Assembly: GCA_016840465.1 (NCBI GenBank)
Contig: JAEOSH010000007.1
Span: 30,202 to 62,201 of the forward strand
DNA length: 32,000 nt
Source: Candidatus Baldrarchaeum yapensis
Lineage (GTDB): Archaea > Asgardarchaeota > Baldrarchaeia > Baldrarchaeales > Baldrarchaeaceae
Reading direction: 5' to 3'
Shown here piece after piece: positions 1-32,000 of the stretch. Each line of letters starts with the position of its first letter. Positions within the stretch are counted from its first letter, which is position 1. Under the pieces are notes generated by a model that was not told the DNA's origin, ran no database searches, and worked only from the letters and a program-made list of their open reading frames with translations. A program made the translations under genes and the position numbers.

Positions 1-2
1 TA

Positions 3-485
3 AATGAAATTTTACTTTTCCATCATGAGTATCTCGGGAATCATTACGAAATCCTACTTATACCCCGTCCATACAGCTTCGAAATGATAGAGATATGGAT
101 GCCGCGGAGTGTGTGGGTCAGCGGAAAGAATCCTTCTGTTTTTGTAAACTGGGAGCTACATGATGGAAGAGCACAGGAGATGGATGGCGGATACTATGCG
201 GTTAGGTTACCGGTACTTGAGTATTTAAGGCGCATAAAAAGGCAGGCATGTGTGATAGCGGTAAGAGAAATAAGACCGGAATATTATGCTCCTGTCGGCA
301 ACTGGCAAATAAGAGAAAACGTGAGAGCGGCGCTTTCGAGAAATCCTGAGGTGTTTGATGACGTACGCGAGGCCATTGCGAGAATGTCATCACGTTTGAA
401 AACATCACTCCACCTGTGGCTTCCAAAGTCGTATTTACTCAAATTGTTGGAGAAGCAAACAATATTGGACTCATTTCTCCGATGA
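3..485 (+). CDS. nreA: DNA repair protein NreA (Nre/DUF650 C-terminal part), 5'-truncated by the window edge
   Basis: Frame is open from base 3 (NEILLFHHEYLGNHYEILLIPRPYSFEMIEIW...). Nre motifs GGYYAVRLPVLEYL and EYYAPVGNWQIRENVR are present, and the C-terminus has a PIP-box-like QTILDSF. Confidence 0.9.
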   Translation, partial: NEILLFHHEYLGNHYEILLIPRPYSFEMIEIWMPRSVWVSGKNPSVFVNWELHDGRAQEMDGGYYAVRLPVLEYLRRIKRQACVIAVREIRPEYYAPVGNWQIRENVRAALSRNPEVFDDVREAIARMSSRLKTSLHLWLPKSYLLKLLEKQTILDSFLR

Positions 486-496
486 GCACAATTTCT

Positions 497-1429
497 CTAT
501 TGGATCTTCAGAACAACATTATCTCCGACCGATAGACCTATATGCTCCGCTATCGGCGGGCACTTGACCCTCAATATCAAGAATACCGGTTTCTCGAGGC
601 GCCCTATGAAGTGCGTGAACGTCTCGTAATTTGATTGTCCTTTTGCAATTACGAAATCGCAACTCCTATAAACTTCGATGAACTTCCTAGACATTCTCCT
701 AAAATCGACTCCCAAGATGTTATTTCCGGTGCTTATGATCTCGGCATACTTGTCGATACCCACGTATCTCGCATCCTCTACCGTGGCGTCATTGGAAATC
801 GGCGCGTCCTTTGCAGCATAATAAACTTTCAATCCCATCTCTACCAAGAATCTGACAAGTATTCTGTCAAATGCCGTCTCTCCCGCGTTATCTCCAATGT
901 ATAACACGATCCTGCTCTCCTTAATTTTCTTTAACAGCAATGACAGGTCGTTTACTGCAAAGCCACGCTCAAGAATCTCTTTGTATATTCCAGTTAACTG
1001 ATTGAGATCAAATTTGTGCAGAGCACTTCCATAATCTATGACGTTCCCCGTAATTGCGGCAGCAACCGCTTTGTATAACCGTTTATAGACATCCTTCTCC
1101 GAGAACACATCCTCTTCTACCTTCGCCGCAACCGCCATCCCCATCCTATTGCTCTCTTCCTTTAACACTTTATAGGGATCCGGGTTTCCCGTCACGTCTG
1201 CAATCTCCCAGTAGAGTTCTGTCGCAATCCACGCCGGTCTATCCATAACCATCTCATCAAACCTATCATGCAATATCGCCAGCACCCTTTTTATCGCTTT
1301 GAACTTCTTTTCCTCATCTGGCGTTGAGAGATCTATCGTTTTTATCGCAACATCCAGAAGACAGAGAAAACACACGGGTTTTGTGATGCTTCTCCTTAAC
1401 TCCTCTGGTGAGACCTTCCTTTCGCCCAT
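497..1429 (-). CDS. DUF89/ARMT1-like damage-control metal-dependent phosphatase
   Basis: N-terminal CxxC (CFLC), AITGNVIDYG, DNAGE and KGQSNYE motifs. Start moved to ATG 1429, which follows a GGTGA SD and avoids overlap with the upstream gene. Confidence 0.88.
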   Translation of the reverse strand: MGERKVSPEELRRSITKPVCFLCLLDVAIKTIDLSTPDEEKKFKAIKRVLAILHDRFDEMVMDRPAWIATELYWEIADVTGNPDPYKVLKEESNRMGMAVAAKVEEDVFSEKDVYKRLYKAVAAAITGNVIDYGSALHKFDLNQLTGIYKEILERGFAVNDLSLLLKKIKESRIVLYIGDNAGETAFDRILVRFLVEMGLKVYYAAKDAPISNDATVEDARYVGIDKYAEIISTGNNILGVDFRRMSRKFIEVYRSCDFVIAKGQSNYETFTHFIGRLEKPVFLILRVKCPPIAEHIGLSVGDNVVLKIQ

Positions 1430-1452
1430 CAGCATCACCACAATATGGGGAT

Positions 1453-2349
1453 TTATTTGTCTGTTTGTAAAATCCTCGCAAGCATCTCGATTATGAATAT
1501 CGAGCATAGCGAACACGTTATGCCGTTACTGTCATAGGTTGGCGTCACTTCTACCAAGTCAAATCCCACAACATCTCCCCTAATACCGCGAATCAGAGTT
1601 ATAAGTTCGGTGGGAGAAAGACCAGCTGGCTCGGGGTTCGATACCCCAGGAGCCCATGCGGGATCTATGACGTCGACATCTAAACTGACATACACGACGT
1701 CAGTATCCTCGAAAATTTCCGTGATTTTCCTTATAATCATCCTAATATCCTTTTTTACAACATCAGAACTAATTACGTTGAGCCCCAATTTTCTAGCGTC
1801 CCGATACTCATTAGGTACCGTAGAATACCCCCTGAACCCGATAACCGCAATATTTCTGGGATTTACGTTACATTTCTCAATAATGTTTCTGAGTACAGTC
1901 GCATATGATAGTCGGAACCCCCGCGGATACTCCTTCATGAAATCCAAATGTGCATCAAGCCAAAGTATCCCGAGTGATCCGACATTTTTAGAAATACCTC
2001 TAATTATCGGGAAAGAGATGCTGTGGTCCCCGCCCATTGCCACAAACGGCACTCCCTCGGAGGAGATTCTCATGAAAGCATCCTCTATGAGCGAAAGACA
2101 TCTGTTAATGCTAAAGAAAAATGCAAACTTCAAATTTCCCGCATCTCCAATACTTCCCTCGCAAACGTCGATATCAAGATCCGGGATCCACCCGCTATAA
2201 ATCAAAGATGCACGTCTTATAGCATCTGGTGCCTTTTTTGACCCCTTACGGGAAAAGCACAGCCTATCGAACGGTACTCCAATAATAATCGCTTGTAACC
2301 CTCTTATTTCGTCCAACCTGACACGTGGAAAGTTTAGGAAGGTTACCAT
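1453..2349 (-). CDS. Ureohydrolase (agmatinase/arginase family) with a variant active-site loop
   Basis: GVPFD, GGDHSIS, WLDAHLD and SLDVDVIDPAWAPG metal-binding motifs. ATG 2349 overlaps the upstream stop (TAATG). Confidence 0.88.
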   Translation of the reverse strand: MVTFLNFPRVRLDEIRGLQAIIIGVPFDRLCFSRKGSKKAPDAIRRASLIYSGWIPDLDIDVCEGSIGDAGNLKFAFFFSINRCLSLIEDAFMRISSEGVPFVAMGGDHSISFPIIRGISKNVGSLGILWLDAHLDFMKEYPRGFRLSYATVLRNIIEKCNVNPRNIAVIGFRGYSTVPNEYRDARKLGLNVISSDVVKKDIRMIIRKITEIFEDTDVVYVSLDVDVIDPAWAPGVSNPEPAGLSPTELITLIRGIRGDVVGFDLVEVTPTYDSNGITCSLCSIFIIEMLARILQTDK

Positions 2350-3626
2350 TACGGACACACGTGGAACTTGTCTCCAGGCGCAGGACAGTATGCCTCGATG
2401 CCATAAATCTCCCTTAACTCGTTAGCCAACCCAATGGTCGACTCCTCATCACCATGAACCGTGAAAACAGTTGCACCATTGCATACTTTAGTTAACATGG
2501 AAAGTAGTTCGGTCCGGCCCGAGTGAGATGACAATTCAAAGTATCTTATTTCCGCCTTTACCTCCTTTTCCTTTCCACCAATTCTTATCTTCTTCGTCTC
2601 CAGGATTTCCCTGCCTGGCGTCCCCTTAACCTGATATGAAACGTAGAATAGCGCACTAGTCGGGTCGTTGTATATGTACTTTAAGTACCAGTCAGCAGAT
2701 CCTCCAACCAACATGCCTGCCGGTGAAACTATGACGCTGGGGCTTGAAATTACCTTATACCGCTCGTTTGCATCCTGTATCCATTTCACGCTTTTAAGGG
2801 CCTCGACCAGAAGATTGTAATCCTTCACAGCCTCCGGATGTTGTAGTAGTATTCTACTCGCGTGTCTTGCCATCCCGTCAAGAACAACTCTTCCATCGAA
2901 CCCGTATTTTCTGAAAATACACAGAACCTCCTGTGACCTGCCAACCGAAAATGCGGGTATCAGCACCACGCCGCCTCTTTCCAAAACTTCTTTAGTGGCC
3001 TCTATAAGCTTTCTCTCCTCCCTCTTCCGTGGCGGATGATCTCTAAGCGCGTATGTGCTCTCAGTTATTATTACATCGACGTGTCCGATCTCCGTATCCG
3101 CAGGCCTTAGCAGTTGGGTCTCCCTGGTGTTTATATCCCCGGTGTACCAGATTCTCACCCCATCAATATCGAGTAATATCGATGCGCTACCCGGTATGTG
3201 CCCGGCGTCGAGCAATTTTACTCTTATCCTATCATTAATGTTGTACCACGTGTTCGGATTCAGGAGAATGGCATTGTTGCGCATCAGCTTGACTTCTCTC
3301 TTACTGAACGGCAGCGGTTCTCTTGCGACATTGAACATGTCATAGATTAGGAGTTCCGTAAGGTCGAGGGTTGCAGGGGTCATTATCACGGGTACTTCTG
3401 AAAAGTTAAACAGCAGTGGTATTGCCCCACTATGGTCAATGTGGGCGTGAGTTAGTATTACTGCATCCAGATGCACGACGTCGCATGGTAGTGGCCATTC
3501 TATCTTTTTAGAGGGTGTGGCACCATAATCCAGCAAAATTCTTCCTTCTTCACACTCGACAAGTATTGCAGAGCATCCTACTTTTCTCGCGCCACCAAGA
3601 AACCTTAACGTGACCTCTTTCTTCAT
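2349..3626 (-). CDS. MBL-fold beta-CASP ribonuclease without KH domains (aCPSF2/aCPSF1b-like)
   Basis: FLGGARKVGCS, THAHIDH, AGHIPGS, YTGD, ESTY, SSH and VHGD motifs. Start at ATG 3626 after a GGAG SD. Confidence 0.88.
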   Translation of the reverse strand: MKKEVTLRFLGGARKVGCSAILVECEEGRILLDYGATPSKKIEWPLPCDVVHLDAVILTHAHIDHSGAIPLLFNFSEVPVIMTPATLDLTELLIYDMFNVAREPLPFSKREVKLMRNNAILLNPNTWYNINDRIRVKLLDAGHIPGSASILLDIDGVRIWYTGDINTRETQLLRPADTEIGHVDVIITESTYALRDHPPRKREERKLIEATKEVLERGGVVLIPAFSVGRSQEVLCIFRKYGFDGRVVLDGMARHASRILLQHPEAVKDYNLLVEALKSVKWIQDANERYKVISSPSVIVSPAGMLVGGSADWYLKYIYNDPTSALFYVSYQVKGTPGREILETKKIRIGGKEKEVKAEIRYFELSSHSGRTELLSMLTKVCNGATVFTVHGDEESTIGLANELREIYGIEAYCPAPGDKFHVCP

Positions 3627-3676
3627 TTTTCTCTCCACTATGGGTTTTCGCTCTTTGTTGAAAGGAGAGACTATGA

Positions 3677-3683
3677 ATTTAAA
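3677..3683 (-). promoter_or_regulatory. Putative TATA box (TTTAAAT) for the beta-CASP/ureohydrolase/DUF89 unit
   Basis: TTTAAAT on the minus strand about 50 nt upstream of ATG 3626. Confidence 0.4.
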
Positions 3684-3760
3684 GCTTATGATAGCAAGAA
3701 CACCGGACGGCAAAATAATCAGATCAGCGTGCTCGGAATGGACTAGGGTGTGAGAAAAAG

Positions 3761-6700
3761 TTACCAGAATATAGAGGGAAGGTATTCCCAGTATTCATCG
3801 AGTGCCAGCACCTGCATTTTTCCAAAACCTCCAAGTTCCCTGTACTCCCTGATAGCTCTCACTATCGCCGCCGCGAGTTCGAGATTCGTAACGACTGGAA
3901 TGTTGAACTCAACGGCCTTTCTCCTTATGAGATACTCATCCTCCAGCATTGCGGAGTACTTTTCCAGCGTTATACTGGAGGGTATATTTATTACTAGAGA
4001 GATCTTCCGATCTACAATGTAATCCCATATATTGGGCTTCCGTTCCGGCTCACTTATCTTGTATAGCACGTGTGCGTTTATCCCATGCTCCCTTAATGCC
4101 TCAGCGGTATGCTCTGTTGCGTAGATCTTAAATCCTAAACTCTCCAACTCCTTCGCTATCGGGATTATCGCCTTCTTAAGTTCCGGTCCACCGACCGATA
4201 TTAATACCGACCCGCCGTCTACCGGAACCTTAAAACCAGCCGCAAACAGCGCCTTTATCAGCGCCTCGGAAAAGTGGAACCCGAAGCAAGCGACTTCCCC
4301 GGTGCTCACCATTTCAACTCCCACTACGGGGTCCGCGCCATCCAGTCTCATGAATGAGAACTGCGGCACCTTCACGCCCACATAAGGTAGGTTCTCAAAG
4401 TTATTCGGAATATTGAGTTCTCTGAGTTTCTTGCCAAGAATGACTGCGGTGGCAACCTCCATCAGGTTAACTCCTATTGTTTTACTTACGAACGGCATGC
4501 TCCTAGACGCCCTCAGATTGCATTCTATTACGTACACGGTGCCGTTCTTGACCAAGTACTGTATGTTGAAGGGTCCTCGAATGCGTAAGGCTCTTGCAAT
4601 CTTCCACGTGTACTCCCTTATCTTGTCGAGTATCTCGGATGAAATCGTCTGCGGCGGAATACTCATAGTTGCATCTCCGCTATGCACACCGGCATTTTCC
4701 ACATGCTCTATTATCGCACCTATGAACACATCCTCCCCATCAGATACCGCGTCGACCTCGACCTCGCGTGCACCCATTATGAACTTGCTAATAACAACCG
4801 GATGCTCCTCCGAAACCTTTGCGGCCTCCATAAGATACTTCCTTAATTGCGTCGGCGTATAAGCGACGTTCATCGCGGATCCGGATAATACGTAACTGGG
4901 CCGCACGAGCACCGGATACCCTATCTTCCTAGCGAACTCCTCCGCATCCTCTATACTTGTGAACTCACTCCATGGAGGTTGTGGAATTCCCAACTCATCT
5001 AGCAGTTTGCTGAACTTTGCCCTATCCTCGGCCCTATCTATGCTCTCCGCCGATGTGCCTAAGATGTTAACACCAGCCCTCGCTAACTTTAACGCTAAGT
5101 TGTTCGGAATCTGTCCTCCCACCGATAAGATTACGCCGAGAGGCCCCTCCTTCTCCACGATGTCAAGCACCCTTTCAACGGTCAGTTCCTCGAAATAAAG
5201 TTTGTCGGTGATGTCATAGTCGGTTGAAACAGTTTCGGGGTTGTAATTTATTATGATGACCTCGTCTATGCCGTTCCTCTTGAGCGCCCACACCGTGTTA
5301 ACCGAACACCAGTCGAATTCAACAGATGACCCTATTCGGTAAGTTCCGGAACCGAGCACTATGACCTTTTTCTTTTCGTTCGAAAAGGATATGTCGTCCT
5401 CCTCTCCACCATACGTTACATATAAATAATTTGTCTTTGCGGGCCACTCTGCGGCGAGAGTGTCTATCTGCTTAACAACGGGAACTACACCGAGCTCCTT
5501 TCTTAACCTCCTAACCTCCTCCTCTTTCATTCCCCAGCATCGTGCAATCTGCGCATCACTGAATCCCAGGCGTTTAGCCTCCTTTAACAACCTTTTGAGG
5601 AACTTTTTATCTTTAAATTTCTCCCTAGGAATTGCCCTGAGCCTTCTCTCCATGTCAACTATATTCTTTATCCTGTAAAGGAACCACTTGTCTATGCCAG
5701 TCAATTTGTAAATTTCGTCAATCGAGAGCCCCATTTTGATTGCCTTAACTATCTTAAAGAGACGCTCGTCCGTCGGGTTCTTTAAAACATCAATTACCTT
5801 CTCAAGTGGCTCGGGCTCGTCATCATCGGGGTTGCATACGAGGCCTACCTTTCCTATGTCCAGCATTCTGACAGCTTTCTGAATAGCCTCTTCGAAACAC
5901 CTGCCTATCGCCATTACCTCTCCTACGCTCTTCATCTGGGTCCCTATCCGCCTGCTAACTCTACGGAACTTTCTGAAGTCCCATCTCGGTATCTTCACAA
6001 CAACGTAATCAAGGGCAGGCTCAAAGCACGCCGTGGTGATTCCCGTCACTTTGTTCAACAGTTCCGGAAGCGTGTACCCTATCGCGAGTTTTGCAGCAAT
6101 ATATGCGAGGGGATATCCCGTCGCTTTCGAGGCAAGGGCTGAACTTCGTGAGAGGCGCGGATTAAGTTCTATTGCTCGATAATCCTCCGAACTTGGACTG
6201 AGAGCAAACTGTATGTTGCATTCGCCGACTATTTTTAATTCACGAACAATCCTTATACTTGCCGCGCGTAAGAGATGATATTCCGTATTTGTGAGAGTCT
6301 GCGAGGGTGCTATGACTATACTTTCCCCGGTATGTATTCCCATGGGATCAAAATTCTCCATATTGCATACGGTTATGCAGTTGTCCTCATAATCCCTAAC
6401 AACCTCGTACTCTATCTCCTTCCACCTGTCTAAATACTCCTCCACTAGTATCTGTCCGATCATGCTTTGGGCAAGTCCTCTTCTGGCTATCTCTATGAGT
6501 TCCTCCCTATTGCGGGCAACACCCGATCCCTTACCACCGAGAGCATAGGCCACACGAACTATAACAGGATACCCTATCTCTTCCGCAATCTCAACGGCTT
6601 CCTCGACGGAAAATGCCGATCTGCTTTTCGGTATCGGAACATTGGCTCTCATCATCGCCTGCCTGAAAAGTTCCCTGTCTTCCGCTATTTTTATTGATTC

Positions 6701-7060
6701 TATCGAGGTTCCCAGAACCTCAACACCGTACTTCTCAAAGACTCCCCTCTCTGCGAGTTCTACTCCACAGTTAAGGGCCGTCTGTCCTCCAAACCCGAGT
6801 AGTATTCCATCGGGTCTTTCTTTCTTTATGACCTCTTCCACGAACTCCGGACTCACGGGCAAAAGATAAACCTTATCGGCGAGCCTAGGATCCGTCTGGA
6901 TCGTTGCAACGTTCGGGTTCACGAGTATGGTCTTTATACCCTCCTCCTTAAGGGCCTTCAACGCTTGGCTTCCCGAGTAGTCGAACTCCCCTGCCTCTCC
7001 AATTTTTATTGCGCCGCTTCCCAGTATTATTACCTTCTTTATCCACTCAAACCTAGGCAT
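3761..7060 (-). CDS. carB: Carbamoyl-phosphate synthase large subunit
   Basis: 1099 aa with GSGAIKIGEAGEFDYSG, duplicated ATP-grasp domains (IELNPRLSRSSALASKATG; IECNLRASRSMPF) and a C-terminal MGS-like domain. Confidence 0.98.
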   Translation of the reverse strand: MPRFEWIKKVIILGSGAIKIGEAGEFDYSGSQALKALKEEGIKTILVNPNVATIQTDPRLADKVYLLPVSPEFVEEVIKKERPDGILLGFGGQTALNCGVELAERGVFEKYGVEVLGTSIESIKIAEDRELFRQAMMRANVPIPKSRSAFSVEEAVEIAEEIGYPVIVRVAYALGGKGSGVARNREELIEIARRGLAQSMIGQILVEEYLDRWKEIEYEVVRDYEDNCITVCNMENFDPMGIHTGESIVIAPSQTLTNTEYHLLRAASIRIVRELKIVGECNIQFALSPSSEDYRAIELNPRLSRSSALASKATGYPLAYIAAKLAIGYTLPELLNKVTGITTACFEPALDYVVVKIPRWDFRKFRRVSRRIGTQMKSVGEVMAIGRCFEEAIQKAVRMLDIGKVGLVCNPDDDEPEPLEKVIDVLKNPTDERLFKIVKAIKMGLSIDEIYKLTGIDKWFLYRIKNIVDMERRLRAIPREKFKDKKFLKRLLKEAKRLGFSDAQIARCWGMKEEEVRRLRKELGVVPVVKQIDTLAAEWPAKTNYLYVTYGGEEDDISFSNEKKKVIVLGSGTYRIGSSVEFDWCSVNTVWALKRNGIDEVIIINYNPETVSTDYDITDKLYFEELTVERVLDIVEKEGPLGVILSVGGQIPNNLALKLARAGVNILGTSAESIDRAEDRAKFSKLLDELGIPQPPWSEFTSIEDAEEFARKIGYPVLVRPSYVLSGSAMNVAYTPTQLRKYLMEAAKVSEEHPVVISKFIMGAREVEVDAVSDGEDVFIGAIIEHVENAGVHSGDATMSIPPQTISSEILDKIREYTWKIARALRIRGPFNIQYLVKNGTVYVIECNLRASRSMPFVSKTIGVNLMEVATAVILGKKLRELNIPNNFENLPYVGVKVPQFSFMRLDGADPVVGVEMVSTGEVACFGFHFSEALIKALFAAGFKVPVDGGSVLISVGGPELKKAIIPIAKELESLGFKIYATEHTAEALREHGINAHVLYKISEPERKPNIWDYIVDRKISLVINIPSSITLEKYSAMLEDEYLIRRKAVEFNIPVVTNLELAAAIVRAIREYRELGGFGKMQVLALDEYWEYLPSIFW

Positions 7061-8300
7061 GTCTCCTCACCATTCTCAAGAACTCGTCGAAGAGGTGGCT
7101 CGTATCAACCGGACCCGGCGACGCCTCAGGATGAAACTGTACTGAGAATGCAGGCATCTTCTTATGCCGAATGCCCTCAATCGTCTTGTCGTTCACGTTT
7201 ATAAACCACAACTCTAGATCTGTGCCCTTAAGGGAGTCCATGCTGACGGCGTAGCCGTGATTCTGTGAGGTGATAAAGCATCTTCCGCTTTGAATTTCCA
7301 TACATGGCTGATTTTGGGATCTATGGCCATATTTGAGTTTATAGGTATCAGCACCCATCGATAAGGCGAGTATCTGGTTTCCCAAACATATTCCGAAGAA
7401 AGGAATTCCCCCCTCTACGATCTCTCTCACAGCGTCTACCGTCTCCCTCACCATCTTCGGATCTCCCGGACCATTGCTTGCAAGTACACCGTCAGGCTTG
7501 AACTCCAATATTTCATCGGCGGGCATGTCGTATGGGGTTCTTATAACCTCCGCTCCCCGTGCAAGAAGACTTCTAATAATATTTAGTTTAACACCGCAAT
7601 CTATCACCACTATCCGATACTTTGGCCTCGGAACGGTGTGAATCACGGGTTCCTTGGGACTCACATATTTTACCAGATTCTCAGTGTTCGGATCCTCCAT
7701 TTTTCTCAGTTTCTCAAACAATTTCTCGAAAGGAATGTCATCATCCGAGTCGAAAAATGCAATCATCCCCTTCATTACGCCGTATTCCCGAAGCCTCCTC
7801 ACAAGCGCCCTCGTATCTATACCTTCTATCCCTGGTATCCCCTCTTCCAGTAGCCAGTCGTGTAGTGACCGACTCGATGACCAATGACTTGGTTGCTTGC
7901 ATAATTCGTTAACTACTAAGCCGCGTACCTTTATTCCCATGGACTCAAAATACCGCGGAAGTCCGTACTCATCCTTCACGGAATATGACGGAACTCCATA
8001 ATTTCCAATGTGAGGATATGTTAAGACGAGTATCTGCCCGTAATATGAAGGATCCGTTAATGTTTCGGGATACCCTACCATTCCAGTATTAAAGACGACC
8101 TCTCCATATGTGTCGGTGGGGGAGCCGAAGGCCTTGCCTATAAAAAAGCTTCCGTTCTCTAATAGTAGTACGGCGACCTTCTCCGTATCATCCTCGTAAT
8201 AGCCCAGAGGAATGTCACCAGCCGTCAGGGCGAAACCCTCAGAGACATAGGAAGGTACTTTTTTAAGGTTTTTGGTATCTTTCGGATCATAATGGCACAA
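7053..8300 (-). CDS. carA: Carbamoyl-phosphate synthase small (glutaminase) subunit; start uncertain (TTG 8300 or CTG 8207)
   Basis: GEVVFNTGMVGYPETLTDPSY, SNGPGDP, GICLG (catalytic Cys) and QFHPE. Overlaps the carB start by 8 nt. Confidence 0.97.
   Translation of the reverse strand: MCHYDPKDTKNLKKVPSYVSEGFALTAGDIPLGYYEDDTEKVAVLLLENGSFFIGKAFGSPTDTYGEVVFNTGMVGYPETLTDPSYYGQILVLTYPHIGNYGVPSYSVKDEYGLPRYFESMGIKVRGLVVNELCKQPSHWSSSRSLHDWLLEEGIPGIEGIDTRALVRRLREYGVMKGMIAFFDSDDDIPFEKLFEKLRKMEDPNTENLVKYVSPKEPVIHTVPRPKYRIVVIDCGVKLNIIRSLLARGAEVIRTPYDMPADEILEFKPDGVLASNGPGDPKMVRETVDAVREIVEGGIPFFGICLGNQILALSMGADTYKLKYGHRSQNQPCMEIQSGRCFITSQNHGYAVSMDSLKGTDLELWFINVNDKTIEGIRHKKMPAFSVQFHPEASPGPVDTSHLFDEFLRMVRRHA
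8254..8270 (-). promoter_or_regulatory. Putative TATA/BRE element (AACCTTAAAAAAGTACC) upstream of carA
   Basis: A/T-rich TTAAAAAA box preceded by an A-rich stretch, about 50 nt upstream of the CTG that follows a GGTGA SD. Confidence 0.4.
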
Positions 8301-8750
8301 CTAAGTTACATATGTATCATTGGAGGGAATGAAGACGGTATTTGTGACCGAGGCAAGCAATTTAGCACGTACCATGTATAACATAGAGGCAATGTTCACG
8401 TTCCTCTTAAACTCGATAACTTACCTAAAATCGGAATCGAATATTCACAGTATCCATTTTCTTGATACAGATTGTTATTCTGCAAATGAGAGCGTATCCG
8501 CGTATCATATGGCGATGGACTTTAAATCGGGAAAAACATTCCTATTGGAGTTTATTATCGTGAGAACATATGCCCCGCTTTGGTTAGAGGCACGACTCTT
8601 TAAACGATCTTTTGGGGAAATAGTCACGGTAGTATGCGGAGCGTTTTATAGAAAATTCCAAGCAATATCGTTACCATTCGTGTGTATGAATCCCCATTTG
8701 GAATCCTTTAAGCGAAATTTATTTTTTGGTGATTTCCTTAATATAATCTG

Positions 8751-9173
8751 GTGTTGAAATTGCTCGATGAACTGGACAAGCGGATTATCGAAATATTAAA
8801 AGAGGATGCTAGGACGCCTTTCACCACCATAGCTAGCAAGTTAGGTATCTCTGAAGCAGCGGTAAGGAAGAGAGTCCGAAGGCTTGTCGACTCCGGTGTC
8901 ATAAAGAAATTCACTATAGAAACGTCTATGGAGGGTGGCGCGCAGGCTATTGTAATGTTATCCGTCAATACAAAAATTCCGTGCCCCGAAATATCGAGGG
9001 AAGTGAGAAAAATAGAAGGAGTACGTGCAGTTTATGAGGTATCAGGCGAATACGATATTGTGGTGTTTCTGAACGGTCCGGATAATGATGCGCTCAACCG
9101 TATGATCGATGAGATAAGAAAAATAAATGGCGTTCTTAAGACGACAACAATGGTAATATTGAAGGCGTGGTGA
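8751..9173 (+). CDS. lysM: Lrp/AsnC family transcriptional regulator, LysM-like
   Basis: HTH DARTPFTTIASKLGISEAAVRKRV plus a RAM domain. The KFTIE, IPCPEIS, GEYDI and ILKAW segments resemble crenarchaeal LysM. Confidence 0.8.
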   Translation: MLKLLDELDKRIIEILKEDARTPFTTIASKLGISEAAVRKRVRRLVDSGVIKKFTIETSMEGGAQAIVMLSVNTKIPCPEISREVRKIEGVRAVYEVSGEYDIVVFLNGPDNDALNRMIDEIRKINGVLKTTTMVILKAW

Positions 9174-10084
9174 GGCCGCTGAAGCCTCATGCACGGGAAT
9201 ACCTAAAAGCAGCAGCGGAGATCGCAGAGAGAGTTCTCAAAGAGGCAGAAAAAATAATAAAACCGGGAATAAAGATAATTGAAATCTGTGAAAAACTAGA
9301 ACAGTTGATAAGAAGGCTAGGAGGGCGCCCCGCGTTTCCAGTGAATATTTCAATAAACGATATCGCGGCCCATTATTCCTCCCCTCCCCAGGATCCAAAA
9401 AGAATACCTCACGGATCCCTCGTTAAGGTGGATATCGGGGTACACGTTAATGGCTATATTGTCGATATCGCAAAAACTCTAAACCTCGGAAGCGGCCTGA
9501 CGGATCTAATAAAGGCAACTGAGGACGCGTTGGAGGCCGCAATCGACCACATCAAGGCAGGTGTTAGGGTTTCGGAGATAGGTGCAGTGATAGAAAGAGA
9601 AATTAAAAGATATGGTTATAATCCGATAAAAAACCTTGCTGGTCATGCAATGGAACGTTATAATCTTCATGCTGGACTTTCAATACCAAATGTTTCGTCA
9701 CCACGCCCTTTGGGCATACTAGCCCCCAAGCTGCATGAAGGAATGATAGTGGCAATAGAGCCATTCGCCACCACAGGAAAACGAGCATATGTTGTTGACG
9801 ATCGCCCCATCTCGATATTTAAACTCACTGAGAAAAAGCCCAAAACAAGGGACGAGTCACGAATTTACTCTTTAATATGCAGGAGATGCCAGATGTTGCC
9901 TTTCTCATTAAGATGGTTTGACGAGATAACCGGATCCGGAAAAGCGGTGAAAACATTTACGAAAATGATATCAGAAGGGATAATTTATGCATATCCCCCA
10001 CTTAGGGAAGTCGATAAGAATCCTGTGGCTCAGGCAGAAACCACCGTGATCGTACATAAAAATGGAGCCGAAAGACTTGTATAG
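9167..10084 (+). CDS. map: Type II methionine aminopeptidase
   Basis: AFPVNIS, AAHYS, KVDIGVHVNGYIVD, GH, AIEPF and E ligand (QAETTV), with the type II insertion. Confidence 0.95.
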   Translation: MVRPLKPHAREYLKAAAEIAERVLKEAEKIIKPGIKIIEICEKLEQLIRRLGGRPAFPVNISINDIAAHYSSPPQDPKRIPHGSLVKVDIGVHVNGYIVDIAKTLNLGSGLTDLIKATEDALEAAIDHIKAGVRVSEIGAVIEREIKRYGYNPIKNLAGHAMERYNLHAGLSIPNVSSPRPLGILAPKLHEGMIVAIEPFATTGKRAYVVDDRPISIFKLTEKKPKTRDESRIYSLICRRCQMLPFSLRWFDEITGSGKAVKTFTKMISEGIIYAYPPLREVDKNPVAQAETTVIVHKNGAERLV

Positions 10085-10480
10085 TTATCGTCTTCTCCTT
10101 CTCCTTCTTCTCCTTCTAGTAATACTTTTCGTAACCTTCTTTTCTTCGGTTATAGGCTCTCCTCTTTCTATTTTCTCCACAATCTCCCTTATGTGGCTCA
10201 TGCTCTTCTCCAAACCATCGTTTCCCTTTATGAAAACACATGTTACTTCCATTTCTTTGATGAAAGCCGCTATTGAGAACTCATCAAACGCAATGAACCG
10301 GGGCTTCGGCTTATCAAGGCTTCCACCCATGAACCACAAATAAATGTTCACGAAGAGGTCCTCTATGTTCACATTGAAGTTTTCATCGAGTTTTTTGACT
10401 TCTTTGAGCACAGGACCCTGCTCTATATCGAAGTCTATCTTTACGATCGCCGCTATGTCTTTGACACCAAACTCAAACAC
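10085..10480 (-). CDS. Small longin/uDENN-like domain protein with a C-terminal poly-Arg tail
   Basis: N-terminal IVKIDFDIEQGPVL (FDxxxGP) and an apparent bb-a-bbb-a hydrophobicity pattern. GTG start directly follows the GTPase stop, with a GGAGGTGA SD. The fold call is by eye. Confidence 0.6.
   Translation of the reverse strand: MFEFGVKDIAAIVKIDFDIEQGPVLKEVKKLDENFNVNIEDLFVNIYLWFMGGSLDKPKPRFIAFDEFSIAAFIKEMEVTCVFIKGNDGLEKSMSHIREIVEKIERGEPITEEKKVTKSITRRRRRRRRRR
10088..10117 (-). repeat. AGA/AGG/CGA low-complexity tract encoding 10 consecutive Arg
   Basis: AGA AGG AGA AGA AGG AGA AGG AGA AGA CGA TAA read directly on the minus strand. Confidence 0.9.
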
Positions 10481-10963
10481 TCACTTCACCTCCAGTGCCA
10501 ATTTTTTGAACTCCTTCATGAGGATGTGATACATTTTCACTCTCTCACGAGGGTCTATTGCCACAAGACCATACGTGGGAACTTCTAATAAATCTTGCAC
10601 ACGGTTCGGCTTCATCGCACCTGGGAGGTCCTGCTTATTCGCAATCGCAATTACACGGTATCCGTCAATTTTCTTTAACTCCTCTAGTATTTTCTTCGAC
10701 TGCAGAACATTCACGGGAGTGCTATCGGTCACCAGGATAACAAGGGTGCTCCCCTTGAGTATCTGGGGCCATAGAGTCCGAAACCTCTCATGCCCCGCTA
10801 GGTCGAAAAGCGAAACCTCATGCTCTCCGAATGATATTTTCCCGAGGTCAAAGCCTATAGTTGGTCTATATTCGAGCGGAGGTGGAGCACCGGTCAACAA
10901 TTTTATTATTGTCGTTTTACCAACCCCCGGTAGTCCCACGAAGCTCACTTTCACTGTGCCCAT
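10481..10963 (-). CDS. Ras-superfamily small GTPase, Arf/Sar-like
   Basis: G1 GLPGVGKT, G2 PTIG, G3 DLAGH followed by ERFRTLW, G4 NKQD in an Arf-like ANKQDLPGAM, and G5 VAI. Confidence 0.93.
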   Translation of the reverse strand: MGTVKVSFVGLPGVGKTTIIKLLTGAPPPLEYRPTIGFDLGKISFGEHEVSLFDLAGHERFRTLWPQILKGSTLVILVTDSTPVNVLQSKKILEELKKIDGYRVIAIANKQDLPGAMKPNRVQDLLEVPTYGLVAIDPRERVKMYHILMKEFKKLALEVK

Positions 10964-11031
10964 GTAGACCCCCTCTGTAAGACCGAACCCATCAATTTAA
11001 GAGTAGGTAATAGTAAGAAAGCAGGGTGAGA

Positions 11032-11367
11032 ATGTTGGAAGAGTACGCCGAGAACCAGTTAACACGACGCGAGAAGATAATGAAGATACTAGAGGAATCG
11101 GACCACTTCATGACGGTAGATGAACTTGCGTATATACTAGAAATCAAAGGAAAGGAGCGAAGGAGGCTATACGAGGACATAACGCACGTTGCCAAGAGCG
11201 TAAGGGCACTCTCGCAGGGAAGAAAGATTCTTGTAATGCAACCCCCTCAATGCAGAAAGTGCGGGTTCGTTTTCACAAACTTAAAAAAGCCGTCGAAACC
11301 TAGAAGATGTCCCAAATGTTATTCAACGTGGATAGAACCCCCAAAGTTCAAGATAGTTAAAAGATGA
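11032..11367 (+). CDS. Predicted transcriptional regulator with wHTH and Zn-ribbon (COG3357-like)
   Basis: TRREKIMKIL HTH start and PPQCRKCGFVF...PRRCPKCYSTWIEPP. ATG 11032 follows a GGGTGA SD. Confidence 0.85.
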   Translation: MLEEYAENQLTRREKIMKILEESDHFMTVDELAYILEIKGKERRRLYEDITHVAKSVRALSQGRKILVMQPPQCRKCGFVFTNLKKPSKPRRCPKCYSTWIEPPKFKIVKR

Positions 11368-11377
11368 AGTTGTATAA

Positions 11378-11713
11378 CTAGAATTTCCTCCTAAGTACAC
11401 AGAGGTACATATCTTCCTCCGTTGCTATAACTATTTGCTTCTCCTCGCCCCTCTCATTTACAAAATCGACTATCACAAAGAGCAACTTGCCCAGATTTAA
11501 CTCGTTGGCGGCCCTTCGTGCCTCCGTACTAACACTCTTCACATGAGCGGCGAGCGCCTCGGCGTGCGAAGTCTTAAGGGTGGACTGTAAGGGGAACCCC
11601 TCGTCATCAACTACAAGTACACCTTCGACTCCTCTTTCACGTGATAAGTTCTCAAGAGTCTTCTGCAAGGCTATCGGCAATAATAGATAACTTGAGTCTC
11701 TCTCGTCGCTCAT
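11378..11713 (-). CDS. Roadblock/LC7 (MglB/LAMTOR-like) domain protein
   Basis: LENLSRERGVEGVLVVDDEGFPLQSTL...AEALAAH...ARRAANELNLGKL is the typical roadblock a-bb-a-bbb pattern. Start at ATG 11713. Confidence 0.88.
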   Translation of the reverse strand: MSDERDSSYLLLPIALQKTLENLSRERGVEGVLVVDDEGFPLQSTLKTSHAEALAAHVKSVSTEARRAANELNLGKLLFVIVDFVNERGEEKQIVIATEEDMYLCVLRRKF

Positions 11714-11841
11714 AGGAACCCCTTGCACCACACTGAGTGTTCTTTTTACAATTAGTAACAATACCTTAATATAATGTGCGCTCCATCTACAATCAACGGA
11801 AGGTGTATTACCGATAAAGTAGTGGGACGGGGTGAGCAGTT

Positions 11842-12489
11842 TTGGTTAAAGTAAAATGGCTGGGACACGCATGCTTTGAGATAAAAGGCGAAACTGTAAC
11901 TATAGTTACGGATCCACACGACGGCACATCACTCAACATACCTCGTCCGAAAGCGGAAGCCGACATAGTCCTCGTAAGCCATACGCACTTCGACCACATG
12001 GACGGCATAAAATTCGTTAAAAGGCCCGATGCCGAGGAGATAGTTGCAAAGACGGGAGAGATGGAGATCAAGGGCGTAAAAATAAAGGGAATAAAGAGTT
12101 ATCACGACAAATCGATGGGAAGACAACGGGGAGAAAACGTAATATATGTATTTGAAGTTGATGGAGTGCGATTTTGCCACCTTGGTGATCTAGGGCATAT
12201 TCTGACGGATGAACAAGTGCGTGAGATCGGGGAAGTTGACGTTCTCCTCATTCCGGTGGGTGGCACGTTCACCATCGACGCCCGTGAGGCGTCCGAAATC
12301 ATTGAAATGCTCAAACCGAAGATCGTAATTCCTATGCACTACAAAATAAAGGGACTGAATTTGCCCATATCTGGTGTAGAAGAATTCATTGCGGATAAAA
12401 AGAATGTAGAGAAGATTTCAGGGTCTGAGGTTGAGATAACAAAGGAGAACCTGCCGGGCGAGACGAAGATCATAGTATTGTCAATATGA
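11842..12489 (+). CDS. MBL-fold metallo-hydrolase (Lactamase_B_3/UlaG-like)
   Basis: WLGHACF, TDP, SHTHFDH, HLGDLGH, IPVGG and IPMHY. TTG start after a GGGGTGA SD. Confidence 0.9.
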   Translation: MVKVKWLGHACFEIKGETVTIVTDPHDGTSLNIPRPKAEADIVLVSHTHFDHMDGIKFVKRPDAEEIVAKTGEMEIKGVKIKGIKSYHDKSMGRQRGENVIYVFEVDGVRFCHLGDLGHILTDEQVREIGEVDVLLIPVGGTFTIDAREASEIIEMLKPKIVIPMHYKIKGLNLPISGVEEFIADKKNVEKISGSEVEITKENLPGETKIIVLSI

Positions 12490-12495
12490 CAACAC

Positions 12496-12705
12496 TCACT
12501 TTGACAAAATCCTTTTTCTTAGAGATGAAATGTACTGCTGAAGTTTCTCGGTGGCATTTATCGCAAGAGCAATTTTTCTCTTCATGATGTCATCGTCCAA
12601 ATTCTCCTGTATTCTCTGGAGTTCCGCAAGTAAACTAGATAAAAGATTACTGGCTTCTATGAAACACCTTTCTAGAAGTTCGTACTTCGTGCTCATACAC
12701 ACCAT
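12496..12705 (-). CDS. Small helical (coiled-coil hairpin) hypothetical protein
   Basis: 69 aa, starting 4 nt after the upstream stop and filling the gap. Heptad-like Leu pattern. Confidence 0.6.
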   Translation of the reverse strand: MVCMSTKYELLERCFIEASNLLSSLLAELQRIQENLDDDIMKRKIALAINATEKLQQYISSLRKRILSK

Positions 12706-12709
12706 CCTC

Positions 12710-13495
12710 TTAAACTTTGGAACACATTTCCTTTAACATTTTGATTGCTCTTTTTACCTTTATCTTGGCCTCCTCCAAGTTACTTCCCCTTGCGGAAACC
12801 CAGACTTTAATTCTAATCGTATCCCTGAACGCCCCCGGCATCGACTTTATATATACTCCCTCGATTTTCCTCATAACCTCGTCTATTAGTGGTGAAAGCT
12901 TGGATTCGTCGATTATGGGCATTTCAGCAATTTCCTCATACATGACGCCCTTGATTCTGGACTTTATTATTTCTGAAACCTGATTATCGAATATCCATTT
13001 GAGTTCTCGGGGAACTCCAGGAAGACATATTATCATCGCGTTCGGAAGTTCTAATAACACTCCAGGCGCCCCTCCAACCCTGTTATCGAGGGCTTTTGCT
13101 CCCTCAGGCAACATTGCCATCTTCTTCCTAGGTGGTGTTATCTCAGGTGTATCCACTATACCAAGTTGATAAAAAAGTTGATACTGCCTTTTAACAATTT
13201 CTAGTGCCTCCTCGTTAAGCACTAACTTTAAATTGAACGCGTGAGCCACACCCTCTAGGGTTTTATCGTCATGTGTAGGGCCAAGTCCTCCACTTGTTAT
13301 CACAATTTCGCAACCATCATCAATTAATCGTTTTAACGCCTTTGCAATATCATTCACGTTATCTCTCACTACCATTATTTCCTTTACCAAAAAACCCATT
13401 TCCTTCAACTTCTTCGCAAGCCAATTGCTGTTCGTGTCCTGGATTACTCCGTCAAGTATCTCATTTCCGATCACAAGTATCCCCACAGTTATCAT
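12710..13495 (-). CDS. CinA N-terminal / molybdopterin-binding-domain protein (COG1058)
   Basis: VIGNEILDGVIQDTNS, SGGLGPTHDDKT and LPGVPRE. Start at ATG 13495 after GAGGGGGTGGG. Confidence 0.88.
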   Translation of the reverse strand: MITVGILVIGNEILDGVIQDTNSNWLAKKLKEMGFLVKEIMVVRDNVNDIAKALKRLIDDGCEIVITSGGLGPTHDDKTLEGVAHAFNLKLVLNEEALEIVKRQYQLFYQLGIVDTPEITPPRKKMAMLPEGAKALDNRVGGAPGVLLELPNAMIICLPGVPRELKWIFDNQVSEIIKSRIKGVMYEEIAEMPIIDESKLSPLIDEVMRKIEGVYIKSMPGAFRDTIRIKVWVSARGSNLEEAKIKVKRAIKMLKEMCSKV

Positions 13496-13505
13496 TCCCA
13501 CCCCC

Positions 13506-14084
13506 TCAACGACTTCGTGCTCGCCATTCAAATGCAATTACCACAAACATTATGAAAATGAAGAATGCAACCAGCATCGGAGTGAACGTCTTGACAATAT
13601 ATCGTACTGCAAGCATTTTCATATCCTCAATATTTACTATCGTTCTTCGTGCGAATACCAGCAGTATCACATATGCGCCATACGCTGCAAACACGGGCCA
13701 TGCCAAGTACCCGCCTCCTAGAAGCATAAGTAAAATTGCGACGCCCAACTTGCTAAACGTTGGGTCGAGTACCTGATGGGGCAATTCTTCATCGGGGTCG
13801 TATTGAAAATAGTATGTTAGTAGGAACGGTGGGATTTCAAGCCTAATAAGGGAAATTGCTTGAAGAGCCGCCTGTATTGGCAGTAAAACGGCGCAAATAA
13901 CAAGCGCATAAAGAAACAACATGTCAGAGAGCGAAGATGGAGGGAAAATATGGGGAAATGCCTCAGTAATTCCTATAAATGCCAATCCTATGAAAACAAC
14001 AGATATTATATGGATGACAGCGGCCTTAAATGCGTGTTTAAGGTTCCTTATCTTTACTTCCTTTTCCTCTTCGACCCCCAGCAT
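13506..14084 (-). CDS. Integral membrane hypothetical protein (about 4 TM segments)
   Basis: Four long hydrophobic segments. Lies within the serS-cinA run, overlapping the serS 3' end. Confidence 0.7.
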   Translation of the reverse strand: MLGVEEEKEVKIRNLKHAFKAAVIHIISVVFIGLAFIGITEAFPHIFPPSSLSDMLFLYALVICAVLLPIQAALQAISLIRLEIPPFLLTYYFQYDPDEELPHQVLDPTFSKLGVAILLMLLGGGYLAWPVFAAYGAYVILLVFARRTIVNIEDMKMLAVRYIVKTFTPMLVAFFIFIMFVVIAFEWRARSR

Positions 14085-15651
14085 TTCCCCTGCCCCCAGG
14101 CGGCCATGTTATCAATTTGGGAACTTCGGGCAATTCATCCCCAATGTACTTCTTTATTTCATCGGGCCATTCGTTGAATTCAAAACCCCATCTCGTCAGG
14201 AAGACATATGCCCATCTGGACGGACCAATACCAGCGCACCCTGTCCATATGGGTCTATTTGCACGGTCTCTAAACCTGAACCTCTTAGCGTAAAAGTCCG
14301 TATGCACATGGAACGATGAAATTTCCAGCTCCGCCTCTGGTCGGCTCTTCGTTTGGAAAGGCAATATTACCGTGAGATCATATGTTTTCACGAATTCAGT
14401 ACTTTCTTCTTTTTCAACTTTACCAGCATGTTCCAAATACACGGCAGTTGTTGCATCAACCCTCCACTCTAGGTCAAAGATTTTGTCAATGATTTCAACG
14501 GCCCGTTCAAGAACTTGATCACGTATTTCAATGCATTTTTCGGGAGTTGTTAGCCATGTAAACTCTATCCTGTGGAACTCATTAAGCCTCTCTAAACCTT
14601 TCAGCCCACCTCCTTCCCAGCGCCATGTTGGCCCATTTCTGTCAAAGAACTTTATGGGGTTCTTTTCAAGTTCGCTTGCGTCCACAATCTCGTTACGGAA
14701 GAGCTCGTAGAACGGCTCACATTGGGCATACGAGAGCGCGTATAATGGCGGTCTCAGTTTTTCCTTGAGCAGATCAACTGGTATTTCATCGGTTATTTCA
14801 ACGAGGTCTATGAAATCCTCAAAGTCCTCGACATTCCTAGAAATCGGTGGACAGACGAATAGCATCTCGTGCGGAATTGCAAGTTGCCCCTTTCTCTTCT
14901 CAACATCAAGGGGTATCAACCTAGGAAATATTACCTCGATGAATCCGAGTGGTTTTGCTATCCTGTCTATCACAAGTTGCTCTATAGCTCTTATTAATGC
15001 AGTGAAGGGAGGCAACAATTGCCAGACACCGGCACCCGGATATTCTTTAACCCATCCGAGCCTCACAGCCTCTTCTGTCGGATCGCTCCTTAACTTGTAC
15101 TTATGGAGTCTGGGCTCGCTTCTCCTGACTGTTCTTACGAACTCCGCCTTGCCTCTTATTCTCTGTGCAATGATCTTTTCTTCAAGTCTTCTGAGCAGTC
15201 TATCAATGTAATTATCGCGTAGCGCTTTCTCATCGATATCTTCAAGTTCAAGGTACACCTTTTTTCCGTCAAATCTAAGCTCCTTAACGAAAGGCAACCT
15301 TACGGGCTCTAAAGGCTCCTCCGAAACCTCGGTCTCTATTTTAAATTCCTGCACCTCTATGTCCTTTACCCCAATCTTGTACTTTCTACCTAGATTTGCA
15401 GCGAGAACGTTCTTTAATCGAAGAATCGCAACATGGGACCTGACATATCGCCCACTCATTATGTGGACCCATATTCCATCGTCTAATATTTTCCAGTCAA
15501 CAATTCTTGGGGCCTCCTCTCTTTTGTCTGCAGGACAACCCTTAAGAAATTCCTTTTCCTCAACTTTTGCAATAAGATCGGCGATGAAGTCCTTAGCATC
15601 CTCGGGTATCTGCCTAGTGAGTTTAAGAACAGCCTTAAGATCAAATTTCAC
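14038..15651 (-). CDS. serS: Seryl-tRNA synthetase, methanogen (type 2, Zn-dependent) form
   Basis: N-domain SGRYVRSHVAILRLK...LGRKYKIG, YAQCEPFY, motif 2 WRWEGGGLKGLERLNEFHRIE and motif 3 WTGCAGIGPSRW. Confidence 0.93.
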   Translation of the reverse strand: MKFDLKAVLKLTRQIPEDAKDFIADLIAKVEEKEFLKGCPADKREEAPRIVDWKILDDGIWVHIMSGRYVRSHVAILRLKNVLAANLGRKYKIGVKDIEVQEFKIETEVSEEPLEPVRLPFVKELRFDGKKVYLELEDIDEKALRDNYIDRLLRRLEEKIIAQRIRGKAEFVRTVRRSEPRLHKYKLRSDPTEEAVRLGWVKEYPGAGVWQLLPPFTALIRAIEQLVIDRIAKPLGFIEVIFPRLIPLDVEKRKGQLAIPHEMLFVCPPISRNVEDFEDFIDLVEITDEIPVDLLKEKLRPPLYALSYAQCEPFYELFRNEIVDASELEKNPIKFFDRNGPTWRWEGGGLKGLERLNEFHRIEFTWLTTPEKCIEIRDQVLERAVEIIDKIFDLEWRVDATTAVYLEHAGKVEKEESTEFVKTYDLTVILPFQTKSRPEAELEISSFHVHTDFYAKRFRFRDRANRPIWTGCAGIGPSRWAYVFLTRWGFEFNEWPDEIKKYIGDELPEVPKLITWPPGGRGNAGGRRGKGSKDKEP

Positions 15652-15685
15652 AAGCGCACACCTCTCACAAGTCTTATCTCCGATA

Positions 15686-16540
15686 TCATTTGAAGATTTT
15701 TATCGATGCGTACCCGACAACTCTGCCAAGATCTCCGGTGATGTCGCCGGACGTCGCATATTTTAAAAGCTTTGCGCCCTTGGCTCCCATATTTTTCACA
15801 GCAACCAGCATCGCCGCCACCGGCCCATATCCGCACATCGAAATCCTGAACTTATCGACCTTCGAAAACAATTCCCTTTCGTCTAATGCTAAGATCGCGG
15901 AAATCGCCTGAGCATCCTTGTCCATGGCAACATTATGTGGCTCATAATGCGTGAAGTCCGTGCTAGCAATGATCACGCAGTTAAGCCCTTTAACGGCAGA
16001 TGAGATTGCCTTTCCCAGGTCTCTTGCAGCTGAAAGAGTCTGTAAAAGCATGGTAATGGGAACGAACTCAAAACTCCCGTAAATGTACTGCAAAAACGGA
16101 ATTTGCACCTCGACACTATGCTCGTACGTGTGTCCCAAATCGTCCTCCGACGCGTACTCGCTGTTCTTTATAATTTCCTTAGCAATATCTTCATCTATCC
16201 TGACCCGTCCAAGTGGGGTTTCCCACTCACCCGTGGACATCACAGAAATCGAGGAACCCACACCACTGTGATTAGGACCTATTATTATGAAAAGATCCGG
16301 CCGACCATCAGTTGCAAGATCTAAGAACCCGTGGGCAGCAACTGGACCGCTATACATGTAGCCAGCATGTGGAGAAACGAGCCCCAAGATTCTTCTCTCC
16401 CCGGCCACATTCACTCTCGGAAGTGTTTGAGGACCAAGCCTGTGAAGGAAACACCCTTCTATTTGCTTCTTTAAGTTCTCAGGATCTCCCGCGTAGAACG
16501 TTCCCGCAACGTACGGTCTTCTAACGGTGTCTTTCTTCAT
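15686..16540 (-). CDS. MEMO1 family protein (AmmeMemoRadiSam system protein B)
   Basis: RRPYVAGTFY, SPHAGYMYSG, GPNH, EHSVEVQIPFLQ, STDFTHY, SMCGYGP and YATSGD. Confidence 0.93.
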   Translation of the reverse strand: MKKDTVRRPYVAGTFYAGDPENLKKQIEGCFLHRLGPQTLPRVNVAGERRILGLVSPHAGYMYSGPVAAHGFLDLATDGRPDLFIIIGPNHSGVGSSISVMSTGEWETPLGRVRIDEDIAKEIIKNSEYASEDDLGHTYEHSVEVQIPFLQYIYGSFEFVPITMLLQTLSAARDLGKAISSAVKGLNCVIIASTDFTHYEPHNVAMDKDAQAISAILALDERELFSKVDKFRISMCGYGPVAAMLVAVKNMGAKGAKLLKYATSGDITGDLGRVVGYASIKIFK

Positions 16541-17034
16541 TTCGATTCCTCCAATCCCTCATACTGATAGGTCCCACTGTATCCCCTTTCTACTTTTTCG
16601 GCTTTTATAAAAATTATTTGCGCAATGCGCGCATTCTCGGTTAAGACGATCCCGTATGGATTGAAAACCGCAAGTAGCCCTACCGCCCTTCCCTGATAGC
16701 CCGCATCGTAGAGAGCTGTGAAGATAGTTGCCCCCATCCTTAATAGTGAAGAGCGCGGGAGAACTATTGCAACGTGATCGAGAGGGACCTTTACGATCTC
16801 ACGATACCTTATCAGGTACGATCCGGGATTCAGCTTGTACCTTCCATTTTCCGGGAGCAATCTCTCGGTGCGTGGCAGTTTTCTAAGTGAGTTGTCAAAA
16901 TCCAGAACTCCGGCCTCGATGAAGCCGTACAACTCGCCGATTGTGAGATCCACCCCGTTGGGTTGCACCTGCACGTTCTTGGAAATGAAATTTTCAATAA
17001 AACCGAGCGCGCGGCTTCCGAGTATCACGCACAC
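16537..17034 (-). CDS. dut: Trimeric dUTPase / dCTP deaminase family (archaeal dUTPase)
   Basis: QPNGVDL, PRSSLLRMG, LYDAGYQG, RIAQIIF and C-terminal GYSGTYQ. Confidence 0.85.
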   Translation of the reverse strand: MCVILGSRALGFIENFISKNVQVQPNGVDLTIGELYGFIEAGVLDFDNSLRKLPRTERLLPENGRYKLNPGSYLIRYREIVKVPLDHVAIVLPRSSLLRMGATIFTALYDAGYQGRAVGLLAVFNPYGIVLTENARIAQIIFIKAEKVERGYSGTYQYEGLEESK

Positions 17035-17143
17035 GCCCCTTCACCAACACATATTTTGGGAGTTGTTGCCAAAAATATTTGCAATACACTGTTACGACTC
17101 TCAAATCAATACCCCGCGTCAGCCATACTTGAGATGGTGAAGG

Positions 17144-18061
17144 ATGATTAAGGATCCTTACGGAAGGCCCGTCACGGGGCTTAGAATCTCAATAACACGT
17201 AGATGTAACCTCAATTGCATTTACTGTCATAGAGAAGGGGAAGAGTCATCACACATTCCTACTGAAATGTCGCCTGAAGAGATCAGTAAGATAGTGGAGA
17301 TCGCAACAACCCTCGGAATCTCAAAAATAAAACTTACAGGAGGCGAACCCCTAATAAGGGCCGATATCGTCGAAATAGTGAGGAAAATTTCCGAAATAGG
17401 AAGTATACAGGATCTCTCAATTACAACTAACGGGGTACTTCTTGAAAAGTACGCAGACAGACTATATAATGCGGGGTTAATGAGAGTGAATGTCAGCCTC
17501 GACACCTTAGATCCCGAGAAATATAAGAGGATAACCGGGCATGCCTTCTTGGAAAACGTCAAGAGAGGGATAAAGAAGGCGCGGGAGGTGGGGCTCTATC
17601 CAATAAAGGTCAACATGGTCATACTCAGAGGAATTAATGAAGATGAAGTGTGGAAGATGGTAGAGTTTTGCAACCGAATGGAAGCAATTTTACAACTAAT
17701 AGAACTTGTCCCGCTGGGCACGCCCGATTTCGGAAAATATTACGTCGATCTCGATAAGATAGAGCAAGAACTTGCAATGCGGGCAGAAAAGGTAATTCCT
17801 CGCAAACTCCACCACAGAATGAAATATTACCTTTATGATGGAGCCGAAGTAGAAGTAGTTCGCCCCTTTCATAATTCCATCTTCTGTGCGAACTGCACAA
17901 GGATAAGGCTCACAAGTGATGGGAAATTAAAGCCTTGCCTTATGCGTAACGACAATCTCGTGGACATATTAACACCCCTCAGAAGGGGAGCTTCGGATGA
18001 GGAACTGAAAAACCTCTTCTTAAAGGCAATATCCTTGCGAGAACCGTTCTATAAGGGGTGA
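17144..18061 (+). CDS. moaA: GTP 3',8-cyclase (radical SAM)
   Basis: LRISITRRCNLNCIYCH, KLTGGEP, TTNG and C-terminal FCANCTRIRLTSDGKLKPCL. Confidence 0.95.
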   Translation: MIKDPYGRPVTGLRISITRRCNLNCIYCHREGEESSHIPTEMSPEEISKIVEIATTLGISKIKLTGGEPLIRADIVEIVRKISEIGSIQDLSITTNGVLLEKYADRLYNAGLMRVNVSLDTLDPEKYKRITGHAFLENVKRGIKKAREVGLYPIKVNMVILRGINEDEVWKMVEFCNRMEAILQLIELVPLGTPDFGKYYVDLDKIEQELAMRAEKVIPRKLHHRMKYYLYDGAEVEVVRPFHNSIFCANCTRIRLTSDGKLKPCLMRNDNLVDILTPLRRGASDEELKNLFLKAISLREPFYKG

Positions 18062-18065
18062 TTTT

Positions 18066-18350
18066 ATGGGAAAAATCGTAAAGATAATCCTGCTATTCAT
18101 CTTACTGGTGATGGTATCGACGTCCTTCTTCTTCCATTGCAATCTGTTGCTGGAACTGGAAGAATCGATTAAATACGGGTATTCTATAATAGGCTTTGAG
18201 CAGAAACCATTCATGTATAAAATAGATCTTTTACGGGGCAGTAAGGAGTATCCGGGAATATGGACACTTGATATCGCGCAAATAACTCTTTTGATATCGC
18301 TGATAATAACATTGGTTTTACTACTGTTAGATATCACTAAAAAAGAATGA
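18066..18350 (+). CDS. Small 2-TM membrane protein
   Basis: 94 aa with hydrophobic N- and C-terminal segments. Starts 4 nt after the moaA stop. Confidence 0.55.
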   Translation: MGKIVKIILLFILLVMVSTSFFFHCNLLLELEESIKYGYSIIGFEQKPFMYKIDLLRGSKEYPGIWTLDIAQITLLISLIITLVLLLLDITKKE

Positions 18351-18364
18351 ATTGGAAATTAAAG

Positions 18365-19543
18365 TCAGAACAACTTATTCGAGAGTATATGGACACACGA
18401 CACCTGGGGTCCTGCACCGCCAATGTTGTGCTGTAATCCGATCTCTGCACCCTCAACTTGCCTTTTTCCAGCCTCGTTTCTGAGTTGCCAGAAGATCTCA
18501 ACTATCTGCGCGGTCCCAGTCGCGCCTATCGGATGTCCATGAGACTTCAATCCACCACTCGGATTCACTGGCAACTTTCCGCCAAGGTATGGTATTCCCT
18601 CCTCTATGAACTTCCCTCCCTCGCCCTTCTTGCAGAATCCAAGATCCTCATAGCTTATCAACTCGGTCGGTGTGAAGCAGTCGTGCACCTCCGCGAAGTC
18701 TATGTCCTTAGGCTCTATCTTTGCCATCTTATACGCTTGTCTTGCTGCCTCAACTGTAGGTTCCATGGTAACATAAGACTTCCTTAAATGTATCAGGAAG
18801 GGGTTCGTTGCAAGCCCACTTCCCTGGACATACACTGGTGCATCCGTGTACTTCTTCGCAAGGTCTGCTCTACATACTATAACGGCGGCGGCTCCGTCAG
18901 TTATCGGGCAACAATCCAGAAGGTGCAGAGGCCACGAAACTATCGGCGACTTTAGCACATCTTCGACCTTTATTTCCCTTCTAATATGCGAATAAGGATT
19001 GAGAGCCCCATGCTTGTGGTTCTTTACCGCAATCATTGCAAAATGCTCTATTTTCGTACCGAACTCGTGCATGTGGCGTGTGGCGTAAAGAGCAAAGGCG
19101 GAAGGCATCGTTATTGCGTAAACCCATGGATAGTGAGGAACCGCACGCCCTATTGCCTCTATGAGTCCACCTGGTCTATCTAACATCTTTTCGCAAGAAA
19201 TGACCAGTACCACATCATAAAGCCCAGCGGCAACAGCCATACATGCGTTTCTAAAAGCGTCACTACCAGTTGCGCACGCATTCTCGACGCGTGTTATCGG
19301 TTTTCCTACGAGCCCTGTGACCTCGGCAACAGTGGCCCCAGTTGCCGGTCCCATAACCGTACCGTACCACACTGCCTCGATTTCCTTCTGTGGGTCGATA
19401 CCCTTATCAACGCTGTTTATACAGTTGATATAAGCCTCAGCAAGCATATCCTCGAAACTCTTGTCGTAATGTTCCCCGAAGGGTATCATCCCCGCTCCTA
19501 CTACCGCAACCTTATTCCTCAGGGATCTTATCTCGATCGACAT
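18365..19543 (-). CDS. Thiolase (archaeal/SCP2-type acetyl-CoA acyltransferase)
   Basis: VENACATG (nucleophile Cys), VKNH, CCPITDGAAA, EVHDCF and GHPIGATG. Confidence 0.93.
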   Translation of the reverse strand: MSIEIRSLRNKVAVVGAGMIPFGEHYDKSFEDMLAEAYINCINSVDKGIDPQKEIEAVWYGTVMGPATGATVAEVTGLVGKPITRVENACATGSDAFRNACMAVAAGLYDVVLVISCEKMLDRPGGLIEAIGRAVPHYPWVYAITMPSAFALYATRHMHEFGTKIEHFAMIAVKNHKHGALNPYSHIRREIKVEDVLKSPIVSWPLHLLDCCPITDGAAAVIVCRADLAKKYTDAPVYVQGSGLATNPFLIHLRKSYVTMEPTVEAARQAYKMAKIEPKDIDFAEVHDCFTPTELISYEDLGFCKKGEGGKFIEEGIPYLGGKLPVNPSGGLKSHGHPIGATGTAQIVEIFWQLRNEAGKRQVEGAEIGLQHNIGGAGPQVSCVHILSNKLF

Positions 19544-19557
19544 ATGATCACCTCACA

Positions 19558-19944
19558 CTACCTTATCGGTCTAAATTTATACCCGTATTCCACCCTTCCC
19601 TCTTCCTCGCTTATTCTCCTAAACACTATCTCCACCGGCATATCGACCTTCACTTCCTTGGGATCACATTCTGTCAGGTACCCAGTCAAACGGGCGCCAT
19701 CTTCCATCTCGACAACCGCATAAATTGCCGGAGTTTCAGCGCCCCGCGGCATTATGTAGCTTATTGTGTAGGTAACGATTTTTCCTTTCCTTGCAACCTC
19801 AACCTTTTCGAGGTCTGTGCTTCCGCATTCTATACAGATTTTCCTAGTTGGAAACATTATTTTCCCGCATTTCTTGCATTTTGAAGCTTCTAACCTATAA
19901 ATCGATGGACTCAGCCTCCAAAAATCTGGAAATGCGGTTGCCAT
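19558..19944 (-). CDS. DUF35 Zn-ribbon/OB-fold scaffold protein
   Basis: ASKCKKCGKIMFPTRKICIECGS, GKIVTYT, and VEIVFRR...YGYKFRP. Confidence 0.92.
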   Translation of the reverse strand: MATAFPDFWRLSPSIYRLEASKCKKCGKIMFPTRKICIECGSTDLEKVEVARKGKIVTYTISYIMPRGAETPAIYAVVEMEDGARLTGYLTECDPKEVKVDMPVEIVFRRISEEEGRVEYGYKFRPIR

Positions 19945-19950
19945 ACCTTA

Positions 19951-21012
19951 TCACCTCATCCCGTACATCATTTGGTATAATTTCAGAAATCTCAAATATG
20001 TCGGGTAATCGATGTACGTCTTCTTGTTGATGTACGTGTTGACTATTTTCTGCCTCTTAGCCTCTATGGCATCAGTCACCTTAATTGAAAAAGCGTCACT
20101 ACAGCCGCTACCATACGATGCCATCAATATCCTTTCTCTCGGTTTCGCCATGTCGAGTACGGCCGCCAGTGCTATTAAAACCGATGCACATCCGCAATCT
20201 CCGATGAACTGCGCAATGGGCATCATTCCGGCCATTATGTGAGCAGGTGTTAACCCGATCTTTGGTGCAAGTCTCATCAAGTAACCTCTAGGGTCAGGCG
20301 GTTCTGTGAACACGGCATACTTGAAATCGGATGGCTTGAGATTCAGTTTCTCATATAGGCTCTTGCACGCTTTCTCCACATGCATTATGTAACCAAACTC
20401 CCTCGAGAACCTTGACAAGGAAACCCTTGGCACTTGGTCCTCGACGTTCTTCCAACGCTCTGTGAAGTCAGTAGAATATGTGGCGAACCCCTCGATTTCT
20501 GCAATGATGTTGTCCTTGCCCAGAACTAGCGCAGCGGCTCCCGCACTCATTGTGAACTCCATGCCTTCCCTATCGCCAGGTGGTGGCACCAGCACATCAG
20601 TCCCTATCACGAGGCCATAATTTACTTCTCCCGATCTTATTGCGTTTACGCATGCTATAAGAGCGGCAGTACTGGCTCTCGCCGATCCTGTGAAGTCTAT
20701 CCTCTGTGCACTCGCACTTGCTCCGACAACTTCGGCAATTATCGTTGATACTTGCTTTTCCAAATACGGGCTGCTTGTTGTTCCGACGTATACTGCACCA
20801 AGTTCACTGCCATCAATTTTTGCATGCTTAATTGCGTTTAATGCCGCTTCCACGGCCATCGTGACAGCGTCCTCGTCATAATACGGCACCGTTTTTTCGC
20901 CTGGTGGCTTCATTGGTAGCTTCCAGGCCTCAGCGATGTCTGACAATTTTATCCTGCACCAGGGAATATAGACGCCGTATCCAACAATGCCCGCCTTAGG
21001 TCCATCAGACAA
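19951..21012 (-). CDS. HMG-CoA synthase-like protein lacking catalytic residues (PhlA-like pseudoenzyme)
   Basis: AGIVGYGVYIP, DEDAVTMAVEAA and SYGSG confirm the fold, but the catalytic Glu, Cys and His motifs are replaced. Probable TTG start at 21012 after a GGTGA SD; the ORF track start at 21087 spans a TATA box. Confidence 0.85.
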   Translation of the reverse strand: MSDGPKAGIVGYGVYIPWCRIKLSDIAEAWKLPMKPPGEKTVPYYDEDAVTMAVEAALNAIKHAKIDGSELGAVYVGTTSSPYLEKQVSTIIAEVVGASASAQRIDFTGSARASTAALIACVNAIRSGEVNYGLVIGTDVLVPPPGDREGMEFTMSAGAAALVLGKDNIIAEIEGFATYSTDFTERWKNVEDQVPRVSLSRFSREFGYIMHVEKACKSLYEKLNLKPSDFKYAVFTEPPDPRGYLMRLAPKIGLTPAHIMAGMMPIAQFIGDCGCASVLIALAAVLDMAKPRERILMASYGSGCSDAFSIKVTDAIEAKRQKIVNTYINKKTYIDYPTYLRFLKLYQMMYGMR

Positions 21013-21061
21013 TTTGATCACCGGAATTACATGACTAGGCAGAAAAAATGTCATAATCGCA

Positions 21062-21069
21062 TATATAAA
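21062..21069 (-). promoter_or_regulatory. Putative TATA box (TTTATATA) of the HMGCS-like/DUF35/thiolase operon
   Basis: TTTATATA on the minus strand, 50 nt upstream of TTG 21012. Confidence 0.55.
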
Positions 21070-21112
21070 GGTTCCACGGGTATGCAACTGGCGAAATTTA
21101 GGAAAATAACTT

Positions 21113-22531
21113 TCAACAACGAATATCTCCTTTCCTCAGTTTTATTCGTTCACGAACCTCAGCATATTTTGCAAGCCCGGCTAATGCCTTAACCGCTCTC
21201 TCGGGCGACGGAAACAGCGGAACTCCCTCCTCCTGCAATTTGTTCAAAAACTCCATATATTCCTTCGGGGGTGCCGTTATGGATGCAACTACCGGCTTTC
21301 CGGTCTCTTCTGCGATCTTTGCAAGTTTCCTAAGCGGTGGAAGAACTACTGGATGATACAGCGAGATGAACAAGAGAGCATCGACATTTGGATCCTTTGC
21401 AATGGCATCTAGGCACTTTTCCACGACCAGAGGATTCGTTGTCGAAACAAACCCTAAGTCAACCGGGTTTGATCTTATGGTAACTGGCGGAAGCAACTCC
21501 CCTATGATATTAGTTGTATCTTCCGAAAACTCTGCAACTTCAAGTCCATGTTCATGCAGGAAGTCCAATGCCACCATGGAAGGTCCAGCCTCCTTTGATG
21601 CGATAGCAACTCTCTTCCCTCTCGGTATTGGGCATAAAGATAGTGCCTTGGCAACGTCAAATAATTCGATACAGCTATTCACGATCACTGCACCATGTTG
21701 TTTCAGTCCTGCAATGTACAATTTGTAATTGCCTGCAAGAGCGCCCGTATGCGATAATGACGCCTTATCGCTAATCGGCATTTTACCAACCTTATAAACA
21801 ACTACAGGCTTACGCTCAGAGGCGTATTCCAATGCAGCAAGGAGTTCACGCGCATTCTCCACCCCTTCTATGTAAAGCGCGATTACTCTCGTCTGAGGGT
21901 CATCAGCAAGATAATAGAGCATATCACTGAAGTCAACGATGCACCGATTACCGAGTCCTATTATCTTTCCGAATCCAAGTCCCTCATTCATTCCATAATA
22001 CGCAATTATATGGCAGATACCACCGCTCTGACTGACTATTGAGACGTTTCCCCTCTTCACATTGCTCAATGTTGGGGTAAATGAAGCATTCATTTTTGCG
22101 TGAAGATTGACGATCCCGAATGTGTTTGGGCCGACTATTTTAATCCCATATTTTCTTCCAAGTTTTATTACTTCTTCTTGAAGCTTTATTCCCTCAGCTG
22201 ATCCCGTTTCCTTGAAACCTGCACTTATTATAACGGCGGCTCGTACACCCTTCTCTCCGGCTTCTTTTACCACGGAGGGAACAACTCTCGCCGGCGTTGT
22301 CACCACTATCATATCAACTTCTTCTGGAATGTCTTTTATCGATTTGAAGCCTGGGACATCCTGTACATTTTCGCCTCGTGGATTTACTGCAAATATCCTG
22401 CCCTCGTACCCAGACGTTTTCAAACTCATGACGACATAAAAGCCGAGGTTTTCAAGCCTTGGTGTCGCTCCTACAACGGCTATGCTTCGGGGTTCGAGCA
22501 GGGGCGAATATTCGCTTAATATGTCGGTCAA
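21113..22531 (-). CDS. acdA: ADP-forming acyl-CoA synthetase, alpha subunit
   Basis: SIAVVGA, ISAGFKE, GPNTFG, SQSGG, LYIEG, phospho-His SHTG and NPVDL. Confidence 0.88.
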   Translation of the reverse strand: MTDILSEYSPLLEPRSIAVVGATPRLENLGFYVVMSLKTSGYEGRIFAVNPRGENVQDVPGFKSIKDIPEEVDMIVVTTPARVVPSVVKEAGEKGVRAAVIISAGFKETGSAEGIKLQEEVIKLGRKYGIKIVGPNTFGIVNLHAKMNASFTPTLSNVKRGNVSIVSQSGGICHIIAYYGMNEGLGFGKIIGLGNRCIVDFSDMLYYLADDPQTRVIALYIEGVENARELLAALEYASERKPVVVYKVGKMPISDKASLSHTGALAGNYKLYIAGLKQHGAVIVNSCIELFDVAKALSLCPIPRGKRVAIASKEAGPSMVALDFLHEHGLEVAEFSEDTTNIIGELLPPVTIRSNPVDLGFVSTTNPLVVEKCLDAIAKDPNVDALLFISLYHPVVLPPLRKLAKIAEETGKPVVASITAPPKEYMEFLNKLQEEGVPLFPSPERAVKALAGLAKYAEVRERIKLRKGDIRC

Positions 22532-22627
22532 AACGTATCACCTACTCATTATCAGCAAGATAACCTATGTTAACCAATTATTTAAGTTAAGGCCGAGTCG
22601 CGAATTTCGAAATAAAAAATGAAAAGG

Positions 22628-23278
22628 CTATCTTTTGCTCTCAAGCACCCTAATTATATCGTTAAAAACTTCATCTATGCTCCTCTCTCCATTTATGTTA
22701 ATAAGTAGCCCCTTTTCCTCATAATACTTAAGTAACGGCAATGTTTGTTTTCTATAGACCTCTAATCTGTTCCTTATAACTTCCTCTTTGTCGTCATCTC
22801 TCTGATAAAGTTCTCCGCCGCACATATCGCAAATGTTATCCTCCTTGGGAGGGTCGAACATTAAATGGTAGATCTTCCCGCATTTTTTGCAAATTCTCCG
22901 GTATGACAATCTTCTTACGACCTCATCATCTGAAACTTCAAGATTTATCACCGCATCGAGTTTAATGTTCAATCTCCTAAGAAGGTCGTCAAGCGCCTCC
23001 GCCTGCGCCATTGTTCGTGGGAACCCGTCCAGTATGAATCCGTTTCTGCAGTCTTCTCTTTTCAGCCTCTCTTCAATTATTCTGATGATTATATCATCGG
23101 GAACCAGTTCGCCCCTGTCCATGTAGGATTTTGCAAGCTTCCCAAGCTCTGTCCCTCTTGCAACCTCTTCCCTCAATATGTCGCCAGTGGCGATGTGCGG
23201 TATTCCAAAAACCTCCGAAAGCTTTTTCGCCTGAGTCCCCTTGCCGGCGCCCGGCGGTCCGAACAGTATTATTCTCAT
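22628..23278 (-). CDS. adk: Adenylate kinase, long (bacterial-like) form with Zn-binding LID
   Basis: [33 protein letters not shown]...CDMC and QRDDD. Confidence 0.95.
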
Positions 23279-23288
23279 TTTCTCTCCC

Positions 23289-23744
23289 TCACATTTCCTC
23301 CTCTAGGAACCTCCTTATCCTCGGTGGTAGTTCTTCGCTTTTAACAATTTTGCGTATAGCGGAGAGTATGACCGGATGCCATCTCACGATATCGAAAAGA
23401 GTGACTATCCCTACAAGCTTCTTCCTTTCAACGATGGGGAGTTTTTTGATCCTATTGAGCACCAACTTCTTTGCGGCCTCTTCTAATGTCATAGTCGGGG
23501 TTCCGGTGACAATGGGAGTTGACATGACCTCCTCCACCTTAGTAGTATCGGGATTCTTTCCCTCAATTATGACCTTCCGCAGGACATCCCTTTCCGTCAA
23601 AATTCCAACAGGCTCGTCGTTCTTCACCACCACAACGCAACCTATCTCCTTCTCGTTCATCAGCCTCACGGCATTCTTCACGCTCTCATCGGGGGTTACG
23701 GTGACAACGTCTCGTACCATAACATCCCCAACTTTAACGCTCAT
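23289..23744 (-). CDS. Tandem CBS domain protein
   Basis: [24 protein letters not shown] and [12 protein letters not shown] 23744 follows a GGAGG SD. Confidence 0.92.
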
Positions 23745-23833
23745 GCTCTCGCCTCCGGCGTATGTTAAAGATAGAAGTGGCAATTGATATTTATAAATCA
23801 GCGTTCGTATAAATCCAATAAGGTGGCGACGGG

Positions 23834-24661
23834 ATGATTATGCTCCTCTGGATACTTCTCATAGTGTTGGCTCTATGCGTAGTCCTAGCACTGTTCCTCT
23901 GGAACTTTCCGTGGATATTGAGGTATTACACGCTAAAAATTTTCAAGTACGATATAAAACTTGATAACAAGGCAATATTTATTTCCGATCTCCATGTAAA
24001 TGTAAATGATGCATGTGATGGTAGATTTTTGCGTGTACTTGGCGAATTTATTGTTAATGAAAACGTTAAGCGCTTAGTGATCGCGGGAGATTTCGTGAAC
24101 TTCGTGCATAAGAGCATATCCAGAGATAGACTGGAAAAAATGATAGCACAGGCCGTTAGAACGATCGGCATCCCGAAAAATTACTACATTGAAATATTTT
24201 ACGTTACTAGTACCACCTCACATGATCCTAAGGTCTCGGAGATGATAAACTTCTCCGTGGACAACGCCGAAGTGTTTGTCATCCCTGGTGCGCTAATTCT
24301 AGAGGTAAATGGGAGGACAAAGTTCTGTGTTGTACATGGTGATTACGTCTCCAGAAATGGTTTCCTATCGTCAATTTTGAACAGAATTGCTGCCATATTC
24401 GGAAGAAAATTATATCTGGAGAGAAAGTTGAAATCTGTAATAGGCTTAGACGCCGAAACATGGCTAATCATGGGGCACACGCACATGCCCGGCGTTGACC
24501 CCGCAAATAGAGTTGCAAATTGTGGTTCGTGGGGCTCCCACTTCGCACGTTACGCGACCCGTACTCTGATCCTCATGGATCGTGGGTCCCTAAAGTTGCT
24601 CAAAAATTTAGGAAACGGTTCTTGGGCTACAATCTACAAAACAAGAATAGTGATAGATTGA
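23834..24661 (+). CDS. Membrane-anchored calcineurin-like metallophosphoesterase
   Basis: N-terminal hydrophobic anchor, then FISDLH, AGDF, (TS)HD, VHGD and MGHTH. Confidence 0.8.
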   Translation: MIMLLWILLIVLALCVVLALFLWNFPWILRYYTLKIFKYDIKLDNKAIFISDLHVNVNDACDGRFLRVLGEFIVNENVKRLVIAGDFVNFVHKSISRDRLEKMIAQAVRTIGIPKNYYIEIFYVTSTTSHDPKVSEMINFSVDNAEVFVIPGALILEVNGRTKFCVVHGDYVSRNGFLSSILNRIAAIFGRKLYLERKLKSVIGLDAETWLIMGHTHMPGVDPANRVANCGSWGSHFARYATRTLILMDRGSLKLLKNLGNGSWATIYKTRIVID

Positions 24662-24814
24662 TTTATCGGTTGCAGAGTCTCATGACGGAGTGAAATGATA
24701 CAGCTCATAACACCAGAGTATGATTGTGGCAACCTCAGCTATTTATGGTTCTCCGTACGAAATATTTAACGCCGGGCGATATTAGACTAATAAAAAATGA
24801 CGGAATGAACGAAA

Positions 24815-26716
24815 ATGAGGAAGTCACGGGCAAAAGCCTCATGGAAGGATCCCTTGCAGTATTTTCCATACACGCCCCGTGAGGGACAGATCGAACTGAT
24901 GGAGTTTATTCAAGATGCGATTTCTAAGAAGAAGAACGTGTGCATACATGCGGCCACCGGTTTTGGAAAAACTCCAGTTATTCTCGCTGCGCTTCTCCCG
25001 TATGTTATTCGGAGGCGCAAATATATAGTATGGGCGGTAAGAACCGGAAATGAGACCGATAGGCCTATCGAAGAACTGAAAGAGATCGTGAAGAGGAGGG
25101 GTGTGGAAGTTTTCGGCCTATCTCTCAGGGGAAAGCGAGATATGTGCCTTATCGCAAGAGAACTTGAGGTTTCTGACTACAATTCTGTCTCAATACTATG
25201 TAAGAAGAAGAGAAAAGACTGCCCTTATTACCGTAGGGTTCAGGTAACCCCGGAAATACTGGAGGAGCCGCGGACGTTCTCCGAAATATTAACGTACGCT
25301 AAGGAAACGAAGATGTGCCCCTACTTCCTACAGATCAGCCTACTCGACCACGTGCAGGTAGTTTCGTTAAGTTACAATTACATAATCCGTGACGACTACG
25401 GATGGATTATCCGTGGCGCTCTACCGCTTCGTGATACGTTTCTCGTCGTGGATGAGGCACATAACCTCCAGTTTGCCTGTGCAAATATAAACTCTGATAG
25501 GATAACTCTGAACTCGGTGGAGCGTGCAATAAGCGAATTGAGAAAGTTTTCGTCATCGCAGACTGGAGATCTAGGCAAGAAATTGCTGAAATTGCGAAAA
25601 TACATGGTGGATATTGGAGGAAATTTAAAGAAGGATCAAGATGCAACATTCGATCCGCAGGACATGTTAGAGAAAACATCGATACTCTATGACGATATGA
25701 AATTGATGATAAAACTCGGCGACATCATTCACACTAGGCAGATAAACCTAGGAAAGGCTCCTCGCTCATCACTTTATCACTTAGGGATATTTTTGGCCAA
25801 TTTACTCGATTGCATTGATGAAGAGGGAATAGCATTTTTGGTGTACAAAGAGAATGGAAATGTTGTTTTCGAGACTTGGGATATGCGTGCTGCGGAGGTC
25901 TTAGCATATAAATGGAAGCAGTTCTATGCTTGCATATTTTGTTCCGGTACTTTATCTCCTCTCGGAGCATTTGCAGATACAGTTGGCTTGGAAAATTGGA
26001 GCGGAAAAGTAATAACGTCGTTCGCGGATACGTCTAAGGTCATGACCTTAATACTGAAAACTTTAACAACGAAGGGAGAGGAATTGGAGCCCGAAATGGC
26101 AGATAAGTACCTGAAAGCGATTAAGATGTTCTTGGAAAACTTTCCCTATAATGCTGCGATTTTCTGCGCCAGTTACCGCATACAGAACGACCTACTCCCC
26201 GGAATAAAGGAGATAACCAGTGAATTGGGCAGGCCATTGTTTGTTGAGGTAGAGGGAATGAGTGGTGACGCTGCAAAGGGAGTCCTCGAAGAATTCAAAC
26301 AGTGTGCTCATAAGGGAAGACCGGCCGTTCTTTGTGCCACGATGACTGGACGTTTTTCTGAAGGTGCAGATTTCCCAGGAAAGGAATTGGAGGGAGTATT
26401 TCTAGTGGGTATCCCGTTTGAGAAGATGACTACCCGCACGCGGCTTTATATCGACTACTACATCAGACTTTATGGAGAAGAAAAAGGACTCATGTACTCT
26501 TACGTAATTCCTGCGCTGAGAAGGGCATCACAGGCCATAGGAAGGGTCATAAGGTCAAAAGAAGACCGTGGCCTTTTCATATGCGGGGATGAGCGCTATG
26601 CGTACATGAAATACTTTCAACTACTTCCGGATTACGTTCAGGAAACGGCCCGTGTCATAAAACCTGAATATCTCCCAAGTATGATAAAGTTGTTTGAGAG
26701 AAAGACCTCGAGTTGA
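24815..26716 (+). CDS. xpd: XPD/Rad3/DinG-family ATP-dependent DNA helicase with a 4Fe-4S domain
   Basis: Q motif REGQ, ATGFGKT, four Cys (DMC, ILC, DCPY, MCPYF), DEAH, SGTL, EGADF and QAIGRVIR. Confidence 0.9.
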   Translation: MRKSRAKASWKDPLQYFPYTPREGQIELMEFIQDAISKKKNVCIHAATGFGKTPVILAALLPYVIRRRKYIVWAVRTGNETDRPIEELKEIVKRRGVEVFGLSLRGKRDMCLIARELEVSDYNSVSILCKKKRKDCPYYRRVQVTPEILEEPRTFSEILTYAKETKMCPYFLQISLLDHVQVVSLSYNYIIRDDYGWIIRGALPLRDTFLVVDEAHNLQFACANINSDRITLNSVERAISELRKFSSSQTGDLGKKLLKLRKYMVDIGGNLKKDQDATFDPQDMLEKTSILYDDMKLMIKLGDIIHTRQINLGKAPRSSLYHLGIFLANLLDCIDEEGIAFLVYKENGNVVFETWDMRAAEVLAYKWKQFYACIFCSGTLSPLGAFADTVGLENWSGKVITSFADTSKVMTLILKTLTTKGEELEPEMADKYLKAIKMFLENFPYNAAIFCASYRIQNDLLPGIKEITSELGRPLFVEVEGMSGDAAKGVLEEFKQCAHKGRPAVLCATMTGRFSEGADFPGKELEGVFLVGIPFEKMTTRTRLYIDYYIRLYGEEKGLMYSYVIPALRRASQAIGRVIRSKEDRGLFICGDERYAYMKYFQLLPDYVQETARVIKPEYLPSMIKLFERKTSS

Positions 26717-26724
26717 GCATCTCA

Positions 26725-27171
26725 CTATTTTATGAGTTCAAATACACATTCCGGCGCTCCTGCCATCTTTGTCTGCACTCTTCTTATGCCCTTTATGTTA
26801 AAGAGAGAGCCAACTCCCTCGAGGAATCCCTCAGTTATTGCACAGAGCAGGGGCTCTCCTTTTATTTTCCAAAACGGACAGTTCTTTACCTTAACACGAA
26901 TGACATTCTCCAGCTCCTCTATCTCCGGTTCTACATTCAGCCTGGACATCGAGTGCTCGAGCACCTCTTTAAGGGTTCCCGCTCCCGTGAACTTCATGAT
27001 CGCCCGTGCCACATCCACGCCATACTTTCGGGAAGAGAACCTTAAAATTCCAGTCGCTCCTTTCTCCCCGATCACGTCCTTCATTCCCTTAATTGCAACC
27101 CGGAGAAAGCTACCATAAAAGTAAAGTAACGCACTAAGTACACGAATTCTACGCCGATAGGTCTCCTCCAT
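26725..27171 (-). CDS. Stand-alone V4R / methanogen-output-domain-like protein
   Basis: RVKVKNCPF...LLCAITEGFLEG...GAPECVF Cys pattern of V4R-type domains. ATG 27171. Confidence 0.65.
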   Translation of the reverse strand: MEETYRRRIRVLSALLYFYGSFLRVAIKGMKDVIGEKGATGILRFSSRKYGVDVARAIMKFTGAGTLKEVLEHSMSRLNVEPEIEELENVIRVKVKNCPFWKIKGEPLLCAITEGFLEGVGSLFNIKGIRRVQTKMAGAPECVFELIK

Positions 27172-27617
27172 AATATCCACCCCAAACACCGAGTATCTGG
27201 ACGGCGCTCACGTACACCAAAAGTTGTCTTATTATTAAACTTAACCACACGGAAAAATCGTCGCTATAAATGTCCATTATCGAACGAGGGATTCCCTGTA
27301 AATGACATCGCCATCTACTCAAGAAAGCATCATGAAACTTTTCCTATGAGCATTTTAACAACCTTTAAGGAACCGTAAATCACATGGAGACGGAGGTGGT
27401 GGCCAGCCTTGGGCAGATAACTCGCTTGTGAGCACACCTTATATTTGCAAACCTGCAGGTATCGTTACGGAAATAATTCGACCTCGGAAATGTTTGTATG
27501 TCAGAGTGTGTACCATGATTACATCGATCTTCCACGGATGTTCTTGCCGTAGTACCCGAATATAAACAACCGCCGCTTCCAGACTCTCTAATGAGCCCAA
27601 TAGAGGGTGCATCGGAG

Positions 27618-28673
27618 ATGCAAAATAAAATGCTGAATGTGAAGTTGTTGATCGCAGGGTTCGACGCCATGAATAAGCACTTTATCGAGACTCTCATAAA
27701 GAAATATGAAGTTCTGCAGAAAAATTTTAAAATACGCCCTGTAATTGTCGCAATCATAGATCCAGCTCTCGGATGCATATATGACGGAAAAGGGTTTCCT
27801 CTTCATGAAGTGCTCTGTATATACCAAGGTGAAAACGTGCTCCTCGGCACTAGAAAAATATGCACGCCCTCAGGAGCCCTAGATCTAATAAGAACTCTCG
27901 ATTATGACATCATGGTCGAAATGGGCGCAGTCAACATGGAGACCGGAGAACCATCGCTATCATACATTAAAGAGGCAATAAAGAGTGGGCACCATGTGGT
28001 TACTTCCAATAAAGGCCCCATATTGGTTGCATACCGCATGCTATCTGAACTTGCAGAAAAACATGGAGTCGCTCTGAAATTTGAGTCCTCGGTCATGGAC
28101 GGAATTCCGATAATACGCTTAATAAAGGAAGGTCTTGCAGGCGATAATATTAGAAGAATAGACGGCATATTTGATGCAGGAGTGAATTATGTGCTATCTA
28201 AGATGGAAAATGGAGAATCTTTCGACGATGCTGTCTTTGAAGCCCGCCAGATGGGATTTCTGGAAGCGGATCCATACGTGAACCTAGATGGGTGGGACTC
28301 GGCAATAAAGGCGGTAATATTAGCAAATGTATTAATGAACGCTGATATGAGGCTCAGAGATGTCGAGAGGGAAGGAATATCTTGCCTGACTCGCGATGAC
28401 ATGAGGTGGATTATGCGCAACGGTAGGAGGATAAGGTTGATAACTCGAATATGGAGAGAGAACGGAAAAGTACGCGCTTCCGTAAAACCAGAACTCTTGG
28501 AGTTCTCTGAAGAGTTCGCGTATGTGACAGGATATAGAATCTCGGTCTCGTTCACGCTGGAGGCTGCAGGAAAGATTGTAGTTATGGGAAGTGGTATGAG
28601 TAGTATGAGGATCGCGCAAGCCATTCTTTCAGATGTGATATCAATTTGTATGAAAATGAGGAATCGGGAATAA
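27618..28673 (+). CDS. hom: Homoserine dehydrogenase-like protein with a degenerate Rossmann loop
   Basis: HHVVTSNKGP, FESSVMDGIP and GFLEADP...DGWDSAIKAVILAN. The glycine-rich motif is altered. Alternative start is 27591. Confidence 0.75.
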   Translation: MQNKMLNVKLLIAGFDAMNKHFIETLIKKYEVLQKNFKIRPVIVAIIDPALGCIYDGKGFPLHEVLCIYQGENVLLGTRKICTPSGALDLIRTLDYDIMVEMGAVNMETGEPSLSYIKEAIKSGHHVVTSNKGPILVAYRMLSELAEKHGVALKFESSVMDGIPIIRLIKEGLAGDNIRRIDGIFDAGVNYVLSKMENGESFDDAVFEARQMGFLEADPYVNLDGWDSAIKAVILANVLMNADMRLRDVEREGISCLTRDDMRWIMRNGRRIRLITRIWRENGKVRASVKPELLEFSEEFAYVTGYRISVSFTLEAAGKIVVMGSGMSSMRIAQAILSDVISICMKMRNRE

Positions 28674-28756
28674 ATGAAAACAGATGACCCTAAATGTCTC
28701 GACACGAGGAGAATCTGACAATAAATACAAAATCCTGTATGGCAAATAAAAGCAAG

Positions 28757-28930
28757 TTATTCCTCTTCTTCCTCCCATTCCTCTTCCTCTTCTTCTTCCC
28801 ACTCCTCCTCTTCTTCCCACTCCTCTTCTTCTGGCCATTCTTCCTCTTCTTCCTCCCATTCCTCCTCAGGCCACTCTTCTTCCTCTTCCCACTCCTCTTC
28901 CTCCCATTCCTCGTTATCAAATCCGCTCAT
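28757..28930 (-). CDS. 57-aa acidic Glu/Trp repeat peptide
   Basis: GAGGTGG SD, then ATG AGC GGA TTT GAT AAC followed by (E)nW repeats to TAA. Mixed GAA/GAG codons stay in frame. Confidence 0.7.
   Translation of the reverse strand: MSGFDNEEWEEEEWEEEEEWPEEEWEEEEEEWPEEEEWEEEEEWEEEEEEEWEEEEE
28760..28912 (-). repeat. Purine-rich imperfect repeat encoding E(2-7)W(P) units
   Basis: Eight TGG codons spaced by runs of GAA/GAG. Confidence 0.9.
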
Positions 28931-29138
28931 ACTTTCCACCTCTTTCTCAACAACGATCTCTCGACATCTAAATGTGTACCAAATTTTTATCACAGATGAT
29001 GTTTAAAAAGTTAGTGAAGGAATAGACGTTCCTATGGTGCTGAATCTGAAGCTTTCACGATAGGAGAGGATTTGAATATTGTCAAGAAATGCTCTTCCGT
29101 CATGGTGTAACTCTAAACTTGGTCGGAGGTGTTATTAG

Positions 29139-29759
29139 GTGACGCTTTCTATCATTGCGATCGACCGCAAAGCAGGCCTAATGGGAGTCGGTGTCGTGAC
29201 GGGCTCCATAGCAGTAGGCTCACGGGTTCCATGGTCGGTAGCGGGAATAGGAGTAGTGGCGACACAGGCATACACGAATGTCTCCTATGGTTGCAAAGGA
29301 TTACTATTGCTGAAGCGTGGTCTTCGTCCAAAAGACGTTCTTAGCATATTGCTACAGGAGGACCCCGGGCGTGAGTATAGACAGGTATGTATAATGAACT
29401 CTGAGGGAGAATTTGCTGTATTTACGGGTAAGCATTGTCCTCAAAGTTATGGCGAGTATCTGGGGAAGGATTTTTGTGTTATTGGGAACCTATTAGTAGG
29501 AACGGATGTTATAGAGGCAACAGCGAGCGCATTTGAGAAAACAAAATCTAACATTCTCCCAGTTAGGATATTAAAAGCACTGGAAGCGGGGGTTTGTGCT
29601 GGTGGAGATAAGCGTGGTCATAGGTCGGCCGCATTAATAATTAGCGAGACGATGCCTTCAGATATTCCATGGCTCATAAATCTGAGGGTCGACTTAAGCG
29701 AGAATCCGATAAATGAACTTTTTAAAATATACGAGATGTACCGTGCGTCTCTGGGTTAA
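29139..29759 (+). CDS. DUF1028 family protein (Ntn-hydrolase-like)
   Basis: MTLSIIA...VGSRVPW...VATQA, D..REYRQ, GNLL, and AG..AGGDKRG.RSAAL. Confidence 0.9.
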   Translation: MTLSIIAIDRKAGLMGVGVVTGSIAVGSRVPWSVAGIGVVATQAYTNVSYGCKGLLLLKRGLRPKDVLSILLQEDPGREYRQVCIMNSEGEFAVFTGKHCPQSYGEYLGKDFCVIGNLLVGTDVIEATASAFEKTKSNILPVRILKALEAGVCAGGDKRGHRSAALIISETMPSDIPWLINLRVDLSENPINELFKIYEMYRASLG

Positions 29760-29781
29760 TAAAAAATTAAGAGGATGTTAT

Positions 29782-30474
29782 CTACGGTCCCATGACCTCT
29801 TCCGGCTCCACTTCTATTATTCCAAGCAACTTGCCCATCAATTGATCAACTTTCTTCACGTGAGGCACCATCTCGAGCGTAATTGCCTTTCTTTCCGTGG
29901 GAAAGAAGAATGTTACTTTCCCACATCCAAATATCAAGTACTCGAAAACATCGCTTATTTCAATGTGGTATCTCATGCCAGTGGTCGAAAACCTCTCCAC
30001 CTTTCCGAATAAGCCCACTCTGTGGCTTATCTGATTAGGCTCTATGATCCAATAGTTCCATCTCCTGCTCAGCCATACCAAGAAAAGTATGAATAGCGTT
30101 CCTATTCCTATTGCCAAGAACGCCTCCGGAGAGAACGTTAAATTTAGTCCAAGCAGGGCTTTACCTATAGCTCCTGCTGTTACTGGCATGTAAGGTGAGA
30201 ACACTATATATAGCAGGACGATTATGACGATCAAAAATATTAGCGCCAATGTTTTCATTTCATCGAACTCAAACGCCATCACGAGCACGTTAAACAGGAA
30301 TAACGCGATGAAAGCGAGCCCTAAGGTCGTCGCGAGTGTTGGCACGAACCACTCCACGATTCCGAAGATTACTGCCATTACCGCTGATGGAATTATCGCT
30401 ATTACCTTAGGGTACGATCTTATGATTATCTTTTCCAACTCTCCCTGCTCTCTTTTTGTCTCAGTAGAACTCAT
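29782..30474 (-). CDS. Membrane protein (about 4 TM segments) with a beta-rich, possibly PH-like C-terminal domain
   Basis: SYPK at the N-terminus, hydrophobic helices, then NYWIIEPNQISHRVG...DVFEYLIFGCGKVTF. Confidence 0.7.
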   Translation of the reverse strand: MSSTETKREQGELEKIIIRSYPKVIAIIPSAVMAVIFGIVEWFVPTLATTLGLAFIALFLFNVLVMAFEFDEMKTLALIFLIVIIVLLYIVFSPYMPVTAGAIGKALLGLNLTFSPEAFLAIGIGTLFILFLVWLSRRWNYWIIEPNQISHRVGLFGKVERFSTTGMRYHIEISDVFEYLIFGCGKVTFFFPTERKAITLEMVPHVKKVDQLMGKLLGIIEVEPEEVMGP

Positions 30475-30599
30475 TCTATCTCCCTCAAGTATCCCTTAGC
30501 AATCAGATGTCGTGGCGAGTATAAAATTTTGTATCAAGGGAATTCTGTTCTTCCCACTTATATACTTAAACATCTGACAAAAAAAGAAATTTGCAAGGT

Positions 30600-31415
30600 T
30601 TATGCCTCTACGGTCTCGTTCTTATGGAGTCTATCAATCTTATTCAATATGAACATGAGCAATCTAGAGGACTGTGTGCGTGCACGCTTTTTCACAAGCG
30701 TTCTCCAATCTCTTTTCTCGAGTATTACAAAGTCCGCAAGAAGCCTGTCACACTGATCTCTTCGTGAGGCACTGTTAAGATGACTTATGTCTTTCCACAC
30801 CACAAGCCAGGGTTTTGAGATGTAGAAAAGATCATGCATACTCTCGATGACTCTTAAAATCTCTGACCACAAACTGTTGGCGTGGGAGGAGAGGGCGTAT
30901 GCAACCGCGTCATAGAAGTAATTGAAGTAACAGTTTGAAGAAACGCTAAAGAGGGCTTTCCTTAGGAACTTTAACTTGCCAAAGTATAGAGTGAACGTAC
31001 GCTCAACCTCTCTGATCTTACTGGTACATATTACCTCTAGTCCGGACTCCTCCACTAGTCCCCTTATCCTATTTCTCTCTTCCGCGTTCCTCATATAAGT
31101 CCTGAAGGTTGTAATGTCGTCAACCTCACCAGTGTAGTAGTACACTATCTTTTCATGTTCTCTTTTCCACACACCTCCCATTCGTATGAGTATGGGAACC
31201 TCGCTCTTTATGTTGAACTCCTTAGGTAGCAGCTCTATTAATATTGAGAACCTGAAAGCATGAGTTCCTATTTCGAAGCACATGTCAGCGCTCTCAGGGA
31301 TTACCTTCACTGGGAATTTTCCCTCAAATTCACTCACATGGATATAGTATCCCTCAAGCAAGTTCCCCTTGAGCCACGGCCTTTTTATCCTACGGCAAAA
31401 GGATCTCTGAGGCAC
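30600..31415 (-). CDS. Hypothetical protein (start may be TTG 31361)
   Basis: Long ORF filling the gap with protein-like composition. No motif recognised. Confidence 0.6.
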   Translation of the reverse strand: MPQRSFCRRIKRPWLKGNLLEGYYIHVSEFEGKFPVKVIPESADMCFEIGTHAFRFSILIELLPKEFNIKSEVPILIRMGGVWKREHEKIVYYYTGEVDDITTFRTYMRNAEERNRIRGLVEESGLEVICTSKIREVERTFTLYFGKLKFLRKALFSVSSNCYFNYFYDAVAYALSSHANSLWSEILRVIESMHDLFYISKPWLVVWKDISHLNSASRRDQCDRLLADFVILEKRDWRTLVKKRARTQSSRLLMFILNKIDRLHKNETVEA

Positions 31416-31618
31416 CTACAACCCTCTTCTTCCTTTATTGGAGAGATGACCATACCATAATATTAAGCGATCTTTCAAAATTTAATATTTGGGTGTTGCT
31501 CCTTCCTTTGCGATATGCATTTTGCCGACAATAGAAGTACCGGAATAACGGCGTAAATTGTCAAAGCCCCCTTCTTCGCAACCTCATGCTCCCTCTCACC
31601 GTTCCAATAACCGTCACA

Positions 31619-31626
31619 TTTATATA
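31619..31626 (+). promoter_or_regulatory. Putative TATA box (TTTATATA) of the thermosome gene
   Basis: TTTATATA about 65 nt upstream of ATG 31692; AGGAGGG SD at about 31678. Confidence 0.55.
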
Positions 31627-31691
31627 GAAGTGCTTATTGACTACATCACACGCTAACCTGAGGAAAGATTTCCCATCTAGGAGGGATTTCA

Positions 31692-32000
31692 ATGTACTTA
31701 AGTGGCCAACCTGTATTGATTCTTAAAGAAGGAACAAGAAGAGCAGTCGGACGCGACGCGATGCGGTCCAACATAATGGCCGCGCGCATAATTGCGGAGG
31801 CCGTCAGAACGACCCTAGGTCCGAAAGGAATGGACAAAATGTTAGTTGACAGTTTTGGTGACGTGACCATCACGAACGACGGCGCGACGATTCTGAAGGA
31901 GATAGACGTGCAGCACCCCGCTGCGAAGATGATGGTGGAGGTTGCGAAGGCGCAGGACAATGAGGTCGGCGACGGGACGACCACGGCCGTCGTCCTCGCG
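31692..32000 (+). CDS. ths: Thermosome (group II chaperonin) subunit, 3'-truncated; absent from the ORF track
   Basis: My translation: [15 protein letters not shown]...[64 protein letters not shown]. Confidence 0.97.

Follow-up and report, generated by a model that had tools for sequence, protein, structure and literature searches.

Longin domains acting on Arf- or Rag-type GTPases are known from eukaryotic GAP systems, namely C9orf72–SMCR8 (an Arf1 GAP), FLCN–FNIP and the NPRL2–NPRL3 part of GATOR1 (both Rag GAPs). A Gly-Pro (GP) motif at the loop/start of strand β2 has been described for the GAP longins FLCN, NPRL2, SMCR8 and C9orf72 and reported absent from non-GAP longins (PMC12290439). 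In Asgard archaea, “FLCN/SMCR8-type” and NPRL2-like longins have been described (PMC12290439; Liu et al., bioRxiv 10.1101/2020.10.19.343400), as has an operon encoding a LAMTOR1-like roadblock protein, a Rab-like GTPase and a DENN-domain protein (Liu et al.). Which GTPases are the clients of the GP-motif Asgard longins is an open question (PMC12290439), also raised by Liu et al., and for Asgard Arf GTPases the native regulators are not known (PMC11914678). The GTPases of strain MK-D1 are said not to share operons with longin or roadblock genes, which would prevent the matching of partners from genome layout (PMC10933270).

Here a 32,000-nt stretch of the Candidatus Baldrarchaeum yapensis genome (hereafter the window) was analysed around a gene pair encoding an Arf-family small GTPase and a small partner protein with a predicted longin-type fold (Table 1). 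As in the eukaryotic GAP systems, a longin domain is here predicted to act on an Arf/Rag-type GTPase, and the partner family has the GP motif in common with the Asgard FLCN/SMCR8-type and NPRL2-like longins. Unlike the GAP-longin heterodimers, the partner consists of one domain of 105 residues lacking the DENN/C-terminal domain, with no second longin gene in the operon; it also differs from C9orf72, FLCN and GATOR1 in showing no Arg-finger candidate that is strictly conserved, in giving no profile match and in being fused to a winged helix-turn-helix (wHTH) or a basic tail, and from the Asgard longins in giving no NPR2 or Folliculin profile match. Like the operon of Liu et al., the pair combines a GTPase gene with one for a longin-containing protein in an arrangement conserved among Asgards. 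Another contig of the window genome (L063) has a probable counterpart of that operon, in which a roadblock/longin–GTPase fusion of the same GTPase subfamily is followed by a 351-aa protein starting with a longin-like WD-x3-G. Compared with this arrangement the window pair is stripped down, with a GTPase devoid of a roadblock part and a one-domain partner; alignments (hhalign) of the partner with the 351–398-aa WD-x3-G family beside fused GTPase paralogues were in register and not significant (E 0.032, 0.3 and 0.035).

Other small GTPase systems offer more distant parallels. MglA–MglB is likewise a prokaryotic small GTPase with an adjoining gene for a small α/β-sandwich partner, MglB being a GAP that does not supply an Arg finger and a dimer found at the cell poles. 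MglB shows the roadblock order, with a helix ahead of β1 that the partner lacks, and the window GTPase is Arf-type, not MglA-type. In the signal recognition particle (SRP) receptor, the Arf-like GTPase SR-β is bound in its GTP form by the SRX longin of SR-α, and the partner classes are comparable here; unlike SR-β/SRX, the window GTPase has no transmembrane anchor and its partner no SRP-receptor NG domain, and SRX was not among the partner’s top structural matches. In the actinobacterial “conservon”, CvnB (roadblock), CvnC (DUF742) and CvnD (GTPase) bring together a small GTPase, a roadblock-superfamily protein and a winged-helix-like protein. In most lineages examined here the roadblock-superfamily and winged-helix-like parts are fused; unlike in the conservon, the GTPase belongs to a different family and no sensor kinase gene lies beside the pair. 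A DUF742-like match was also seen in a paralogous cluster.

The gene pair and its distribution

The GTPase and partner genes had been read as abutting and coupled, and both points were borne out. The GTPase stop codon (TGA, 10481–10483) touches the partner GTG at 10480 with zero gap, with a Shine-Dalgarno-like sequence inside the GTPase 3' end (Table 1). The GTG start is supported by the partner N-terminus, MFEFGVKDIAAIVKIDFDIEQGPVL, which lines up end to end with homologues. On the minus strand of the divergent intergenic region, a TTAAAT box and a GAGGGGG ribosome-binding site precede the GTPase ATG, and this region is a candidate promoter of the GTPase operon.

Table 1. Features of the GTPase–partner locus and its neighbours (window positions).
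Feature	Position	Strand	Basis or remark
Partner gene, 131 aa, GTG start	10085–10480	-	ORF list
Partner architecture: longin-type domain (residues 9–105) and basic tail	10085–10480	-	AF2, Foldseek, VIA
Ten consecutive Arg codons (AGA/AGG/CGA), C-terminal polybasic tail	10088–10117	-	Sequence read
F17-D18-I-E-Q-G22-P23 codons, FD-x3-GP at β1–β2 hairpin	10412–10432	-	Family alignment
Arf-family small GTPase gene, 160 aa	10481–10963	-	ORF list
Shine-Dalgarno-like GGAGGTGA	10486–10493	-	Within GTPase 3' end, 5 nt ahead of partner GTG
Divergent intergenic region, 62 bp, between GTPase operon and PF0610-like gene	10964–11025		
PF0610-like winged-helix and Zn-ribbon gene, 113 aa	11026–11367	+	Pfam
Roadblock/LC7 gene, 111 aa from ATG	11378–11713	-	Pfam Robl_LC7

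The GTPase matched the Pfam Arf family (PF00025) at 70.1 bits (cut-off 22.3, E 2.1e-19) and its closest solved relatives were Arl8A/B (E 1.7e-16), in agreement with its designation as Arf-like in the sequence-only reading; on Pfam SRPRB it scored 24.9 bits against a cut-off of 25. It was the top match of the orthologue profile in its own genome, with 221 bits compared with ≤138 for paralogues. Its G1 (GLPGVGKT), switch I (PTIGF) and G4 (NKQD) motifs and the DLAG of its G3 (DLAGH) are all conserved in an alignment of 28 GTPase orthologues (A3). The catalytic Gln after DxxG is replaced by His in the window GTPase and in one orthologue (L055), the other 26 orthologues having Gln. Sar1 likewise carries His at this position. 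Only 4 residues precede β1 in the window GTPase (4–10 in most orthologues), which is therefore without an Arf-type N-terminal amphipathic helix.

Among 1.84 billion proteins, 12 representatives of the partner family were found, and a profile search extended the family to 525 clusters, all of them in Asgard-labelled (Promethearchaeota) records only. The labels of these relatives, Promethearchaeota and Baldrarchaeia, fit the Asgard host that had been proposed from the sequence. A GTPase of the same subfamily lies directly upstream of the partner on the same strand in 122 of the 127 other loci, covering 9 further families, although one family (f9) dominates the sampling and the locus counts are thus not independent. 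By sample, the adjacency was observed in 29/30 loci of that family, 14/17 loci of 10 other families and 79/80 genome-contig loci, the single misses in the first and last samples being contig ends. The two genes mostly overlap by 4 or 11 nt, with a gap of -4 in 43 and of -11 in 20 loci of the genome-contig sample (n=80). The pair is also present in the closed Lokiarchaeial genomes of two cultured Asgards, Promethearchaeum syntrophicum MK-D1, where it is QEE16608.1/QEE16607.1, and Lokiarchaeum ossiferum. This adjacency is far more than chance would give. No GTPase gene adjoins the partner gene in the sister family (Baldrarchaeia; L002, L003 and L156) or in the closest relative (L160), so that the partner is not strictly in need of this GTPase gene beside it. 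A search for GTPase–partner fusion proteins of at least 350 residues found none, to which little weight is attached. No mention of QEE16607/QEE16608 was found in the literature searched, and no description of a fixed operon of this partner family with one Arf-like GTPase subfamily in the papers searched.

The partner protein: predicted fold, conserved motif and C-terminal module

The window partner gave zero Pfam matches. No longin-type family (Longin, NPR2, Folliculin, Fuz/Mon1 longin) was among the Pfam matches listed for the 45 members scanned, nor any longin-type family among those listed for 9 extra homologues, and the NPR2 model gave zero matches in the window genome. The partner profile found no longin among the 38 PDB chains listed at E up to 10, which were weak matches to the C-terminal wHTH only. 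An AlphaFold2 (AF2) model built from a 45-sequence alignment (mean pLDDT 80.9, pTM 0.72) was used instead of a single-sequence model, which was set aside (pLDDT 54). The elements of this model (E9–18, E22–30, H39–51, E62–64, E68–75, E78–85 and H91–105) follow the order β-β-α-β-β-β-α with no helix ahead of β1, reproducing the pattern that had been read from the sequence.

In structure searches (Foldseek, VIA), the top matches of the partner were all longin or roadblock proteins, the best VIA match being the BLOC-3 longin (Z 8.6, rmsd 3.4, 105 aligned residues) and the Foldseek matches having E values of about 5e-3 and a probability of 1.00. Among longin-class structures, VIA Z scores were 7.3–7.8 for Mon1–Ccz1 (7.5) and CPLANE, 7.2–8.1 for TRAPP, 7.5 for AP σ and 7.1 for a Lokiarchaeal longin; in the roadblock class they were 8.6 for MP1–p14, 8.0–8.4 for Asgard roadblocks and 7.3–7.8 for MglB. 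These scores are middling (Z 7–9) with roadblocks tied within 1 Z unit and, on the predicted model, do not separate GAP-type longins, GEF-type longins and roadblocks. AFDB clusters named “FUZ/MON1/HPS1 first longin” were among the nearest. Of the proposed longin/uDENN identity, the longin-type fold thus held; the strict uDENN assignment gained no support, the partner having no DENN, Longin or NPR2 profile match and no cDENN/dDENN parts, and its relatives gaining only ~60 residues of wHTH after the longin. As a lead only, an Atlas language-model search placed the window partner nearest to a named cluster (score 0.89) in which 19% of members have NPR2 matches, and an Atlas fold search also matched a 271-aa Arf-containing cluster.

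The most conserved feature of the family lies at the β1–β2 hairpin. Among 224 distinct members, G22 and P23 are invariant (224/224), with D18 in 223 and F17 in 220, and G22–P23 sit at the start of modelled strand E22–30. The same arrangement of an aromatic residue and Asp/His followed by Gly-Pro at the β2 start, with identical position and spacing, is found in the PDB sequences of C9orf72 (WD-x3-GP; W33-D34-x3-G38-P39) and NPRL2 (FH-x3-GP; F15-H16-x3-G20-P21). Arg61 is retained in 202/224 sequences, some lineages having K, M, L, Q or V instead. Residue 75, in the β4–β5 turn, is basic in 196/224 (Lys in 131, Arg in 65) and, judged by position, may occupy the place of the basic residue Arg78 of NPRL2. 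Neither residue 61 nor residue 75 is invariant (n=224), and no strictly conserved Arg-finger candidate was seen in the partner family.

The C-terminal part varies among lineages. Most members carry a DNA-binding-type wHTH, which in family members scored above Pfam cut-offs (HTH_DeoR 27.6 bits, HTH_5 23.7 bits), and in MK-D1 the annotation given to the partner is that of a winged helix-turn-helix transcriptional regulator. In the window partner the poly-Arg tail stands where other lineages have the winged helix; the closest relative (P0002) has a similar tail, and a protein from Baldrarchaeia (P0003) a basic helix. Two lineages (f15/f10) have a different C-terminal domain, helix-hairpin-helix-like in appearance (IRGLGPKR), for which a PDB profile search gave a best E of about 1 (Pol X) and an Atlas search gave nothing. 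The suggestion that the pair is an analogue of endomembrane or nutrient-sensing switches is weakened by the missing Arf-type N-terminal helix in the GTPase clade and by the DNA-binding-type wHTH in most partners.

Neighbouring roadblock and PF0610-like genes

The roadblock protein encoded 0.4 kb upstream on the same strand matched Pfam Robl_LC7 at 49 bits (cut-off 23, E 5.2e-13), and its closest solved relative was an Odinarchaeota roadblock (7f8f, E 9.7e-10). The sequence-only reading had linked this gene, more weakly, to the pair. The gene and its position, with an opposite-strand gene between, were as described; its membership of a module was not upheld, since a roadblock homologue was found near the pair in 0/127 other loci (within the 1.5–3 kb fetched) and the orthologue adjoins another GTPase. 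Specifically, in the sister family (G004) a 55%-identical roadblock orthologue directly abuts a different Arf/SRPRB-like GTPase, whose own orthologue in the window genome is found on another contig, where four roadblock genes are clustered around it. The roadblock gene is thus judged to be a neighbour and not a member of the module.

The gene between, PF0610-like (Pfam PF0610-like_N 3.3e-12, Zn_ribbon_PF0610 5.7e-12), is divergent from the GTPase operon and convergent with the roadblock gene. It adjoins the partner gene in two loci (L002 and L003) and is a conserved neighbour in the Baldrarchaeia-like order only. In 110 loci from other lineages it does not adjoin the partner gene, and in L051 a copy lies 1.7 kb away; its link to the pair is uncertain. 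The PF0610-like protein was considered as a substitute winged helix acting in trans and rejected, since beyond this one-order adjacency there was generic wHTH similarity only (E 0.01).

Possible roles of the pair

Taken as a whole, the observations are best explained by a cognate two-gene switch, in which a longin regulator sits on the switch face of the GTPase, with GAP activity favoured and a C-terminal tether, an account that we hold to be rather probable. The two genes would be co-transcribed and translationally coupled. To our knowledge, those longin and roadblock partners of small GTPases that have been characterised all engage the switch face in a nucleotide-dependent manner. By analogy, the partner may bind the switch face in the same way through its conserved end, which is made up of the FD-x3-GP hairpin, the GG loop that follows helix 1, Pro60–Arg61 and the basic residue of the β4–β5 turn. 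The partner would then stimulate, or help, GTP hydrolysis, an activity favoured because GAP-type longins are so far the only ones reported to carry the GP motif. The C-terminal module, in most lineages a DNA-binding-type winged helix and in the window partner a tail of 10 Arg, may anchor the complex on nucleic acid or on some other polyanionic surface. The analysis shows the coupling of the genes, the fold class, the motif, the synteny and the variation in domains; from there we infer that the proteins bind, which surface docks, that a GAP is more likely than a GEF or an effector, and what the tail binds.

The partner could instead be the output of the switch, the GTP-bound GTPase controlling DNA binding or nucleoid association of the wHTH or poly-Arg tail, so that the pair would be a GTPase-gated transcription or chromatin factor, with SRX on SR-β as the comparison for a plain GTP-dependent binder. 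The Pfam-level DNA-binding wHTH of most members, the annotation of the MK-D1 copy, a GTPase clade without a membrane anchor and the lack of a strictly conserved Arg finger all point this way, but winged helices also act as protein–protein modules, the window partner itself has none, two lineages carry a different C-terminal domain and the GP motif, which is invariant, suggests a longin linked to catalysis; on balance this is possible and somewhat unlikely. A partner, probably dimeric, that served as an exchange platform like the first longins of Mon1–Ccz1, BLOC-3 and Fuzzy–Inturned, or like TRAPP/Ragulator, would accord with the BLOC-3, Mon1–Ccz1 and CPLANE matches, with the nearest AFDB clusters and with GEF being the commoner activity of longin platforms (PMC12290439). 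These Z scores lie within 1 unit of those for roadblocks and AP σ and hence carry no subfamily signal, and with the GP motif reported absent from non-GAP longins (PMC12290439) a GEF role appears distinctly unlikely.

The cognate two-gene switch can also be set against readings of the locus itself. The roadblock protein might be a second regulator of the same GTPase, for example an MglB-like GAP, in a three-part module. Roadblock genes are sparse in the window genome (9 in 2.27 Mb), so that proximity is not trivially expected, and in the sister family the roadblock orthologue shares one 13.5-kb contig with the partner gene. The convergent opposite-strand gene, the missing roadblock homologues at other loci and the different GTPase beside the orthologue make this very unlikely. 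That the adjacency is meaningless, with two unrelated genes merely packed together, might be suggested by the three lineages in which no GTPase adjoins the partner, yet the overlap arrangement is retained in 10 families and >120 loci, which renders this reading extremely improbable.

The partner family escaped the surveys of PMC11914678, PMC12290439 and PMC10933270, its longin domain matching no profile and its gene being labelled either hypothetical or a wHTH regulator. With an overlapping operon fixed in 10 Asgard families, one definite GTPase–longin pair can be named and with it a testable candidate for a native regulator, and the pair bears on the origin of the eukaryotic longin-GAP systems (C9orf72–SMCR8, FLCN and GATOR1). 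A further idea, speculative and on present evidence unlikely, is that this Arf clade operates off membranes with a GP-longin gating a nucleic-acid module, so that the pairing of the two would predate trafficking and nutrient sensing and would first have served gene or nucleoid regulation. If so, the gated modules would be the winged helix in Lokiarchaeia, including MK-D1, and the poly-Arg tail in the window lineage.

Conservation of the GTPase–partner pair

The local gene layout had been read correctly in all details by the sequence-only reading. The GTPase stop TGA (10481–10483) lies flush against the partner start GTG (10480), with GGAGGTGA ahead of that GTG. The PF0610-like gene is placed between the roadblock and GTPase genes, and the flanks are formed by a convergent methionine aminopeptidase gene (map), whose stop codon touches that of its neighbour, and by a gene for an Lrp/AsnC regulator.

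Features of the window and of related loci
Feature	Position	Strand	Match or content
Roadblock gene	11378–11761, probable ATG 11713	-	Pfam Robl_LC7 5.2e-13
PF0610-like wHTH + Zn ribbon gene, 113 aa	11026–11367	+	Pfam
Arf-like GTPase gene, 160 aa	10481–10963	-	Pfam Arf 2.1e-19
GGAGGTGA	10486–10493		read from sequence, as is the TGA/GTG abutment
Partner gene, 131 aa	10085–10480	-	Pfam: no match
Ten Arg codons of partner	10088–10117	-	AGA/AGG purine repeat
Four-roadblock cluster, own genome (G000), outside window	C64:15537–17712		includes Arf/SRPRB-like GTPase, C64:16774–17319
Paralogous module L063, own genome (G000), outside window	C76:39978–43451	one strand	overlapping genes, in order 351-aa; 276-aa; 180-aa; 303-aa proteins
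Locus L156, Baldrarchaeia relative (G004)	C18:1–13475		gene for 2026-aa protein
Gene beside solitary partner homologue (G039)	L054:3607–4038		143 aa
DUF3786-like genes, three Lokiarchaeial loci	L004:350–1168; L006:414–1238; L007:2089–2901		conserved ~270-aa protein, weak match

GTPase and partner proved to be conserved together. A same-subfamily GTPase gene lies directly upstream of the partner on the same strand at 29 of 30 loci in the largest family, at 14 of 17 loci in ten further families and at 79 of 80 loci in an independent scan of species-representative genomes, the single miss in the first and third sets being a contig end. Overlap is the norm in the 80-locus scan, with a gap of -4 at 43 loci and -11 at 20. 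About three quarters of its records carry an organism label, in every case Promethearchaeota/-archaeia or Candidatus Asgard group, the remaining quarter being labelled just “uncultured archaeon”. Exact look-ups identified the genes where the organism is in culture or its genome closed: in MK-D1, a strain of Promethearchaeum syntrophicum, QEE16608.1 (labelled “ADP-ribosylation factor-like protein”) precedes QEE16607.1 (labelled “winged helix-turn-helix transcriptional regulator”), in Lokiarchaeum ossiferum the gene is UYP48675.1 (hypothetical), and a gene is likewise named in Harpocratesius repetitus. The partner family is present in 164 of 400 Asgard genomes and is clustered by lineage, reaching 122/135 and 13/14 genomes in some families and not being found in several others (0/86, 0/31 and 0/22 genomes).

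Exceptions to the pairing were found in the Baldrarchaeia sister family of the window's order, where the partner has the PF0610-like gene and map as neighbours and the GTPase gene is missing from between them, in the closest relative (55% identity, with a poly-Arg/Lys tail), where the arrangement is the same, and in distant 130–150-aa homologues from two other families, also solitary. Divergent from one solitary 150-aa homologue is a 143-aa gene (L054) whose product, judged by its sequence, may be another longin or roadblock protein. At three Lokiarchaeial loci the DUF3786-like gene is convergent and just downstream of the pair. The partner at locus L044 (G144 contig C10) bears a non-Asgard label, HUX98066.1 “DUF977 family protein [Candidatus Deferrimicrobium sp.]”, and that contig is probably mis-binned or mislabelled.

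The roadblock gene had been proposed as a third member of the module. No homologue of its product was found within 1.5–3 kb of the pair at any of 127 other loci, and in G004, the Baldrarchaeia sister-family relative, a 55%-identical orthologue directly abuts another Arf/SRPRB-like GTPase, whose own orthologue in the window's genome sits inside a four-roadblock cluster. The finding is therefore narrower than first proposed, as the roadblock gene drops out.

Fold and conserved residues of the two proteins

Relatives of the partner were scarce by sequence, with only 12 among 1.84 billion representatives; from its sequence alone, a word-indexed search recovered the partner and nothing else. A profile search gathered 525 clusters (90% identity), all named ones being Asgard MAGs and none carrying a precomputed Pfam domain. 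The structural model was poor without an alignment (pLDDT 54) and reached pLDDT 80.9 and pTM 0.72 with 45 aligned relatives; its element order, b-b-a-b-b-b-a with no helix ahead of beta1, is in the model that of a longin, not a roadblock protein. Foldseek scores against the PDB were weak (E ~5e-3, TM ~0.5), and the best 50 matches were all longin or roadblock proteins (LAMTORs, MP1/p14, AP sigma, zeta-COP, TRAPP, DENND1B, and Asgard roadblock and longin structures), in keeping with the longin-type fold first suspected. A Foldseek-independent search gave Z 8.6 for both the BLOC-3 longin (rmsd 3.4, 105 aligned) and MP1-p14, 7.8–8.2 for Asgard roadblocks, 7.3–7.6 for Mon1-Ccz1 and 7.3 for MglB, and a second run was similar. 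AFDB clusters and the Atlas returned the partner's own family, then “FUZ/MON1/HPS1 first longin”, TRAPP and AP sigma, while among Swiss-Prot models an S. pombe Npr2 homologue ranked 28. On the modelled structure the fold class is secure; the subfamily is not readable from the structural scores because these are tied.

Among 224 distinct family members, a sample dominated by one family, G22, P23, Y47, F50, G53 and P60 are invariant, D18 (223/224) and F17 (220/224) nearly so, and no Arg is invariant; Arg61 occurs in 202 and Lys or Arg at residue 75 in 196 (88%). The motif F17-D18-x3-G22-P23 covers the end of beta1 through the start of beta2. A 2025 survey of longin GAP complexes (PMC12290439) describes a GP motif that lies where the second strand begins or in the loop there, beside the arginine finger; it is present in FLCN, NPRL2, SMCR8 and C9orf72, common also to some Asgard longins, and reported missing from FNIP2, NPRL3, adaptins, TRAPP and DENND proteins (PMC12290439). 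In PDB sequences, C9orf72 (W33-D34-N-I-L-G38-P39) and NPRL2 (F15-H16-P-T-L-G20-P21) share the aromatic-polar-x3-GP spacing of the partner. The catalytic Arg78 of NPRL2, as read from sequence, lies in the turn ahead of the last strand, and Lys75 of the partner falls in the equivalent turn, matched by secondary-structure order and not by superposition. Since the usual sheet order of the longin-type fold is 2-1-5-4-3, three elements would lie at one end of the sheet as a single conserved surface: the tip of the hairpin, the beginning of beta3 (Pro60-Arg61) and the beta4–beta5 turn.

The closest solved relatives of the GTPase are Arl8A/B (1.7e-16), followed by other Arf/Arl and Asgard Arf GTPases. 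The G1, switch I, DxxG and NKQD motifs are kept; DxxG is followed by His in the window protein and in one further lineage (L055), and by Gln in the remaining 26 aligned orthologues. Sar1 likewise has His at this place. Only 4 residues precede beta1 in the window protein and 4–10 in most orthologues, so that the clade lacks the Arf-type amphipathic helix. Against its own genome, the orthologue profile ranked the window GTPase best (221 bits), followed by two paralogues with additional domains fused at the N- or C-terminus (~138 bits each) and about seven more Arf/Ras-like genes (<=75 bits).

C-terminal modules and candidate mechanisms

Most partner-family members end in an acidic linker and a ~60-residue winged helix that matches DNA-binding regulator families (HTH_11 7e-8, HTH_5 1e-7, HTH_DeoR 1.3e-7), some above Pfam cut-offs; a PDB profile search also gave weak winged-helix matches. 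Two families carry another C-terminal domain, and in the window partner, as in its nearest relative and in the forms from Baldrarchaeia, a polybasic tail or basic helix replaces the winged helix. The obvious property common to the winged helix and the ten-Arg run would be binding of polyanions, nucleic acid first. A membrane-traffic reading of the pair is weakened by such C-termini and by the lack of a GTPase membrane helix, although acidic lipids are still a conceivable ligand for a basic tail. Read on the + strand, the ten-Arg repeat is a T/C tract immediately past the map stop, and slippage could alter its length; the closest relative shows KRKRRKRRRRRR. The PF0610-like gene is divergent, beside the partner gene, both here and in Baldrarchaeia genomes without an adjoining GTPase, and the lineages with this neighbour are exactly those whose partner lost the fused winged helix; from adjacency, it may be an operon regulator or a stand-in for the lost domain.

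The best-supported reading, on sequence and synteny, is that the pair would form a cognate switch, with the partner's longin domain docking on the GTPase. By analogy, a role in stimulating GTP hydrolysis is favoured, since reports of the GP motif have up to now been limited to GAP longins and since basic residues are placed at the same sheet end. The winged helix would suit a partner acting as effector, namely a GTPase-gated DNA binder, which we consider rather unlikely, the window partner having a basic tail in its place and the invariant GP motif pointing to catalysis-linked longins. Exchange (GEF) activity is less likely still, the GP motif being reported missing from non-GAP longins.

Relation to known longin-platform systems

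That small GTPases work with longin and roadblock platforms is well established, and Asgard archaea are known to have many of these. In the study of Liu et al. (10.1101/2020.10.19.343400), one Asgard operon combined a LAMTOR1-like roadblock with a Rab-like GTPase and a DENN protein, and NPRL2-like longins were abundant. The larger paralogous module L063 may be a counterpart of that operon: its 351-aa protein begins with a WD-x3-G longin-like segment, the 276-aa protein fuses a roadblock/longin-like N-domain to a GTPase of the same subfamily as that of the window, and the 303-aa protein is longin-like with weak DUF742, HTH_47 and NPR2 matches. The 351-aa family occurs in 145 of 201 Asgard genomes, often multicopy, and has no significant homology to the window partner. 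In the Baldrarchaeia relative, a gene for a 2026-aa protein with Ig-like, Invasin_D3 and CarboxypepD_reg domains (L156) lies directly downstream of, and overlaps, GTPase-fusion and 398-aa longin-like genes, a possible sign that this type of module has a surface or giant protein as its output.

MK-D1 GTPases were reported to lie generally outside operons with longin or roadblock genes (Tran et al., PMC10933270), native Asgard Arf regulators are not known (Zhu et al., PMC11914678), and an Arf-in-Asgard preprint has no neighbourhood analysis. No mention of the pair was found in a literature search that fell short of all journals, so that a description elsewhere is possible. The finding is real and more specific than could be known from the sequence-only reading: an Arf-like GTPase and a longin with the GP motif share a conserved operon, present only in records labelled Asgard, as a variation on a kind of system already known. 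What makes it valuable is that a question so far open can be taken to the bench with named proteins.

Follow-up and report, generated by a model that had tools for sequence, protein, structure and literature searches.

A Translationally Coupled Arf-Like GTPase Gene and Putative GP-Motif Longin Gene Conserved in Asgard Archaea

Genes at the Locus

The window, a stretch of 32,000 nucleotides from the genome of Candidatus Baldrarchaeum yapensis, contained two abutting genes on the minus strand. The first (10481–10963, 160 aa) encoded an Arf/Arl-like small GTPase, which matched Pfam Arf (PF00025; E 2.1e-19; 70.1 bits, gathering cut-off 22.3) and TIGR00231 (small_GTP). The second (10085–10480, 131 aa), hereafter the partner gene, had a GTG start and a TAA stop (10085–10087), and its product matched no Pfam or NCBIfam family. 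Divergent from the GTPase gene, after a 62-nt spacer, lay a PF0610-like winged-helix and Zn-ribbon gene on the plus strand (11026–11367; PF21476, E 3.3e-12; PF23470, E 5.7e-12). It sat between the GTPase gene and a Roadblock/LC7 (MglB-like) gene on the minus strand (11378–11713, 111 aa), the product of which matched Robl_LC7 (PF03259) with an E-value of 3.4e-13 (49.6 bits; cut-off 23). The roadblock gene converged on the PF0610-like gene with a gap of 10 nt, and its divergent neighbor on the other side was an MBL-fold gene (11842–12489).

The top PDB matches of the GTPase family profile were Arl3, Arl2, Arl8, and Arf1 (E ~1e-24). Together with the Pfam result, this bore out the earlier note, made from the DNA alone, which had called the protein Arf/Sar-like. 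The alignment displayed the P-loop GLPGVGKTT (GxxxxGK[ST]), switch I PTIGFD (PTxGF), and NKQD (NKxD). Switch II of the window GTPase was FDLAGH, in which His replaced the catalytic Gln of WDxGGQ; we take His at this position to be a Sar1- and SR-beta-like feature. The form [W]D.GGQ was present in 21 of 22 aligned orthologues, and DLAGH was also found at locus L045 (family f29). Only four residues (MGTV) preceded beta1 in the alignment, and the window GTPase therefore had no N-terminal amphipathic helix for membrane insertion. Some of the orthologues carried 10–25 extra N-terminal residues. Orthologues with 50–57% identity were found in Asgard MAGs, and the host itself belongs to the Asgard archaea (Baldrarchaeales), as had been supposed.

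Conservation of the Gene Pair

Read directly on the minus strand, the junction of the two genes was CTGGAGGTGAAG-TGA-GTG: the TGA stop of the GTPase (10481–10483) abutted the GTG start of the partner gene (10478–10480). The Shine-Dalgarno sequence of the partner gene, GGAGGTGA, was located at 10486–10493 on the same strand, within the coding end of the GTPase gene and 5 nt ahead of the GTG. All the elements from which coupling had originally been proposed were thus in place.

A word-based search with the 131-aa protein matched only itself; its relatives were reached via synteny and then with a profile. In all 30 loci retrieved via the partner, which came from several GTDB families, the GTPase gene was directly upstream on the same strand. 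The same held for 78 of the 80 loci in a second, named set of species-representative Asgard genomes, and for the distant families f28 and f29. Because it recurred in both sets of loci, the abutting arrangement was more than chance. The gaps at 35 junctions ranged from −26 to +2 nt, with a 4-nt ATGA overlap in 20 of them. The partner family was detected in 190 of 400 Asgard genomes and was near-universal in some families (123/135 in f20 and 14/14 in f19). The pair was also present in the closed Lokiarchaeial genomes G134 (4.4 Mb) and G137 (6.0 Mb).

Apart from within-family synteny, no third gene was conserved around the pair, and the unit is therefore the pair itself. Fused GTPase-partner proteins were absent from the exhaustive profile matches, and all N-domain matches at E ≤ 1e-5 were 54–199 aa long. 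The partner occurred without the GTPase in several lineages (Baldrarchaeales f2, L043, f13, f14, and f32), and Freyarchaeota had a GTPase orthologue without the partner, so neither gene strictly depends on the other. The genes downstream of the Freyarchaeota orthologue encoded unrelated OB-fold proteins. In Asgard archaea, the GTPase gene and the partner gene form a conserved two-gene module with translational coupling.

Fold of the Partner N-Domain

The AlphaFold2 model of the partner had a mean pLDDT of 83.9, with values above 90 in the core of the N-domain (residues 1–106; 10163–10480, minus strand). Strands were predicted at residues 9–18, 22–30, 62–64, 68–75, and 78–85 and helices at 39–51 and 91–106, which reproduced the bb-a-bbb-a pattern read earlier from the translation. 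The sequence that had been quoted as the beginning of the protein, IVKIDFDIEQGPVL, was present, but it corresponded to residues 12–25 and not to the very start. A confident model of a full-length family member from Helarchaeota showed the identical order. This order is that of a longin, with no N-terminal helix; a single C-terminal helix was predicted, and the second longin helix was missing.

All of the top structural matches were small-GTPase-binding platforms of the roadblock or longin type. Among longins, the VIA Z scores were 8.9 for zeta-COP, 8.2 for BLOC-3, 7.8–8.0 for TRAPP, and 7.5 for Mon1-Ccz1; among roadblocks, they were 8.9 for LAMTOR4/5, 8.6 for LAMTOR2, and 8.2–8.4 for Asgard roadblocks. 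The Foldseek E-value was ~3e-3. The superfold of the modeled domain is clear, and Z scores of 7–9, which a common arrangement can also produce, do not separate longin from roadblock. Taken with the motif conservation described below, the models and structural matches indicate a minimal longin/roadblock-superfold domain. The earlier suggestion of a longin/uDENN-like partner stood as regards the superfold and the longin order of elements. Its uDENN part was not specific, as DENND1A scored a Z of 6.9, below the roadblocks and the other longins. The partner had only 131 aa, and the rest of the family carried a winged helix (wHTH) or another small module and no DENN.

No sequence-profile match linked the N-domain to a longin or roadblock family, either in Pfam (31 members) or in the PDB (profile positions 1–90). 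There was likewise no significant profile link to the Folliculin and NPR2 families, and PF06218 and PF11704 had no match on the partner family. An hhalign comparison with Asgard Folliculin-type longins covered 27 columns with an E-value of 0.015 and a probability of 3%. NPR2 was annotated in 19% of the members of the Atlas neighbor cluster, which we treat as a lead only. When 61 Asgard genomes were scanned for Pfam NPR2, neither they nor the controls gave a match, which makes this outcome uninformative. A 398-aa protein of Baldrarchaeia relatives, the N-terminus of which looked partner-like by eye, was dropped after a non-significant hhalign result (E 0.13).

GP Motif and the Question of an Arginine Finger

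The partner family was marked by the hairpin F17-D18-x3-G22-P23, in which F17 was present in 30 of 31 members and D18, G22, and P23 in all 31. A second conserved element was the loop [K/R]59-P60-[R/K]61, with P60 invariant and a basic residue at position 59 in 28/31. In the AlphaFold2 model, G22-P23 were the first residues of beta2. In GAP-type longins (FLCN, NPRL2, SMCR8, and C9orf72), the GP motif closes the beta1-beta2 loop or opens beta2, and in C9orf72 it is G38-P39, preceded by W33-D34 (PMC12290439). The aromatic-Asp pair thus preceded GP by four residues in both proteins, with identical spacing. Asgard Folliculin-family longins shared FD-x3-GP in register with the partner (hhalign).

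In the Asgard Folliculin-type longins, an invariant R-G-x-x-R was located in the hairpin that follows the fourth strand. At the equivalent partner position, 75, no arginine was conserved (Arg in 8/31, a basic residue in 19/31), which gives no support to a GAP of the classical arginine-finger kind. Alternative candidates for the finger residue are [K/R]59 and [R/K]61.

C-Terminal Modules of the Partner Family

The translation, the pLDDT values, and the family alignment agreed on a C-terminal tail in the window protein that is predicted to be disordered (residues 107–131 plus the TAA; 10085–10162, minus strand). The pLDDT was below 50 over residues 113–129, and the tail ended in ten consecutive Arg (10088–10117) encoded by AGA, AGG, and CGA. 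The nearest relative (P0046) also had a K/R-rich tail, in which 15 of the last 25 residues were basic in this sense. Most members of the family instead ended in a winged helix, which was replaced by the ten-Arg tail in the window. In P0038 and P0043, HTH_DeoR exceeded its Pfam cut-off, the family profile matched Lrs14-like and MarR-family regulators in the PDB, and AlphaFold2 predicted an H-H-H-b-b winged helix at the C-terminus of a full-length member. A third type of module (P0050, P0052, L044, and L045) had only a weak match to the PolX N-terminal (helix-hairpin-helix) region (E 0.047). The net charge of the last 60 residues was 0 to +9 in all members. The forms that lack the wHTH, including that of the window, kept their coupling to the GTPase. 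The C-terminal winged helix points towards a nucleic-acid-linked output, although acidic membranes or proteins are also possible ligands of a winged helix or a polybasic tail. The earlier note, to which the winged helix of the relatives was not visible, had likened the genes to endomembrane or nutrient-sensing switches with GAP/GEF partners.

Proposed Function of the Pair and Alternatives

Asgard genomes encode dozens of small GTPases and longin/roadblock proteins, and their pairings are largely unknown. MK-D1 generally does not place its GTPase genes in the same operon as roadblock or longin genes (Tran et al., 2024), so cognate pairs are hard to predict. GP-motif longins have already been reported in Asgard archaea, and the question was raised of which GTPases partner them (PMC12290439; Traffic, 2025). 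A coupled Arf-like GTPase and GP-motif longin in more than 100 loci offers an explicit, testable answer. No description of this GTPase-longin pair was found in the literature searched.

We propose that the pair consists of an Arf-like GTPase and its cognate GP-motif longin regulator or effector, with a C-terminal tether for a polyanion, and that the roadblock gene is separate from it; we put the chance that this reading is right as a whole, including the binding, the GAP or effector role, and the nucleic-acid target, at a little above even (about 0.55). The GTPase would dock on the longin platform in a nucleotide-dependent manner, and the partner would act either as a regulator (a GAP-like co-factor) or as a direct effector. 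Most lineages have a winged helix of the DeoR/MarR type as the C-terminal module, two families have another module, and the window has the ten-Arg tail. By way of this module, the complex would be tethered or delivered to a polyanion, for which DNA or another nucleic acid is the likeliest candidate. If so, the output of the switch would be exerted on DNA binding and not on a membrane coat. The joining of a longin to a DNA-binding winged helix was not expected, as this class of protein is discussed almost only for membranes. If confirmed, such a fusion would alter how the "eukaryote-like" machinery of Asgard GTPases is understood. A complex prediction for the GTPase and the partner N-domain with paired alignments scored 0.00 and was evidence neither way.

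The basic C-terminal module could instead anchor the complex to acidic lipids, in which case the pair would serve as a minimal switch for membrane recruitment. The polyarginine would then behave like the polybasic regions of Ras and Rho, and the winged helix would correspond to a DEP domain. Lipid binding would fit both the ten-Arg tail and the net-positive C-termini, and eukaryotic Arf-family GTPases and longin GAPs act at membranes (PMC12290439). PMC11914678 describes some Asgard Arfs as membrane-associated upon expression in eukaryotic cells, but itself regards many Asgard Arfs as probably not acting at membranes. Moreover, the window GTPase lacked the N-terminal amphipathic helix, and the C-terminal domain matched DNA-binding HTH families above the Pfam thresholds as well as archaeal chromatin and transcription regulators in the PDB. 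We consider a membrane switch rather unlikely.

Another explanation is that the genes are co-expressed without forming a complex. The partner would be a small transcription regulator of this operon or of other genes, its N-domain would sense a ligand or dimerize, and the coupling would reflect co-regulation only. Such wHTH regulators are commonly encoded in operons under their own control, and the roadblock/longin core also serves as a dimerization module. The lineages in which the partner occurred without the GTPase indicate that it can function alone. However, the stop-start overlap was kept in more than 100 loci, which is typical of stoichiometric partners, and members lacking the wHTH, among them that of the window, retained the coupling. 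The fold class of the N-domain is the canonical platform of small GTPases, and FD-x3-GP, the invariant surface motif of this domain, corresponds to the motif in the catalytic pocket of longin GAPs. On balance, co-expression alone seems improbable.

The earlier note had counted the roadblock, with a weaker link, as a member of the module, in which the Arf-like GTPase would work not only with the longin-like partner but also with the roadblock as an MglB-like GAP or platform. The roadblock gene was indeed 0.44 kb from the GTPase gene on the same strand. The window genome (2.27 Mb) contained 9 roadblock and 12 Arf-like GTPase genes, with four roadblocks around one GTPase (C64) and one roadblock ~1 kb from a GTPase (C83). 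Roadblocks thus tended to cluster with small-GTPase genes in this genome, and such proximity is not expected by chance alone. However, the intervening opposite-strand gene, on which the roadblock gene converges, means that the GTPase and the roadblock share no transcript. A roadblock was adjacent to the pair in 0 of 110 other loci, and none was found within the 4-kb flanks of L001, L004, L008, and L009. In three relatives of the same order (L050, L051, and L054), the roadblock orthologues (53–55% identity) kept their MBL-fold neighbor (68% identity) and were tail-to-tail with an MglA-type GTPase gene (PDB MglA, E 1.4e-33). The MglA-like gene of the window genome (G000:C64:16774–17319) had its own four-roadblock cluster elsewhere, and no MglA-like gene adjoined the window roadblock. 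From this gene order, the roadblock is most likely part of another GTPase system, of the MglA type, and may have been placed beside the pair by a lineage-specific rearrangement; a three-part module is very improbable.

Comparison with Known GTPase Systems

The coupled GTPase-longin pair most resembles systems in which beta2 of a longin-type protein begins with the GP motif, namely C9orf72-SMCR8(-WDR41) (CSW), FLCN-FNIP, and GATOR1 (NPRL2-NPRL3). The likeness to CSW extends to the aromatic-Asp pair (F17-D18/G22-P23 in the partner) and to the client, which is an Arf-family GTPase, as proposed here for the partner; Arf1 is named as the CSW client (PMC12290439, Figure 5 legend). In contrast to these three complexes, the partner is a minimal domain of ~105 residues, without DENN or the other downstream eukaryotic domains and without the second C-terminal helix. 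The partner hairpin has no conserved arginine finger where Asgard Folliculin-type longins carry theirs, a winged helix or a polybasic tail follows the domain, and profile comparison with Pfam Folliculin or NPR2 gave nothing significant. The partner gene also shares an operon with that of the GTPase. The pair might be a surviving form of a minimal longin-GAP/Arf-family switch ancestral to CSW, folliculin, and GATOR1, in which the nucleotide state of the GTPase controls a longin-winged-helix transcription factor. This further step is unlikely; if it were true, gene regulation would be the ancestral output of the "nutrient-sensing" type of switch, and membrane targeting would have come later.

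SR-beta bound to the SRX domain of SR-alpha is a precedent for an Arf/Sar-like GTPase held 1:1 by a longin-like domain, and SRX was among the structural matches of the partner (1nrj, Z 6.5). The window GTPase scored 24.9 bits against Pfam SRPRB (cut-off 25), far below its Arf score. Unlike SR-beta/SRX, the pair has no NG domain or SRP context, and 21 of 22 orthologues have Gln instead of the switch II His of the window.

MglA-MglB likewise combines a prokaryotic small GTPase with an adjacent regulator of ~110 residues and the roadblock/longin superfold, and MglB matched the partner structurally with a Z of 7.4–7.9. The GTPase here, however, is of the Arf/Arl type, the partner has neither the N-terminal helix of roadblocks nor a Pfam Robl_LC7 match, and an MglA-like/roadblock system exists separately in the window genome. 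The Asgard operon of a LAMTOR1-like protein, a Rab-like GTPase, and a DENN protein (Liu et al., preprint, 10.1101/2020.10.19.343400) is also a conserved neighborhood of a small GTPase and a roadblock/longin-superfamily protein. It comprises three genes, whereas the unit described here has two, with an Arf-like GTPase, no DENN protein, and a wHTH fusion.

The last comparison is with ArvA-ArvB-ArvC (OapABC) of Euryarchaeota and DPANN, which is associated with vesiculation and in which an archaeal small GTPase is followed directly downstream by a small protein in >90% of genomes (PMC10927574). ArvB is described as SepF-like (PMC10927574), not longin-like, and OapB (PF09846) and OapC (PF09845) were absent from the window genome, with the positive controls Haloferax and Methanosarcina matched. 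A Zn-ribbon protein is encoded near ArvABC (PMC10927574); the pair in the window also adjoins a Zn-ribbon gene, but a PF0610-like one, and orthologues of this gene adjoin the partner gene in the Baldrarchaeales relatives L041 and L042.

Organization of the gene pair

The small GTPase gene (10481–10963, minus strand; 160 aa; TIGR00231) was followed directly by a 131-aa open reading frame (10085–10480, minus strand; GTG start at 10478–10480, TAA stop), here called the partner gene. The GTPase TGA (10481–10483) lay immediately 5′ of the partner GTG. The junction read CTGGAGGTGAAG-TGA-GTG on the minus strand, which placed a strong GGAGGTGA Shine-Dalgarno sequence 5 nt from the GTG, within the 3′ coding end of the GTPase gene, as had been described from the sequence in an earlier note. 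A type II methionine aminopeptidase (MetAP) gene (9167–10084) converged on the partner gene, and the stop codons of the two touched, leaving no room for an intergenic terminator. On the other side, a PF0610-like winged-helix/Zn-ribbon gene (11026–11367, plus strand) diverged from the GTPase gene across a 62-nt spacer. It adjoined the partner gene, with or without the GTPase gene between them, in three Baldrarchaeales genomes (window 11026–11367; L041:4329–4652; L042:2224–2541).

Distribution and conservation of the pair

The partner by itself matched no Pfam or NCBIfam family and had no word-level homologue. Its relatives were reached by synteny, through genes abutting GTPase orthologues on four contigs, and the homology to them covered the N-terminal ~100 residues (BLASTP E 2e-9 and 8e-20). 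A profile built from these relatives detected the family in 190 of the 400 Asgard genomes covered; it was near-universal in several GTDB families (f20, 123/135; f19, 14/14; f13, 5/5; f15–f18, all). Only ~25 representatives were found at E ≤ 1e-10 in a profile search of 1.84 billion proteins, which indicated a small and confined family; records with names came from MAGs labelled Asgard or unclassified archaeal, with the proteins annotated as "hypothetical." The closest GTPase relatives (50–57% identity) came from MAGs of Freyarchaeota, Helarchaeota, and Promethearchaeota, all of them Asgard, in agreement with the host proposed earlier.

In the loci fetched with the partner profile, an Arf-like GTPase was encoded immediately upstream on the same strand in 30/30 cases. 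When named species-representative genomes were scanned independently as a second set, it was adjacent upstream in 78/80 loci, the two exceptions being one locus at a contig end and one with the GTPase ~860 nt away. The gap between the genes ranged from −26 to +2 nt over 35 loci, 20 of which had a 4-nt ATGA overlap, and the distant families f28 and f29 also had overlapping pairs (17 and 4 nt, respectively). The proposed coupling of the two genes is thus clearly conserved among relatives. In the spaced locus (L076; GTPase 7–342, partner 1201–1497), an insertion may explain the distance.

No third gene was conserved around the pair except within-family synteny. Partner-like genes without the GTPase occurred in Baldrarchaeales f2 (L041, L042), in f13, f14, and f32, and in L043, whose copy is the one most closely related to the window partner. 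The GTPase orthologue of Freyarchaeota had an OB-fold gene downstream in place of the partner: at L002/L003:4601–4972 and L007:4647–5000, OB-fold (tRNA_anti-codon), PCNA, and primase genes came after GTPase orthologues of 55–56% identity. Several GTPase orthologues lay amid information-processing genes, including those for RNA polymerase subunits, ribosomal proteins, SRP19, TFIIB, and Cdc6.

The roadblock gene

A Roadblock/LC7 gene (11378–11713, minus strand; Pfam E 3.4e-13) was present near the pair on the same strand, beyond an opposite-strand gene, as the earlier note had it; that note's account of the sequence thus proved right on each point that could be checked. The intervening gene was the PF0610-like one, convergent with the roadblock gene, and an MBL-fold gene (11842–12489) diverged from the other side of the latter. 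The roadblock gene had been proposed as the third member of a GTPase switch module. The genome holding the window encoded 9 roadblock proteins and 12 Arf-like GTPases, and its roadblock genes were often close to GTPase genes, so that proximity alone is suggestive. Co-transcription with the pair is impossible in this arrangement, and a roadblock gene was found beside the pair in none of the other loci (30 + 80 loci, plus the flanks of four loci). Positional orthologues in Baldrarchaeia f2 (53–55% identity), which kept the divergent MBL neighbour (68%), were tail-to-tail with a 193–197-aa GTPase matching Thermus MglA (E 1.4e-33). These observations argued against membership in the module, and the simplest reading is that the window roadblock is MglB-like. 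A rearrangement in this lineage may have joined an MBL-roadblock block to a block of PF0610-like, GTPase, partner, and MetAP genes.

In the same genome, the MglA-like gene lay on a different contig, in a cluster with roadblock genes. There, four Roadblock/LC7 genes were arranged compactly (C64:15537–17712) around the MglA-like GTPase gene (C64:16774–17319), whose product shared 49% identity with the relatives' MglA-like protein. This cluster looks like a genuine multi-roadblock/MglA module.

The Arf-like GTPase

Assignment of the GTPase to the Arf-like proteins was upheld by its Pfam match (Arf, E 2.1e-19) and by the orthologue profile, which was nearest to Arl3, Arl2, Arl8, and Arf1 (E ~1e-24). 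The P-loop, switch I PTIGF, and NKQD motifs were intact. In switch II, the window GTPase had DLAGH where 21/22 aligned orthologues had D.GGQ, with His replacing the catalytic Gln at codon 58 (10790–10792, minus strand). The orthologue in f29 (L045) also carried a switch II His, and its partner likewise had no winged helix-turn-helix (wHTH). The orthologue alignment revealed no N-terminal extension of the window GTPase able to form an amphipathic helix.

Two Baldrarchaeia f2 loci (L041:273–2328; L042:4543–5950) encoded a 288-aa protein composed of a ~115-residue N-terminal domain and an Arf-like GTPase with 43% identity to the window GTPase. Its gene overlapped by 8 nt that of a 398-aa protein without a Pfam match; the N-terminus of the latter (LLYWDPIEGARIEY) resembled the partner hairpin by eye, a likeness that was not significant in hhalign (E 0.13). 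A 533-aa coiled-coil protein was encoded alongside.

Fold and motif of the partner

The AlphaFold2 model of the partner, built on a 31-sequence alignment, was confident (mean pLDDT 83.9; core above 90). Its order was beta-beta-alpha-beta-beta-beta-alpha, as noted earlier from the sequence, followed by a disordered tail. In structural searches with Foldseek and VIA-align (two runs), all top matches were roadblock or longin domains: zeta-COP and LAMTOR4/5 (Z 8.9), LAMTOR2 (8.6), Asgard roadblocks (8.2–8.4), BLOC-3 (8.2), TRAPP longins (7.8–8.0), MglB (7.4–7.9), Mon1-Ccz1 (7.5), DENND1A uDENN (6.9), and SRX (6.5). The roadblock/longin superfold is therefore clear in the model. The Z-scores did not tell longin from roadblock; the element order of the N-domain (residues 1–106) is that of a longin, because the N-terminal helix is absent. 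The second C-terminal longin helix was also absent. Of the "longin/uDENN-like" label given earlier, the longin-type element order was upheld and uDENN specifically was not supported.

Among 31 diverse members, D18, G22, P23, Y47, and P60 were invariant and F17, F50, and G53 were each present in 30; position 59 was Lys/Arg in 28 and position 61 Arg/Lys in 25. G22-P23 opened beta2 in the model, the position at which the "GP motif" has been defined (PMC12290439). This motif occurs in C9orf72, SMCR8, FLCN, and NPRL2, and is missing in FNIP2, NPRL3, and the adaptin, TRAPP, and DENND longins (PMC12290439). The essential W33-D34 of C9orf72 is listed alongside G38-P39 (PMC12290439), and the partner F17-D18-x3-G22-P23 has the identical aromatic-Asp-x3-Gly-Pro spacing. 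The same study reported GP-motif longins in Asgard archaea and asked whether they pair with ArfR or Rag GTPases.

Folliculin-family longins from Asgard genomes (32 of 201 genomes scored above the Pfam PF11704 cut-off) shared FD-x3-GP and had an invariant R-G-x-x-R further along. Their hairpins aligned in register with that of the partner over 27 columns only (hhalign E 0.015, probability 3%), and the common FD-x3-GP is a likeness at motif level, which falls short of demonstrating homology. No conserved Arg matching the Folliculin-type arginines was found at the partner hairpin (Arg in 8/31, basic in 19/31), and in this the family looks like a finger-less GP longin of the C9orf72 type. Alternative candidates for a finger are [K/R]59 and [R/K]61.

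Comparison with known systems

The module proposed in the earlier note was partly supported: the Arf-like GTPase, longin-fold partner, coupling, and Asgard host hold up, and the roadblock as third member does not. By analogy, the pair would work most like a longin-platform/small-GTPase pair, in which the partner may bind the GTPase and act as its GAP or GEF. The nearest motif-level analogue of the partner was C9orf72 in the Arf-directed C9orf72-SMCR8-WDR41 GAP; however, the partner lacked the arginine finger and profile homology of such longin GAPs. In contrast to MglAB, the window GTPase was of a different type and the partner had no Robl_LC7 match. The pair was also distinct from the LAMTOR-like/Rab-like/DENN operon of Liu et al. 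(10.1101/2020.10.19.343400). The PF0610-like gene resembled the Zn-ribbon ArvC in layout but belonged to a different family, and an ArvABC identity was rejected, since a Pfam search of the genome found neither OapB nor OapC although the positive controls matched.

In MK-D1, GTPase genes generally lie outside operons with roadblock or longin genes (Tran et al.), and Zhu et al. mention longins in Asgard Arfs solely as N-terminal fusions. Neither the GTPase-partner pair nor the longin-wHTH architecture was found described in the literature searched, whose coverage was incomplete.

C-terminal modules of the partner family

Most family members (171–200 aa) ended in a winged helix. HTH_DeoR exceeded the Pfam cut-off in two members (P0038 and P0043), many HTH families matched 5–11 of 31 members, and the PDB matches of the family profile were Lrs14-like, MarR-family, and Z-alpha domains. 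In the AlphaFold2 model of a full-length Helarchaeota member (pLDDT 88.8), the same N-domain was joined by a short linker of low confidence to a classical winged helix with the arrangement H-H-H-beta-beta. Two families carried a different ~80-residue module, whose only match was a weak one to the PolX N-terminus. In the window partner and its closest relatives, a basic tail replaced the C-terminal domain, with ten consecutive Arg (10088–10117) in the former and 15 K/R among the last 25 residues in P0046. The net charge of the last 60 residues was 0 to +9 in every member, and the N-domain was neutral to acidic. We infer that polyanion binding is the common denominator of these C-termini, and the sequence matches of the modules favour DNA as the putative target.

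The ten Arg codons (AGA/AGG, final CGA) give the partner gene a purine-rich near-repeat at its 3′ end. The wHTH profile also matched long proteins with 4–11 tandem winged-helix repeats (P0053, 818 aa; P0063; P0065; P0069; P0070).

Follow-up and report, generated by a model that had tools for sequence, protein, structure and literature searches.

Three adjacent genes in the window (the whole 32,000-nucleotide stretch of DNA that was analysed), which originates from an uncultured Asgard archaeon, probably encode a β-ketothiolase complex that operates outside the mevalonate pathway and is directed towards cleavage, with the thiolase as the catalytic subunit, an HMG-CoA-synthase (HMGS, HMGCS)-like protein as a non-catalytic partner and a DUF35 protein as a clamp. 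The trio belongs to an old and widespread family of dead-HMGS/thiolase/DUF35 modules. Complexes of this kind were described in bacteria in 2026, and the trio represents an ordinary archaeal member; databases mislabel members of the clade as the real synthase. Complex formation, the substrate, the direction of the reaction and a tie to the AcdA-like protein encoded upstream are what we infer from the genes.

Catalytic residues of the HMGS-like and thiolase subunits

The trio and the upstream alpha-subunit gene were found as four ORFs, all on the minus strand and exactly where the preliminary description had placed them. Pfam/NCBIfam searches assigned them to an AcdA-type alpha subunit, an HMGCS-like protein, DUF35 (zinc ribbon and OB fold) and an SCP2-type thiolase (Table 1).

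Table 1. Genes and candidate signals of the trio and its upstream neighbor
Feature	Position	Strand	Basis or remark
ADP-forming acyl-CoA synthetase alpha subunit, AcdA-like, 472 aa	21113..22531	-	Pfam CoA_binding_2, Succ_CoA_lig, Ligase_CoA_2
TATA-like octamer TTTATATA	21062..21069	-	In the 100-nt gap between the AcdA-like and HMGS-like genes; candidate separate trio promoter, putative function
GGTGA Shine-Dalgarno-like motif	21018..21022	-	5 nt upstream of TTG at 21012
HMG-CoA-synthase-like pseudoenzyme, 353 aa	19951..21012	-	NF003274, TIGR00748, 6ESQ alignment, AlphaFold2 model
DUF35 protein, 128 aa	19558..19944	-	Pfam zf-ChsH2, OB_ChsH2_C; between the other two trio genes
SCP2-type thiolase, 392 aa	18365..19543	-	NF004720, 448 bits, above cut-off
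Six-T run	18339..18344	-	21-26 nt past the thiolase stop codon; candidate archaeal oligo-T terminator, putative function

The catalytic tetrad of the HMGS-like protein was read from a HMMER alignment to the Methanothermococcus thermolithotrophicus HMGCS chain 6esq_I (215 bits), in which the motifs were gap-free. Relative both to this chain and to the canonical HMGCS of the same genome, E-C-H-N was found to be replaced by T79-A111-T236-D272. At the Glu site GSESHPY reads GTTSSPY (Glu to Thr79, codon 20776-20778), at the Cys site EFACKAG reads GSARAS (Cys to Ala111, codon 20680-20682), at the His site FHQP reads FTEP (His to Thr236, codon 20305-20307) and at the Asn site GNTY reads GDCG (Asn to Asp272, codon 20197-20199). 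These are the four motif losses noted in the preliminary description, and the comparison with active HMGCS and PhlA that it had proposed likewise showed a replaced tetrad, with Ala111 and no Cys at the nucleophile position. The AlphaFold2 model of the protein (pLDDT 89) matched the HMGCS of 6ESQ best (TM 0.88-0.90, rmsd 2.1 Å), which is its closest predicted fold. Residues Cys273 and Cys275 lie in the loop that holds the catalytic Asn of true HMGS and are not conserved in relatives.

As all four catalytic residues are lost, the trio cannot be the canonical HMG-CoA-making complex. The search for a second, intact HMGCS led to contig C96, where an HMGCS::DUF35 fusion (577 bits against TIGR00748) has the genes for mevalonate kinase and type-2 IPP isomerase as neighbors within a cluster of mevalonate genes. 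The window thiolase falls outside the orthologs of mevalonate-operon thiolases; the mevalonate ortholog of this genome is located on contig C84, unlinked to HMGCS, and has the thiolases of mevalonate operons from same-order genomes as its sister group (98/97). The earlier proposal that the trio does not make HMG-CoA is supported by the replaced tetrad and by the intact enzyme elsewhere in the genome.

The thiolase, as described previously, has kept its catalytic motifs, with Cys90 in ENACATG (codon 19274-19276), His287 (18683-18685) and Cys289 (18677-18679) in HDCF, and His337 in GHP (codon 18533-18535). The HDCF motif was also present in every examined thiolase paired with a dead HMGS. The zinc ribbon CxxC...CxxC of DUF35 is intact (Cys23, 26, 37 and 40) and accompanied by the OB fold, and its best PDB match was 6esq_E (97 bits), followed by PhlB. 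The genome encodes seven further thiolase-fold paralogs, four of which (on contigs C12, C58, C84 and C89) also carry the catalytic motifs; hence, the window thiolase need not be the acetoacetyl-CoA enzyme.

Phylogeny and genomic settings of dead-HMGS modules

Dead-HMGS/thiolase/DUF35 modules were found in Asgard archaea, Bathyarchaeia, Chloroflexota and Desulfobacterota. Phylogenetic analysis placed all thiolases of the tree that are paired with dead HMGS, including that of the window, in a single clade (100/100), to which the mevalonate thiolases do not belong; bacterial thiolases of such modules scored 432-459 bits against the window thiolase versus 270-366 bits for Asgard mevalonate thiolases. 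The 27 sampled canonical HMGS proteins formed a single clade (100), and the window HMGS-like protein grouped in a distinct archaeal (Bathyarchaeia-type) clade with a support of 98. When loci of the scanned genomes were classed by tetrad, 72 HMGCS loci all carried E-C-H-N versus eight dead ones. Gene order also differed: dead Asgard modules were arranged as HMGS-like-DUF35-thiolase or thiolase-HMGS-like-DUF35, whereas all canonical Asgard loci found were HMGCS-thiolase-DUF35. The window shows the former of the two dead-module orders, and a noncanonical order was also observed in Bathyarchaeota loci.

Among the Asgard relatives, dN/dS was 0.05-0.13 for dead HMGS versus 0.04-0.07 for their thiolases, and these low values indicate that the dead subunit is under purifying selection there. 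The four positions once occupied by the tetrad differ greatly in residue, both within and between dead clades (T/V/M/D/S, A/T/P/L/C, T/Q/S/Y and D/E/Y/V/N), which fits a structural role of the subunit. Ser110 and Arg112, which flank the lost Cys, were invariant and nearly invariant, respectively, in the closest clade, and the S-x-R pattern recurs in the examined Asgard dead-HMGS clades.

Operons for acyl-CoA breakdown were the usual setting of dead-HMGS modules. The closest named relative, Bathyarchaeota L072 (352 bits for the HMGS-like protein and 605 bits for the thiolase), has a 3-hydroxyacyl-CoA dehydrogenase gene 13 nt upstream of the module, as well as divergently oriented crotonase and 4-hydroxybutyryl-CoA dehydratase genes (the latter product with 371 bits to 1U8V). 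The locus of Asgard genome G012 reads ACAD-BKACE-AcdA-HMGS-like-DUF35-thiolase, and the bacterial modules lie among ACAD, crotonase and B12-mutase genes. Loci of an Asgard family (f18) have housekeeping surroundings, as does the window, where the neighbors are adk, a CBS-domain protein gene, moaA, a MEMO-like protein gene, serS, carAB and similar genes, and no β-oxidation gene adjoins the trio. The genome itself carries four HBD, about six or more crotonase, eight ACAD and two 4HB-CoA dehydratase genes, a capacity that needs a thiolase.

Comparison with known systems and alternative functions

The archaeal acetoacetyl-CoA thiolase/HMGCS/DUF35 complex (PDB 6ESQ/6ET9) was reportedly described by Vogeli et al. 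in PNAS in 2018. It consists of the same three components, and each protein of the trio had its best sequence match there (215, 97 and, for the thiolase against 6esq_A, 270 bits). In the trio, however, the HMGS has lost its active site, the genes follow another order and the thiolase comes from a different clade. BbsAB benzoylsuccinyl-CoA thiolase (7PXP) and the KT/DUF35 core of Sulfolobus fatty-acid synthesis (Saci_1121/1120) share an SCP2-type HDxF thiolase dependent on DUF35 but are without an HMGS-like third subunit, and the window proteins scored far below the NCBIfam cut-offs (242 bits against 750 for BbsB and 59 against 250 for BbsA).

From the residue pattern, the best match for the trio appears to be the class of PfACAT/HMGS-DUF35 of Pseudomonas fluorescens, which cleaves acetoacetyl-CoA, formed neither HMG-CoA nor, from acetyl-CoA in vitro, acetoacetyl-CoA, and depends on the HDxF His (Liao et al., Nat Commun 2026;17:2196, PMC12960953). 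Both lack the whole tetrad, keep the thiolase Cys, HDxF and GHx motifs, include DUF35 and have no PKS/NRPS neighbors. The bacterial protein is a distant fused relative, whereas here the HMGS-like and DUF35 proteins are encoded separately, in the order HMGS-like-DUF35-thiolase, in an archaeon that also keeps the canonical mevalonate complex. About 1,000 'minimal' bacterial HMGS-ACAT-DUF35 loci have been reported; the bacterial form was read as an 'evolutionary intermediate' and archaeal complexes were treated as canonical only (PMC12960953). The chemistry, called unknown in the preliminary description, has a precedent in this bacterial complex, whose residue pattern is that of the trio.

In the proposed mechanism, the thiolase would be the only catalytic subunit. 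The HMGS-like protein most likely just holds the intact thiolase, being retained for assembly and probably also for a shared CoA pocket, and DUF35 would clamp them to each other, an arrangement known from solved complexes of both archaea and bacteria. The reaction would most likely link, in either direction, a short 3-ketoacyl-CoA and CoA to a pair of acyl-CoAs, with acetoacetyl-CoA as the leading candidate substrate. As no active HMGS pulls condensation, net flux should favor cleavage, and the resulting acetyl-CoA could feed ADP-forming acyl-CoA synthetases to yield ATP. Both substrate and direction are drawn from the relatives, since the window has no adjoining β-oxidation gene. The lost tetrad, the intact thiolase and the catabolic settings of the relatives favor one of the options raised earlier, a degradative thiolase with a pseudoenzyme scaffold.

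The same complex might instead run in the condensing direction, providing butyrate-type fermentation, reverse β-oxidation or ACP-independent archaeal fatty-acid synthesis with acetoacetyl-CoA or with longer 3-ketoacyl-CoAs, with a reductase pulling the reaction and AcdA releasing the acid with a gain of ATP; we regard this as rather unlikely. Thiolases are reversible, and the dehydrogenase encoded directly ahead of the L072 module could exert such a pull. However, the bacterial complex made no acetoacetyl-CoA, the partners of the Sulfolobus complex are an SDR reductase and a MaoC dehydratase rather than an HMGS-like protein, with neither found in the window, and the 4-hydroxybutyryl-CoA dehydratase of L072 points to the direction from 4HB to acetyl-CoA. 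There is also a slim chance that the HMGS-like subunit is not dead and has acquired a new catalytic or ligand site formed by the substituted tetrad residues and those next to them (Ser110, Arg112 and Asp272), for example for a carboxylate such as acetoacetate, which could couple to AcdA, although we know of no family member with such an activity. The conservation of Ser110 and Arg112, the recurrent S-x-R and the low dN/dS are in line with such a site, as is the interfacial chamber that persists in ATase complexes (Liao et al.); against it stands the wide variation at the former catalytic positions.

The preliminary description had compared the trio with PhlABC. PhlABC (PpATase; 5M3K/5MG5/9SKH) and MucABC (SmaATase; 9VBO/9VBT) are tripartite Friedel-Crafts acyltransferases whose HMGS-like subunit also lacks the tetrad; PhlA and MucA were the second and third best structural and sequence matches of the window protein, and in PhlA, too, Asp replaces the catalytic Asn (compare N270D in mut4, E82C/C114G/H238Q/N270D; PMC12960953). 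Nevertheless, PhlC and MucB, the acyltransferase subunits, have lost HDxF and gained acceptor-binding residues (PMC12960953), and since PhlC is without the HDxF that the window thiolase keeps as HDCF, the trio is not assigned to the PhlABC type. The window thiolase is also nearer to the 6ESQ thiolase than to PhlC (270 versus 122 bits), no biosynthetic gene cluster surrounds the trio, no PKS/NRPS gene was recognised in a Pfam scan of the window ORFs (several of which had no Pfam match), and the relatives lie in acyl-CoA catabolic operons. A C-acyltransferase transferring acetyl onto a small non-CoA acceptor is hence improbable. Least credible of all is a (second) mevalonate HMG-CoA synthase complex working with unconventional residues. 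The HMGS-like protein does exceed the NF003274 cut-off (326 versus 244 bits), and databases name members of its clade 'hydroxymethylglutaryl-CoA synthase'; yet it falls below that of TIGR00748 (285 versus 353 bits), replacement of the tetrad in the archaeal enzyme abolished HMG-CoA formation (PMC12960953), and the canonical HMGCS, mevalonate kinase, IPP isomerase and mevalonate thiolase are all encoded elsewhere in the genome.

The AcdA-like neighbor and expression signals

The phosphohistidine motif SHTGALAG of the AcdA-like protein contains His261 (codon 21749-21751), and SHTG was aligned in the matches to PDB 2csu (300 bits) and the ACD alpha subunit 4xyl (258 bits); the score against TIGR02717 was 426 bits, below the cut-off of 567. 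The alpha subunit of ADP-forming acetyl-CoA synthetase requires an ATP-grasp beta subunit. None adjoins the gene at this locus, and the genome holds eight alpha paralogs versus one AcdB-like beta, on contig C64 beside another alpha. The neighbor, noted earlier as an ADP-forming acyl-CoA synthetase, is an AcdA-like alpha subunit only. Its suggested link to the trio is plausible, although the association is a loose one. Of the approximately 10 archaeal modules whose surroundings were read, three (the window, contig C12 of genome G000, and G012) have an AcdA paralog no more than two genes away, and when two operon AcdAs were compared, they did not prove to be mutual closest paralogs.

The octamer TTTATATA proposed as a separate TATA box is present at the expected place, with the candidate starts of the HMGS-like gene lying 41-50 nt downstream. 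The window contains three copies against an expectation of 1.5, a number that shuffling reached in 24 of 100 trials; since this count is not above chance, it is position that speaks for a promoter. The trio genes are closely spaced, with the DUF35 start 6 nt past the HMGS-like stop and the thiolase start 14 nt past the DUF35 stop. The longest ORF of the HMGS-like gene extends to 21087 and an in-frame GTG at 21021 offers an alternative start; TTG at 21012 is the probable start, as judged from the GGTGA motif and from the alignment, in which homologs start 2-4 residues ahead of GIVGYG.

Organization of the locus

The region 18365–22531 of the window harbors four open reading frames in the same orientation. 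An alpha subunit of ADP-forming acyl-CoA synthetase (AcdA) is followed by the trio, namely the HMG-CoA synthase (HMGS)-like, DUF35 and thiolase genes.

Open reading frames of the AcdA–trio locus in the window
Feature	Coordinates	Strand	Remarks
AcdA-like alpha subunit, ADP-forming acyl-CoA synthetase	21113–22531	−	472 aa
HMG-CoA-synthase-like gene	longest ORF 19951–21087; probable start TTG at 21012	−	353-aa numbering
DUF35 zinc-ribbon/OB protein	19558–19944	−	ORF and domain match
SCP2-type thiolase	18365–19543	−	ORF and family match

The genes of the trio are separated by 6 and 14 nt. The TTG start of the HMGS-like gene is preceded by a Shine-Dalgarno-like motif, GGTGA, and its position agrees with the N-termini of homologs; with this start, a gap of 100 nt separates the gene from AcdA. 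The TATA-like octamer TTTATATA was found within this gap at 21062–21069, as stated in the preliminary description. Its position, the sole argument for a separate promoter, suggests that the trio may be transcribed apart from AcdA. Statistical backing for the box was rejected, as the octamer was not over-represented in the window (three occurrences vs 1.5 expected, i.e., chance level). A run of six T residues is present downstream of the thiolase stop codon.

AcdA is complete in its domains and carries the phosphohistidine motif SHTG (His261). The acyl-CoA synthetase gene described earlier as adjacent is thus in place, but codes for the alpha subunit alone. The genome (2.27 Mb assembly, 96% complete) encodes eight AcdA-type alpha subunits (on contigs C30, C72, C54, C64, C12, C65, C28, and C76) vs one beta subunit, AcdB (C64:19398–20060), which the eight paralogs must share. 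This resembles the arrangement in Thermococcales, with several alpha subunits and few beta subunits. About 1.9 kb separate the alpha gene at C65:2772–4118 from a homolog of 4-hydroxybutyryl-CoA dehydratase.

Sequence, fold and class of the trio

The occurrence of a dead HMGS, an intact thiolase and a DUF35 protein was confirmed by alignments with the Methanothermococcus thermolithotrophicus thiolase/HMGCS/DUF35 complex (6ESQ), an AlphaFold2 model and a motif check. The HMGS-like protein aligned with 6esq_I at 215 bits (HMMER), the motif regions being ungapped. GSESHPY was replaced by GTTSSPY, EFACKAG by GSARAS, FHQP by FTEP, and GNTY by GDCG, and the catalytic tetrad E-C-H-N corresponds to Thr79, Ala111, Thr236, and Asp272. 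The AlphaFold2 model (mean pLDDT 89, pTM 0.90) showed its best structural match to the HMGCS of 6ESQ (TM 0.88–0.90, rmsd 2.1 Å), followed by PhlA (5M3K/5MG5/9SKH) and MucA (9VBO). With a 6ESQ-like fold and all four tetrad residues replaced, the HMGS fold is intact and its chemistry is gone, and residual HMG-CoA synthesis is unlikely. Dead HMGS genes showed dN/dS values of 0.05–0.13 in five Asgard pairs and are under purifying selection; their partner thiolases showed 0.04–0.07 in three of four pairs, dS being saturated in the fourth. Ser110 and Arg112 are conserved and could point to a new catalytic function of the HMGS-like subunit, which is nevertheless unlikely; the substitutions at the four tetrad positions differ freely from one dead clade to another, a variation that fits a structural role. 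Cys273 and Cys275 (GDCGCAS; window 20188–20196, minus strand) belong to the loop where true HMGS has its catalytic Asn. Relatives have Thr/Ser at these positions, and the cysteines appear to be lineage-specific.

The thiolase matched that of 6ESQ at 270 bits and retained the catalytic Cys90, His287-Asp-Cys289-Phe (HDCF), and Gly-His337-Pro. HDCF was found in all dead-HMGS partner thiolases examined. The DUF35 protein kept its four zinc-ribbon cysteines, with 6esq_E as the top match. The same residue pattern has been described for the Pseudomonas fluorescens PfACAT/HMGS-DUF35 complex, where E-C-H-N is missing from the HMGS portion and Cys/HDxF/GHx are retained in the thiolase (Liao et al., Nat Commun 2026, PMC12960953). 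That complex formed neither HMG-CoA nor acetoacetyl-CoA from acetyl-CoA, cleaved acetoacetyl-CoA thiolytically, and required the HDxF histidine (PMC12960953). In contrast, HDxF is lost in PhlC and MucB, subunits of the Friedel-Crafts acyltransferases PhlABC and MucABC (PMC12960953). The retention of HDCF thus places the trio in the PfACAT class, and the PhlABC-like assignment proposed earlier was not upheld; an acyltransferase of that kind is unlikely, the structural matches to PhlA and MucA notwithstanding. The trio is a new case, archaeal and with unfused HMGS-like and DUF35 genes, of the class described in January 2026, and not a new kind of system.

Canonical and dead modules in the genome and its relatives

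A search for a second, intact HMGCS, suggested in the preliminary description, identified one among the three HMGS-like genes of the genome (C96, C12, and window). The C96 gene (C96:8492–10012, locus L071) codes for a 506-aa HMGCS::DUF35 fusion with the tetrad ECHN (577 bits vs TIGR00748) and adjoins mevalonate kinase and type-2 IPP isomerase genes. The C12 gene is a second dead form (tetrad T-L-Y-V), fused to DUF35, with a thiolase gene following it. The genome also contains eight SCP2-type thiolase-fold genes and about ten DUF35 genes.

Since no intact thiolase gene adjoins the canonical HMGCS::DUF35, the mevalonate role was considered for the window thiolase. The maximum-likelihood thiolase tree rejected this. 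A thiolase at C84:31876–33015 (locus L154:4877–6034), which adjoins no DUF35 gene, groups as sister (98/97) to thiolases of the mevalonate operons in same-order genomes and is their ortholog. The window thiolase and all thiolases in the tree that adjoin a dead HMGS formed one clade (100/100); among these were the C12 copy and six sequences of further Asgard genomes. This placement indicates that the real mevalonate complex consists of the C84 thiolase and the C96 HMGCS::DUF35, the window trio being a paralogous module. A thiolase-like gene close to the mevalonate cluster (C96:3386–4627) was rejected as the mevalonate partner, both the nucleophile Cys and the HDxF His being absent from it. Together with two tandem genes at C9:27309–29567, it makes three thiolase-fold genes that adjoin DUF35 genes and lack both residues (motifs VFVGGGTGV/EVYDPFD and VEIGGVSSL/EVYGPFS); these may be thiolase pseudoenzymes or aldolase-like proteins. 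Same-order relatives retain an unfused HMGCS–thiolase–DUF35 operon. In three of them (G007, G039, and G018; loci L044, L045, and L047), the operon thiolase (ORF 2539–3696, plus strand) reads IEAAGASGG, the nucleophile Cys being replaced by Gly; the ortholog in the present genome keeps it (IECSCSSGG).

Among 5.8 billion proteins, the nearest homologs of the HMGS-like protein were 49–55% identical; the named ones were from Bathyarchaeia, and the dead motifs were common to all. Among 300 same-phylum genomes, the best non-self match showed 46% identity, and dead forms ordered HMGS-like–DUF35–thiolase were present in nine genomes of two families. Two same-order genomes had the order thiolase–HMGS-like–DUF35, and every canonical ECHN gene found in the same-phylum genomes was ordered HMGCS–thiolase–DUF35. 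With one genome scanned for each prokaryotic species, 72 canonical HMGCS loci were recovered vs 8 dead ones. The latter included an unfused Bathyarchaeota locus (L072), one Dehalococcoidia member, and fused HMGS-like::DUF35 genes with a thiolase in Desulfobacteria, 'Deltaproteobacteria' and Pseudomonadota MAGs and in an unclassified bacterial MAG. In a metagenome scan, the matches listed comprised canonical HMGCS and bacterial fused forms only, with no member of the closest clade. In the unrooted HMGS tree, one clade (100) held all 27 canonical sequences that were sampled, and the dead forms made up several clades outside it; the window protein was the earliest branch, in this unrooted tree, of a 12-member clade (98) with Bathyarchaeia-type sequences. 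In the genomes examined, dead and canonical forms are thus told apart by tetrad, gene order and partner-thiolase clade. The NF003274 model scores the pseudoenzyme at 326 bits (cut-off 244), and public records name the clade 'hydroxymethylglutaryl-CoA synthase'; as a result, reconstructions for Asgard, Bathyarchaeia, and Chloroflexota can count a false (or second) mevalonate step.

Gene neighborhoods and putative function

In the Bathyarchaeota locus, a 3-hydroxyacyl-CoA dehydrogenase gene precedes the module by 13 nt, and crotonase and 4-hydroxybutyryl-CoA dehydratase (371 bits to 1U8V) genes are divergent from it. With the module, these genes represent a complete putative route from 4-hydroxybutyryl-CoA to two acetyl-CoA. 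The Asgard genome G012 carries acyl-CoA dehydrogenase (ACAD)–BKACE–AcdA–HMGS-like–DUF35–thiolase on a single strand. Its BKACE (beta-keto acid cleavage enzyme) gene at 12505–13521 (minus strand) of locus L064 (C1:1114000–1133900) lies with ACAD upstream of AcdA and the trio, and a gene for a SNAP-like (eukaryote-type) protein is located nearby. Bacterial dead modules have ACAD, crotonase, and B12-dependent mutase genes as neighbors. The window's own genome encodes four HBD (3-hydroxybutyryl-CoA dehydrogenase) proteins, about six crotonases, eight ACADs, and two 4-hydroxybutyryl-CoA dehydratases.

Owing to these neighborhoods, the PfACAT class and the acyl-CoA genes of the genome, the trio is read as a beta-ketothiolase complex; complex formation, substrate, and direction are all inferred. 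The HMGS-like subunit would be non-catalytic and DUF35 would act as a clamp. The probable reaction would be cleavage of acetoacetyl-CoA or another short 3-ketoacyl-CoA, which should be thermodynamically favored as no active HMGS pulls condensation forward. The chief alternative is that this complex condenses instead of cleaving, in butyrate-type or ACP-independent fatty-acid synthesis, comparable to the Sulfolobus KT/DUF35 complex, whose authors noted about 3.8 KT/DUF35 pairs per Asgard genome. The locus provides a candidate thiolase for the short-chain acyl-CoA (4-hydroxybutyrate/crotonyl-CoA) metabolism prominent in Asgard genomes.

A functional tie to AcdA, by which the acyl-CoA from thiolysis would yield acid and ATP, is plausible but loose. 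Three of the ∼10 archaeal dead modules read (window, C12, and G012) had an AcdA paralog no more than two genes away; the others had none. Chance adjacency is roughly 1–2% per locus by our own estimate (eight paralogs, about 2,300 genes), on which the association is commoner than chance would give. Inheritance of the adjacency was rejected: the G012 AcdA scored 218 bits against the window AcdA and a within-genome paralog 315, so the adjacent AcdAs are not orthologs and the two adjacencies were not inherited together.

The loss of HMGS activity has been ascribed to bacteria freed from the mevalonate pathway (PMC12960953). The present analysis adds evidence that dead modules in archaea occur together with a complete mevalonate set of the canonical kind, and a 4-hydroxybutyrate-branch context in the nearest relative. 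A dead module beside a complete canonical set in a mevalonate-dependent archaeon fits better with duplication and specialization. A far-reaching version, which we regard as rather improbable, would make the dead module a paralog of the mevalonate complex, ancient and archaeal, and not a bacterial by-product of pathway loss, having a thiolase clade and gene order of its own and occurring beside the canonical set in Asgard and, probably, Bathyarchaeia. Its HMGS-like protein would be an obligatory CoA-pocket or regulatory subunit with a conserved Ser-x-Arg site, and the module, acting with ADP-forming acyl-CoA synthetases, would provide Asgard archaea with an ATP-yielding route of acetoacetyl-CoA cleavage (4-hydroxybutyrate/butyrate branch).

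Elsewhere in the window lie genes for an Arf-family GTPase and for a seryl-tRNA synthetase (14038–15651, minus strand) of the rare methanogen type, with a tRNA_bind_4 domain (NF002120, 519 bits); both proteins accord with an Asgard MAG. The nearest named proteins to the synthetase (58–62% identity) were from Jordarchaeum, Promethearchaeota, and Freyarchaeota.
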